From Phyllobates terribilis (taxonomy: Eukaryota): 64,000 bases of DNA. Both the position numbers and the translations under genes were made by a program. Below the pieces are notes generated by a model that did no database searches, was not told the origin of the DNA, and saw only the letters and a program-made list of their open reading frames with translations. This document shows positions 1 to 64,000 of this stretch, piece after piece. The stretch is taken from NCBI RefSeq assembly GCF_046119375.1, contig NW_027362771.1:261206001-261270000 (forward strand). Direction: 5' to 3'. The first letter of the stretch is position 1; each line of letters starts with the position of its first letter.

Positions 1-164
1 GTCTCACCCTATCATACGTTATAGTTAAATTCTCCTATATTGATATTAAGTCTCATTTCAGTCCATAAACGTATTTTCTTCCTGTTATATTATTATGATA
101 ATCTGATGTATGTATGTGTTTATACACATATATATGTGTGTATGTATATATATATATATATATA

Positions 165-1113
165 CAGGTGCATCTCACCAAATTAGAATATCATCAAAAA
201 GTTAATTTATTTCAGTTCTTCAATACAAAAAGTGAAACTCATATATTATATAGAGTCATTACAAACAGAGTGATCTATTTCAGGTGTTTATTTCTGTTAT
301 GTTGATGATTATGGCTTACAGTCAATGAAAACACAAAAGTCTTTATCTCAGTAAATTAAAATAATTAACAAAAAACACTTGCAAAGGCTTCCTAAGTATT
401 TAAAAAGGTCCCTTAGTCTGTTTCAGTAGGCTCCACAATCATGGGAAAGACTGCTGACTTGACAGATGCCCAGAAGGCAGTCATTGACACACTCCACAAG
501 GTCCCAGAGTTACAATTTTCCTTTGGAAATCAAGGTCCCAGAGTATGGAGGAAGAGTGTAGAGGCACACAATTGAAGCTGCTTGAGGTTTAGTGTGAAGC
601 TTCCACAATCAGTGATGGTTTGTGGAGTCATGTCATCTGCTGGTGTAGGTCCACTGTGTTTTATCAAGACCAAAGTCAGCGCAGCCGTCTACCAGGAAAT
701 TTTAGAGCACTTCATGCTTCCCTCTGCCGGCAAGCTTTTTGGAGATGGATATTTCATTCTCCAGCAGGACTTGGCACCTGTCCACACTGCCAAAAGTACC
801 AATACCTGGTTTAAAAACAACAGTATCACTGTGCTTGATTGGCCAGCAAACTCGCCTGACCTTAACCCCATACGACCAAGTATTGAGTGCATTTATTGAA
901 CATACATTTCAGTAGGCCAACATTTTGGATTTTAAAAACATTTTTCAAGCTGTCGTGTAAGCCATAATCATCAACATTAACAGAAATAAACATTTGAAAT
1001 AGATCACTCTGTTTGTAATGACTATATATAATATAGGAGTTTCACTTTCATGTATTGAAGAACTGAAATAAATTAACTTTTTGATCATATTCTAATTTAG
1101 TGAAATGCTCCTG
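165..1113 (+). mobile_element. Internally deleted Tc1-like DNA transposon (949 bp)
   Basis: Long (~180 bp) imperfect TIRs (CAGGTGCATCTC... / ...GAAATGCTCCTG) flanked by TA. The N-terminal start MGKTADLTDAQKAVIDTLHK (441) is joined to a DDE fragment (VMVCGVMSSAGVG...LQQDLAPVH...WPANSPDLNPI). Confidence 0.9.
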
Positions 1114-2879
1114 TATGTATGTAATATATATACATATATATATATATAAATATATATACACACGTGTGTGTATATTCCCTTTGAGCAGTAAGATTTTAAT
1201 CTGTATCCCCCTGAATATAATAACAATTGCCTAGAAGACTTGGTGCTGCTGTCCTTAAAAATCATGGAGGTCATGTTACTTCAACTAATTTGAGTAAAAC
1301 TGAAGATTTTGTAATGAAATGTAATTTTGGAAATTGTTTTTGTGTTTAGTGAGAGATTGATTACAATCTTACTTTTGAAGGGGAGTGTACTCATTTATGC
1401 TGAGCACTGTGTGCATGTGTGTATATACTGTATCTAAGCATATTTTTTGTCTGCCTTCTGATTTATTATGTCTCTTGATCCCTTATGTCCTCATTTCATT
1501 TGCTTTTCTACTTTCCACTGTATAATGATTGAATAAACACATTGAAATATAAATCTGAAAATGAAATTCACAGTATAAAATATAGGATTCATACTTTATT
1601 ATGACAAACTAGGTAATTATATTTCTTCATATGTTCAAGTGGCATATATATTGTGTATATCTCTGTTTCATCTACTAATAGATTAGGCCTGAAAAGTCAG
1701 GTATAGTATTTCTATACCTGGTATATATTAATATACTATTATATATTTATACAATGAGACACATGTCACAAGGCCTTTATTATGACATTTCAGAGCAGTG
1801 CCATCAATGAGTCATAGTTATTAACCACTACAAAGGCGAAGAGGATTCTAAATCCTCAAGGATACACTACTCAGTGACACTTTAAAGCAATGAATGGAAA
1901 TAAGAGCTTACACCAAGTCCTTGGCAGAAAGCTTTTAGTAAAGCATTAAGTCATTTTTTTATAGTACTTCGATGGCATACAGACAAAAATTGGCTTAGAT
2001 AGAAAATGCACTGGCAAGGAATTATGTAAGGATTAAAATTATCCATACACAATTCAACTTATCTGCTTTTAGCAGGATACCCACGCTCTTGAAAATGTGC
2101 CAATCGAATGGATCAGTGGTTGTTGGCTGAACACATTTCATTTTAAAAATAACCATGTCTTTACACTGTGCAGAGCTATGCTAGGTCGTTCTAATAGTGG
2201 CAGTGGCTATTGTCATTGCCAAATAAATCAGTGACTTAAATGTCATGCAAATTTTTTCTTTCTGTTAGCTCCATCAGCATCAATAAGAACATGACAAAGA
2301 AACATAATTAATTTGCACATAGAATATATTTCCAGCTGATGATATAACCTATATACACAAAAGTAATGGTAATTAAAAAGCTGACTTTTCAAAATAAGCT
2401 GTCGTGTTTACACATGAGTAAAAACTCTATATTCGGTCATCACATGATGTGTAAACCTACAAAATGTATTAAAAAAGAGGCAATAGTATAATATAAATCA
2501 CTGTATTAATTAAAGATGAATGATATATTCAAAAAGCATGTAAAACACAGAAGACAAGATAAAAGAGGTTTAAAAAAAAAGGGGGAAGGAAGTTACATGA
2601 TTAAAGGGCTTTGTATAATACATCATCAGTAAACGGTGTATAAAGTGCAGTGTTCATAGATATTCATTAATTGCATAATATACAATTAATAATAAAATAT
2701 ATATATATGTGTCAAGTGACAATAAAACAATTGAATTCATAATAAATTAATATCACACAGTGCAACAATGTCAAAATCCCATCATGGGAAGCTGAAGAAT
2801 TTCATACTCCAATCAAAGGGCTGAAGACATGAAAACTGACCAGAGAAGCACACCACAGCATCTTCACACCACTCCAATG

Positions 2880-3496
2880 CACTTTTCACTGTCGTTTCAT
2901 CAAGGTGTTGGAGTCTATTAAGATGATAGATCTCTATTTCAGCCACCATTGCCATTTTGCTCAGTACGGTATGCTATGTGACATCCAGTTTCACTTGCTG
3001 TACAGGATGGATCAATCCTGGATCCAGCTGTACAACCATTTCTCCAAAGTGTCCCAGGAGCCTTTTTTCAACACTACATCAGGCCGCATGTTGCTCGTGC
3101 TATTGTGAGCAGCCTGCATGGCCTAAATGTGCTACCATGACCTGCAGCATCTTCAGAAATGACTTCTATTGAGAACATCTGGGACAAAATTGGTCAGTAA
3201 TTGCAAAGAGAGCTTCCAGCCTCTGATTTTGATGATTTGCATGCCCAAATACATTTTGTGTGGCAGAACATTCCTCAGCCAACCATTAATAACCTTATTA
3301 ATAGCATGCGAAGTGCAAATATTACAGTGTGTGGCCCTCATACTCCGTACTTAATAAATGTATGTTAAAAAAAATTTTGAACATTTTGTTTCCATTTTTT
3401 TATAATTTGCATATCATTAACATTTATATTAATCCTGTGATTTTCAGAACTCCATGTCTTTTTTTCTTGGTCTTGCAATTTCAATGTTAAGAAATG
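2880..3496 (+). mobile_element. Degenerate Tc1/mariner transposase 3' half and right end
   Basis: Frameshifted remnants read QPFLQSVPGAFF...RPHVARA...P*PAASSEMTSIENIWD. Boundaries are approximate. Confidence 0.7.
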
Positions 3497-3868
3497 TATT
3501 AATATTTTTTTAAAAAAACAAGAGATAATGAAAAATCTCTGAGGAACATTTATTTTTCTTTTATTTTTAATTTTTCCCACTGTAACTGGGGCATACTTAA
3601 GAGCCCCAGTTACAGGGGAAAACATCCCCCAGGCTTTACTGGCAGAGCTGATCTGCATCTGCTAGGACTCAGCAGCTCTGCTATGTTGGCAGAAACCCGG
3701 CAATCATGTGATTGCTAGGTTCTGCATATTAGGAATTGTTATGTTGCCTTTGAAATGGAAAACATAATCTGTAATAAACAGCTTTTGTCTTCTCCCCAGG
3801 ATCCCCAGGTGTGTTTGACAGTTGTGGTCAAGAGACATACCTGTTCCTGCTAGATTGCAGGAGCTTAA

Positions 3869-4978
3869 AAGGGTGGTTCACTACTAAGACAACCCCTTCT
3901 CAATCTGAGTGTTTGCCCCCGTTAAAATAAAAACACTCAGGGCTCGCTTACACGAGCATATAACATGCCCGAGTGCTGTGCAATGTTTTATAGCAGAGAA
4001 CTTGGACCTGTGTTATTCTATGTATTTCAACAAACTGACCGGCACTTTCAAACAGAAAAAGACAAGTGTGAACAGGTGCAAGCTAAGAGAGTCACTCTAT
4101 ATATAACTAACAAATTAAAGCTGCACTCTGAAACACTATAATATGTAAACATTAAATATATGAAATTGGAATTGCATTACTGCTGTAGAAAATAAGTTAA
4201 AAAATGAAGGTACTTAGCGCATAAATTAGCCACTTCATCTGAGCCCAACATGAATTGGCCAATTTATTTGCTAAGTATCTTCATTTTTTAACTTATTTTC
4301 TAATAATAACGCAATTCCAATATCCTATATTCAATGTTAACATATTATAGTGTTTCAGAGTGCAGCTTTAATTTGTCAGTGTTATTTTATGGGGCAGCTC
4401 AGATTTTCAATTTTTTTCTCATGACGATTTGACATGAGAAAACAATCACAGCGTGCTGCGAGTGGCTGCGAGACTTGGCTCACACGTACCCATAACAAGT
4501 CTATGCTGCGTGTGAAACATCGAATATCATCCGAGTGAAGTGCAATTACTGTGGACACAGGCAATGGAGACATTACTTTCTCTATCTTCTTCTCACCTGT
4601 GCTGCAATTCTCTAATGCTAGAGAATTGGAACACAGTGCACTGACAGTCGGATCAAACTCTGACAGAGTTTGATCCAAGAGTATTTGCATAATCGGCTTC
4701 TCTGGAATGAGAGAATCCACAGCCATGTGACCCCAATCTTATACTCTCCTCCTGTGCTAGTTCCATTCCTGAGTCAGAGCTGTGCCTGGCCGCTCACGTC
4801 CTGTCAATTACTTAAGCGTCCAAAGGTGAGGAGAGCGAAGCCGGCACGTGAGCCCCGGGAGAGCGAGTGCCAAAACCGCTGAAACGACGCCGGCCCAGGA
4901 GGTTAGTATAAGTATTTTTTTTTAATGGGACAAAACACTCAGATTGAGAAGGTGTTGTTCTAGTTGTGGACAACCCTT
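3869..4978. mobile_element. Kolobok/T2-type MITE with nested insertions
   Basis: TTAA on both sides. ~45-bp imperfect TIR (AAGGGTGGTTCACTACTAAGACAACCCCTTCTCAATCTGAGTG versus its reverse complement at 4935-4978). Confidence 0.75.
4106..4380. repeat. Fold-back (palindromic) element, class uncertain
   Basis: ~120-bp inverted arms (ACTAACAAATTAAAGCTGCACTCTGAAACAC... / ...GTGTTTCAGAGTGCAGCTTTAATTTGTCAGT) around a ~25-nt spacer. Confidence 0.85.
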
Positions 4979-5999
4979 TTAAACCTTACCCTGTAAATTT
5001 ACAATAGCACCGAGTTAAAGCCCAGAGCCAAGTGCCATAAATTTACGATGCCTGGTTGTTAACTAGTTAATGAGATCAAAAATACATGCAGGCCAGAGGG
5101 AATTGCATATCACTTATATCATACTCTTTTGTCATAGTCTACTGATACCAGCTACTGACCTTTTGCTGCTCATGTATCTCGGTCTAATTGATTTGACCTT
5201 TAATCTTTACTAAATTTATGCACAATAAAGATTTGATCATAAGAATGAGATCCTTCACTTTTCTCGATGAATAGTGATCCTTTGTGAGTGAATGCTTACA
5301 TTAATTAGCAATAGCATAGATGTAGACTACTTTTTGTTGGGGGAAAAAATCTTTCAGTAGGTGTTTGCTGAATTCCATAAATTTAGGAAGCAATATGGAA
5401 TAGTGATCAAAATACTTGTGTAACTATTCATCAATAGATGAAACATTTTCTTTATGTTTCTTATTGTACTTAACTAGAATATATATACATGTGGGGTTCC
5501 TACTCACTTGGGTGCATCGGGAAGCAAACAGGAAGCATTTTCATTTAAATGTCCAAGTCGGTTTATAGCTTCATAAACCGGTCAAAATGGAAACGGCCTT
5601 TAGTGCAAGCAAAACAAAGATGCACCAAGTAATCCTCTTAGTGCTTACGTGCACTAGAGCAACATTCCTGGATTACATCACAGAGGACAACCATCTCTGT
5701 GATACGTACCTCCCATCGAATATGTGTCCATGAGCTATCTTACAATATATATGTTTTACATAGGAAAATAAAGCACAGGCAGTGATGTCCATAAGTCTGA
5801 TCTGTCGCATTCGTAGCCAATCTCTGAGACAATTATTTACCCATCAGTATTATGACATTAAGACCAAAATATTCGCTAAAAACAAGGAACAAATAGCTTT
5901 TATTGTTTCTATGTTCTGGAGCTTGCTGTGCAGCCTGTGATATCAATAATTTTCAGACAGTGTAAGCTAGTAATAAGCAGATCGATCCACAGACATTCT

Positions 6000-7760
6000 A
6001 CTTTGGGTCAAATTTCCTGAAATTCACATGATATGTCAAATTCAAACACTCTGCGATTTGATTTGCGAAGAACGGCCCAAAAAAATAAATGCCCAGAGCA
6101 TTTACCACACTTTTGAAGACTCAGGGAGTGGGCTACCAAAACGTGGCATGAACAATGGGCGTGGTAGCATGATTGAAAAATAAAACATATCAGTGAAAAA
6201 ATGTGGGAATCGCTAGCAGCAGCAACACCGTTTGCACTGCTGGTAGCAACCATACGGCAGTAATAGTGCCAAATGCAGGTCACACTTGGCCTCCTTTTAC
6301 CTTTTGAAAGCGTATTAGTGGGGAGGAAGCAAAGGGCATAATGAAATATTTGTCACACCACTCAGCTAGAGTCAGTGTTTTGCTCAGTCAGCCTTCTCTG
6401 CCTCCATAACACTTAATGCTATACTGAGCGTAATTTCAATCCAGTCAATAAAACTTGTTTCAGTTCTGCCCCACAGTCCCCTAACCTGCAGCATTTTGGA
6501 GGCTAAGGAACGTACAACACCAGATCAACTTCTTTCAATTGATTTATTGTAAGAGATGAATAGTCAGCCTTTGTTCTTGAGTGACATGAAGCCATAGAGG
6601 ATGGAGAACGCAATTTCTGTGCCAAGCTGTGTTTCGATCCCTGTGAACTGTGCTGGTGGGAGCACTGGCAGTGGTAGTAGCCCTCTGAGCCAAGGCAAAC
6701 CTTGAGTTGTGAACCAGTCATGGCGGAAGAGCTCAGGCCATTTCCCACACCGGGGTAACTGTGAGCAAAATCAGGAATTACGATGATGATGATGATGCTG
6801 CGGTGGACAAAACCTGAGAACCACACTGGGGTGTGGGAGGTACAGTCATTAGAGGAGGAGGGTGTTGGCCTTGGAGTTACACAGTGCAGGTGACATGTGG
6901 CTAAAAGATTCTGTGGGGTAAATTTGGCTTTTTCTGCTGTCCGCTCTGGAGCTTGTGATGCCGCTCGTGCTGTTGTTGAAGTAAACTTAATAGCGCCTGA
7001 AAGTCTGGTTGCAGTGGTGGCAAGTTGTACGTGTGAGCATTTAGTGTGTGTGAGATCCTTTGCACCTGCCACTTGACAATTTTTTTTGGTAGTCTGCAGG
7101 CTCTGTAAGAGGAAAATAAGCTGTGGACGTTCAGGCTCATATAGACTAGAAACTACATTTCTCCATCAGGATATGACATGACATCACTGGTTCATTTGGC
7201 AAAGGCCTGCTGGCCAGCAAGAATTGAGTTTTCCTCTTCTCCCTTTCACCACACTCTTCTTTCTGTCAGCCAGAGTAGTATCTGGTCAGTGTCATCATCA
7301 CCACAATCATCAGTATAATCCAACACAACTGCTTGTCATACTCCGATAAAGTCTTCTCCTCTTTCCCCTTCACAATGGTAAGTATTTATCCCTAACTGTG
7401 TCGAAGAAACTAGTGTACATTCCCAGTCATCCATTGTTTTGCCAACTAAACTCTCACCTGAAAAAGTTGTTGGTTTTGCACTCGCTGTCAAATCACCTTG
7501 TGGAATCTGCTGCTTCTTGAGAACTGATGGCATGCACACCTCACTAGAAGATACCGATCCTCCATTATTTCTTGCAGAAATGCCCATTGTTTTTTCTCAC
7601 ATGCAGGTGAACATAGGCCGTTTCTTGAGTTGTCTTTGAGCTCCAAAGTGCACTATACTGTAAATAACTGGAGCATCAACTGTGGGCAGAAACAATACAT
7701 ATTTTTCACAGATCACCAGATCACTGCGTGAATCTTTTAGCAGCAGCGATGCACCACCAC
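6000..7760 (+). pseudogene. Highly decayed hAT (BED-finger) transposase relic
   Basis: Manual translation gives *QFFLVVCRLCKRKISCGRSGSYRLETTFLHQDMT*HH (BED finger, 7074-7190), HLVESAAS*ELMACTPH*KIPILHYF (7490-7570) and SKVHYTVNNWSINCGQKQYIFFTDH (~7640-7720). These are collinear with the hAT transposase at 53725-54933. Boundaries are approximate. Confidence 0.75.
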
Positions 7761-8815
7761 ATCTGGGACAGGTGATGAAGCCTCAGCGACTGGGAGCTAC
7801 ATTTGTTTAAACCACACTACACCTCTTCTTGATCCTGCTCAACATACATGACCCTAACCCCCACAGGCACAGGTTACATCTTAATTCCACACATTACATT
7901 TATTCTTTTTGTTCATTCACAGTAATGCACTGCCAAGTGATTTAAAGGGACTTTGTCAGCACAGAATGACTGTTCAAACCACGTACAGGGCGTGGTGCAT
8001 CATGGCATGGCTATTTATTTAAATACTCCTTCCCACCGGCTTGTTTTCCATCTATAGACACAGCTATGTCATCAGACAAATTAAAAAACAGGAGGAGGAA
8101 AAAATGAAACCACAAAAACAAAACCTGTCAGCATTCTAAGGAGGTTAAATGCTAGTAGACACATAAAATAATGATATTGGGTGCGACAAAAGCAGACCCT
8201 GATTTCTTAGTGACTGAGCTAAAATAAATTGTGGCGTGGTGGCTGAAAGCTAGTCATTTGAGTCAGAGAAATACAGCAATAACTGGTGCAGAACTGCAAA
8301 CACTGTACAGTTGCATAACATGAGTGCTGTACAAGTGCAAAAGGGATGAATCGCAGCACTGATTGTAGCAGCTCCATGCCTAACAAAGTGTCAATGATTC
8401 CTCTCTCCCTCTATCAGTCTATCGATTTCTTGTACTTAAAGAAAATCTGCTATGTCAAAAAATGTAATTAACTTGCAGATATCGGGGTTAATCTTCAGGT
8501 TAATAGTGCTCTTAAGCCGTTCGGACTCCGCACCGAAAGCCTGGCTGCCAGGAGTAAATGAACTTTTTTCCAATAGCCTCTGACTTTCAGTCATAGAGGC
8601 GCAACCGGCGAACCACACCCCGGCAGTGATGCAGTGCTGAGCCGGCTGTCAGTCAGTGCTGGGGCGTGCTTATAGCCATTGCTCTCTATGTACTGAAGCC
8701 GTGCAGTCTGAGCCTGTATGACTGAAATCCAGAGGTTTCCTCCCGGCAAACGGATTTTCAGTGTAGTGGCCGAATGTCTTTAGAATGCTGCAAACCTGCA
8801 GATTAGCCAAAAACT

Positions 8816-9085
8816 CTAGTCCAAAACACTGTCCACAGCCACTTCTCTGTCCAGGTTTCTACTCTCCTCTTCATAAAAATTTAAAAAGCTACTTTTACAT
8901 CTTCTGTTCTTAGTAAAACCAATCAGGCTATCGCTTATTATGTTTTTTTGTTTTTTTACCAAATACCCCTCTATACAGTCCCTTATAAGCCTCTCAAAAA
9001 TAGTTCCCACAATAGAGGTTAAGCTTACTTGTCTATAATTACTCAGTATAGACACAGAGCCCTTTTTAAAAATTGAGAGTCTTTA
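8816..9085 (-). mobile_element. CR1-type LINE reverse transcriptase fragment
   Basis: PIFKKGS...NYRQVSLTSIVGTIFERLIRD...IISDSLIGFTKNR...FYEEESRNLDREVAVDSVLD matches the CR1 RT N-terminal motifs. Confidence 0.85.
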
Positions 9086-9662
9086 AAAATTATATACTGG
9101 GGAATGGCAGTAACTGAGCTGAGCTCCTTAAGAACTCTTAGATATTGTTCAAATTGATTTTGTTTATCTGAGCTTGTACTGTATGTTCATATACCAAACG
9201 GAGCATATTAGTTGAAGTATTAAGAAAATATATTGGAAAATTGTAGAGTTTTTTATTTATACAGCGAATGTGCTTTTTTTTTTTGCAAAGAACTAGAAAC
9301 ACACGTAACATTGAAAATCACATTCCATTCCAATGTCCATTGCAGATGGACAGCTTGCTAGATGGGCCTGTAAATCTGTACAAACATTTTTATAACTTGT
9401 TTATAGCACTTTCTATCTGGAAATATACTGGCTGGTGACCTGTTCATGTAGTGTTACATCAATACCTTTATCATAAAAGTTGGCTGAACCATACAATATA
9501 AGCACTTTTTAACTTTTGTATCCCTATTTCCTCATAGATTGTAGGCTTGTAAGTGCTGCTGATACATAAAGTGCTGCAGAATATGTTGGTATTATGTACA
9601 TAAACATTATTATTATCAATTATTATGTTATAGATTGTCATGTCTGGTTCTTGTCTCCATAG

Positions 9663-9808
9663 CATAGTTGTCAGTCAGATGGCAACTCCATCTACTTTCA
9701 TGGAACAGAGGGCAGTGAATATAACTTTGCAGCAACAAGAGATGTTGATTTATCTACTGAAGACATCCAGGATCAGTGGTCAGAAGAATTTGAGAGTCAG
9801 CCAGCTGG
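9663..9808 (+). CDS. RELN: Reelin coding exon (approx. human exon 11), 146 bp
   Basis: Acceptor ctccatag, donor GG|gtgag. Translates [48 protein letters not shown](G). Confidence 0.97.
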
Positions 9809-10589
9809 GTGAGCATTTCTCTTGCAAACATAAAACAGCACTCTAACTAAAGACACCTTCAAAATAACATATTCAGAAATTACAAAATACATTTCCTTTG
9901 ATATTTTTTAGTTACCCTACAGTTTATTAAAAAATAAATAAAAGTGAGAAAAATGTACAAAATAAGTGCATTAAAACAGTTTTGAAAAGGTGTACAGTGC
10001 TTCAGAATGTAAAAAATAGCATATAAATAGTCTACCAGTTTTATGGATAAGGTAATCGATCTAGGGTCCAGTTCTTCTTCAGGCTAAGCAATAGTAAGCG
10101 AACCAGCAATCACCCACTTGAATAAATACATTTGTCTCCATGTTTTTTCCATCTAAAACAAAAAAAATAACACAAAGACATCGTACGGCAGAGCTTTACG
10201 CCGATGAGAGGAAATTTTTGGCCAATTTTTTTATACTCACAAACATGGGTTGAATTTTCATGATTTCACTCATGTTACACAAAAAACATGTATTTTCTAA
10301 TTATTTACCTTAGAAAGTTTGTGAACCCTTCAGAATTTTCCTTGTTCCTGCATAAAGATAAGGCATCCTATGACATGTCTTATGACACTATGTAGGCTTG
10401 GCTTGCCGGTTGTGAAGCATGTTTTTAACAGTGTCTTCTTTAATAAAGTATCATGACTATGTCCGAAGAAGACTGCAAGATTTAAGTAGTCTGTGTATAA
10501 AGCTCATGGAAAATTGCCATATATACCCTATATTCATTTTACTCATTAATTAATTGGGTTCTGTGATAACCTGAAATTGGGTGTTGGCA

Positions 10590-11276
10590 TGCCTAGCATT
10601 AGCTTCTTGCGTCTGCTTTTGGATTGTTGAGAAGTTGTGGACATTTTCAGTGATACCTTTTTTTAAATACAACTTTTTGATCACTTTTATTCCATTTTTG
10701 TGTGGCGATGAAAAAACAATTTTTGGCATAGTTTTATTTATATAAGCAGTACACTGAACACAGTACAAAAATAAATAAAGTGACAGCTTTATAGCTTTCT
10801 TTGTTCTAGATGCAGAAATAACAATTATTTGTTCTTTTTTTTGTTTCTATATGAATACTGCATTTTTAATGCCAAAACATTTTTATGTGAATTTTTTTCA
10901 GATTTTTTTTTATTTCTTCAAAAATATTATTGAACTTTTTTTTATTAACTTTTCTTTGTCCCACTATGGAAATTGTATACTATTTCACACTGACATAAGG
11001 CCTGTTAGACCCTGCTTATGGCACAGTCTATCAGGCCACCATTGCTAGCAGACTTGGAGACACTCTGCAATCGTGTTGCTGGGCAGCCTATGGTGTTAGA
11101 GAGGGAGCCCCTCCCTCTTACAACCTTCTAGATGCAGTCACTGTTGGCATCTAGAGGGTTAAACTTCCAAAATCGGTACTGACTCTCATCTTAGCTGTCT
11201 GCTGCAGGAGCTCGTGTGTCAGTTAAGCCAGGCTCCTGGCAGTGATCATCTTTATGTAACTGTACATCTGAAGGGG
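10590..11276 (+). mobile_element. Right-end fragment of non-autonomous piggyBac-like element
   Basis: Ends GAAGGGG|TTAA. Similar to the right end of the 20531-24791 element. Left boundary is approximate. Confidence 0.55.
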
Positions 11277-12513
11277 TTAATTACAGTAAATACAAGTTGT
11301 TAATTAAATACTGGGGGTTAATTAAATACTCAACAGTGCTGTTTAATTCTATGCGCAGTTTACATGGGGACATCACTGGAGCTGATAATAGCTGATCTGT
11401 GGGGGTGTCGGACGTATCCAAAATTTATGATCAGTTCTAACACTGTTGCATTTCATAGAAAACTTAATTTGAAAAGCTGGCCAGGGGCTTTGAGTCTCAG
11501 ATAAGTAGTCCGAGGCAGTTCCCCTGCTGCTTTACTCTGCCCCACTCCCTATGACTGGCAGGTGTTTCTCTAGACTAACATATAAGGAGAGATATGATAG
11601 CCATCGGGAGCAGGGTGGGGAGAAGCTGTGGCTCTGGCAAAAAGAATGAGCCAATAGATTCCCTTTAATTTATTTGTTTTGATAAATAATAATATTCCTT
11701 ACAAAGCACAAAGTGCATGTTTACAGCCATTACTATAACCCTACACAGATGAATGCTGCATGTGGTTTGGGGAACAGTTTAACAGATACTTCAGTGCCTT
11801 TGGACAGTGCAAGTCTTCCTTGAAGGATAATATACATGTATACCATATTGAACTGATTAAATACATTGTATCTTTTGACAGATTAAGCTGTCAATGCAAT
11901 ATGCATATTATTGTGAGAAAATTGCATTCAAAGTGTGCACCTTCCAAAATGTGATTTTGTAATTTCTAATGCTTTTCAGGAAATAAAGGATGTAAGAGAA
12001 TTACATATAATAATAACTAATCGATTGCTTGTTTTCCGAATGCATCATTTTGGACATTGCTCACATGTCTTAAATTGCAATCTTAGGTTAGTATTTGGGT
12101 GAATGGAGAGACATCTACTTGAGTTGGAGTAATTGGAGCATATTTATAGCCAGTGAACCAGAGAGAGAGTGTGGCAAAATTAATTGACTGCCAAGTAAAT
12201 CAAGCATTCATTTCAACTGTAGTATTCTTCAAGACCTCCATTCACTAGTGGACCTTTCTTTTCTTCCATAATGGGATTTAAATTCCACTTAGAGCAGTGA
12301 CTTCCAAATTATATAGTAGAGCTATTTGTCATTAACGCAGACTCAAATAATATACAGTAGACATGTGAAAGCTCACTGAAAGCCACAATAATACCTGTCA
12401 CTCTAGGTCAGATGTCAAGAGAGAAATTATTTAAGATTAGTTGAGTAGGCAGCAATACATTTAAAGCACTGCTGCCATTTACAAAGGAAATAGCATTCAT
12501 TTGTATTTGTTAA

Positions 12514-12863
12514 AGGGTTATTCTCAAGTTTGATAGTTATCCCTTATCCAATGGATAGGGAACAACTACCCAATCACTGAGGGTCCAACCGCAGGAGCCT
12601 CCACTGATCCCAAGAACCAGGGTTCATTCTAATAGGAGTGCTGAAGATCAGTCAAGTGCAGTGCTAGGCTGATCTTCGTCAGTCCCATTAAGAATGAATG
12701 AAGCGGCAATGCACATGATCAAGCTCCGCTGCATTCATCCGGGGCTCTTCAAAGCCACAATTCTCAGGATTAATTGGGGCCCCAGCAGTCAGACCTCAAG
12801 TGATAAGGAAGTTTCCCCCTATCCCAAGAATTGGGAATAACTCTCAAACTTGAGAATACCCCT
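12514..12863. mobile_element. Kolobok/T2-type MITE (350 bp)
   Basis: TTAA|AGGGTTATTCTCAAGTTTGA ... TCAAACTTGAGAATACCCCT|TTAA. Confidence 0.85.
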
Positions 12864-12867
12864 TTAA

Positions 12868-13543
12868 CGGGAATCTGTAAATAGGAACAACCCTCCTAAG
12901 CTATGTATATGGGCATGTAGGTCATAGGAAGCTGAATAAAGTAATACCTTTATATCTGCGATTCGATGTCTTATGCCAGAGGAATCAACATTTTTCTTAT
13001 ATTTAGATGAGCTGTTCAAAACTATGGGCCGGACACTGATCTGCATGAGAATCTGCCTCCAAAGCTTATTTTAAATGAAAGGGGACATTAACAGTCTGAA
13101 ACATGTAACTAACACAGAGCAGTAGAGCTGAACTTTGTCTCCTTACAAACAGATTAGCTGCAGCTCTCACAGCTCTGCTGTAATGTAACACAATTGTAAC
13201 CCTTTCTGCCTGTGAGATTGAAGCTGAGAGGAACCTGCAGATGTGTCAGTTATAATCACATACAGCTCTGCAGTGAGATCAGGAGAGCAAAGAGTGGCCA
13301 TTACACATACACACACTGGTAACGCCCCCTTTTATTTAAATTTAACTCTGGAGGCACATTCTCATGCATATCAATGTTTGGCCCATAGCCTGGAACAGCT
13401 CATTTACATATAGGAAAAACGTGGATTTCTCTAGAATAAAACATCAGATCGCAGATATCAATGTATCATGTTATTCAGCTTTTTTATGACCTGCATGCCC
13501 ATATAGATGGCTTAGGAGGGTTGATCTTACTGACAGATACCCT
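12868..13543. mobile_element. Kolobok/T2-type MITE (676 bp), abutting the previous MITE
   Basis: Long imperfect TIRs (..GGAATCTGTAAATAGGAACAACCCTCCTAAGC.. / ..GCTTAGGAGGGTTGATCTTACTGACAGATACCCT|TTAA). Shares TTAA 12864-12867 with the previous MITE. Confidence 0.8.
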
Positions 13544-15724
13544 TTAAGTTTATTTGGAAAATGTGTCTTGAATGAGCCTTCAACGTTTGTCTATACAATA
13601 GAAGACAGGAAAAAAAGAAACATACAGAGATTATGAATAAATAAATTCCTCATGGTCATAGTTCTTGAACTCTCTTGTGTTTTTAATCAAAAATAAATAT
13701 TTTCATTAGTATATTGTAAAAATGATGCAGTTGTTAGAGTTGTATTCCAGTAATACATGTTTACCTAATGAGCATGTGAGAAGACATTGTAGGTCTTATT
13801 GAACCCATTCCCTACATGTGATATGCATGTCACATGCCAAATGCGGGTGTATAGAACGGGTCCAGGAGCTGAGCCTGCACCATACTTAACAGATGCCAGC
13901 TCTTTTCCTCAGCTGGCATCTACCCCCTATAGCAACGACCAGTGTTTGCTTCACTTGCATAGTTACACTGAGAAAAGAGTGTGGACTGCAAGGGGAATTA
14001 ATTCAAATAAACCCTAAGAGGGCAACTTCTCATCTAAATAATCTCATCTCAATCTAATAGCCAATTAAAACTTAGCCAAAAGCCAATTAAAACTTAGCCA
14101 TTATTATGCAATTCTAAAACCTTACTGTTTCCTTTCTGTAATCAAATTTATAGTGGGGTAATAGAGATTAAAAATTGCCCATGGTCACTAATATTGTTTG
14201 ATGACCCTATAAATTAAACAGAAGTACTTTAATTATGATATAGAGATAGGCCTACAGAGTACCATCTCAACATTGCAAATTAGCAAACTGTGGGTGGATT
14301 AAAACAGTAACCAACATTACAGATGTCCCACCAACATGTTTCACCGTCTCAGCAGCATCATCAGGGGATGCAACACTAGTGTTAATGCATTATGTGTATG
14401 TACCCCAATATAGTAAAAATAAAAATGTCAATTCACCATGGAAAAAGCCCTCACATAGCAATCTCTAAAATAAATAAATAAATAAATACAAGAATTACAG
14501 GTCTCAAAAAATTACTACACAATGCATTTTTTTTTTTACAATTTTCTGAAATATTTTTTCCACTCCATGAATTGAAAATTAAAATGACACAAGTTTAGCA
14601 TATTAAATGTGCTGACCTGAAAAGTCAGGTTGCCAGGTCTTCTTTAATGTACAATGAACGCCATAAAAATAAAACCCTGAAAACAATGCAAAATTGCATT
14701 TTTTTTTCACCATTTCACCAGTTTTCTCCACATGTTGCAGTACATTGAACCTCTCAGACACAACTAAGGTTTTATTACTGAAAGATGTTGGAATCAGACG
14801 CTCCAGCTCTGTTACATTTTTACTGCAACATGGAATAAAAGTAATGTTTTATTGGAAATTCCTTTATTGCTTGATCTTTTATTTTTTCTATATTGGGGAA
14901 TTTATTAATCCTTTAGTGTAATCATGTAAGGTTGGATTCTAGTATGCTTGCAGTGAGATGACTTTACTGTTCTAAGTACATTGAATGGTAAAATGAATGG
15001 TGTCAATCAAAACTTCAACTCATGCCGCAAACAGCAAGCCCTCTTTTGGCTATGTCGATAAAAATAAAATAGTTACAACTCTTGAAATAAGAAGATGAAA
15101 AACGAAAGCACAAAAACAGGTTGTTTTAGGATGTGGATTAAAGGGAACTTTGATGTCCCACTTTAAACCATCACCACCTTGTTGTTTACTTCACTGCTTT
15201 GCCGGCATGTACCTATATCAGCTTTCTCAAAATACATAGTCTAAAGATTGCTTATAATTTGATGAGTGCAATATGCTAATTAGCTCAGAGTAGTTATCTG
15301 ACAGGGCTGTTCCTGTGAATCCTCATGATGTCTGAAAAGTGATCATGCCCATTGTGTCTTGATTAAACACCCACAGTGCTTTATGCTTTGTTGAGTTTTG
15401 CTTGCTGGGCATGTGCAATGAAGAAAGCTGTACTTGTACATACACCGGATGCACATGCTCCTCAAGCTGAACTCAACAGAGCATAACAGCCCTGTGGGAC
15501 ACCAATCAAGTCACAATGGGTGTGATTAAAAGGCCAGGCTGTGTGACTGACTATTCACATGAACGACCCCATCCAGATGACTTCCAAGGGGAAATTAGCA
15601 TATTGCACACACTGAATTTTCATTTAATTTTTAAACTGGACTTTTTTTCAGAAAGTTTATGTAAGAACATGACTGTAAAACAGTGAAGGAGATATATACC
15701 ATGGTAGTGGCAATTTCCATTTAA

Positions 15725-16833
15725 ACCCTTCCCGACATGGATAGATTTTTGCGTTTGCATTTTTTCCTATCCATCTTTTAAGAGCCATAACTTTTTTATT
15801 TTTCCGTCAACAATGCTATATGAGGGTTTGATTTTTGTGGTTCAAGTTGTACTCGCGGATGACACCATTCATTTTAACATGAAATGTACTGGAAAGCAGG
15901 AAATAAATTAAAAGTGCTGCAAAATTGCAAAAAAGCATAATTTGACAGTTTGTTTGTTTTTTTTAATTTATGCAGCAATTTAATTCTCCAGAGCAATACG
16001 ATCATGAAGATACCAAACATGCTTAATTTTTTTTTTTTTTGAGTGGTAAAAAAAATTTAGAACTTTGTAAAAAAAAAAATAATAATAATTGCATGTCTTG
16101 CCAGTTTCCAAGACCCATAACATTTTATATTTTTGGTTTATGGGGCTGTGTGAGGGCTTATTTTTTGTGTCCTGAGCCAAAATATAATTCTAGCGTTTAG
16201 ATTTTTTTTCATTATGCCCTTTTACTGATGAAGGTAATTAATTTATTATTTTGATAGATCAGACATTTACAGACATAGCGACACCACATTTGTGTATTTT
16301 TTTTCCTTTATTTATTTTGTAATAGGGAAAAAGGGGGATTTGAACTTTTAGAGTTTTTTTTTTTTCTTCATATTTTTAAAAACATATTTTTTCCCTGTAT
16401 TTGTTAACCTCCTTTGAACGAATGCAGGCGCAAATCCCCTATCAGTTGTACTATACACAGAGCAATACCACAGTGTTACAGTATATAGCAAAAATCATGG
16501 TCAGCTATAAACACCAGGCAGAAGCTGGCGTTCACAGGACTACTGTCATGACAGGCACAGAGGTCTTCAGCAGACCCCCGGCCATCATGGCAACACATTG
16601 GCACCCTGCAATTGCATCACAAGGACGCCGACTGATGCCTCCCTGCTGTCGCGCTGTAAATGTTGCTGTCAGAGATTGACAGTGGCATTTAACAGATTAA
16701 CAGCCACAGGTGTAACTCCGCTCCATGTGCAGCTATTAGAGGAAGATGATGGCCAATTATCATAGCCATCATCTGCCCTCATCAAAGAGATTCGGCATAT
16801 GATATAACTGTAACTGTACGGCATATGTCATTA
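15725..16833 (+). mobile_element. Internally deleted piggyBac-like non-autonomous element
   Basis: Starts TTAA|ACCCTTCCCGAC. Internal sequence resembles 23400-24790. Right end is truncated. Confidence 0.55.
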
Positions 16834-16837
16834 TTAC

Positions 16838-17705
16838 CGCTTGTGGTAGGGAATTCTATGGTCTGACTACTCAAACTGTAAAGAACCCTTTATTATTTTG
16901 ATGTGTACATTGCCTTTCCTCCACATATGATTAACGTTACATGGTCCTTTGCAAAGTCCGTGGCAAGAATAAATCATGTCCTAGTTCTTTGTATTGACCA
17001 TACATGAATTTATACATGCAATTGAGATTACCGTATTTTTCAGACTATAAGGCGAACCCGACCATAAGACGCACCCCAAATTTTGGGAAGGAAAATACGA
17101 AAAAACAAATAGATTTTTTTATAAGATGGGGGTCTGTCTTATAGTCTGAATTTAAGGTATCTTACCTGGGCGCCGTCAGCGGTGAAGCAGGGGTCACAAG
17201 ATGCATGGTCCCTTCCTCAGGAAGCCGGTGGCGGCATAAGGGGGGCAATGCTGTGGGCCCTGAGTGGGAGTAGGGGAGCGATGCTGCTGGCCCAGTGTCA
17301 GTGGTGAGCAGAGCGGAGTGCATTGCTTTCCCGGTGGCCATTTCCCGAATCCATGGGTCGTGGGCTTCAGGGAAATGGTCACCTCCGGCGGCACATGGGC
17401 GGATTGAGATCTGGGCCCACAGCATTGCCACACTTCTGCCATTGCCGGCTTTCTGAGGAAGGTACCCTGCCTCCTGTCATCCCACTCCACCATCACCACA
17501 ACCCCAGGTAAGCTACATTCGGACTATAAGGTGCACTCCCCATTTTCCCCCCAAATTTGGGGGGGGTGCGTCTTATACGATACTTCTGAAGTGACTTTTT
17601 CCAAGCTGAATAAGCCCAATTATTCTAATCTCTCATTATAACACAAACCTCTAATCCTAATGAATAACTTAGTTGCTCACCTTTGAATCTACTCTAGCTT
17701 TCCAT
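16838..17705 (-). mobile_element. CR1 LINE 3' coding fragment, split by a MITE
   Basis: Minus-strand remnants read KLE.IQR.ATKL...YNERLE.LGLFSLEK / LN.MYK.M.GQYKEL..DLF...KGFFTV. The two halves rejoin across 17031-17580. Confidence 0.75.
17031..17580. mobile_element. Tigger/pogo-like MITE with GC-rich interior
   Basis: TA|CCGTATTTTTCAGACTATAAG left end. The right end is a shortened ...TGCGTCTTATACG|(A)TA. Inserted into the CR1 fragment. Confidence 0.65.
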
Positions 17706-18263
17706 TATCCTGATATGATATGTACTAACTGATCATCTTTCCAATAAGTTATAGAGGGGATATCTGAGACATGACTGGATGACAGCTATGAGTGGGCTAT
17801 TAATTTACAGGGTTATAGTTTGTTGAGGAACAAATGCAAATGTTCAAATGTACAAATACAAGAGGGAAAGTGTATGCTTTTATGTTACATTTATTTAATA
17901 GTCCATCCTGTGAGATGATATCTATGCTGCAAATGAGCACATAGAGTCCTTATGGGTATAAATATGAGGAGCGAGAAAGAATAAACATAAATAAATAATA
18001 CTGAATCGTCGCATGGGTGCAAAATCACTAACTTGTGCTCAAGCACTGATTCATGTGTACGTCACACGCATGCGCTATTGATATACAGGTCCTAGCACAT
18101 AGCAATTTTGTACGTATGCATCGATTCATTGTGACAATCAACGCATGCGCCAATAAAATGCCTGCGATACTATGCTTTACATCCGGTAAGTTCTATCAGC
18201 TGATTTTAATGATTGATGCTTACTCTCATATATATACTGTGGGCTACACATTGTTACTTACAG

Positions 18264-18305
18264 GCCCCTGAGGAAGCCACACTTTGGCGGCGACACGCGT
18301 CGGGC
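18264..18305 (+). ncRNA. Degenerate minimal type I hammerhead ribozyme motif (Penelope-like element 3' region ~18000-19345)
   Basis: GCCC-CTGAGGA-A-GCCA/TGGC stem II-(GGC)-GACA-CGCG-TC-GGGC. GAAA is mutated to GACA. Confidence 0.6.
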
Positions 18306-18612
18306 ATTGCGCCCTGTTATTTGCTTTGACCATTCATTTGGATCCAGGTCATCATGCCTAACTTGCAGCTCTAAAGCAAACATTATTGGTATCTCTGTTT
18401 GGTTATCACATGTGATAGCTGCTTCTCTATTCTGAGGACTAGCTTCCTTTTTTGTATCCAGCACTATTTAGCACTTTATTTTTATATACACTTGATACTT
18501 TCTCTACTTTTGTATACTGTGTGTGCATCAGCATTTACTCTTTTTGCACTCTGTGCTGTTTATGCTTTGTTGCCATTTTCATTGCTGCTATTATGCTTGC
18601 ATATATTATAAT

Positions 18613-18923
18613 TAGTGATGAGCTAACATGCTCGGATAACATCTTATCCGACCATGCTCGGGTGTTATCCTAGTATCTTGGGCGTGCTCTTATATTATGT
18701 TCGAGCCCCTGTGTCTGCATGATTTGCGGCTGTTAGACAGTCTCAACACATGTGAGGATTCCCTAACAAACAGGCAATCCCTGCATGTGTTGAGGCTGTC
18801 TAACAGCCGCAAATCATGCAGACGCAGGGACTTGAATATAATATATGAGCACTCCGAAGAGACTCGGATAACAGCCGAGCACACTCGGATAAGATGTTAT
18901 CCGAGCACGCTCGCTCATCACTA
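18613..18923. mobile_element. hAT-family MITE (311 bp)
   Basis: TIR TAGTGATGAGC..GCTCATCACTA plus long subterminal inverted repeats (TGCTCGGATAACATCTTATCCGA). TSD is not preserved. Confidence 0.8.
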
Positions 18924-18924
18924 T

Positions 18925-19060
18925 TAGTGTTGAGCGAATTTGTTCGGCATTTCAAATTCGGGTTCGTGTTCGGGGTTCCGGCCGATTTCTTTGCGTGAAC
19001 AAGCTGGAACCTCGAACACGAACCCGAATTTGAAATGCCGAACAAATTCGTTCAACACTA
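18925..19060. mobile_element. hAT-family mini-MITE (136 bp), near-perfect palindrome
   Basis: TIR TAGTGTTGAGCGAATTTGTTCGGCATTTCAAATTCGGGTTCG / reverse complement. Perfect 8-bp TSD ATCACTAT (18917-18924, 19061-19068). Confidence 0.92.
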
Positions 19061-19786
19061 ATCACTATTTTTTTATTTCATATATGCTCTTTGTGCATAA
19101 TCTTTGAATTAAGCAGATTTTGTTAGGGTTTTCTGATTCTATATGCAAATATCTATTGCTAGTCTTATATCCTGGATCTGGTATTATCTATAAAGTATAA
19201 CATCATTTATATCATTGGTCATTTGAATAACAGAGCTTTTTTTTGTCCTATTATGGGTGTATTTGTATGTCTTGTTTGACATTTTTAACTGTTTTTAAGA
19301 TTTGTTGTAGCTTGTACTAATAAAGACTTTATCATAATATTCTCTTGTGATCTGATAGATGAGCAGAATGTTTGTGGGTAATCGGATTGTTATGTCAGCA
19401 TAAAAGTTATCAGAAACATGTCACTTTGTATAAATGAGGGGTTTTCTGAGAGCAAGATGATGCTGTATGAGGACAGAATGATCATATGAAAAATCATTCT
19501 TCCCCATAAAGTCTTTGTCGACACAGGGGACCTGGCCAGTAAACCAATGTTTTTAACTTGTATATTTGTCAACTGGTGTTTATTGTCCAGCTCAAAATCT
19601 GCACGTGTTAATGATCTTTAAGAGATTAACATAATGCCATAAGCTGATACAATGTCTTCAAAAATAAAAGTACAAAATCTAAATGGGACACAATATAGAC
19701 AAATCATCGGGTTGTGATTGTATGCACCTATGAGTTCTGCATGAATTGAGTGCCGTGATAGACAGACCATTATTTCTAATATTTAA

Positions 19787-20526
19787 ATGGGTTCTTCGAT
19801 ACTTTAAAGGGGTTGTCCAGTACTTTTAAAAATATGCCAATGTGTTTTAATGATAAATAGAAGCTTTTTTCTAATTACCTCCTGTTGCTGTTTCTGTCTG
19901 TGAGTGGCGCTGTCGCTGGCCACTCACAGGCAGCTTGTGACCCCCGGCTGCAGCCGGCTCTGACATCCGCTGACGTCACAACAAGTCCAGGCTGCAGTCG
20001 AGGGTCCCTCTTACACGTTCCACCGGTGGCTGCTGGGTTGTGGGTGGGGTTACCCAGCACGTCACACCCGGCATCCACCGCGCGCTCTCCCTGTCCCCAT
20101 TCATTGGGAAAGCGCGCGGTGGATGCTGGGTGTGATGTGGGGAATAAATCCGCCCACAACCCAGCAGCCACAGTGGGGACCCCAACGCTGAGTCACACGT
20201 CAATAGACGGGACGTCAGCTGAGGGTCACGTGCTGCCTGTGAGCGGCCACCGATAGCGCCGCTCACAGGCAGAAACAACACCAGGAGGTAATTAGAAAGA
20301 AGCTTCTATTTATCATTAAAACACATTAGCATATTTTTAAAAGTACTGGACAACCCTTTTAATATTGATGGCCTACCCTTAGGATAAGTCATCAATACCA
20401 GATCGTTGGGAGTGCGATACTCCGCTGATAATTCAAACCGGTGCTGTGTGTCACACTCCCATCAATCTAGTATTGAGGACATATCCTATGAATAGGCCAT
20501 CAATATTAAAGTACTGGATAATGCCT
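19787..20526. mobile_element. Kolobok/T2-type host MITE (interrupted in its left TIR)
   Basis: The degenerate left end ATGGGTTCTTCGATACT|TTAA continues after the nested element as TATTGATGGCC. Right end is GGCCATCAATATTAAAGTACTGGATAATGCCT|TTAA. Confidence 0.7.
19808..20358. mobile_element. Kolobok/T2-type fold-back MITE (551 bp, GC-rich)
   Basis: TTAA|AGGGGTTGTCCAGTACT...AGTACTGGACAACCCTT|TTAA. The inverted symmetry runs to a central loop near 20080-20110. Confidence 0.9.
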
Positions 20527-20530
20527 TTAA

Positions 20531-23500
20531 CCCCTTCACCATCGAGCCTGTTTTCACCTTCATGACCGGGCCAAATTTTACAATTCTTACCACTGTCACT
20601 TTATGAGGTAATAACTCTGGAATGCTTCAACGTATCCCACTGATTCTGAGATTATTTTCTTGTGACATATTATACTTCATGTTAGTGGTAAAATTTATTT
20701 GATGTGACTCACGTTACTTTGTGAAAAAATCGCAAATTTGGTGAAAATTTTGCAATTTTCAAACTTTAAATTTTTATTGTCTTAAATCGGAGAGATATGT
20801 CAAACAAAATAGTTAATAAATAACATTTCACACATGTCTACTTTACATCAGCACAATTTTGGAACCACATTTTTTTTTGTTAGAACGTTATAAGGGTTAA
20901 AATTTGACCAGCGATTTCTACTGTAATTTTTCCAAGAAAATTTACAAAACCATTTTTTTAGGGACCACATCACATTTGAATTGACTTTGAGGGGCCTTTA
21001 TGACAGAAAATACCCAAAAGTGACACCATCCTAAATACTTCACCCCTCAAGGTGTTTATTAACCGTTCAGGTGATTCACAGGAATTTTTGGAATGTGGAA
21101 GAAAACAATGAACATTTAACTTTTTTCACAGAAATTTTTCTTTAGGCCCAATTTTTTTTATTTTCACAAGGGTCACAGTAAAAATTGGACCCCAAAATGT
21201 GTTGTGCAATTTCTCCTGAGCACGCTGATACCCAATATGTGGGGAAAAACCACTGTTTGGGCACATGTCATGGCTCAGAAGGGAAAGAGCGCCATTTGAC
21301 TTTTTGAATGTAAAATTTGCTGGAATTGAGAGTGAACACCATGTCATGTTTGGAGAGCCCCTGATGTGACTAAACAGTGGAAACCCCCCCACAAGTGACA
21401 CCATTTTGGAAACTAGACCCCTCAGGGAACTTATCAAGATGTGTGGTGAGCACCTTGAACCCTCAAATTTTTCCCACAAAAATGTTTTTCAGCCCAAAAT
21501 TTAGCATTTTCGTAAGGGTAACAAGAGAAATTGCACCATGCAATTTGTTGTGCAATGTCTCCTGAGTGAGCTGATGTCCAATATGTGAAGGAAAACCACT
21601 GTTTGGGTGCATGGCAGGGCTCGGAAGGGAAGGGGCGCCATTTGAATTTTAGAATGTAAAATTTGCTGGAATAATTAGCGGATGCCATGTCGCATTTGGA
21701 GTGCCCCTGATGTGCCTAAACAGTGGAAACCCCCCACAAGTGACACCATATTGGAAACTAGACCCCTCAAGGAACTTATCTAGATGTGTGGTGAGCACCT
21801 TGAGTCCCCAGGTGTTTCACAGAAGTTTTTAACGTTGAGTCTTGAAAATAATGAAATCACATTTTTCCACACAAAAAATTTTTTTAGCCCTAGCCCCAAA
21901 CTTTGCATTTTCACTAGGGTAATAGGAGAAATTGCACCATACAATTTGTTGTTCAATTGCTCCTGAGTACGCAGATACTCCATATGTGGTCGAAAACTAC
22001 TTTTGAGGCATAGTGCACAGCTCAGAAGGGAAGAAATGCTATATTGGAGTTCATATTTTGCTGGACAGGTTTGAGGGTGCCATGTCACATTTGTAGAGCC
22101 CCTGAGGTGCCAGATCAGCCGAAACCCCCATAAGTGACCCCATTTTTCAAACTTCACCTTTCAATGAATTCATCTAGGGGATCATATTGACACCACATGT
22201 GTGTCACAGCATTTTATACCATTGGGCAGTAAAGAAAAAATAATTACATTTTTACCACCAAAATTTTGTTTTTGCCTCAGATTTTACGTTGTCACACTGG
22301 GAAATGGGTAAAAATGGCACCAAAATTTGTGACACAATTTTTGCTGAATGTAGAAATCCCCATATGTGGCTGTTCAGTACTGCTAAGCCATACGGTGAGC
22401 CTCGGGAGGGACGGAGCGCTTTTGCCTCCTGGAGTGCAGATTTTCGTAGAATAGTATGCGGACTCCATATACAGAGCCCCTACGTGCTAGAAGACCAGAA
22501 TCCCCCTCTAGTGAGCCACTTTTTGGAAATTATACCCCTTTGTGAATTTATCTACAGGTGTAGTGACTATTTTGACTCCATAGGTGTTTTCCAGAAACAA
22601 GCAGTAGTTGATGTTGTTAAGTGAAGATTGCAAACTGCCATTGTAGTGACCAGTACCTTGTAGTGACCAGTACATCGTGCCCAGCTCATGCTTCTGGAGA
22701 CACGCACCTGTAAATCAGGCGGGCTCTCATCGCTACTAGAATGCCAAACATGTAGATGCTAACTGCAGTTTAGGTACACACTGGGGCTCAGAAGGAAGAC
22801 ATTTGGATTTAGGAGCACAGAACTCACTGGATTTCTTTAGGGGGGTGAGGAGCCATTTTGTTTTTCCAGAACCTTTGTGCTACCAGTAACGTGGAAGCCC
22901 CTATATTTTCATTAACAGATGACGGACCTGAGTGGGGACTTTTTGTGAATGGAGTTGAAGCTGTTATTTGGAACATTTTACATAACATTTGGGATCACAT
23001 TCATCCAGTGTTTTACACTGACCACTTATAGCGGGGTTTCCATCAAAACCTCCGAGTGACGCGATTCAGATGAAACTCCCGAGGGATCCATTCACTATAG
23101 TGAGGCAGCAGAATTACTCTGGACTCTGTCTGGCCTCTGAATGGCGGTGTCCTTTTTTTCAAAAGTGCACAAAACTATGGCCGACGGCTCTTTTATGCAT
23201 GCCTAATAAAAAGACGGACACTGCCGGATCACAGGTCAGACGGCGTCCACAGTGTCTCCATCTGCCTCATTATAGGGAATATTCCGCCGGGGGTTCCGTC
23301 TGAATCACATATTTTAAAGATTTAATTTACATGGAAACCCCGGTGTAAGCGCTCAGCATAGGATGGATGTGCACCGAGTCTTCCTGAGATCTTTGGGAGG
23401 CAGAATGAACAAATCAACAGCAGGTGAAGAATTGGTTTTATTTATTTTTTACGCCATTCCTAATGTGGTATAAGTGATTAAACGACTTTATTCGTCAGGT

Positions 23501-24791
23501 CGGTGCGATTACAGAGATACCAGATTTATATCGGGTTTTTATGTTTGGCTGCTGTCACACACTAAAAGATGCTTTTTATTGTAAAAACTAGTTTTTGTAT
23601 CACCATAGTTTGAGAGCTATAATTTTTACATATTTCAGCCGACAGTCATATGAGAGCTTGTTTTTTGCGGGAAGAGTTGACGTTTTTATTGGTACCATTT
23701 TCGGGCACATGACTATTTTGATTGCTTTATATCCTGATTTTTGGGAGGCAGAATGAACAAAACCAAGCAATTCAGGGATTGTTCTTTGGGTTGTTTTTTT
23801 ATGCCGCTCCGCATGTGGTAAAATTGATAAATCCGCTTTATTTTTCGGGTCAGTATGATTACAGCGATTCTTTTTTTATGTTTTGACGCTTTTACACAAT
23901 AAAAATTATTGCATGTAAATAATTATTATTTTTTCATCACTGTATTCTGAGAAGCTGTAACTGTTTTATTTTTTCACCAATGGAGCTGTATGGTGGCTTG
24001 TTTTTTGCAGGACAAGATGACGTTTTCAGAGGTACCATATTTATTTACATTCTTTTTGATCGCGTTTTATTCCACTTTTTGTTCGGCAGTATCATGATAA
24101 ATCATATTTTTTTGCCTCGTTTTTTATTTATTTTTTCTACAGTGTTCACTGAAGGGGTTAATTAGTAAGACAGTTTTATAGGTCAGGTCGTTCTGGACTC
24201 AGCGATACCAATTTTGTGTGCTTTTTTGTTTAATTTTTTTCATAAAAATATTTATTTATGAGTACAATATATATATATATATATTTTATTATTATTTTGT
24301 GATTTTTTGAAAATGTTTTTTCACTTTTTTCCACTTTTATACTTTGTCCCACTATGGGACTTTCACTTTTTCCTGCCTGATCGCTTATAAAACATAGGAA
24401 TGCAGCAGCATTCCTATGCTTCATAAACTGTCAGTGCTGAACTGACACACAAAGTTGTTAGATCATGCACTGCGCATGATCTAGCAACTTTGCTAGCTCT
24501 GGTGACCCACATGTCGTCATGATGACGTGCGGGGTCTCCGATTCAAGGGCTGATGAGCTTTCTTCCCTCTGCCTGCACACTGAATGCTGAATTCAGCTTC
24601 TGGGAGCGGTGCGGGTATCGCTTCTCACACCGAGTCCCAGATTTCAGCTGTCAGAATCAGCTGACACCCGGGAGCGATCGCCCGCACAGAGCCCCCTGTG
24701 CGCGGACGATCTCCATGATGTACATATGCTGCATCGGTCGAGAAGTCCTTCCCGACGATGACGTATATGTACTACAAATGTCGGGAAGGGG
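20531..24791 (+). mobile_element. Full-length non-autonomous piggyBac-like element (4261 bp) with internal tandem arrays
   Basis: TTAA|CCCCTTC ... GAAGGGG|TTAA. No transposase ORF. Four degenerate ~350-400-bp units (21130-22650) and three ~345-bp units (23380-24400). A nested MITE lies at ~23044-23350. Confidence 0.8.
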
Positions 24792-24859
24792 TTAAGGATT
24801 CCATAATGAAAAGGTTTGTTCCAGTCAACTTATGCATGGTGCATATGGTGCCCTTATTG

Positions 24860-25128
24860 AAAAATTGATCAAATAGCAATTTTCAAGAAGGACCTTGATG
24901 CTTTTTTTGAAAATTGTATTATTGAAGGTTATGGGCTCTAAATTTCTGCGATGAGACGTTGATGAACTAGATTGTCATGTATGGAGTCAGAAAGGATTTT
25001 TTCCCTAATATAGGGCAATTAGCATCTGCCTGATGGTTGTTTTGTATCCTTCAGAATCAACACATCAGGATTATAGATTGAACTCAATAGACGGATATTT
25101 TTTTAACCTTAACAACTATGTAACTATT
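24860..25128 (+). mobile_element. CR1 LINE 3' terminus
   Basis: FKKDLDAFL-like coding tail, then a CR1-like 3' UTR ending AACTATGTAACTAT. Confidence 0.65.
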
Positions 25129-25219
25129 AGTGTTCATTTTTATGTGAATATAGTTGTGTAAATGACTGCTATAAATATGTATGCTACAGATTTATACCCC
25201 ACTGATTTTCTACTACTAG

Positions 25220-25371
25220 GTGGGAAATTTCCGGGGCTGTCATTGGTACTGAATGTGGAACAATAGAATCAGGCTCTTCTCTTGTATTTATGAAAGATGG
25301 AGAAAGAAAATTATGTACTCCATATATGGATACTACTGGATATGGAAACCTACGATTTTATTTCAGTATGG
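25220..25371 (+). CDS. RELN: Reelin coding exon (approx. exon 12), 152 bp
   Basis: Acceptor tactag, donor G|gtaag. Translates [50 protein letters not shown]. Confidence 0.97.
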
Positions 25372-25450
25372 GTAAGTTAAAAAAAATGTACTTATGATTT
25401 GTCACCATGTTCTTATTTAGTAACTATTTTGTGTATCCATCTTAGATTAA

Positions 25451-25764
25451 TATTAAAATTTGAGCGTCCTCAGTAGTTGATACCTTTTATTGGCTAACTG
25501 AAAAGATGGTAATAAATAGAAAGATTTCGAGACTACTCATCAGGCTCAGTATAACAGAAAATTTGAAGAGTGACATAGTTACACACAACAGGACACAGGA
25601 AGAATGCCGTGTCCTGTTGTGTATAAATATTTAACTCTTCAAATTTTGTGTTATTCTATGCCTGATGAAGAGACTTGAGGAGTATCAAAAGCTTTCAATT
25701 TGTTACTATCTTTTCAGTTAGCCATTAAAAGGTATGAACCACTGAGGACTCTCAAGTTTTAATA
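25451..25764. repeat. Penelope-derived fold-back element with hammerhead-like motifs in both arms
   Basis: ~145-bp inverted arms around the loop GGAAGAATGCC. CCTGATGAAGAGAC..GTATCAAAAGCTT on + (25661-25694). CCTGATGAGTAGTCTCGAAA on - (25525-25544). Confidence 0.75.
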
Positions 25765-26954
25765 GTTTTCTATCTACTGGCTAACACTGTACAAAGATAT
25801 ATTTTTCCTGTATTAGATTAATATATAATATATTGCTATCTGTGTTGGCCTTTGACTAACATTTATCACCTATCTACAGGCTGATGAGAAATTATCTTTG
25901 TAACAAGTCTGTGGAATTCTCAGTATTTATGAGCTGAGGGTTAACCTTGTCCACCCCATTAAATTAAAGGGGTTTTCTACTACTTGAACAAGCCCTTCTT
26001 AAATGCTGTATTCCGCTATTTAAAATTAAAAAGAATTCAAACCATCACAAAACTTTCAAAAAATGAAAAGAGTGTATGAGGAAAGCTGCACTAAAGTGGC
26101 CAACTCCTTTAAACAAATCTCTCTTGATTCATATGTTAAGGGGTTAATGGCCTCTCTGACAGTCAACGCTAATCTTAATTGAATCCAGCATGTAGACTGC
26201 AAAATTTTTGTATTGCACCCTGCCAATTTAGTCCCTGAAATAGGATGACAGGATCAGAAAGCCTGCACACCTGTGCGAAGTTTCTGGGGGAGCGGGTTGG
26301 GTGAAGTTTCAGGGGAGGTTCCTCCTCCTCAAGCATGTGTAGGTTGCCCTGATTCACAGTATTATAGCCAACATCATGTGGCCACCATCACCTGATCCGT
26401 AAAATTTCAAAAATAGTATACAATGTTATACAAAAACAAAATAAAGAATATGTGGGATTCATCAAGACCGGCAGTTCTCTCGATGGTCTTGATGAAGAGG
26501 TCTTTGCGCCTCTTAATGAAGAGGGCGCTTAAGCCTCTTAATGAATCAGGCGAGATGCGTAGTGGCATGCACCATGCCTCAAATACTTCAGCTACTGAGG
26601 TAACATTTGTAGCAAGGCATTTCATGCCCCTGTGAAAACATCAGAAGTTGCATTTTTTTTTCCGCAACCTCATTTGCCAGAAATGTGTTGAAAAATCTTT
26701 TTTTTCACACCCATAGTTTCTATCTTAGATGTCTATAGACCAGTATATCTCATTGCTACTGTTATAAATTGTTTTTGGACACAAAATTCATGGTTCAGTT
26801 ATTGTGCAACGATCTCCTTTCTTGTACTCTTGATAAAGTAATTATGTGGTCCTTCAGTCTCCTGAAATAGACATTGCTATGTGAACACCATACAGTATAT
26901 TTAGCATCAAAAAAAGCTATTGTATCAAGTCTTAGTAAAAGAAAAAAACATTAA

Positions 26955-27705
26955 ACCCATTCACGACATATGACGTACATATACGTCATATGTCATGTCC
27001 CTACCTTTGATGCGAGCTCGCATGCCAAGCCCACATCTTTCCCAGCAAATGATGGCTGATTTAATCAGCCATCATGTGCCTTTTACAGGTGCAGGTAGAG
27101 CAGAGCTCCACCTGCGACTATTAATCTGTTAAATCCCTCTGTCAATCTCTGACAACGGCATTTAACATGCGCTGGCAGGGGAGCACTTCGTTGTATGCTC
27201 CTATCCGCGTTCCCGTGACAACGGGGCGTCGATGTGTTGTCATGACAGCTGGGGGTTGCAGATGAACCCCGTGCCTGTCTTTACGATCTTCCTGTAAAAG
27301 CCAGCCCATGGCTGGTCTTTATATGAGATGGTGATTTTCTGTATAAATAGCAGTGCTGATGCACTGCTATGTATAGCACAAGCGATCAGACGATCGCAGC
27401 TTCAAGTCCACTAAAGGGACTAACAAATACATTAAAAAGTGGGGAAAAAAAGTTTTAAGAAAAAAGTTTTACTGATACTATTTTGCAGTAGATACAATGT
27501 TTTGATCACTTCTTATTGCATTTTATTGCAATGTTGCAGCTGTCAAAAAGCTGTGGTTTTGGCATATTGATTTTTTGTTCTCGTTACGCTGTTTACCAAT
27601 TGGATTAATTGACTTTGTATTTGGATAGATCGGACTTTTATGAATGCAGTGATGTCAAATATGTGTATTTTTTTTTTATTGTTTTATTTTTACTGGGGCA
27701 AGCTT
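26955..27705 (-). mobile_element. piggyBac-like non-autonomous element end fragment
   Basis: TTAA|ACCCATTCACGACATATGACGTACATATACGTCAT is the reverse complement of the right-end type at 24750-24791. Far boundary is approximate. Confidence 0.55.
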
Positions 27706-28034
27706 TGGATAGCATAAGGAGTTAGATTAAAGTTGTATAAATCGTGTTACTTCCACTCCTTACAATATACAAATTACAGATGATTGAAAATGATAGTTTG
27801 GATTCAGAATCCTTTAACGTGGTCATTGGCATTTTTTATTCGCTTACATATTTGCATTTTTTTTTGTTTTGGATTGCAACTTTAATTTCCTCAAATGTAT
27901 GATAGCTAAATGCATGCACTGCTGACAAAGCTTGTGCAAATTATCTCCATGTCTTAACTTTTAATAATGGTTATTTTGGTGATACATGTTTTCGATGGTA
28001 CTATTTTTTTACATTTATGTATGATCATATTTAG

Positions 28035-28147
28035 GTGGACTCTGCAACCCAGGAGAATCCCATGAAAATGATGTTGTCCTATATGCACAGGTTGATGGCA
28101 GAAAAGAACATATTGTAATGGATACACTCTCCTATTCCTCCTACAAG
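28035..28147 (+). CDS. RELN: Reelin coding exon (approx. exon 13), 113 bp
   Basis: Acceptor atttag, donor AAG|gtaat. Translates (G)[37 protein letters not shown]. Confidence 0.97.
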
Positions 28148-28644
28148 GTAATTCTGTAAGAAGAATATTTAAGTAAAGACCCACGTGCACATTAGACTAA
28201 TGTCGGCGCACCCGCTGATAATAATGGATTTGGCTGACACTACAATATGTATGGGGGCACCAGGCAACTAAGCGATGGGGAAGGTGTAGAGCGGGCATGT
28301 TCAATTTCAGACTTTTGATCATTTTGTTCTCCTGGCGATGGCTATCTCATAGAGAACAAAAGAGCTCTCAGCCAAACGAACGCTCCTGTGTATGAAAGAG
28401 CTAGCTGAGATGGCTTTGGGCCGTACAATCATCATTCAGCCGACAGTAATTTAATATGTATGGCCGGCTCAAGACTAGAAGAGAAACTTCACTGAAAAAG
28501 TACACTGCTTTCTTATAATTACAGCAGAGTCTATAACACCTACTTCTTAACCAGTACCCTTTTTTAACTTATGACAAGTCAACATTAATTCAATTTCTGG
28601 TGTCACATACTTTGAATAACATTTAAAAATGTTTATTTTTTAAG

Positions 28645-28853
28645 GTACCTTCATTAGTTTCTACTATTATTAGCCCCGAACTGCAGACTCCGGCCACAAA
28701 GTTTTGCCTAAAGCAAATCAGTCACCGAGGAGACAACTTAAATGTTTGGGCTGTGGACTTTTTCCACGTACTTCCTGTTTTGCCTACTACTGAATCCCAC
28801 ATGATACAGTTCTCTATAAATCTTGGATGTGGATCACACCAGCCCGGAAACAG
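28645..28853 (+). CDS. RELN: Reelin coding exon (approx. exon 14), 209 bp
   Basis: Acceptor ttttaag, donor AG|gtaaa. Translates [69 protein letters not shown](S). Confidence 0.97.
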
Positions 28854-30705
28854 GTAAATCTGCCAACATAAAAATAGAATGACTTTGAGAAATCAAAAGC
28901 CTACTTTTTGCGAACAGTGTGTGAATGAATACTCCTGATGAGACCAGCTTAATTCCTGTATGTTATTTAAAGGGGTTGTCTCAATTTAGCAATTTACTGG
29001 TTATTTAAAATTCCCTCTGTTCTAAAGAGGCAATGGCTGGTCATCTAGGAAAGAAGCATATCACTTTTCGCTATAAAAATCTTGCAAAGTAATACAAATT
29101 TTCAGTGTACCTGATCAATTCTTCATGTTTTTTATTCTTTACTTACAATCATTCATTACTTTCAGGGAATATACAGTAAATTTGTCCTGATTTTGTGATG
29201 AACACAAAGTTACATAACTCTGATATCTATACTGGTACAAACCGAGCACATGTGTGTCTTCATCACATGATCAGGACAGATGTGTTTCTATTGGAAGTAA
29301 ATCAAGAAAGTTCCTAATGGATGACAGTAAGGACTTCATCCAATGAGTATTGTATAGTGAAAAATTGTATTAATTAACATATATTGATAAACTATCATTT
29401 GCTAAAAATGTTATATTAAGGTTTTTTACTTTATTTCTGAGTGACACTGGAATCTCCTGGTACTTTAGACCATTGTGCTATCTTTTGTACTCTAAATACT
29501 CACAGTAGTGATGTGATACTTTTACCCCATTTAGTGTACAGGGTATTTTTCCATATTTGCCTCCCTGCATGGGAGGCATATAATTCAGTTACTCCATTTT
29601 TAGTGCCTTCATTTTTTCATAATTCTCTGAACACACTCAATTATATTTGTAATGTACGTACTTTTGTTTTTACTTGTATTTAATGCATGTGTTTTTTCAA
29701 TAATGTCAGCCACAGCTTTCTAGTTTAAAACAGTCTCTCCCCTCTCTTGTTATACCATGAACGTTGTTAACTTTGGCAGTACAAGTGGTAAAAGCCTATA
29801 TTGGAAAAACAGCATATACACAGGGTGGCTTGATTGTGCAAACACAGTTGATGTACCGTTCCCCATGTTCACATTGTCGTTAAGTTAATTGCGATCTTCC
29901 ACCGTCGTACATTTACAGCTGTTTTTTTTTCTATGTTTGGGAACCATTTCTCAGCTTTTTATGTTCTTCAGGGATTTGAATTATATGTGTACAGTACCAC
30001 ATGTTTTAAAATTTAGCTTAATCCTTAACCATGGGACATGTATTCTACTTTACAATACTGTCACATTCTCATTTATACATAGACTTAGCTGGATGTCAGT
30101 AATCCATTTCAGTTTCTAGAATTTAAAGCATAATAATACTGCAGTTCATTAAAACCTCCAGTAATCTGCAGTAGTGCAAAGCACACATTTACACAACCCA
30201 TTCTGTCAGTTTTTAATCCAGCTGACTGTATATATAATTGAGCCAATGGAACACAATAGTATGTAACATAATATCTCTATATTTTGCAGCATTTTTAGTC
30301 TTGTGACAATGAATCATGTTAAGATTATCTACTCGTAAGGTATTAAAAGTGCCTAATTTATTCATCAAAAAATTAGGTCAAATATTATTTTCAGGTTTTT
30401 ATTGCTTAATATATATATTTTAAGCACTATATTTTGGTATAGCAATTTCATTAGGGCACCATGGAATAACTTTGTTATCTCAATAGGCCGAGATTATAAC
30501 ATGCAACCTGAGACATTTAGAAAAACAATAACCTATAGTAATATCTATGTTTTAATTCAGGTAGCCACCAGATAATTTATAGTACACTTGATATCACACT
30601 CATTTTCTGGAAGATCTGGTTGACCCACATTTTTTTAATTTCAGTATATATGTTTAATTTTTCTTATAAGAAACTATATTAACTTTTTTTTTTAAATGTC
30701 AATAG

Positions 30706-30834
30706 TGTTAGTCTGGAATTTTCAACCAATCATGGCAGGTCCTGGTCTTTACTGCATTCTGAATGTCTGCCTGAGCTTTGTGCAGGACCTCATCTGCCAC
30801 ACAGTACCATATATTCATCGGACAACTACAGTGG
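30706..30834 (+). CDS. RELN: Reelin coding exon (approx. exon 15), 129 bp, BNR/Asp-box
   Basis: Acceptor caatag, donor GG|gtaag. Translates [42 protein letters not shown](G), with Asp-box STNHGRSW. Confidence 0.97.
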
Positions 30835-31109
30835 GTAAGAAGGAACTTGAAACTTGAGATGTTAAGAAATTGTAAACAACACTATTCAGATATTAGTGGT
30901 CAGATCACCGTTTCCACACATACCTTATGTTGAGCGAATCTCTGAGTTGGTTCTCTCATGTAACGGTGTCTGTACACATGCTCACTTGGTTTCCCATCAG
31001 ATTGCATTTTATGCCTCTACAGTTGGTTATCAAACCACTAGTTTAACATGTGTTTTGTCTCTGGATTTAAAGAATAACCATCATTTTAATTTTTACTTCA
31101 TAAACCGAT

Positions 31110-31678
31110 AGTATATATGAAAATAAATAACTTTGTATTACATATTATCAGTGAAATTCTCTTTTCATTCCTGAATTGATCTTTCAATTTCAGTTCACTA
31201 TTAAAATCTGTAAAAATTTGATTTCAGTGAATACAGATTTTCCAGTACTGAGATAGGAGATGGCAGTTTCTACTCATAAGATTCTCATAATATTCTATTT
31301 AGAGAAGAGGAGGAGGAGGAAGGAACTAGAAGCAGACACAGACATTCTGCTGCAAGTTCTCCTGAAATGACAGTTACACTTTAAAATGTAACTGTTGTTT
31401 CAGGAGAACTTGCAGCAGAATTTCTTTGTCTCCCTCTATCTGTCTCCCTCCCTTCTACATAGAACTTAATGGAAAGTGAATGTTTCATTAATGAGAAAAT
31501 CTATTTAAACTGAAGACAGATTTTACCCGTGAATTGAGTCAAATATCAATATAGTAAACCTCAATATAAGAGAAGGAATAAGCTGATTTCTCTGATAAGA
31601 TATATGATAAAGGTGCTTATTTTCCTGTGTATTATTGATTTACCAATGAAAAATGAAAATGACGTTTACTCATTAAAA
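31110..31678. mobile_element. Two related Kolobok-type MITEs in inverted orientation sharing one TTAA
   Basis: CTGCTGCAAGTTCTCCTGAAATGACAGTTACACT|TTAA|AATGTAACTGTTGTTTCAGGAGAACTTGCAGCAG centred on 31381-31384. Outer boundaries are approximate. Confidence 0.65.
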
Positions 31679-31787
31679 CTCAACGCTATCAGTGCTTATG
31701 AACTATAGTTTAATGATAACATTATACAAGCCATGATTTTAAGTCAATAGGTTATCTTATATTAATCCAGATATCTATATTACTTAG

Positions 31788-31897
31788 GTGGAATAGGATT
31801 ACAACCCCTCTCCCAAATGCAGCACTTACTAGGAACACTCGACTTCGATGGAGACAGAACGGACCTGTTGTTGGGAACATGTGGGCACTTGATAACA
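31788..31897 (+). CDS. RELN: Reelin coding exon (approx. exon 16), 110 bp
   Basis: Acceptor acttag, donor A|gttagt. Translates [36 protein letters not shown]. Confidence 0.96.
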
Positions 31898-33079
31898 GTT
31901 AGTATTAATATTCTTATTAAAACTTAGATAATAATACCCCACTGTTGAAAGGTTGCAATTAGAATTCTTATAACGTTTTTAATAAGCTTAGCATGTCCTT
32001 TAATTCCTGTAATGATTTTATTGACTTGGTAACAGGTCATTTATCAAAATAAAAAGGAAAAAAAATACAGCAAGTGCTGTCTAGCATGCAGAGTATTAAA
32101 AGTTTGCCGTTCAGAACATAGATGCTGTACACAATAGTTAACCTAAAAATACCCTCACAACAGACTGCAAAATTCTAATAATTTCTTTTGCAACACATGG
32201 TGTAATACTTTAGTAGTTTATGAGGGGAATGTAACAACAGGAGGTAAAGCAGCAATGTGTCTGTTGCTGGCGTCTGATATCATGCCGCCAGCTGAGCTGC
32301 TGATTACGGAGGTGGTGTGTGAATTCAATAAAAGGCATCAGCTCCTTTGACACACAGACAGCAATGTATCTCTATGTGCAATTTGTTGGGCTGTTATCTG
32401 AATATCTATTTAATCACTGTTTTAGGCACATGTGTGGATTTATATTCTGCTCAGTTACAGTACTGTAGTCTAAATGGCATGCATGAGTTTTACGGATAAG
32501 GAACTGTATTATTGAAACTATCTGAGTTTAAGGTGACTGACCTATCAGTTGCATGTTAACCCTTTTGTGTCTACAATCTGGATGTATAAGTCAGGGGTGT
32601 CATGGTTCTGCAATTCTTCAGGCTAGGCTGTCAAAAAGACAACGTGAAAGTACTGTTGTGGCAATAAACTTAAACAATTAGAGTCCGATTCATGACACAA
32701 GAAGCGTACGCCAGTCTTACTGGAGTAGGCGCCGAATTTGTTAAGAAGTGCTCCCACTTAATGAATTTGGTGCCTCTTCTAGTTGGCATGTGTCTCCATG
32801 CGCAGAGCCAGAAATTGTACTGGCGTGACATTTTCTGGCATACAAAATGCTGGCACTCTTGATTAACTTGATCCATTTGATGGGCTGTTGTTGCCACACC
32901 CCGTCCTGTCTCCTCCCCAGCTCTGCCTGTTTCGTCAAAGCACATTTGAACTGGCTTGAAAATGTCGCAAAATTTTTGTGCATGGAGGAGTTGTTCATAA
33001 CTTTTGACTTTTTAAAGCTTTTACATCAGTTATCTGGTGTAAAAACTTTGAGGTATCAGCCACATAGAACTTTGACTGA

Positions 33080-33470
33080 GGCCGGCTTCAGACAAGCGTA
33101 TAAAAAATCATCCAATTTCATCTGTATTCCATCCATGTGTCATCTGTATGTCTGTTTTTTTATATCCATATGACATCAATATGGTATACGTAGTTATACA
33201 TCAACAGTTTAAAATGTACATGATGAAATAGAATTAGCTATGCAAAAGACTATTTTTTTTTAAACACACGCAGACTTGTAGAGGCGAGTCTCATCTGAAA
33301 TGCAGAAGAGACAAGTGCGACGATTTCTTTTTTTACATAGACACTTGGTCCGTGTGGAAAAACATCCTAACAATCCTATTCACTAACATTGATCAGTGTG
33401 CTGCCTATGTGCTATCCTATTTTAACACGGACAGCACACATACATATAATATGCTTGTCTGAACGAGCCC
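33080..33470. mobile_element. PIF/Harbinger-type MITE (391 bp)
   Basis: TIR GGCCGGCTTCAGACAAGCGTAT / ATATGCTTGTCTGAACGAGCCC, flanked by TGA and TAA. Confidence 0.7.
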
Positions 33471-33947
33471 TAAAACAGTAATGATGGTGCTCAATGTAAG
33501 GGTTTTTATAAGGATCTTTCAAGATTTTTATTGTTTTTCAAGTTAAATGTATGATTATTTTTGTATGATTTTTTGTGTTTTTATTTTTCTGTATGTTGTA
33601 ACAAATAGAAATCTGTACAAAGTCCTATGTATAATTTATAGTTTAAATTATTTGCCAGAGGCCTACAAGTATACTTTATTAGGATTTACTGGACATGTTA
33701 TTTTGTATTGTCTAAAAACATCATGACGGTATAGATGAATATCTCAGATCATCAGTGATTTAAGGTTCTAGAAAGGTCAGCAGTATAGAAAGCAGATATT
33801 TACGGGTACGGTGTTCCAGTGCCCCTGAAAAATGTGTTCTTTTCATTCATATCATGGATTTATTATCAGCACTTTCCTGGCTGTAATCAGAGTATACAGT
33901 TTTGTAACCACAAATCATTTCATGTGTAAATAAAATTTCTGTTACAG

Positions 33948-34014
33948 TTTATATTGGACCATCTTGTCTGAAATTCTGCTCGGGTCGAGGACAATGTACA
34001 AGAACTGGTTGCAA
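33948..34014 (+). CDS. RELN: Reelin coding exon (approx. exon 17), 67 bp, start of EGF-like motif
   Basis: Acceptor gttacag, donor AA|gtgagt. Translates (I)[21 protein letters not shown](K). Confidence 0.97.
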
Positions 34015-34339
34015 GTGAGTGTCACATATATCTTGCAAATACCTCATCTGCTGCTGGGTGCACTTATTACTGCAGTCTAGGTCAGACCTCCCACATGACA
34101 CTTTGTCTTGAAGTGATGAGATTTCACCCTATTGATTTTTGCTGTGTTCTTTATTGTGTAATCATTCTTGTCATTTGAGTTAAAGCATATATTTGTCAGA
34201 TGGGGTTTCTCTCTATTTGTGGATACTTTTAGTTTAATGTGGATTTGATCTAATATTTCTAATAATGTTTCTATAATATTTTAAATAAATGAGAAGTTAA
34301 ACTTCATGATAGCTACTTTGTAGCCTCTGTGTACAAATA

Positions 34340-35989
34340 CAGTTATATGAAAAAGTTTGGGCACCCCTATTAATCTTAAGATTAATGTTTTATAAAAATT
34401 GGTGTTTTTGCAACAGCTATTTCAGTTTGATATATGTAATAACTGTTGGACACAGTAATGTTTCTGCCTTCAAATGAGGTTTATTGTACTAACAGAAAAT
34501 GTGCAATCTGCATTCAAACAAAATTTGACAGGTGCATAAGTATGGGCACCCTTATCATTTTCTTGTTTTAAATACTCCTACCTACTTTTTACTGACGTAA
34601 TAAGGCACTTTTTTTGGTTTTGTAACCTCATTGAGCTTTGAACTTCATAGCCAGGTGTATGCAATCATGAGAAAAGCTACTTAAAGTGGCAACTTGCAAG
34701 TTGTTCTCCTGTTTGAATCTCCTCTGAAGAGTGGCATCATGGGCTCCTCAAAACAACTGTCAAATGATCTGAAAACAAAGATTATTCAACATAGTTGTTC
34801 AGGGGAAGGATACAAAAAGCTGTCTCAGAGATTTAACCTGTCAGTTTCCACTGTGAGGAACATAGTAAGAAAATGGAAGAACACATGGACAGTTCTTGTT
34901 AAGGCCAGAAGTGGCAGGCCAAGAAAAACATCAGAAAGGCAGAGAAGAAGAATGGTGAGATCAGTCAAGGACAATCCTCAGACCACCTCCAGAGAGCTGC
35001 AGCATCAACTTGCTGCAGATGGTGTCACTGTGCATTGGTCAACTATACAACGCACTTTGCACAAGGTGAAGCTGTATGGAAGAGTGATGCGAAAGAAGCC
35101 GTTTCTGCAAGCACGCCACAAACAGAGTCGGCTGAGGTATGCAAAAGCACATATGGAGAAGCCAATTTCTTTTTGGAAGAAGGTCCTGTGGACTGATGAA
35201 ACCAAGATTGAGTTGTTTGGTCATACAAAAAGGCGTTATGCATGGCGGCAAAAAAACACAGCATTCCAAGAAAAACACTTGCTACCCACAGTAAAATTTG
35301 GTGGAGGTTCCATCATGCTTTGGGGCTGTGTGGCCAATGCCGGCACCGGGAATCTTGTTAAAGTTGAGGGACGCATGGATTCCACTCAGTATCAGCAGAT
35401 TATTGACAATAATGTTCAAGAATCAGTGACAAAGTTGAAGTTACGCAGGGGATGGATCTTTCAGCAAGACAATGATCCAAAACACCGCTCCAAATCTACT
35501 CAGGCATTCATGCAGAGGAACAATTACAATGTTCTGGAATGGCCATCCCAGTCCCCAGACCTGAATATCATTGAACATCTGTGGGATCATTTGAAGAGGG
35601 CTGTCCATGCTCGGCGACCATCAAACTTAACTGAACTGGAATTGTTTTGTAAAGAGGAATGGTCAAAAATACCTTCATCCAGGATCCAGGAAATCATTAA
35701 AATCTACAGGAAGCGACTAGAGGCTGTTATTTTTGCAAAAGGAGGATCTACTAAATATTAATGTCACTTTTCTGGTGAGGTGCCCATACTTATGCACCTG
35801 TCAAATTTTGTTTGAATGCAGATTGCACATTTTCTGTTAGTACAATAAACCTCATTTGAAGGCAGAAACATTACTGTGTTCAACAGTTATTACATATATC
35901 AAACTGAAATAGCTGTTGCAAAAACACCAATTTTAAGAAAACATTAAGCTTAAGATTAATAGGGGTGCCCAAACTATTTCATATAACTG
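34340..35989 (+). mobile_element. Full-length Tc1-family (IR/DR type) DNA transposon, 1650 bp
   Basis: TA TSD. 211-bp TIRs (34340-34550, 35779-35989) with about 5 mismatches by my count. Outer and inner direct repeats end in GGGCACC. Confidence 0.97.
34739..35761 (+). CDS. Intact Tc1 transposase, 340 aa, DD34E
   Basis: Uninterrupted ORF MGSSKQLSNDLKTK...GGSTKY with paired-like HTH, GRPR linker, [15 protein letters not shown] and SPDLNIIE. There are 34 residues between the second D and the E. Confidence 0.95.
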   Translation: MGSSKQLSNDLKTKIIQHSCSGEGYKKLSQRFNLSVSTVRNIVRKWKNTWTVLVKARSGRPRKTSERQRRRMVRSVKDNPQTTSRELQHQLAADGVTVHWSTIQRTLHKVKLYGRVMRKKPFLQARHKQSRLRYAKAHMEKPISFWKKVLWTDETKIELFGHTKRRYAWRQKNTAFQEKHLLPTVKFGGGSIMLWGCVANAGTGNLVKVEGRMDSTQYQQIIDNNVQESVTKLKLRRGWIFQQDNDPKHRSKSTQAFMQRNNYNVLEWPSQSPDLNIIEHLWDHLKRAVHARRPSNLTELELFCKEEWSKIPSSRIQEIIKIYRKRLEAVIFAKGGSTKY

Positions 35990-36181
35990 TATATAACATG
36001 TTGACTTGTCAACTTTTGTTTATTTATTAATTTTAATAAATTGTGCAGTAAAGTCAATATTTGACCACCAGTACTATCTGATATTCAGTATTAATATGCT
36101 TAATATCCTGCAGGCATTGAATAAAGTGTCAATATCCTGTAACTACACTTAGGCTTTAACTGGGCATTTTTTATATTACAG

Positions 36182-36415
36182 GTGTGAGCCTGGTTTTTCA
36201 GGACCAGCTTGTGAAATGGCTTCACAGACTTTCCCAATGTTTATTTCAGAAAGCTTCACCAGTTCCAGGCTTTCTTCTTACCACAATTTCTACTCTATCC
36301 GTGGTGCTGAAGTTAGTTTTGGCTGTGGTGTTCTTGCTAGTGGCAAAGCTTTGATTTTTAACAAGGATGGGAGAAGGCAGCTCATAACTACCTTTCTCGA
36401 TAGCTCGCAGTCCAG
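36182..36415 (+). CDS. RELN: Reelin coding exon (approx. exon 18), 234 bp
   Basis: Acceptor attacag, donor AG|gtgag. Translates [77 protein letters not shown](R). Confidence 0.98.
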
Positions 36416-36475
36416 GTGAGTTAGTAGGAGAGCTACAAATCTGTTAAAACTGCTTCAGTTTCCACTTAGCCTTAG

Positions 36476-36840
36476 CAGGAACCTGTCATGTCCTGTCTAC
36501 TATGTATGGGAACTGCACAGCTTCACTGTGCACATGCGGGGAGCCGCTCGTCACACCGCATGTGCGGCTCCCAGTGCTACAAGCTTTGCTGGCTGGCCAT
36601 GTCATACTGTGCAAGCTCCCCATACTTACTTCAGCGCGAGACAGGAGCAGAATTCAAATGTGTGGGCAGCGCCAACCCTGACTGAATGTGAGTATCACAC
36701 CCCTATGACTAAATGAGCAGGTAGGATATGGTATATAAAGTGCTATATACTCATGATATTAGCGCCAATTTATGCACATTGCATCACTAACAACACAATA
36801 GGGGCAGTTTACATAGTAGACAGGACATGACAGGATCCCA
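36476..36840. mobile_element. Kolobok/T2-type MITE (365 bp)
   Basis: TIR CAGGAACCTGTCATGTCCTGTCTACTATGTA / TACATAGTAGACAGGACATGACAGGATCCCA, flanked by TTAG and TTAA. Confidence 0.75.
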
Positions 36841-37209
36841 TTAATTCTTAAAAAAATAAAAATAAAATAAATCAAATGTTTGTATCTTACTGCTTTGTTC
36901 TGGTAAAGTGCCTGTAGAACTCATGCGGGTAGAATACTTCCCTCATCTAACAAACATTATTGTTTTTTTAGAACATTTGTTATTGAGCATTGTACACACA
37001 AAGTATGTCATAGTGTATGTAATTTTAACAGAGAAACAGCATTTCATGCTGTGATATATTCTCTGGCTTTTTTGTATGGAAGATTGGAATATAGCCTTAG
37101 ATGTAAGATTTCATACAGTATTTTCACAAAAATATACACAATTTTATACTTCCATTACACCCTACAGGAAATCTTTGACTAATTTTATAACTAATGCTGC
37201 AAGAGTTAA

Positions 37210-37989
37210 AGGGAATCTATCAGCAGGCTTTCCTATGTAATCCCAAAGAAGCATGATGTAGGGACAGAGACCCTAATTCCAGCGATTAGTTTACTGGGTG
37301 CAGCAGTTGCAATAGAATCTGTTTTCTCTACTGCAGATCTGGTAGAGGACAGAATGTTGAGCCCTGTATAACCCGCCCACACCACTGACTGGTCAGAATG
37401 CTGAGCCCTGTATAACCCCGCCCACACCACTGACTGGTCAGAATGCTGAGCCCTGTATAACCCTGCCCACACCACTGATTAGTTAGAATGCTGAGCCCTG
37501 TATAACCCCACCCACACCACTGACTGGTCAGAATGCTGAGCCCTGTATAACCCCGCCCACACCACTGATTGGTTAGAATGCTGAGCCCTGTATAACTCCG
37601 CCCACTCCACTGACTAGTCAGAATGCTGAGCTCTGTATAACCCCGCCCACACCACTGATTGGTTAGAATGCTGAGCCCTGTATAACCCCACCCACACCAC
37701 TGACTGGTCAGAATGCTGAGCTCTGTATAACCCCACCCACACCACTGATTGGCAGCTTTCTGTGTACAATGTATATTGACAAAAAGCTGCTAATCAGTGG
37801 TTTGGGTGTGGTTGGACCATGAGGCACAAGACACCTATTCCTCTAGTAACAATCTCCTGCTGATAAAACTGATTTTATTGAAATGGCAAAACACAGCCTA
37901 GTATGTGACAAATCTGTGGAATCAGGATCTCTGCCACTATAAAATGCGGCTCTCAGATTACATAACAAAAACCTGCTGACATATTCCCT
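37210..37989. mobile_element. Kolobok/T2-type MITE carrying a minisatellite
   Basis: TTAA|AGGGAATCTATCAGCAGG ... CCTGCTGACATATTCCCT|TTAA. Confidence 0.85.
37351..37752. repeat. 45-bp minisatellite, 9 copies
   Basis: Unit AGAATGCTGAGCCCTGTATAACCCCGCCCACACCACTGA(C/T)TGGT(C/T), starting at 37351, 37395, 37440, 37485, 37530, 37575, 37620, 37665 and 37710. Confidence 0.97.
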
Positions 37990-38267
37990 TTAAGGCTTAT
38001 ATCTCAAGTCGTATGCTTTGGAACTCCACATTACACTCTATAATGCCACTTTTATGCAACTTCTTTTTCAATAGAAGCAGTGAAAATAAAATTGTCAGTT
38101 CACTGAGGTACAATATGATAACATACAGATAACATACAATGCTGTAAGTGCATATTGGTAATACAACATGGGCATCGACTATAGAAAATACATTCCTGTA
38201 TTATCCATTTTCTGATGGATACAAGCATCTTTTCCAAGATTAAAATGTTTAAGAATTTTATCCACAG

Positions 38268-38429
38268 ATTTCTGCAGTTTACTTTACGGCTTGGAAGTAA
38301 ATCTGTTTTAAGTACATGCAAGGCGCCCAATAAGCCAGGAGAAGGTGTTTTACTCCACTACTCACATGACAATGGCATTACTTGGAAACTTCTAGAGCAT
38401 TTTTCTTACCTTAACTATCATGAGCCAAG
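38268..38429 (+). CDS. RELN: Reelin coding exon (approx. exon 19), 162 bp, BNR/Asp-box
   Basis: Acceptor ccacag, donor AG|gtatg. Translates [53 protein letters not shown](R). Confidence 0.98.
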
Positions 38430-38827
38430 GTATGTACATGCATATATGTTGAAACTATAAAAATGCTCTACTGTTTGTTTCTGTTAATCTTGATGGTGAG
38501 GAGCACATGACGTTTTCAATTACCTGTGCCCTATCAGATGTCTTTACTACTGCTTGAAATTTGGTTTGGTTTTTAAAATTGAATAATTATTTGTTATTAG
38601 ATGGTAAAAAAAGTGTTAAACAGATGGAGAATATACCTTAAAATTACAAAAATAAAGCATATAACATGTTGTTTCACAATTATTAATATTTGAGTATCTA
38701 TATGAAGTTTCACACTTGCAAAAAAAAAAAAATTAATAAAACAGTGATTAGAATCAGAAATAAGGCTTTAATCTAGAATTAGCATTCAATGTTATGATAT
38801 TAATATTATTTCAAAGCATTTCATTAA

Positions 38828-39780
38828 CCCCTTCGACCCGAAGCCTGTTTTCACCTTCCTTATCAGGCCAAATTTTACAATTCTGACCAGTGTCACTTTG
38901 TTTTAATAACTCTGGAACAATTCAACAAACCCCAGTGATTCTGAGATTGCTTTTTCATGACACATTGTACTTTATGTTAGAAAATAACCAAAAGTGATAC
39001 CATTTTAAATACTGCACCCCTCAAAATCACATTCAAGAAGTTTATTAAACTTTTAGGTTCTTCACAGGAATTAAAGCAATGTGGAAGGAATAAATGAACT
39101 TTTTTTTGCATTTTTACAAGAGTAACAGGAGAAAATAAATAATACAGTTTGTTATGCAATCTCTCCTGAGTACACCGATACCCTATATGTGGAGGAAAAC
39201 TACTGTTTGGGTGCACGGCAGGGCTCGGAACGGTAGGAGCGCCATATGACTTTTGGAGCACAAAATTCTCTGGAATAGATAGTGGAAAACTTGTTTTGAG
39301 TCACAGTGCAAAGTTCAGAAGGGAAGAAGTGCCATATTGTAGTGCACATTTTGCTTGAATGGGTTGAGGGTGCCATGTCATTTTGGCAGAGCCCCTGAGG
39401 TGCCAGGACAGCAGAAATCTCTCCATAAGTGACCTCATTTTACAAACTACACCTATCAATGAATTAATCTAAGGGTGCAGTGATTTTATTGACACTACAT
39501 GTGTCACAGAATTTTATACTATTGGGCAGTGAAGAAAAAAAACACTGTATCTACCCCTCCATGCTATCAGTATGAACTTCAGCTCTGAAAATTGAAAACG
39601 TTATGGGTTTTGGAAAATGGCGACAAAGGCAACATTTTTTCCAAATTTCTTTTCACTTTTTTTTTTAAAAAAAAAACTACATGTTTGGTATCTGCGTAAA
39701 CATACTGACCTGGAGAATCATATTGCCTAGTCAGTTTTACCATATAGGGAACCAAAAACACAACTGTGGAATTGCACGAT
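38828..39780 (+). mobile_element. Truncated copy of the piggyBac-like non-autonomous family
   Basis: TTAA|CCCCTTCGACCCGAAGCCTGTTTTCACC is nearly identical to the left end at 20531. It carries the same internal units. No right TIR was found. Confidence 0.75.
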
Positions 39781-41054
39781 CCTTCGCCCCCTGGAAGAAG
39801 CCATGGCAAAACGTGCACCAGGTATCAAAAGGTAATTATTAATAGATTATACACCATGCTTATGATGTATTCCTGATAGCTGTGTTACTTGTACTAGAAA
39901 TTATGTTGATATGATATGTTTTTTACTTACTTAATTAACCTAATTATTTAAGCACCATGCTCACTTTACTTATTGTTTTTATTTTTTCTCATTTGGAGTA
40001 TATGTCACATAGTATTTATTATTATAGTGTCAACCTTATCATTTTTCTAGTTATGTGTCCTAGCATTTCAGACTATATTCATTTGTGCTTCTTAGAATTG
40101 TCATCTGTGCATTATGTGCATTCTATATATTTTTCTTCTCTGGGAAAAAATCCTCTCTGTGATGTTATCACTACTTTTTATTATATTTTGTATATTTTAA
40201 GTTTTGATATATTAAAAATCATTATTTTTTCATTTGTGTGATCAATGCCTTACAACATAATTAAAATAATTTGTTAGTTTCATCTGCATTGTTATTTACT
40301 CAGGGGGATTATTTCACTTTAAGCAAGGGATGTCCCTATTTTATTGATATAGATCATAATCCATAGTCAAGGAGCCTTACAAGGTACTTCCAAAATACTG
40401 ATGAGTCTTCTAAGGATTTATTTTCCATATCGTAGAGTACTAGGGGGGATTCATTATGCACTGCTTTCAGCAAAGGATCCATATATTTCAGTTAATGAAA
40501 AGGAGCAAGACATGCATTATGCATCATTGAGATCACACACGTCTGTTTGCTGGATGTGTTAGGTATTACAAAGTGTGTTGGTCCCATTCATAAATCTGCC
40601 ATTAAAATGATGAAATTCTTATACTGAAAATCTGACTTTTAATATTGTAAACTCACAACCACTCATTTATTTGTGAACATCAGAGGAATAATTAACATGA
40701 TCTGATTTATACAGGATTCTGACATGACATAAAAATAAAACTAAACCCTTTCATGACCAGAGTGTTTAGGGTCCTTAAGCCCAAAGCAAAATTTTATCTT
40801 TTAAAATGCTGCATACAAAAACAGTTTTTTTCTTAGTGTATTCATTTTTTGTCTCCTTGATGTGGCTGTATGAATCTTTGTTTTATGCAGGAAAAATTGT
40901 AATATTTTGCTTTGGGGTATACACTGGCAAGTAAAAGTTGGTCAAAATTACTGTTATTGTGAACATTTAAGCAACTTAAAGATGAAATGATCCCTAAAAG
41001 GCTAAAGTTAAAGATTACACATTTCCTTTGTATTTTGGGCAAAAAACAAAAAAA

Positions 41055-41058
<4 letters not shown>

Positions 41059-41112
<54 letters not shown>
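41059..41112. repeat. (AT)n microsatellite
   Basis: Direct inspection shows one interruption. Confidence 0.95.
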
Positions 41113-41113
<1 letters not shown>

Positions 41114-41114
41114 C

Positions 41115-41585
41115 CTGCTTGGTTAGTACCTAGTAGCACCCTCTTTTGAAAGTATCATAGCTTGTAAACACTTTTGTAGCCAGACAAGGGTCTTTCAATT
41201 CTTGTTTGAGGGATTTTCTTCCATTCTGTCTTGGAAAATTCTTCAAGTTCTGTGAGATTCCCGAGTCATCTTGCATGCACTGCTATTTTTAAGTCTAGCC
41301 ACAGATTTTCAATGATGTTCACATCAGGGTACTATGAGGGCCATTGTAAAACCTTCAGCTTGTGCCTTTTGAGGTAGTCTGTTGTGGATTTTGACGTATA
41401 TTTAGGATCATTATCCTATTAGCCATCCTCTTTTCAACTTCAGCTTTTTTACAGGTGTGTTATGTTTGCATCAAGAATTTGTTGAAATTTCATTGACTCC
41501 ATTCTTCCCTCTACCCGTGAAATGTTCCTTGTGCCATTGGCTGCAACACAACGCCAAAGCCTGATTGATTCACCTCCATGCTCAT
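41115..41585 (-). mobile_element. Degenerate Tc1 transposase C-terminal fragment
   Basis: Minus-strand remnants of the GGESIRLWRCVAANG, DNDPK, DVNIIENLW and KGATRY motifs, with frameshifts. Confidence 0.7.
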
Positions 41586-42414
41586 TTTCAGAGTGCTAGG
41601 CAGCTGCTTAGAAGAATCTGCTGTTTTTGGCACAAGGTTAGAGGAGGCTGGGTTTTTATAAAGCCGAGAAATCTGTATATCCTGGGGTCATTCCATGTCA
41701 AGTGATCTAAATCTGAATTATTTTTTTACCCAATATCTTCGGATTTTTTCTTTCTTTGATTTATTTTGAAGTGCTACTTAAGTGAATTACAATAAAAAAA
41801 AAGTTTTGCATTTTTATCTTTATTAGTTTAATTTATAGATTTCTAAAGTTTTGAAAAAGTCTGAATTTTGAGCTTGAATGATGTTACATTTTTTATCATA
41901 TCTCACGTTAGAAATAAGATAAAGAGATGGGAGAGGCACCGTTTTGTTTACAACGGTACAGGCTTTAATTTGATATATCACAAGATTATGTTTGTTGATA
42001 TTTTGTTTTTGAGGATTCAAATTCAAAATTTTGATGCGCAATTTTGAAAAAACAATGTTGTAAAATTTTCAAAAAAGGCATATTTGTTACTTGAGTTCTT
42101 GGTTACATTTGTACAAAGATTCAAGTTGGGCTCTCCTTGGGATCATATTTTTAAGTGTGATTTTCTAAATGCAGTCTCATCCTAATCATAGGTTTAATGC
42201 TAAAGTAAAAGCAGCAATATTAAATATTTAAATATAAGTGTATCAATTTTTTTATTATTACGACACTAGACATGTCCTTTTTCAAGTTTTTAGACAGTGC
42301 ATTGTAGTTAAATTATCGAGCTTTAAAATAAAGCAAAATGAACTAGTCAAAATGAACAATTAATTTAAACTGAGCTTTTTTCATCAATTTGTCCCTTTTA
42401 CTGGGCGAGATTTA

Positions 42415-42865
42415 GGCTGTGTGCCCACTATGCATTTTTTAAGCATTTCCGCAGCGGCAGTTCCGCCGCAGAAACGCTTAAAAAATGCTTGGTAGAAGGT
42501 CTGCAATGTTCCCCAATGATAATCCGCATGTGATGTGCACATGCTGCGGAAATTTCCTCTGTGGATTATCATTGCTGAAAAATCCGCAGCACTACCAATT
42601 ATTTTACATTGACTTGCATTGAATCGCTTAATATCCGCATGACTTCATGTGCACATGCGGATATTAAGCGATTCAATGTGCGGATGGTACCCAGGTCTGG
42701 AGAAGAGGAGACTCTCCTCCAGACCCGGGTACCATAGTGGCTGTAAAAAAAAAAAAGAATTTAAAATAAAAAAAATACATTTTACTCACCTTCTGATGGC
42801 CCCCGGTCTTCTTAGTTATGCGTCCTAGCTTCCCGGCGGCTCGCGATGGTCTAAAAGGACCTGCT
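42415..42865. mobile_element. Truncated PIF/Harbinger-type MITE (same family as 62667)
   Basis: TTA|GGCTGTGTGCCCAC left end. Internal hairpin ATGGTACCCAGGTCTGGAG-AAGAGGAGACT-CTCCTCCAGACCCGGGTACCAT is shared with 62965-63021. Confidence 0.65.
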
Positions 42866-42869
42866 ATGG

Positions 42870-43312
42870 ATACACCTAAATTAAATGGGAATGGTTGGTG
42901 ATATCAACTTCCTGTTTGTGGCACATTAGTATATGGGAGGGAAAACTTTTCCAGATGGGTGGTGACCATAGCGGCCATTTTGAAGTCGGCCATTTTGGAT
43001 CCAACTTTATTTTTTTCAATGGGAAGAGGGTCATATGACACATCAAACTTATTGAGAATTTCATAAGAAAAACAATTGTGTGCTTGGTTTTAACGTAACT
43101 TTATTCTTTCATGAGTTTTTTACAAGTTTATGACCACTTATAAAATGTGTTCAAAGTGCTGCCCATTGTGTTGGATTGTCAATGCAACCCTCTTCTCCCA
43201 CTCTTGACACACTGATAGCAACACCACAGAAGAAATGCTAGCACAGGCTTCCAGTATCTGTTGTTTCAGATGCTGCACATCTCGTATCTTGATGCTATGG
43301 TGTGGTATATTT
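42870..43312 (-). mobile_element. Tc1/mariner-type transposase C-terminus and terminal region
   Basis: KIRDVQHLKQQILEACASISSVVLLSVCQEWEKRVALTIQHNGQHFEHIL* is a typical mariner/Tc3-like C-terminus. Confidence 0.7.
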
Positions 43313-44168
43313 ATTCTCATCATCATGAAGAAAGAGAGGAAAAAAACAACATAGTAATTATCATCCAATAAATAATCTGTAAATCATCCAAAAAGAGAGG
43401 AAAATAACAACAACGCACCCACCCCCTCATAAAATTAATAAATTAGTGCGCTGACTAATAGAACAAATTGTTCGGAGATAGGAATAGCCAAAAGTTTTTT
43501 TCTGCATGCATCATCCAAAACAAGTATTCAGGTAATTCAAGATAATCCGGATTAGATAAAAAAAACTACTTTTATCAGATAAGCATCTGCAGCTTCCTGA
43601 GTCATAAAACTTCCATTGGTTAGTTACTAGTAGGGGTATATCATAAGTATATGTTAGTCAGTGTAAAATAGCCCAAACATTCTCAAAGAGACACCACCAA
43701 TTCCAAGTTTGCATACACATCTACAAGCATGGGAAAAAAATTAGATGATGAGCATTATCCTCCGACAACATTGATCAACAAGTGCTACTTCTACTTGGGT
43801 TATTTTAGGTTTTTGACTTTTCCTGGAATGGAAAGTTCAGTGTGCTGACTAGCAGAATGCCATCTACTCTGGACAATGTGGATGGAGCACATTAAACAGC
43901 TTGTAGCACTCTCCTAATAACCAATGATGTTCTGATAATGAAGTGCCTCAGTCCAAAGGATAATATAGGGAGCAATAATACTCCACCTTCTATCTCCACC
44001 AGCAGCACACACACATGAACCCCTGTCATGCCAACACTGAGTGTATTTCCACTACAATCAATACTGGAGCCGCATAAACTGAGAGCCAAGTTCTGTGGTA
44101 ATGGAAAGACAAACATGGCCGTCATGCTAACATCTGTTGCCACTTCATTGCAGTAAATACTAGAGCAT

Positions 44169-44442
44169 GGAAAAGAAGATGTTGGGGTATTACAGCTCCT
44201 GGTAAAAAATAACTTTTATTCCATATTAATAGCAAAAATTTGAGCCAAAGTAATGAGACAGAAAGTGACGCGTTTCGAACGGATTCCAACGTTCTTTGTC
44301 AAAGCCTTTGACAAAGAATGTTGGAATACGTTCAAAACGCATCGCACTCTGTCCCTTTACTTTGGATGTCATTTTCATTACTAATATGGAATTAAAATGA
44401 TTTTTTTACAAGGAGCTGGAATACCCCAACATTTTCTTTTCC
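44169..44442. repeat. Penelope-type fold-back element with a variant hammerhead motif in each arm
   Basis: ~135-bp inverted arms with centre TTTGTCAAAG-C-CTTTGACAAA. The minus strand reads TTGACAA-A-GAACG-TTGGAATC-CGTTC-GAAA-CGCG-TC. Confidence 0.75.
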
Positions 44443-46143
44443 TATTTCTACATGAATGATCGAATTGTGCTTTCTGTGCATACTGGACTACAGTCACTAG
44501 TCAGCTGGAATATTGCCTTTTTATCCAATACTGGAGCATCACAAGTAGAGGCATTTGGAGCTAGGTGTCAGGTGCAGCAATTAAACTCGAGGTGGGGAGG
44601 TGTGGAAACTGAGCGCCTGGTACATCTGATCACATGCTCCTCCCGCTGTGAATGTCGTAACAACTTTTAATAAATCTCATAACATCATTCATACATTTTT
44701 TCACAAGCATTGGCGTATTTTGAACAGAGACCCAACTTTGGGTCACCTCCTAGCTATTAAACCACACATCCTTTAGGAACGCTCATAATTTGCATAACAT
44801 CATTTCACCAAGCAGACTAAAAATTAGGAAAGGCATACTCACCACATCTAATATAAGAAAGGGGAGTTTTAAGTGCTATACAAATAAATGACTTTGCTGT
44901 AGAACAATTAAGAACAATAGTCTACATTTCACCTTCCCTTGTAAGGGAGAGTCCTTTAAATGTTATTTGAATTGTAAATTAAATTATATTTCTCATAAAA
45001 TGTATATGTAAAAAAAAATTATGTTCTTAGAACCATCCAACACCTACATTAAAGACTGAAAAAAAAAATGATCTAACATAAAAAAGGATATCGTAAACAT
45101 GGCTTATCTTACCATAATGCAATCGAACACAAAGGTGATTTGGGTTCTTTTCAAATCTTTTCTAATAATTGGATTCCGAGCAACATCCCAAATAGGTTCA
45201 AAGCCCTGCAGAAAAGAGATGTTTTGGATCTACTGTTTGGTAGACCTCTTGATTAGAGATGAGCGTTCGCCAATCTCAAATTCGAGCTGTTTTGGGCGGT
45301 GTTCGAGCGGTTCGGCGAACACGAACGATTTGAAAAAAATTCGGCTGTTCGAGGTTATGTTCGATAACCAAAATCATGACTGGATTTTTTCTCAGTAATG
45401 ATGAAAATTAATGTTAATACGCAGTTTGAGTGTACAGCGGGGCGGGGGGAGGGGCATGGGATGGATCTCTGCAGGAATAATGAAGATCTCCATTTTTTTT
45501 TTTCTCTTTCCCACATTTACAGTGGGGAGGTGTAATCTGTCAGCCTATCAGCAGCGCACACACGGAGCGAAGTGCTTTTTTTCACACAAGCAAGGGCATG
45601 TGTCATTGGCAGTGTATGTCACATGTCCTTGCCCTATAAGACCCAGCCATTTTCCCCGTCGCCACCATTTTCTCACTGCTGCAGCTGCGTGTTAGACGGC
45701 ACCGCTGTTGCTGTGTGCGCTATACCTTGTTAATTTCAAGCCAATTTTCGCACAAATCTACAGATAGCTTGGGAGTAGGGAATAGTTGTGATTGCAGTCC
45801 TTTTAAGGACTAGGTTACAGCATTTCCTACGACTTTTATCAGGCAGGTCTGTGCTCTTGAATAGATATGTTGTGGGAGTAAAGACTAATTGTAATTGCAG
45901 TCCTTTTCAGGACTAAGTTACATCAGTTCCTATCAGTTTTTGCCAGGCACGTCTGTGCCAGTGCTGTGCAAGTTTTTTTCACAGCATTTGGCTAAATCTA
46001 GCAAAGCTAATCCTTTTTGGCCTATTGCAGAGTGTGTTAGTCAGTGGAGTAGCCTATCTGTGCTGCAAGCTACACCACCTGTGTACAGAATACCAATTTT
46101 TTTACTGCACCTAGTGAAGTAAAACCTTTTGGGCATAGCATCA

Positions 46144-48097
46144 TTCTATTAGTCCATCTATACTGACCTCCATAAGGTTGCAAATTGAATATAATTTTTT
46201 TCTGCATCTAGCTCTGAAAAAATATTTGGCCTTCTAGCTGTGTGTGGGACTTGTTCTATTAGTCCATCTATACTGACCTCCATCAGGTTGCAAACTGAAT
46301 ATATTTTTTTCTGCATCTACCTCTGAAAAAATATTTGGGCTTCTAGCTGTGTGTGGGACTTGTTCTATTAGTCCATCTATACTGACCTCCATCAGGTTGC
46401 AAATTGAATATAATTTTTTTCTGCATCTAGCTCTGAAAAAATATTTGGCCTTCTAGCAGTCTGTGGGACTTGTTCTATTAGTCCATCTATACTGACCTCC
46501 ATCAGGTTGCAAATTCAAAATAATTTTTTGTCTGCATCTAGCTCTGAAAAAATATTTGGCCTTCTAGCAGTGTGTGGGACTTGTTCTATTAGTCCATCTA
46601 TACTGACCTCCATCAGGTTGCAGATTAAAAATAATTTTTATCTGCATCTAGCTCTGAAAAAATATTTGGCCTTCTAGCAGTGTGTGGGACTTGTTCTATT
46701 AGTCCATCTATACTGACCTCCATCAGGTTGCAAATTAAAAATAATTTTTATCTGCATCTAGCTCTGAAAAAATATTTGGCCTTCTAGCAGTGTGTGGGGC
46801 TTGTTCTATTAGTCCATCTATACTGACCTCCATCAGGTTGCAAACTGAATATAATTTTTTTCTGCATCTACCTCTGGAAAAATATTTGGGCTTCTAGCTG
46901 TGTGTGGGACTTGTTATATTAGTCCATCTATACTGACCTCCATCAGGTTGCAAATTGAATATAATATTTTTCTGCATCTAGCTCTGAAAAAATATTTGGC
47001 CTTCTAGCAGTGTGTGGGACTTGTTCTATTAGTCCATCTATACTGACCTCCATCAGGTTGCAAACTGAATATAATTTTTTTTCTGCATCTACCTCTGAAA
47101 AAATATTTGGGCTTCTAGCTGTGTGTGGGACTTGTTCTATTAGTCCATCTATACTGACCTCCATCAGGTTGCAAATTCAAAATAATTTTTTGTCTGCATC
47201 TAGCTCTGAAAAAAATATTTGGCCTTCTAGCAGTGTGTGGGACTTGTTCTATTAGTCCATCTATACTGACCTCCATCAGGTTGCAAATTCAAAATAATTT
47301 TCATCTGCATCTAGCTCTGAAAAAATATTTGGCCTTCTAGCAGTGTGTGGGACTTGTTCTATTAGTCCATCTATACTGACCTCCATCAGGTTGCAAATTG
47401 AATATAATATTTTTCTGCATCTAGCTCTGAAAAAATATTTGGCCTTCTAGCAGTGTGTGGGACTTGTTCTATTAGTCCATCTATACTGACCTCCATCAGG
47501 TTGCAAACTGAATATAATTTTTTTTCTGCATCTACCTCTGAAAAAATATTTGGGCTTCTAGCTGTGTGTGGGACTTGTTCTATTAGTCCATCTATACTGA
47601 CCTCCATCAGGTTGCAAATTCAAAATAATTTTTTGTCTGCATCTAGCTCTGAAAAAAATATTTGGCCTTCTAGCAGTGTGTGGGACTTGTTCTATTAGTC
47701 CATCTATACTGACCTCCATCAGGTTGCAAACTGAATATAATTTTTTTCTGCATCTAGCTCTGAAAAAATATTTGGCCTTCTAGCAGTGTGTGGGACTTGT
47801 TCTATTAGTCCATCTATACTGACCTCCATCAGGTTGCAAATTAAAAATAATTTTTATCTGCATCTAGCTCTGAAAAAATATTTGGCTTTCTAGCAGTGTG
47901 TGGGACTTGTTCTATTAGTCCATCTATACTGACCTCCATCAGGTTGCAAGCTGAATATAATTTTTTTCTGCATCTACCTCTGAAAAAATATTTGGCCTTC
48001 TAGCAGTGTGTGGGACTCATTGTATTAGGTTATCTATACCAAGCTCCACCAGCTTTTAAATTAATAATAATTTTTAGCAGCATCTAGCCCTGAAAAG
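46144..48097. repeat. ~110-bp tandem array, 17 full copies plus 1 diverged copy, inside the hAT
   Basis: Unit TTCTATTAGTCCATCTATACTGACCTCCATCAGGTTGCAAA..TCTGCATCTAGCTCTGAAAAAATATTTGGCCTTCTAGCAGTGTGTGGGACTTG, with period 109-112 bp. Confidence 0.97.
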
Positions 48098-48099
48098 AA

Positions 48100-48435
48100 T
48101 TTTTCTTCCCAATAGTGGTAGCAATAGAAATATGGGGCGCGCTCCTGGCTTACAAAAATATACGCTTCATAACAAAAAACACCAGCCTAGCGCACTGCAT
48201 TAATAAGATGGCATCATCGTCTCTCCCAGTGCTAGGCCTACTACCCAGGCTAGCATTCCTGTGCCTAAAACACAATGTATGGGTCCGCGCTAGCCACTAT
48301 GTTGAGGGGTCTAAAGCTGCTGCTAACGCTTTATAACAATTCAATTGGCAGATTTTCACAGAGCTCTTCCACAACGCCCACCCATCGGGCAACAGTTGCC
48401 CACCTTCCCTATGGGATCTAGTGGCGAATAGTTGA
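48100..48435 (+). pseudogene. Ngaro/DIRS-type RNase H C-terminal fragment
   Basis: FPIVVAIEIWG...INKMASSSLPVLGLL...LKHNVWVRASH..G....ANAL*QF.W...CPPSLWDLVANS*. The stop overlaps the recombinase ATG (TGATG). Confidence 0.85.
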
Positions 48436-49313
48436 TGCCATTAATCAGAGCGTCAGTTGCCCCGTCGACGTGGCAAGCATACGGTAAGGCATGGGAAGAG
48501 TGGACACGACTAGTAGCAGGCAGACGGGTTGACCAATGTGAACAAGCCAGATCACAAGTCACCATAGAATTTCTCCACCAGCTAATGATGAGGGGCATAT
48601 CAGGGGCGTCAGCGCAGCGGTGTCTGACCGGAGTAGCATTTCACTTCCAACTACTGAATTGGGGAGATGTGACAAAGATTCATCATCAGACAATCCATAA
48701 AAGGGTGGAAAAGGGGTCAGCCAAGTCAGGAGTGTAGACGTCCCGTCCCGTGTCACTAAAACTGATTTCTCACATCATATCCCTAACACTATTAACATGA
48801 CACTCACAAGCAACACTACTGTCTACTGCATTTGTGATCGCCTTCTTCGGGGCGCTATGCATAAGCGAATTAGTCCCTCAATCCAAAATTACCACCAGTG
48901 GAGGCTTATTACACCAGGACGTAGTCATAGCCAATAATGCAATACGTCTACGCATACACAAATTGAAAACGGTCCCAGCGGGCAGGGGCACTTGGGTACT
49001 TTTACAACCCACAAACGGTACACTGAGTCGGGTAACAATAGTAAAAACATATCTAACCATCAGATCACAAAGTAATTTCTTCCTATCACACATTGATGGA
49101 ACGCCATTATCAAGATACCAGTTCCAAGCTATATTTAATAAATGCATAACATCGGCAGGGAACCACCCCAAAGATTACGGGACACACTCATTCTGCATAG
49201 GCGCGGCCACAGAAGCAGCAAGAGCAGGACTGTCAGAAACGGAAGTTCAGAGGATAGGGAGATGGCGATCCACGTGTTTGGCAAGATACATAAGACCGGA
49301 CTTGTTATCCTAA
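48435..49313 (+). pseudogene. Tyrosine recombinase of an Ngaro-type YR retrotransposon (frameshifted)
   Basis: SVAPSTWQAYGKAW...; AFFGAL[C]ISELV; HKLKT; YGTHSF[C]IGAATEAA; IGRWRS...RYIRP. Both catalytic Arg codons appear as TGC. Confidence 0.9.
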
Positions 49314-49334
49314 CGTGGTTTGTTTCTTTTACAG

Positions 49335-49963
49335 GTGACGCTAAGCCAACAGTGTGGGTGATAGGCCACTCGTATATATGTTGGGCAGAAAAAAGGGCGA
49401 AAGTCCGCCCAGGCGGGAGGAAATTAGAGTTTCATAACACATATTTCAACTGGAGAGGTATTAGAGGCCTGCTATGGCCACAGGTACTAATGGAGGTAAT
49501 CAAGGTAGGGAGAGAGGCAAGATGTCCGGTCATCTTAGTTATACAGGCCGGGGGAAACAACCTAGGTCATTACAAGAGCGCATAACTAATGGCAATAATG
49601 AAACTAGACACTGAGCGCTTCAGAGAGTTTTTCACAAAACTAGCTATAGTATGGTCAGAGATTGTGCCGATAGCGGTATGGCAAGGTGCGCGAGACATTA
49701 CGGCCATCGAACGGACAAGGCGGGTAATAAATATTCGGATGGCAAAATTTAGAAGAGACAGAGGTGGTGTAGTGGTACGACACCAACAACTGGAAGGAGA
49801 TAAAGCAGGCCTCATACGGCCCTACGGTGTTCACTTAATGGATATTGGACTGGACATATTCCTGTCAGGACTCCATGACAGAGTGGAACAAGCGTTAAGA
49901 GTGATGGGTGGGGGTCAGAGTCCTGCATTCGAGTGCGCAGGATCCTCCGTGGCCTGGAAATAG
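49335..49963 (+). pseudogene. SGNH/GDSL-type hydrolase ORF of Ngaro element (one in-frame stop)
   Basis: Block I VWVIGHSY, block III IQAGGNNL and block V RPYGVHL. TAA at 49583-49585 is in the same frame as the downstream ORF. Confidence 0.85.
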
Positions 49964-52028
49964 AAAGGACATGTTGGAGAGTTACACTTGTTGGCCAAGT
50001 TGCCGGAGTGGAGACCCAGGGCATGCTGCAACAAGCTGAATTATTTTAGAAGTAAAATGCCTTTCTAATGGAATGAGTATAAAGAGTTAATAAAGCTGTG
50101 ACCGATCCTCACCCATCCAGTTGTAAGAGTTACATTATTGTATTGTCAAGGAAAGGGGGGCGCTAGGGGGGCTGAGCGTCTGGGTTTGGTTGGGGGTCCC
50201 CACAGTCTGCCTAGGCTAGATGCATTTAAAAATTCTTATTAGATGCACAGGCGGTGCAGCTTGCTTCGCAGCTGGGCTGCCACGCCCAAAGTATTGCCTA
50301 GGCTAGATGCAGTTAAAAATTCTACGCTGACTAGCAGACACGGAAGATTTGGAGCAGACCTCTGAGTAAACAGCTCTTCAGACTCAACCATCTGTGTTAC
50401 CCCAAGCCATAGTGTATGTAGTTTCTTACAGTTAAAAGGGGGGGGGAGCGACCCAACCCACCTGTAATTGACGATGCCAACGTCACGTAAGACACAGCAA
50501 GGGGACTCCAAAAAGAGTCTCCATTTTTTCCCAAAATTGTGGCACAGACACCACTTAACCCTAGAACGCATACCTGGGGCCTCGCAGTCCCGCCCTGTTA
50601 ATTGTTTTCTATTTTCTGCAAGATTACTTTAGTTAGAATTTTGAAAATCTAGGTATTCTTCATGTATATAGTTGTTTGTCATTTGAGTTTGAGTTATTCC
50701 ATGTTATTTGCACACGGGCCTAAAAGGCCCCAGGTATATGAAAGTGTAGATTTTTATGGTCATGTGTTCTAGAGTTAAGTGGCATCAATTGCCTGACAGT
50801 TGCTTAAAACGGTTGGTGAGGTGATATTACCAAATCCTCAAGCTTTTAGTCTCCCAAGGATAACACAGGGTTAGAAAAGTCCTTGCGAATCCATGATTTG
50901 TTCATCTTTATGAACGTGAGTCTGTCTACATACTCAGTGGACAGCCGCATGCGCTTATCTGTCAGCACACCATCAGCAGCGCTGAACACACGTTCAGAGA
51001 GAACACTGGCTGCAGGGCATGACAAGATCTCCAAGGCGTGAGTGGCGAGCTCCGGCCATTTTTCCAGATTGGAATACCAAAATGAGCAAGGGACCAGTGA
51101 CACAGTCATGGCTTCGATGTTCACTTGGAGACACTCCTGCACCATCCTCTCTAGGCATTGACTATGTGTCAGACTTCTTGTCTCCTGTGGCCTTGCAAAG
51201 GATGGTCTAAAAAAGTGGTGAAACGATTCCACAAAATTGCTGTTACCAGCAGATACTGTGTTACTGTTACGGTTTGAGTGATGAAGACTCGACAGTCCCA
51301 CGGTTGGCAAGTTAGAACTGTGAGATTCACTTCGTGCACCACTGGTGTTTTGTGGAAAAGCACATGTAAGATTCTGCAACAGCGTCTGCAGATACTCCTG
51401 CATGCGTCAATCCCTTTTTATGGCAGGAATTATTTTGGCAAATTTACTTTTGTATCGGGGATCTAAGAGTGTGGCAACCCAGTAGTCGGGATTACTTCGA
51501 ATTCTGCAATCTGAGGGTCGGTCATGTTGCAGGTAGTGCAGCAAGAAGGCACTCATGTGTCTTGCGCATCCAGGAGGACCAAGTCCTTGTTGTGTTGGTA
51601 GCGAGGTAAGAATCATGCTTCCTTCCTCTGCCCTCTCCCCCCAACCTCGCACAACAGAAATGTGATCAAGGTCTCCCTCATCTGATGAGTCTTCCATGCC
51701 CATCGCCAGTTCATCCTCCACTTCTTCCTCGGCTCCTGCACCTTCCTCAACAGTTTGGCTGCTACCATGCGCCCTGGTTAATCGCTCTCCCCCACCCTCC
51801 CATGCCTGCCGCCTTGGTGCTGCCAACCGTCTGGACCTTGGAGATGTTATCCCTTCCGCATACGACTCCTCCTCTACTTCCTCCACCTCCTCTTGTCCCA
51901 CCACCTGACTCTGAATTCTGTTTAATGTGTGCTCCAGCATGTAAATCACAGGAATAGTCATGCTGATAATGGCATCGTCGTCAGCACTAAACATCTTCGT
52001 CGCCATTTCAAAACTGTGCAGAAGGGGG

Positions 52029-53212
52029 TGTGGCGCCCCTGAGGGTTCAGTCTCCACAGAGGTACTGCATCTCACCCAGAGGTGTGGTATCTCACCCTCT
52101 GGTAAGGAAGGCGTATGGCTCGGGACCCTAACACCTGCATCCAACACATACCCGCAGTGGGGGTAGGGCGAGATTGCTCCTAAGGGAGAGCACAGTCCCA
52201 GGTCCCTAGCTGGTGGGAGGGTCCTATGTAGTGGGTGCTTAGGGGAGCAGCTTAGGGGAGCACATGACAGGGAGAGTATAAATAGGAAGCCATCTTAGAA
52301 AGAGCAAGCCAGTCAGAGGAGGAAAAGTGACAGGAGCAGAGGCTCGGCATGAGCTCTGCTCCGTAGGCGGGCCTAGCCTGGGAGGCCCAGGACTGAAGGA
52401 GAGAAGAGACGAGTGGGAGCAGGAAGGCTCCAGGAACCGAAGGGACCCTAGGGCTACGGGCCGTGCAGAAGGCCACCCGTACTCCCGCTGCTACCAGGAG
52501 GTAGAGGGGTCAGGCCAGATAAGGGGAACCGGTCCCTCAACTAGAGGAGAAACAGCAAGGCTCAACTAGAAACCGGAGGCTGCAGCATTTCATGTACTGC
52601 AGGCAAAAGTCCACACCAGTCTCACTAAGAAGGTAGCCACATAGGACCCAGGGGACGGAACACAAGTCGCCCGCCAAGGCCCGAAGATACCGGATAGAAG
52701 TGTCACTGGGTGTGAGGTGCAGGGAGAAGGCCAGAGAAAGGACACACAGAAGCGGGTCCTGCTAAGTACTCCGGAGCTATCTGGGGGTGGACTGAGCCCC
52801 TCACTGAGTACGCACAGCACGACGGGTGAGATTGCTCTGGTACCTGTAATCTGGACTGCAACAACTGTGAGTAAAGATCTTGGGACTGCATCACACGGAC
52901 TCTGTGTTCATTACTGACTCCCTGCACTGCAACCACCATCATCCACCCACACTGCCCTGAAGCTACACTCTTCCTGTGGTGAGTAATAATACCATTGCTG
53001 CAAAACCACCAGCTTCAGAGGACTGTTCCGCAGCAGCGGTCCCTTTGGCCGCACTCCACAGGTGGCATAGTCGGACATTATAAAATCCATATATACAAAT
53101 TACCGTTGGATTGACCGCCCTGGGTCACGGACCGGGTCACCGCCACAGTGACTACAACCCCCAGCGTCTACCGGCACGGCTCAGGGTACCCCGCGGCCCA
53201 GGGGGCGCGTCA
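52029..53212 (+). mobile_element. LTR-like element 1 (1184 bp; probable Gypsy-type solo LTR) inserted in the hAT transposase
   Basis: Termini TGTGGCGCCCCTG ... CAGGGGGCGCGTCA (imperfect inverted). TATAAATA at 52277 and AGTAAA at ~52868. Transposase sequence resumes on both sides. No TSD recognised. Confidence 0.75.
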
Positions 53213-54957
53213 ACTTCATAGGTCCCTGATCTGAGACCTCTCCTGCAGCGTGATTTGCCCCACCTCTGGATCTCGTTGGCCCAGGCTATACGTCAGAACG
53301 TATTGCACCAGGGCTTGTCGGTGCTGCCACAGTCGCTGCAACATGTGCAGAGTTGAATTCCACCGTGTCGGCACATCGCATTTCAGCCGGTGAACTGGCA
53401 GGCCCAACGACTTCTGTAGAGATGTAAGTCGTTGAGCTGCGGGATGCGAATGGCGGAAGTGAGCACACAGCGACCGTGCCCTCTGCAGAAGGCCATCTAG
53501 TCGGGGATAGTGGGCTAAAAATTTATGGACAACCAGGTTCAACACGTGAGCCATACAAGGCACGTGTGTGACATTGCACCGGCGAAGAGCCGCACCCAGG
53601 TTTGCAGCATTGTCGCACACGGCCTTCCCTGGTTGCAGGTCCAGTGGAGACAACCATTCATGAAACTGGGTCTCCAGAGCTGACCACAATGCCTCAGCTG
53701 TGTGACTCACATTTCCCAGACATTTCAAAGTAAACACTGATGCCGTTGAGCCCTGCTGCCAGCATAGTAAGGAGGTGTGCAGGATTCCTTCTGCGCAGTT
53801 AGAAAGCAGGTGGCATTACAAGACAGGCTTTGGGTGCAGGTGGAGGACCGAGAGGAGGTTGAGGAGGCTGAAGCAGTGGAGGAACTTCGAGATAAAGAGG
53901 ATTGACGCAAGACTCGTGGGGACGGTAAGACTTGGACAGCAGCCCCTTGTCCTGCTGTCACCATAGTTACCCAGTGCCCAGTCAGCGACATGTAACGCCC
54001 CTGTCCATGCCTACTCGTCCAAGTGTCTGTAGTGAAATGCACCCTGTCACACACAGAGTTTCTCAAAGAAGCGGTGATGTTGTGTGCGACATGCTGGTGG
54101 AGCGCAGGCACACCTTTCTTTGAGAAGTAGTGCCGACTGGGCATCTGGTACTGGGGCACTGCGACGGACATAAGGTCTCGAAAATCCACTGTGTCCTCCA
54201 GGCGGAAAGGCAGCATTTCTGTAGCCAACAGCTTGCAGATGGTGAAATTCAACCTCTTAGCTTTCTCATGGTTAGGAGGAAATGGTCTTTTACTTTTCCA
54301 CATCTGAGGGACTGGGGGCTGGCTGTTGTGCTTTGACGGGGTTGAGTAGGGTGTCCCTGGCAAACTGCCGGTCTGTGAGGAAGATGCAGGCGGACATGTT
54401 AGGTTGCCTTGATCCAAAGGTGGTGCTCTCGATGTCAGAGAGCGCTCAACACCAGCAGGTGTTTCCACTTCCCAATGAACTGACGACCTGCCAATCACAC
54501 TGGCTGTTGCAGGTAAAGAGGTGGCAGGTCTGCATCCAAAAACATGTGTGACTGCTGTCCCCCCAGTCACAGAGGATGAAGAGGCCGCGGATGCACAAGA
54601 TGGGGCAGACGGTGGTTGGCCCAGCCTGCTAGGCCGCATTGTAGCACAGTGAACTTCCCACTGCAACTTATGCTTCATATCCATGTGATGGTACATGCAT
54701 GAAGTACTCAAACTATGAATTTTTTGGCCTCTACTTAGCTTTTGGTGACAAATATTACAGATAACACGAGTTGGGTCATCCTTATCGATCTGAATAAATG
54801 CCCAGGCTATGCAAGGCTTAGAGCCCATGCGACCTGAAGAGCCACTACGACTTGTGGTCAGAGGCAGAGTTGTGGTTGAGGATGCAGTTGTTGACGTGCT
54901 TCCAGTACTCCGTCTCTGTCCAGGAAGGCGCAACCTAACCTCGTCGTCAATAGCATC

Positions 54958-56074
54958 TGTGACACCCCGCTGCGCTTGGTATCACAGATCCTAGAAGAGT
55001 GTATTGATGGAATCCTCCACAAGAGGCCCCCATAAACATTCACACATCTCCACCTTCCACCTCAGACCAGCAGAGGGAGCCCGTTAGGGATATAAATAGG
55101 GAAGGTGGAGCTAGGCAGTTCAGTTCCTCTGAAGAGTTCCTGCAGTAGAGAAGCCTAAGAGAGGTCAGTCTGCAGTGGAGCTCAGTCTAGTCTAGAGAAC
55201 TCAGTTAATAGTTCAGCAGTGGAGCACGAGGCTCCTGCTAGCTAGATTCAGGGAGCCCAGATAGAGCTTAAGGTGTGCCGGCGCCATAAGATCGGTGAAG
55301 CGCGGCAAGCTGCCGTTAGTGTGTATAGCCTAGTGAGGGCCCGAGTAGGCCGAAGGCGAGTGGCGAGTTAGTACATAAGGTGCAGAGAAGCTTAACCAGC
55401 TCACCCCGAAGCATTTACAGGACACCGGATCCGAGCTTACCGGGATCTCTATGACCCAGTAAGGCATAACTGGAATCCCTGGAGAACTACAATTCCCAGG
55501 ATCGCTGAGGTGCTAATACGTAACAGAGCCAGGAGACGCTTAGGCCCCTCATACTGGGAGCGTGAACTCCAAGAGAAGGCCCTACCACAAGGTCAGCCAG
55601 CGCAGGACAGAGACAAAGTTAGGCCTAGCTCCAGGCAGGTCAGAAACTTACTACGCAGAAGCAAGAAACAGGAGGCCCTACACCCACTCATTGGGGAGGA
55701 TCCTGATATGCACCCTTCACCCTACAGTGCTCCAGGATGTGCCTGAATTTCCTCCAGTAAAAGGTACTGAAGTGACTACCGTGTCCGTTCCCATTCTTGC
55801 TCTGACCCAGCTGGGTCTCGCCTGTCCTGCATTCCCCCTGCATACGCTGCCCTGAGACCTAGCTCCACCTGTGGGGAGCTATACCATCGAGCTGCCTTAT
55901 CACGGGCCTCAGTGGACTGCTGCAGCGCTGGTGCTTCTCACCAGATACCACAGGTGGCGTCACGAACTCTTATAAAATTAACAATTATCCACCCTTTTAA
56001 AGAGTGACCCCAGGGTACGGGCCAGGGAGCCGACCACCCAGACATCCCCAAGGCCAGGCAAAGGCCCGGGTGAC
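54958..56074 (+). mobile_element. LTR-like element 2 (~1117 bp) inserted in the hAT transposase
   Basis: Termini TGTGACACCCC ... CCCGGGTGAC. TATAAATA at 55091 and AGTAAA at ~55756. Same overall layout as element 1. No TSD recognised. Confidence 0.72.
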
Positions 56075-56736
56075 CTCATTGACTGGCTGACTGTGGGGTG
56101 ACAGTAAGTTGGATCTCCAACCTTGTCATCATCACCCTGTGTGTTATCACACCCTTCGTCCTTAAAGCCAACCTCTTCCTGCCCTGACCGAAAAGTCAAG
56201 TTGTCGCTCCAATCAGGTATTAGAGTCTCATCATCGTCTTCATCATTGTCTCCACCAACAGGAGTTACAGTTTGGGAACGAGGGTCTACATTATGCTCAG
56301 AACCTTCTTCATCTGGTCCTGGATCCGACTTATAAAGATTCTGGGCATCAGTGCAGATCATTTCCTCATCTGGATTAACAGAAGCTCTGGAGCAGACCTC
56401 CGTTTCCCAGGCTATAGTATGAGTAAACAGCTCTGCAGACTCAACCATCTGTGTTACCCCATACTCAGACGGGCAGCTGGAGACTTGGGAGCTGTGAGGA
56501 AGCAAGTGCGATAGGGGTGACACCTCTGAGGACTGGAGTATTTGTGATGTTGAAATTGAGGTGGAGGAGAGCCCACTTGAAGGAGCACTTGATATCCGCT
56601 GAAGCACCTGCTGTTTTTGTGCCTCATCTGGAATTTGTAGCGATGGGTGTGTCCGTAACAAAGGGATCGTATCACATTGTCCACGAAAAGAAGTCGACAT
56701 GTTAGTTTGGCGGGAAGATGGTCTTTCTTCTGCAGA

Positions 56737-56923
56737 TGTTACCCCCCCCCCACCGCGGGGGGGCTCGACCCACCAGCGGACAGGCACCAGTATTGGGAGA
56801 GGGGGGCTGGCTGTCAGGGTCCACCGCGGCTCTGGCACAAACCCGGCGACACGGAGGTGGCACGGGCAGGAACGGACTGGCCGTGTCGGCTTCTCACTTT
56901 TTGGATTTTAGAAGGGCATGACA
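56737..56923. mobile_element. Short TG..CA insertion (187 bp) at the transposase start codon
   Basis: TGTTACCCCCC ... GGGCATGACA. Removing it (keeping the terminal CA) restores ATG TCT GCA GAA GAA AGA on the minus strand. Confidence 0.55.
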
Positions 56924-57499
56924 TGCCTATATCTGTGTCTCCCCCTCCTTTTACTCCTCCACCTCTTTTATTTTCGCATGACTATATGTACTTGTCACTT
57001 TTCCATGTGTTAGTTATGTCTTCTGAGCAGTTTGTCAGCTTTTGGACACCTTTGAAGGTGTATCTATGTGTTTCTATGTGTTTTTGTTTGCCTGCCATTG
57101 GTTTTAACGGTGTTCGAAGGTGTTCGACGAACAGTTCGACGAACAGTTCGGCGAACACAAGGGTGTTCGACGAACCGAACTCGAACACTACGGGGGTGGC
57201 TCAACACTACTCTTGATCTCAATGAGGTGTCTGAACTAATTGTATATAGTGGTATATAGTGGTGCTTAAAAGTTTGTGAACCCTAGAAGAATTCTCCAAA
57301 TTTCTGCATAAGTTTGAATTAAAACTACCATCTATAACCTTCCATATGCTGATGACATTGAACATGTCCTATTCTGATCCTCAAAATCAGATCAGAACAG
57401 GACATTTTTTGACCCTCATGGATCTCATTCTCAGATCTGTGATTTTCACGGATGTGTGAATGGAACCAAAAAACTCTCCGAGTCCGTGTGCCGTCCAAT

Positions 57500-59150
57500 A
57501 AAAATTCTGGCATCATATAGACATATCAGCTGATATATGTAATCAAGCCACGGCAGTCTGTGTCAGGGAGCAAGTGCCGGGCAGAAAGCAGAGGATGGAT
57601 CCCCTCAGCTCTGCTGCCATTTTCTCCTGTAGGCAGCAGAGCTGCTGGGATCGTTCCCAGCCCGCCGCACATGATGAGGGCTTCAGGCTCCAAGAAGCAG
57701 GCCAGATTGCCCAAAGTATTAGCCATCCTGCAAGGGCCCCCCTGCACCTCCGGGCCCCGGTGCAGCTGCACCAGTGGTATGTCTGCACCTGTCTTAGTGA
57801 CTGAGCCAATTTTGAACTTAATGACTAAGCAAAATTTTACAATTCTGACCAGTGTCATTTTATGAGATAATAACTTTGGAACGCTTCAACAGATCCCACT
57901 GATTCTGAGATTGTTTTTTCATGACGTATTATTCTTCATGATAGTGGCAAAATTTCTGCAATATGACTTGCATTTATTTGTGAAAAAATTGGTAAATTTG
58001 GTAAAAAATTAAAACATTTTGCAATTTTCAAACTTTGAATTCTTATGCCCTTAAATCAAAGAGTTATGTTGCACAAAATAGTTAATAAATAACATTTTCC
58101 TCATGTCTACTTTACGTCAGCACAATTTTTGAAAAAAAAATTTTTGTTAGGAAATTATAAGGGTTAAAATTTGAACAGCAATTTCTCATTTTTCCAGCAA
58201 AATTTACAAAACCATCATATTTGAAGTGACTTTAAGGGGTCAATATGACAGAAAATACCCCAAAGTGACACCATTCTAAAAACTGCACCCCTCAAAGTGC
58301 TGCAATCAACATTCTAGAAGTTTATTAACCCTTCACATGCTTCACAGGAACTGAAGCAACGTGGAAGGAAAAAATTAACATTTAACTTCTTTTCACAAAA
58401 ATTTTACTTCAGACCCAATTTTTTTTATTTTCGCAACGGTAACCAGAGAAAATGGACCACAAAATGTGTTGTTCAATTTCTCCTGAGGATGTCAATATGT
58501 GGGGAAAAACACTGTTTGGGCACACGGCACGGCTTGGAAGGGAAGGAGCACCTTTTGACTTTTTTGAGCGCAAAATTAGCAAGAATCGAGAGCAGACACC
58601 ATGTCGGGTTTGTAGAGGCCCTGATGTGCCTAAACAGTGAAAAAAAAACACAAGTGACCCCATTTTGGAAACTACACCCCTCAATAATTTTATCCAGGGG
58701 AATATTAAGCATTTTGAATTCACAGGAACGACACAGAATTTGATAACATTAGGTTATCATATTGAAAAAGTTAATTATTTTTCATAAAAATGTTGCTTTG
58801 GCCCCAAATTTCTCACTTTTGCAAGAGGTAACTCAGAAAGTAGACCACACAGTTTGATACCCATTTTCTTATGAGTGCAGCAATACCCCACAGGCAGTCA
58901 AAAAGTTCTGTTTGACAAATGGCAGAGTGGAAGGAGCAATATTTGAATTTTGGAACACGAATTTGACAGAAAGAGATGGCGGGCACCATGTCCAATTTGC
59001 AGGGCCCCTAAGGTGCCTAACAGCAGAAACCCCCCACAACTGACCACATTTTGAAAACTACACCCCTCAAGGATTTTATCCAGGAGTATAATGAGGATTT
59101 TGAACCTAAAGGTACTGCACATTTTATAACATTAGGTCGTCATATTAACT
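57500..59150 (+). mobile_element. Truncated copy of the piggyBac-like non-autonomous family
   Basis: 57830-58800 is collinear with 20570-21440 (AAAATTTTACAATTCTGACCAGTGTCA..., same internal units). Ends were not found. Confidence 0.75.
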
Positions 59151-59160
59151 ACAGTGTCAT

Positions 59161-59428
59161 TACTGTTGAGCGCAAGCGGTAGCTCCTCGAGTAGCGCCCG
59201 AGTAACATGCTCACATCTCTACCTTGCATGTTTCGCAGCTGTTAGATAGCCAAAAAAAACATGTGGGGATTGCCTATGTATGGCAGGCAATACCCGCATG
59301 TTTTTTTTTGGGTGTCTTAACAGCCACGAAACATGTGGGGCGGGGACTTGAGCATCTCACTTGAGAACCCGCGGTGCATTCCTGAGCACGATTCAAACTT
59401 GAGTAGCGAGCACTTGTGCTCAACACTA
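59161..59428. mobile_element. hAT-family MITE (268 bp)
   Basis: TACTGTTGAGCG ... GCTCAACACTA. Related to the MITE at 18613. TSD is not preserved. Confidence 0.7.
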
Positions 59429-59470
59429 GTTGCTAAAGCGTCATCATTTTTTTCACTTTTAAAGAAAACC

Positions 59471-59721
59471 CAATCCTAACCCCAACCCTAACTCCAACCC
59501 CGAGCCCAACCCTAATACAACCCTAACCCTACACCTAAGCCTAACACAACCCTAAGCCTAACACAACCCTAAGCCTAACACAACCCTAACCCCAATCCTA
59601 AACCTAACCCTATTACAACCCTAACACTACCCCTAACATAATCCTGACCTAACCCTACCCTAACACCACACTAAGCCTAACCCTAACACAACCCAAAGCA
59701 AATCCTAATCCATAACCTAAC
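59471..59721. repeat. Degenerate (CCCTAA)n telomere-like tract
   Basis: Many CCCTAA/CCTAAC variants, including three consecutive copies of CCTAACACAACCCTAA(G). Confidence 0.85.
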
Positions 59722-60063
59722 TGCAAAGAATAAAAAAATATATATTTTATAATTTTTATATGACTATGAGTATGACAAAGGGGGATTTGATTAACTAATT
59801 ATTGGCTTTTGATCACTGTGATATCACAGTGATCAAAAGGAACCAATAGAAAAAATTATCTGCTGTTGTCGATACCAGCCGGCAGATCTCGGCGGGCACA
59901 CTGTGCATGCGCCCGTCTTTCTTTTTTTTTTTTTTTTTTTTTTAGAAGATGATGCAGAGGGCTTGAGGACGGAGGAGGAAGGCCCAGGGGACAGATCAGG
60001 AGGGCCAGGGGATGGCGAAGGTACTGGGGGGCTCGGAGAGCATCATTTCTCCTTTGACATGTA

Positions 60064-61655
60064 CAGTGGGGGAAATAAGTATTTGATCCCTTGCTGTTTT
60101 TGTACGTTTGCCCACTGACAAAGACATGAACAGTTTATAATTTTAAGGGTAGGTTAATTTTAACATTGAGAGATAGAATATCCAAAACAAAACAAGAAAA
60201 TTACATTGTATAAATTAGATAATTTTTTTGCATTTTGCAGTGAGAAATAAGTATTTGATCCCCTACAAACCATTATGAGTTCTGGCTCCTACAGACCAGT
60301 TAGACGCTCCTAATCAATTCGTTACCTGCATTAAAGACAGCTGTTTTACATAGTCACCTGTATAAAAGACTCCTGTCCACAGACTCAATTAATCAATCAG
60401 ACTCTAACCGCTACAACATGGGCAAGACCAAAGAGCTTTCTAAGGATGTGAGGGACAAGATCATAGACCTGCACAAAGCTGGAGTGGGCTACAAAACAAT
60501 AAGTAAGACGCTGGGTGAGAAGGAGACAACTGTTGGTGCAATAGTTAGAAAATGGAAGAAATACAAATGACTGCCAATCGACATTGATCTGGGGCACCAT
60601 GCAAAATCTCACCTCATGGGGTATCCTTGATCATGAGGAAGGTGAGAGATCAGCCTAAAACTACACGGGGGAACTTGTTAATGATCTCAAGGCAGCTGGG
60701 ACCATAGTCACCAAGAAAACCATTGGTAACACATTAAGCCTTAAAGGTTTAAAATCCTGCAGTGCCCGCAAGGTCCCCCTGCTCAAGAAGGCACATGTGC
60801 AGGCCCGTCTGAAGTTTGCCAATGAACACCTGGATGATTCTGTGAGTTATTGTGAGAAGGTGCTGTGGTCAGATGAGACAAAAATTGAGCTCTTTGGCGT
60901 TAACTCAACTCGATGTGTTTGGAGGAAGAAGAAGGATGAGTACAACCCTAAGAACATTGTCGCAACCGTGAAGCATGGTGGGGGAAACATTATACTTTGG
61001 GGGTGCTTTTCTGCAAAGGGGACATGACGACTGCGCCGTACTGAAGGAAAGATGGATGGGGTCATGTATCGCGAGATTTTGGCCAATAACCTCCTTCCCT
61101 CAGTAAGAGCATTGAAGATGGGTCATGGCTGGGTCTTCCAACAAGACAATGACCCAAAACATACAGCCAAGGCAACAAAGGAGTGGCTCAAAAAGAAGCA
61201 CAGTAAGGTCATGGAGTGGCCTAGCCAGTCTCCAGACCTTAATCCCATAGAAAACTTATGGAGGGAGTTGAAGCTCTGAGTTTCCAAGCGACAGCCTCAA
61301 AATCTTAATGATTTAGAGATGATCTGCAAAGAGGAGTGGACCAAAATTCCTCCTGACATGTGCGCAAACTTCATCATCAACTACAAAAAACGTCTGACTG
61401 CCGTGCTTGCCAACAAGGGTTTTGCCATCAAGTATTAAGTGTTGTTTGCCAGAGTGATCAAATACTTATTTCTCACTGCAAAATGCAAAAAAAATTATCA
61501 AATTTATACAATGTGATTTTCTTGATTTTTTTTTTAGATATTCAATCTCTCAATGTTAAAATTAACCTACCCTTAAAATTATAGACTGTTCATGTCTTTG
61601 TCAGTGGGCAAACTTACAAAAACAGCAAGGGATCAAATACTTATTTCCCCCACTG
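60064..61655 (+). mobile_element. Full-length but defective Tc1 transposon (1592 bp)
   Basis: TA|CAGTGGGGGAAATAAGTATTTGATCCC ... GGGATCAAATACTTATTTCCCCCACTG|TA, with inner direct repeats at ~60246 and ~61455. Confidence 0.95.
60418..61438 (+). pseudogene. Tc1 transposase pseudogene
   Basis: [16 protein letters not shown]...WSDETK...FQQDNDPKH...SPDLNPIE...KGFAIKY* with frameshifts and internal stops. Confidence 0.92.
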
Positions 61656-61699
61656 TATATCATGTCAGAAGAGAGAGAAATGATTGTAATAGCGGCTCC

Positions 61700-62134
61700 A
61701 ACCTGCAAAGCTGATCTTGCAACAGCAATCAGAGAAAGTTGGAGCCAGATTGATGAAGAGTACTGTTTGTCACTCATTAAGTCCATGCTTCAGAGACTGC
61801 AAGCTGATATTAAAGCCAGAGGTGGTGCAACAAAATACTAGTGATGTATTGGAGTGTTCTTTTGTGTGTTTGTTTTTCATGATTCCAGAATTTTTTCCTC
61901 AGAATTGAGTGATTCCATAATTTTTTCCCTCTGCTTGGTCTGAAAAAAATTACCCTTACTGAGTACCACATTTTTTATCTTGATTTATTTTAGTGTTTCT
62001 TAAAGCCCTAAAGTTGCCATTTAAAATGACTTTAGTTTTGTGCCATGTCTGTGATCTGCTTTTTTTCAACAACATTAACAACTGAATGAACATCCTCCGA
62101 GCCCGGTGATTCCATAATTTTTGCCAGGGGTTGT
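61700..62134 (+). mobile_element. 3' fragment of another Tc1 family
   Basis: APTCKADLATAIRESWSQIDEEYCLSLIKSM.QRLQA.IKARGGATKY*, then a right TIR ending GATTCCATAATTTTTGCCAGGGGTTG|TA. Confidence 0.85.
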
Positions 62135-62287
62135 ATATATTTTTAACACTATGATCTAATTTTCATGTCTGCTGCTTATTTTATATATTTGTTTTGATAT
62201 TTATTGTTTTCTGCTAATTAATTGTTGACACTCATGTGATGATGTCAGCAATGTTTAATGGGCTTTTATTGCTATGTAATTTTACAT

Positions 62288-62330
62288 TTATCCTGAAGAA
62301 GGGGATGGTCAGACCCTGAAACTTGAATAA
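62288..62330 (+). ncRNA. Minimal hammerhead-like motif (Penelope-like 3' region)
   Basis: TTATC-CTGAAGA-AGGG/CCCT stem II-GAAA-CTT-GAATAA. Both core boxes are intact, but stem III appears one nucleotide short. Confidence 0.55.
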
Positions 62331-62666
62331 TTTACAATAAATATCTTTCTATCATATCTGTGCATAAACGGATCTTCTTTTAGCTGCAGACAGCTGTTGT
62401 TTTGGTCCTGTGGTTTATTAGGACTTCTGTGCACCTCCATGTTTAGACCAAGGCTTAGTAGATCTTCTTGTATGTTGTTTAATGCGTCAGGTTTCCATTC
62501 ATAAACAGAACAGATAATCAATGACATCCAATATATAATAACCACAAGCAAAATCAAGGTAAACAAGAAGTAAAACCATCTAAATGCTAAGTACTGTGCA
62601 AAAGTTTCAGGCACGTGTGGAAAAAATGCTGCAAAGTAAGAATGCTTTTACAAATAGAAATGTTAA

Positions 62667-63290
62667 GGCTGAGTTCACACAATGCGTTTTTAATGCGTTT
62701 CCGCAGCATTTTTGCAGCTGCGTAAACGCCGCGGAAACGCATTAAAAACGCATGGTAGAAGGGCAGCAATGTTCCCCAATTGAAATCCGCATGTGCTGTG
62801 CCCATGATGCGGATTTTTCCGCAGCGTAAACGCTGCGCTCAAAAATCCGCAGCATGTCAATTAATTTTGCGTAAGCGCGGCGTTTTCGCTGCCATTGACT
62901 TGCATTAGAACGCGCCAATTCCGCAAGACTGCATTTGTACTTGCGCTATTGGCGCGTTCTAATGTGCGGATGGTACCCGGGTGTGGAGAAGATGAGACTC
63001 TCCTCCACACCCAGGTACCATTTAAAAAGCTGTAAAACAAGAATAAAATAAAAAATAAAGATATATTCACCTTCTGACGGCCCCCGGTCTCCTTCCCTCT
63101 GCTCACGTGCAAGACTGAAGGACCTTCGGTGACGTCACAGTCATGTGACCGCAGGCCCTTCAGCGCAGTGTTTCGCAATATCCCGGCAGCCAGGAACATG
63201 CCAGGAACGAATGCAGCAGCACACACCGGGGCATCAGAGGGTAAGTATAGCTTTATTTTTTTATTTTTAAACATTCTTACGATCACACTA
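62667..63290. mobile_element. PIF/Harbinger-type MITE, interrupted by a Tc1
   Basis: TAA|GGCTGAGTTCACAC left end. Homologous to 42415-42865. Confidence 0.65.
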
Positions 63291-64000
63291 CAGTCATGGC
63301 CAAAAGTATTGAGAATGAGACAAATAGTAATTTTTCCAAAGTTTACTGCTTCATTTTTTGCAATGGCAATTTGCATATACTCCTGAATGTCAGAGTGATC
63401 AGCTTAACCGCAATTACTGCACTTGCAAAGTCAATATTTGCCCAGAAAATGAACTTTAACCCCCAAAACACATTTCAACATCATTGCAGTCCTGCCTTAA
63501 AAGGAGCAGCTAACATCGTTTTAGTGATTGATCCATTAACACAGGTGTGGGTGTTGATGAGGACAGGGCTGGCGATCAATCAGTCATGATTAAGTAAGAA
63601 TGACATCACTGGACACTTTAAAAGGAGGCTGGTTCTTGGTATCATTGTTTCTCTTCAGTTAACCATGGTTATCTCTAAAGAAACACGTGCAGCCATCATT
63701 GCACTGCACAAAAATGGCCTAACAGGGAAGAGTATCGCAGCTACAAAGATTGCACCTCAGTCAACAATCTATCGCATCATCAAGAACTTCAAGGAGAGAG
63801 CTTCCATTGTTGTCAAAAAGGCTCCAGGGCGCCCAAGAAAGACCAGCAAGCTCCAGGACCGTATCTTAAAACTGTTTCAGCTGCGGGATCGGACTACCAG
63901 CAGTGCCGAGCTTGCTCAGGAATGGCAGCAGGCTGGTGTGAGTGCTTCTGCACGCACTGTGAGGCGGAGACTCTTTGAGCAAGGGCTGGTTTCAAGGAGG
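63291..64000 (+). mobile_element. Tc1-family transposon, 5' part (runs off the window)
   Basis: TA|CAGTCATGGCCAAAAGTATTGAG left TIR followed by a transposase ORF. Confidence 0.9.
63665..64000 (+). CDS. Tc1 transposase N-terminus, 112 codons open to the window edge
   Basis: MVISKETRAAIIALHKNG...STIYRIIKNFKE...APGRPRKTS...SARTVRRRL.. (HTH plus GRPR). No stop within the window. Confidence 0.85.
   Translation, partial: MVISKETRAAIIALHKNGLTGKSIAATKIAPQSTIYRIIKNFKERASIVVKKAPGRPRKTSKLQDRILKLFQLRDRTTSSAELAQEWQQAGVSASARTVRRRLFEQGLVSRR

What the first reader, a model, noticed from the sequence alone, without database searches (positions are those of the whole stretch)
45254..57209. A 12-kb composite hAT transposon carrying a satellite array, an Ngaro YR-hydrolase module and three LTR-like inserts within one perfect TSD
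Seen in sequence: hAT-type TIRs with an exact 8-bp TSD (CTCTTGAT) bound a unit containing a 2-kb tandem array, a retroelement remnant (RNase H, YR, SGNH), a mosaic junction and a transposase gene broken at five or more places. The D, D, E, CxxH and RW motifs are still present. Inference: a perfect TSD around so decayed a transposase suggests this copy may have been mobilised in trans after acquiring at least part of its cargo. It would then be a Pack-type hAT that ferries other TEs. The alternative is that all insertions happened here after integration.
Basis: partly seen in the sequence, partly recalled or inferred. Interest (0 to 1): 0.7.

Follow-up and report, generated by a model that had tools for sequence, protein, structure and literature searches.

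The report
Cargo transposon that swaps its ends
This 12-kilobase stretch is one of at least 5,000 scattered copies of a broken cut-and-paste transposon that carries dead pieces of other mobile elements and holds its own gene backwards, likely gained that load step by step, and is likely moved by, and likely trades its ends with, an intact and far more numerous relative.

Summary
The composite moves as a unit; local nesting is refuted. Its junctions recur 2,968-5,364 times as exact matches in the 10.6-Gb genome, and 25 sampled independent copies each have their own perfect 8-bp target duplication. Corrections: the satellite is native to the hAT end; there are two solo LTRs, not three; a 220-bp TTAA insert was missed; the transposase is inverted relative to the ends and lacks its start. 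Still-present intermediates with their own duplications show stepwise assembly: uninverted Ngaro-bearing precursor, inverted LTR-free form, then LTRs and MITE. A sister family (at least 64,692 matches; 4 of 20 sampled have a full 1,233-aa frame) is the likely helper. Interiors of the two families are separate clades, but the left ends are intermixed (AU p 2.6e-6), so ends are exchanged. Precedents: Anolis hobo_AC and maize Mu heteromorphs. The scan found this family and its end swapping before on other DNA of this genome (e1-8659708). Added here: the precursor series, the inversion, LTR loss by conversion, and splice joints in the Ngaro piece in likely RNA runs. New variant of a known kind.

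The parts
45246..45253 (.). left copy of the 8-bp target-site duplication
   Evidence: identical to 57210-57217
45254..46143 (+). End A of the hAT (11-bp terminal repeat plus subterminal region); in autonomous copies this end lies upstream of the transposase start; this copy lacks about 17 bp near 45265
   Evidence: tree
46144..48104 (+). 110-bp tandem array, 17.8 units; native to End A, length varies between copies
48105..50204 (+). 3' half of an Ngaro-like YR retrotransposon: RNase H end, broken YR (48435-49313), broken hydrolase frame (49335-49963), 3' terminus; splice donor after 48483, acceptors at 49158 and 49334
   Evidence: 86% identical to a free copy L269; joints
50205..50554 (-). 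old 3' region of the parent hAT (degenerate array-like repeats and a short duplicate of transposase 56378-56461)
50555..50778 (.). 220-bp TTAA-flanked non-coding insert (piggyBac-like MITE; class label from recalled TTAA rule)
   Evidence: empty sites; joint skipping 220 bp
50846..56742 (-). hAT transposase remnant, residues 33-1233 of an intact relative, broken at five places, inverted relative to the ends
52029..53212 (+). solo-LTR-like insert 1 (TG...CA, 1,184 bp); the four bases after it do not repeat the target in any copy examined
   Evidence: junction count 3,694
54958..56070 (+). solo LTR 2; most family members keep its right end and a 4-bp target duplication, this lineage lost about 54 bp there
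   Evidence: free copies flanked by a primer-binding site or a purine tract; junction count 2,968
56730..56747 (.). right inversion breakpoint: truncated transposase 5' part joined to End B
   Evidence: junction count 5,364
56747..57209 (+). End B of the hAT; older subfamily holds an extra 815 bp at 56897 with a YR-retroelement RT fragment; outer part carries alleles of the young autonomous family
57210..57217 (.). right copy of the 8-bp target-site duplication

Best explanation
This is one copy of a non-autonomous hAT family of at least 5,000 dispersed members that moves as one 8-14 kb unit with dead transposon cargo, likely cut and pasted by the transposase of an intact sister family. Shown: dispersed copies share the cargo junctions and have different 8-bp target duplications; intermediates lacking each piece exist with their own duplications; the transposase is inverted and broken; left ends of composite and autonomous copies are phylogenetically intermixed while their interiors are separate. 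Inferred: the order of assembly (Ngaro insertion, inversion with loss of the start codon, LTRs, MITE, small deletions); that the sister family supplies the enzyme; that homologous exchange (conversion during gap repair, or nested insertion followed by deletion between arrays) swaps ends and sometimes erases cargo; direction mostly helper to composite.
For: Exact junction counts 2,968, 3,694, 4,976 and 5,364, reversed-pattern controls 0. Target duplications: 12 of 12 best-hit loci with both ends detected were 8/8, 8 independent; 12 of 20 position-ordered loci had both ends in reach, 8 perfect and 4 at 7/8; 8 of 10 and 8 of 10 further loci perfect; 0 of 812 cross pairs reach 7/8. Intermediates: uninverted L268 and L271, inverted LTR-free L263, L207 without LTR 2, MITE-free class. 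No composite keeps a frame over 790 aa (0 of 29). Sister family: 64,692 exact empty-site matches, 1,233-aa frame in 4 of 20, all five motifs in 2 of 20, ends about 2% from the window's class against 5-7% inside. End exchange: 6 of 29 composites carry 8-9 of 10 young-helper alleles in End A but at most 6 of 143 inside; composites are one side of a 98-support split in the transposase but rejected as a clade in End A, p 2.6e-6. LTR-1-free subfamily has helper alleles only right around the empty site (10 copies).
Against: No transposition or binding was measured. The helper assignment rests on shared ends, abundance and overlapping age (divergence 0.4% helper, 0.9% window class); older autonomous subfamilies exist and may have moved older classes. 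End A evidence is 10 diagnostic sites and End B only 5; the six-copy group was picked. Samples are 20-40 copies per class, mostly from the first 150 Mb of contig C1. Duplication pairs were found by a script that asks for at least 6-7 matches. Five best-hit loci share one flank, so some copies spread by segmental duplication, and a cluster at C1 438.8-440.0 Mb suggests the same. The inversion could be an internal flip or a nested reverse insertion followed by deletions; these were not separated.
Confidence: 0.88

Rival explanations
1. Simple local nesting: an hAT inserted here and other elements piled in afterwards.
For: Post-insertion nesting does occur in this family: several sampled copies hold private insertions, including autonomous copies.
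Against: Every cargo junction of the window copy recurs at other loci with different target duplications.
Confidence: 0.01
2. Copies spread mainly by segmental duplication or are assembly duplicates.
For: 5 of 20 best-hit loci share one flank and duplication; a dense cluster of hits on C1.
Against: 25 distinct perfect duplications among sampled loci; hits on all large contigs and both strands; the junction sequence is in contigs of independent runs.
Confidence: 0.02
3. The ends look alike only because transposase binding keeps them conserved; no exchange took place.
For: Ends of all classes are close (2-7%); terminal regions are expected to be constrained.
Against: Derived alleles are shared by young helper and a subset of composites at 8-9 of 10 sites spread over 800 bp, while older composites group with older autonomous copies; conversion patches also occur inside the transposase (L017, L133, LTR-1-free class).
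Confidence: 0.07
4. The composite is a dispersed antisense regulator of its helper: End A and both LTRs point against the inverted transposase, so it would make silencing RNA, like maize Mu killer (seen in search listing only).
For: Orientation; GT..AG joints on the + strand in the Ngaro piece in three likely RNA runs of two studies, not in three DNA-like runs.
Against: The joints lie 1.5 kb or more upstream of the transposase; the Ngaro piece ends with its own 3' terminus and a polyadenylation-like signal near 50090; no hairpin structure; the helper reached tens of thousands of copies. No stranded or small-RNA data.
Confidence: 0.12

Closest known systems
hobo_AC and its non-autonomous families, Anolis carolinensis (Novick et al., PMC3014272; passages of abstract, hAT section, Table 1 and discussion)
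   Same: hAT of 9-15 kb carrying fragments of other transposons, amplifying them as passengers; short TAGG-type terminal repeats, NT....AN targets; recombination between families that swaps 3' ends and termini.
   Different: There 25-290 long copies and non-autonomous families of 2-3.5 kb with 16-689 copies; here at least 5,000 non-autonomous copies of 8-14 kb beside at least 64,000 helper matches. There cargo was read as captured genomic DNA; here empty-site intermediates show insertion into the element. End exchange here is between non-autonomous and autonomous lineages, and the transposase is inverted.
Heteromorphic Mutator elements of maize (Hunter et al. 2023, PMC10401008; abstract and outline only)
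   Same: Separate trees for termini and interior; recombination gives elements new termini and they keep transposing.
   Different: MULE superfamily, long TIRs from divergent clades; here hAT subterminal regions only 1-7% apart.
Multicopy Pack-TIRs such as Pack-hAT-N8_XT (Tan et al. 2021, PMC8277862; passages)
   Same: A frog hAT moving foreign DNA to several loci, shown by distinct target duplications.
   Different: Cargo there is a 291-bp host-gene piece in three copies; here about 4.6 kb of transposon debris in thousands of copies and no host gene.
Amphibian Ngaro-like elements DIRS-53_XT / DIRS-54_XT (PMC9210276; passages)
   Same: Order RT/RNase H, YR, then an SGNH hydrolase frame; free copy L269 shows gag-like, RT, YR and hydrolase frames.
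   Different: Only the 3' 2.1 kb is in the composite, broken; split direct repeats were not found in the one free copy; the paper has no mention of splicing in its main text (0 hits).
Anuran 'ZBED4/6-like' hAT transposases; Xenopus hAT-10 (PMC9250109; passages)
   Same: Best database relatives of the helper protein are frog BED-hAT proteins, 37-52% identical over the core.
   Different: Identity to hAT-10 itself was not tested.

Membership tests
hAT superfamily | 8-bp target-site duplication | tested here: met
   window and 24 further independent loci perfect; chance control
hAT superfamily | short terminal inverted repeats | tested here: met
   11 bp, 9 of 11 complementary
hAT superfamily | transposase with BED finger, DDE core, CxxH, RW and dimerisation domain | tested here: met
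   Pfam PF02892 and PF05699 above cut-off; motifs (motif list recalled)
Ac family of hAT | target consensus nTnnnnAn (PMC8961557 passage) | tested here: met
   T at position 2 in 21 of 25 and A at position 7 in 21 of 25 perfect duplications, counted by eye
Ac family of hAT | transposase falls in the Ac clade | not tested
   no tree with reference transposases; database relatives are named ZBED4/6-like
non-autonomous hAT | no intact transposase, intact ends, autonomous partner with the same ends | tested here: met
   0 of 29 composites with a frame over 790 aa; partner with 1,233-aa frame and near-identical ends
non-autonomous hAT | mobilised by the partner's enzyme | not testable with these tools
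   needs an excision assay
Pack-TIR / Pack-MULE | carries a host-gene fragment whose parent lies outside a transposon | tested here: not met
   every internal piece maps to a transposon-derived sequence; it works like a Pack element but is not filed as one
Ngaro-like YR retrotransposon (cargo) | YR followed by an SGNH hydrolase frame | tested here: met
   YR Pfam hits; hydrolase region 56-58% identical to P0048, which carries PF13472; weak PF13472 hit in the free copy, E 0.002, below cut-off
Ngaro-like YR retrotransposon (cargo) | split direct repeats | tested here: inconclusive
   none found in the single free copy examined; 5' half absent from the composite
Ngaro-like YR retrotransposon (cargo) | RT phylogeny with Ngaro, no methyltransferase domain | not tested
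   no tree built
solo LTR (insert 2, 54958) | TG...CA ends, 4-bp duplication, relatives next to primer-binding site and purine tract | tested here: met
   11 of 17 position-ordered copies listed keep the right end and duplication; free relatives
solo LTR (insert 1, 52029) | TG...CA ends and matching target duplication | tested here: inconclusive
   ends fit; the four bases on the right do not repeat the target in any copy; no full-length parent was fetched

The most novel reading that the evidence does not exclude
A dead, cargo-laden transposon lineage stays mobile through several waves by repeatedly taking over the termini of whichever autonomous subfamily is currently active, with the shared tandem array acting as the crossover hinge, and these refreshed ends are favoured because they fit the current transposase. 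The genome would then hold a replicated, datable record of a non-autonomous element tracking its helper.
Probability: 0.3. Interest if true: 0.62.

Novelty: new variant of a known kind. Interest (0 to 1): 0.42.

Why it matters
About 8,000 copies of up to 12 kb (estimate; 60-100 Mb, 0.6-0.9% of the assembly if most are full length) mean that thousands of apparent Ngaro, LTR, MITE and satellite 'insertions' in this giant genome never moved by themselves, so repeat landscapes would credit retrotransposons with a DNA transposon's spread. The preserved intermediates and allele-marked end exchanges make a testable case of how non-autonomous elements keep pace with their helpers. The splice joints hint at how the amphibian Ngaro hydrolase frame, of unknown function, is expressed.

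Tried and rejected
Third LTR at 56735: rejected, it is End B. Array as cargo: rejected. Window-specific deletion at 48365 suggested: rejected, sequence is continuous in other copies. First junction count (52) used a private allele of this copy and undercounts; repeated. Search for a free Ngaro through the RT fragment of old End B found none in 30 of 1,266 hits; that fragment is only about 50% identical in protein to the free copy L269, so it comes from another family. Split direct repeats not found. No tRNA and no Rfam hit in the window. Run list: no RNA holder on record; X17 and X20 are guessed RNA and X14 is unlabelled, all contigs, so strand comes only from GT..AG and level is unknown. Low contig depth just past the Ngaro piece in those runs and the lack of MITE cover in organism C are holes in contigs and are not used as evidence. 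A scripted tally of target-site bases was not run; the tally given is by eye. Literature searches listed no paper describing this family or splicing of the amphibian Ngaro hydrolase; the library lacks most subscription papers and Repbase reports, and no supplement was read (Tables S1-S2 of PMC9210276 could bear on the Ngaro claims).
Full report
Observation. The element spans 45254-57209 with an exact 8-bp duplication on both sides. It lies in a 10.6-Gb genome (G000), downstream of an exon that matches reelin; relatives of its proteins are anuran, so a frog is likely. From left to right: End A, a 110-bp array of 17.8 units, 2.1 kb of a YR retroelement, old 3' sequence, a 220-bp TTAA-flanked insert, the transposase on the minus strand with two 1.1-1.2 kb inserts, and End B. 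Against a natural intact copy the transposase lacks its first 32 residues and has two insertions, a frameshift and a stop.

It moves as a unit. A search with the transposase middle returned 40 scored hits; of 29 fetched besides the window, 27 ran on through both LTR junctions. Exact patterns across single junctions occur 2,968 (LTR 2), 3,694 (LTR 1), 4,976 (array/Ngaro) and 5,364 (transposase/End B) times, with reversed controls at 0. Of 20 best-hit loci extended, 12 had both ends detected and all 12 had perfect duplications; five share one flank, leaving 8 independent. Of 20 loci taken by position on contig C1, 12 had both ends in reach: 8 perfect, 4 with 7 of 8; the other 8 were truncated, nested, cut by the stretch or fetched in the wrong orientation. 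Eight of 10 further loci were perfect and 8 of 10. No cross pair of 812 reaches 7 of 8. An Ngaro-internal pattern occurs 7,729 times and matches 14 of 16 copies picked by another junction; allowing for precursors and free copies this gives roughly 8,000 composites (estimate), mean length 11.9 kb among 29 bounded ones.

The likely helper. The uninterrupted transposase site occurs 64,692 times. In 20 sampled copies, 4 have a 1,233-aa frame and 2 keep all five motifs checked. Their order is End A, array, start codon, transposase, 3' cargo, End B; in the composite the transposase points the other way between the same ends. They carry cargo of their own: an LTR-like piece 69% like insert 1 and an 18S rRNA fragment. 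That this enzyme moves the composite is inferred from shared ends and overlapping age, not measured.

Order of assembly. Uninverted elements with a longer Ngaro piece, no LTRs and no MITE exist (L268, L271, each with a perfect duplication; L276 without); L263 is inverted but still LTR-free; L207 lacks LTR 2; a class at about 94% identity has both LTRs but no MITE and an extra 815 bp in End B that holds an RT fragment; later classes have the MITE, and the window's class has lost about 54 bp at the right end of LTR 2. Interiors of these classes form one clade apart from the helper. The order is inferred from nested presence and divergence (1.9-2.2% for older classes, 0.9% for the window's class). 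LTR 1 versus LTR 2 order is not settled. Contigs of organism B bridge the array/Ngaro and Ngaro/3' junctions and hold both MITE states.

Exchange with the helper. At 143 interior sites that separate young helper copies from older composites, most composites show 0-6 helper alleles. At 10 such sites in End A, six of 29 composites show 8-9; they belong to two interior lineages, so at least two transfers are likely. At 5 sites in End B the window's class has helper alleles at the outer three. In the End A tree those six sit inside a starred clade with the young helper (99/94), the oldest composites sit with the oldest autonomous copy (100/99), and holding composites together is rejected (p 2.6e-6); in the transposase middle the split is clean (98). 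Exchange is not confined to ends: one composite has a 10-allele helper patch, L133 switches to helper sequence near 51450, and an abundant subfamily lacking LTR 1 has helper alleles only beside the empty site (10 copies, 2-4 sites each), which suggests conversion erased the LTR. Whether refreshed ends are favoured is untested. I noted the end-swap idea before reading earlier notes.

Transcription hints. In runs X17 and X20 (one study, guessed RNA) and X14 (another study, unlabelled), contigs at 95% likeness or more join 48482 to 49158 or 49334 with GT..AG ends; the joints are absent from X1, X10 and X16. The 49334 join is in frame from the YR start into the hydrolase frame, and donor and acceptor are kept in 5 of 5 relatives checked, including the free copy. 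A 926-base contig of X14 runs from the array side through this donor into unrelated sequence. These point to + strand transcription, which is antisense to the inverted transposase further on, but nothing shows read-through. Earlier notes on molluscs report spliced Ngaro copies lying in DNA (e1-8652761), so DNA origin is not excluded.

Comparison. Anolis hobo_AC (PMC3014272, passages) already shows 9-15 kb hATs hauling transposon fragments and swapping termini by recombination; maize Mu heteromorphs (PMC10401008, abstract) show termini and interiors evolving apart; frog multicopy Pack-TIRs (PMC8277862, passages) show hAT transport of host DNA. This family works like these. It is an Ac-type non-autonomous hAT by ends and target pattern, not a Pack element in the strict sense. 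It differs in scale, in the inverted transposase and in the completeness of its intermediates. The same family and its end swapping were noted before in this scan on another piece of this genome.

Verdict. Real, a dispersed family, new variant of a known kind; interest 0.42. Limits: samples of 20-40 per class mostly from one contig arm, few diagnostic sites in the ends, no activity data, labels 'piggyBac-like', 'RNase H' and 'primer-binding site' rest on recalled motifs.

Noticed in passing
window 48483-49334; runs X14, X17, X20: GT..AG joints from one donor early in the Ngaro YR frame to two internal acceptors and to an outside sequence; the 49334 join is in frame with the hydrolase frame and the sites are kept in a free copy. 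Likely the expression route of the amphibian Ngaro hydrolase, and possible exonisation of the composite into another transcript.
   Followed up: partly
L147, L229 and G000 genome-wide: The autonomous sister hAT has at least 64,692 exact matches at one transposase site and carries its own cargo, including an 18S rRNA fragment (Rfam E 7e-20) and an LTR-like piece.
   Followed up: partly
window 53058-53078 and 55951-55967: Both LTR-like inserts hold a 13-14 base copy of a primer-binding-site-like motif about 120-150 bp inside their 3' end; in L269 the full motif follows the end of the insert-2-type LTR.
   Followed up: no
window 53213-53216: Four bases after LTR-like insert 1 do not repeat the target site in any copy; possibly the stub of the internal region left by a deletion.
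   Followed up: partly
L011-L014, L016; G000:C1 438.8-440.0 Mb: Composite or old End B copies multiplied inside larger duplicated units (same flank on five contigs; about 30 hits at 17-70 kb spacing on C1).
   Followed up: no
L133 (G000:C1 447-467 kb): Hybrid with the composite's left half, a helper-type transposase from about window 51450 onward and an End A-type region on both sides; no target duplication found.
   Followed up: partly
L005, L008, L022, L171, L177, L198, L201, L204, L210: Autonomous copies are often inserted into or abutting composites; partly expected from their abundance and from search bias.
   Followed up: no
window 60304-61440: Tc1/mariner-like transposase remnant downstream of the element (frames; label recalled).
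   Followed up: no
window 44169-44442: Long near-palindrome (101-bp arms, 80% complementary), probably a MITE.
   Followed up: no
window 59467-59699 and 37350-37752: Degenerate telomere-like repeat tract and a 45-bp x9 minisatellite.
   Followed up: no
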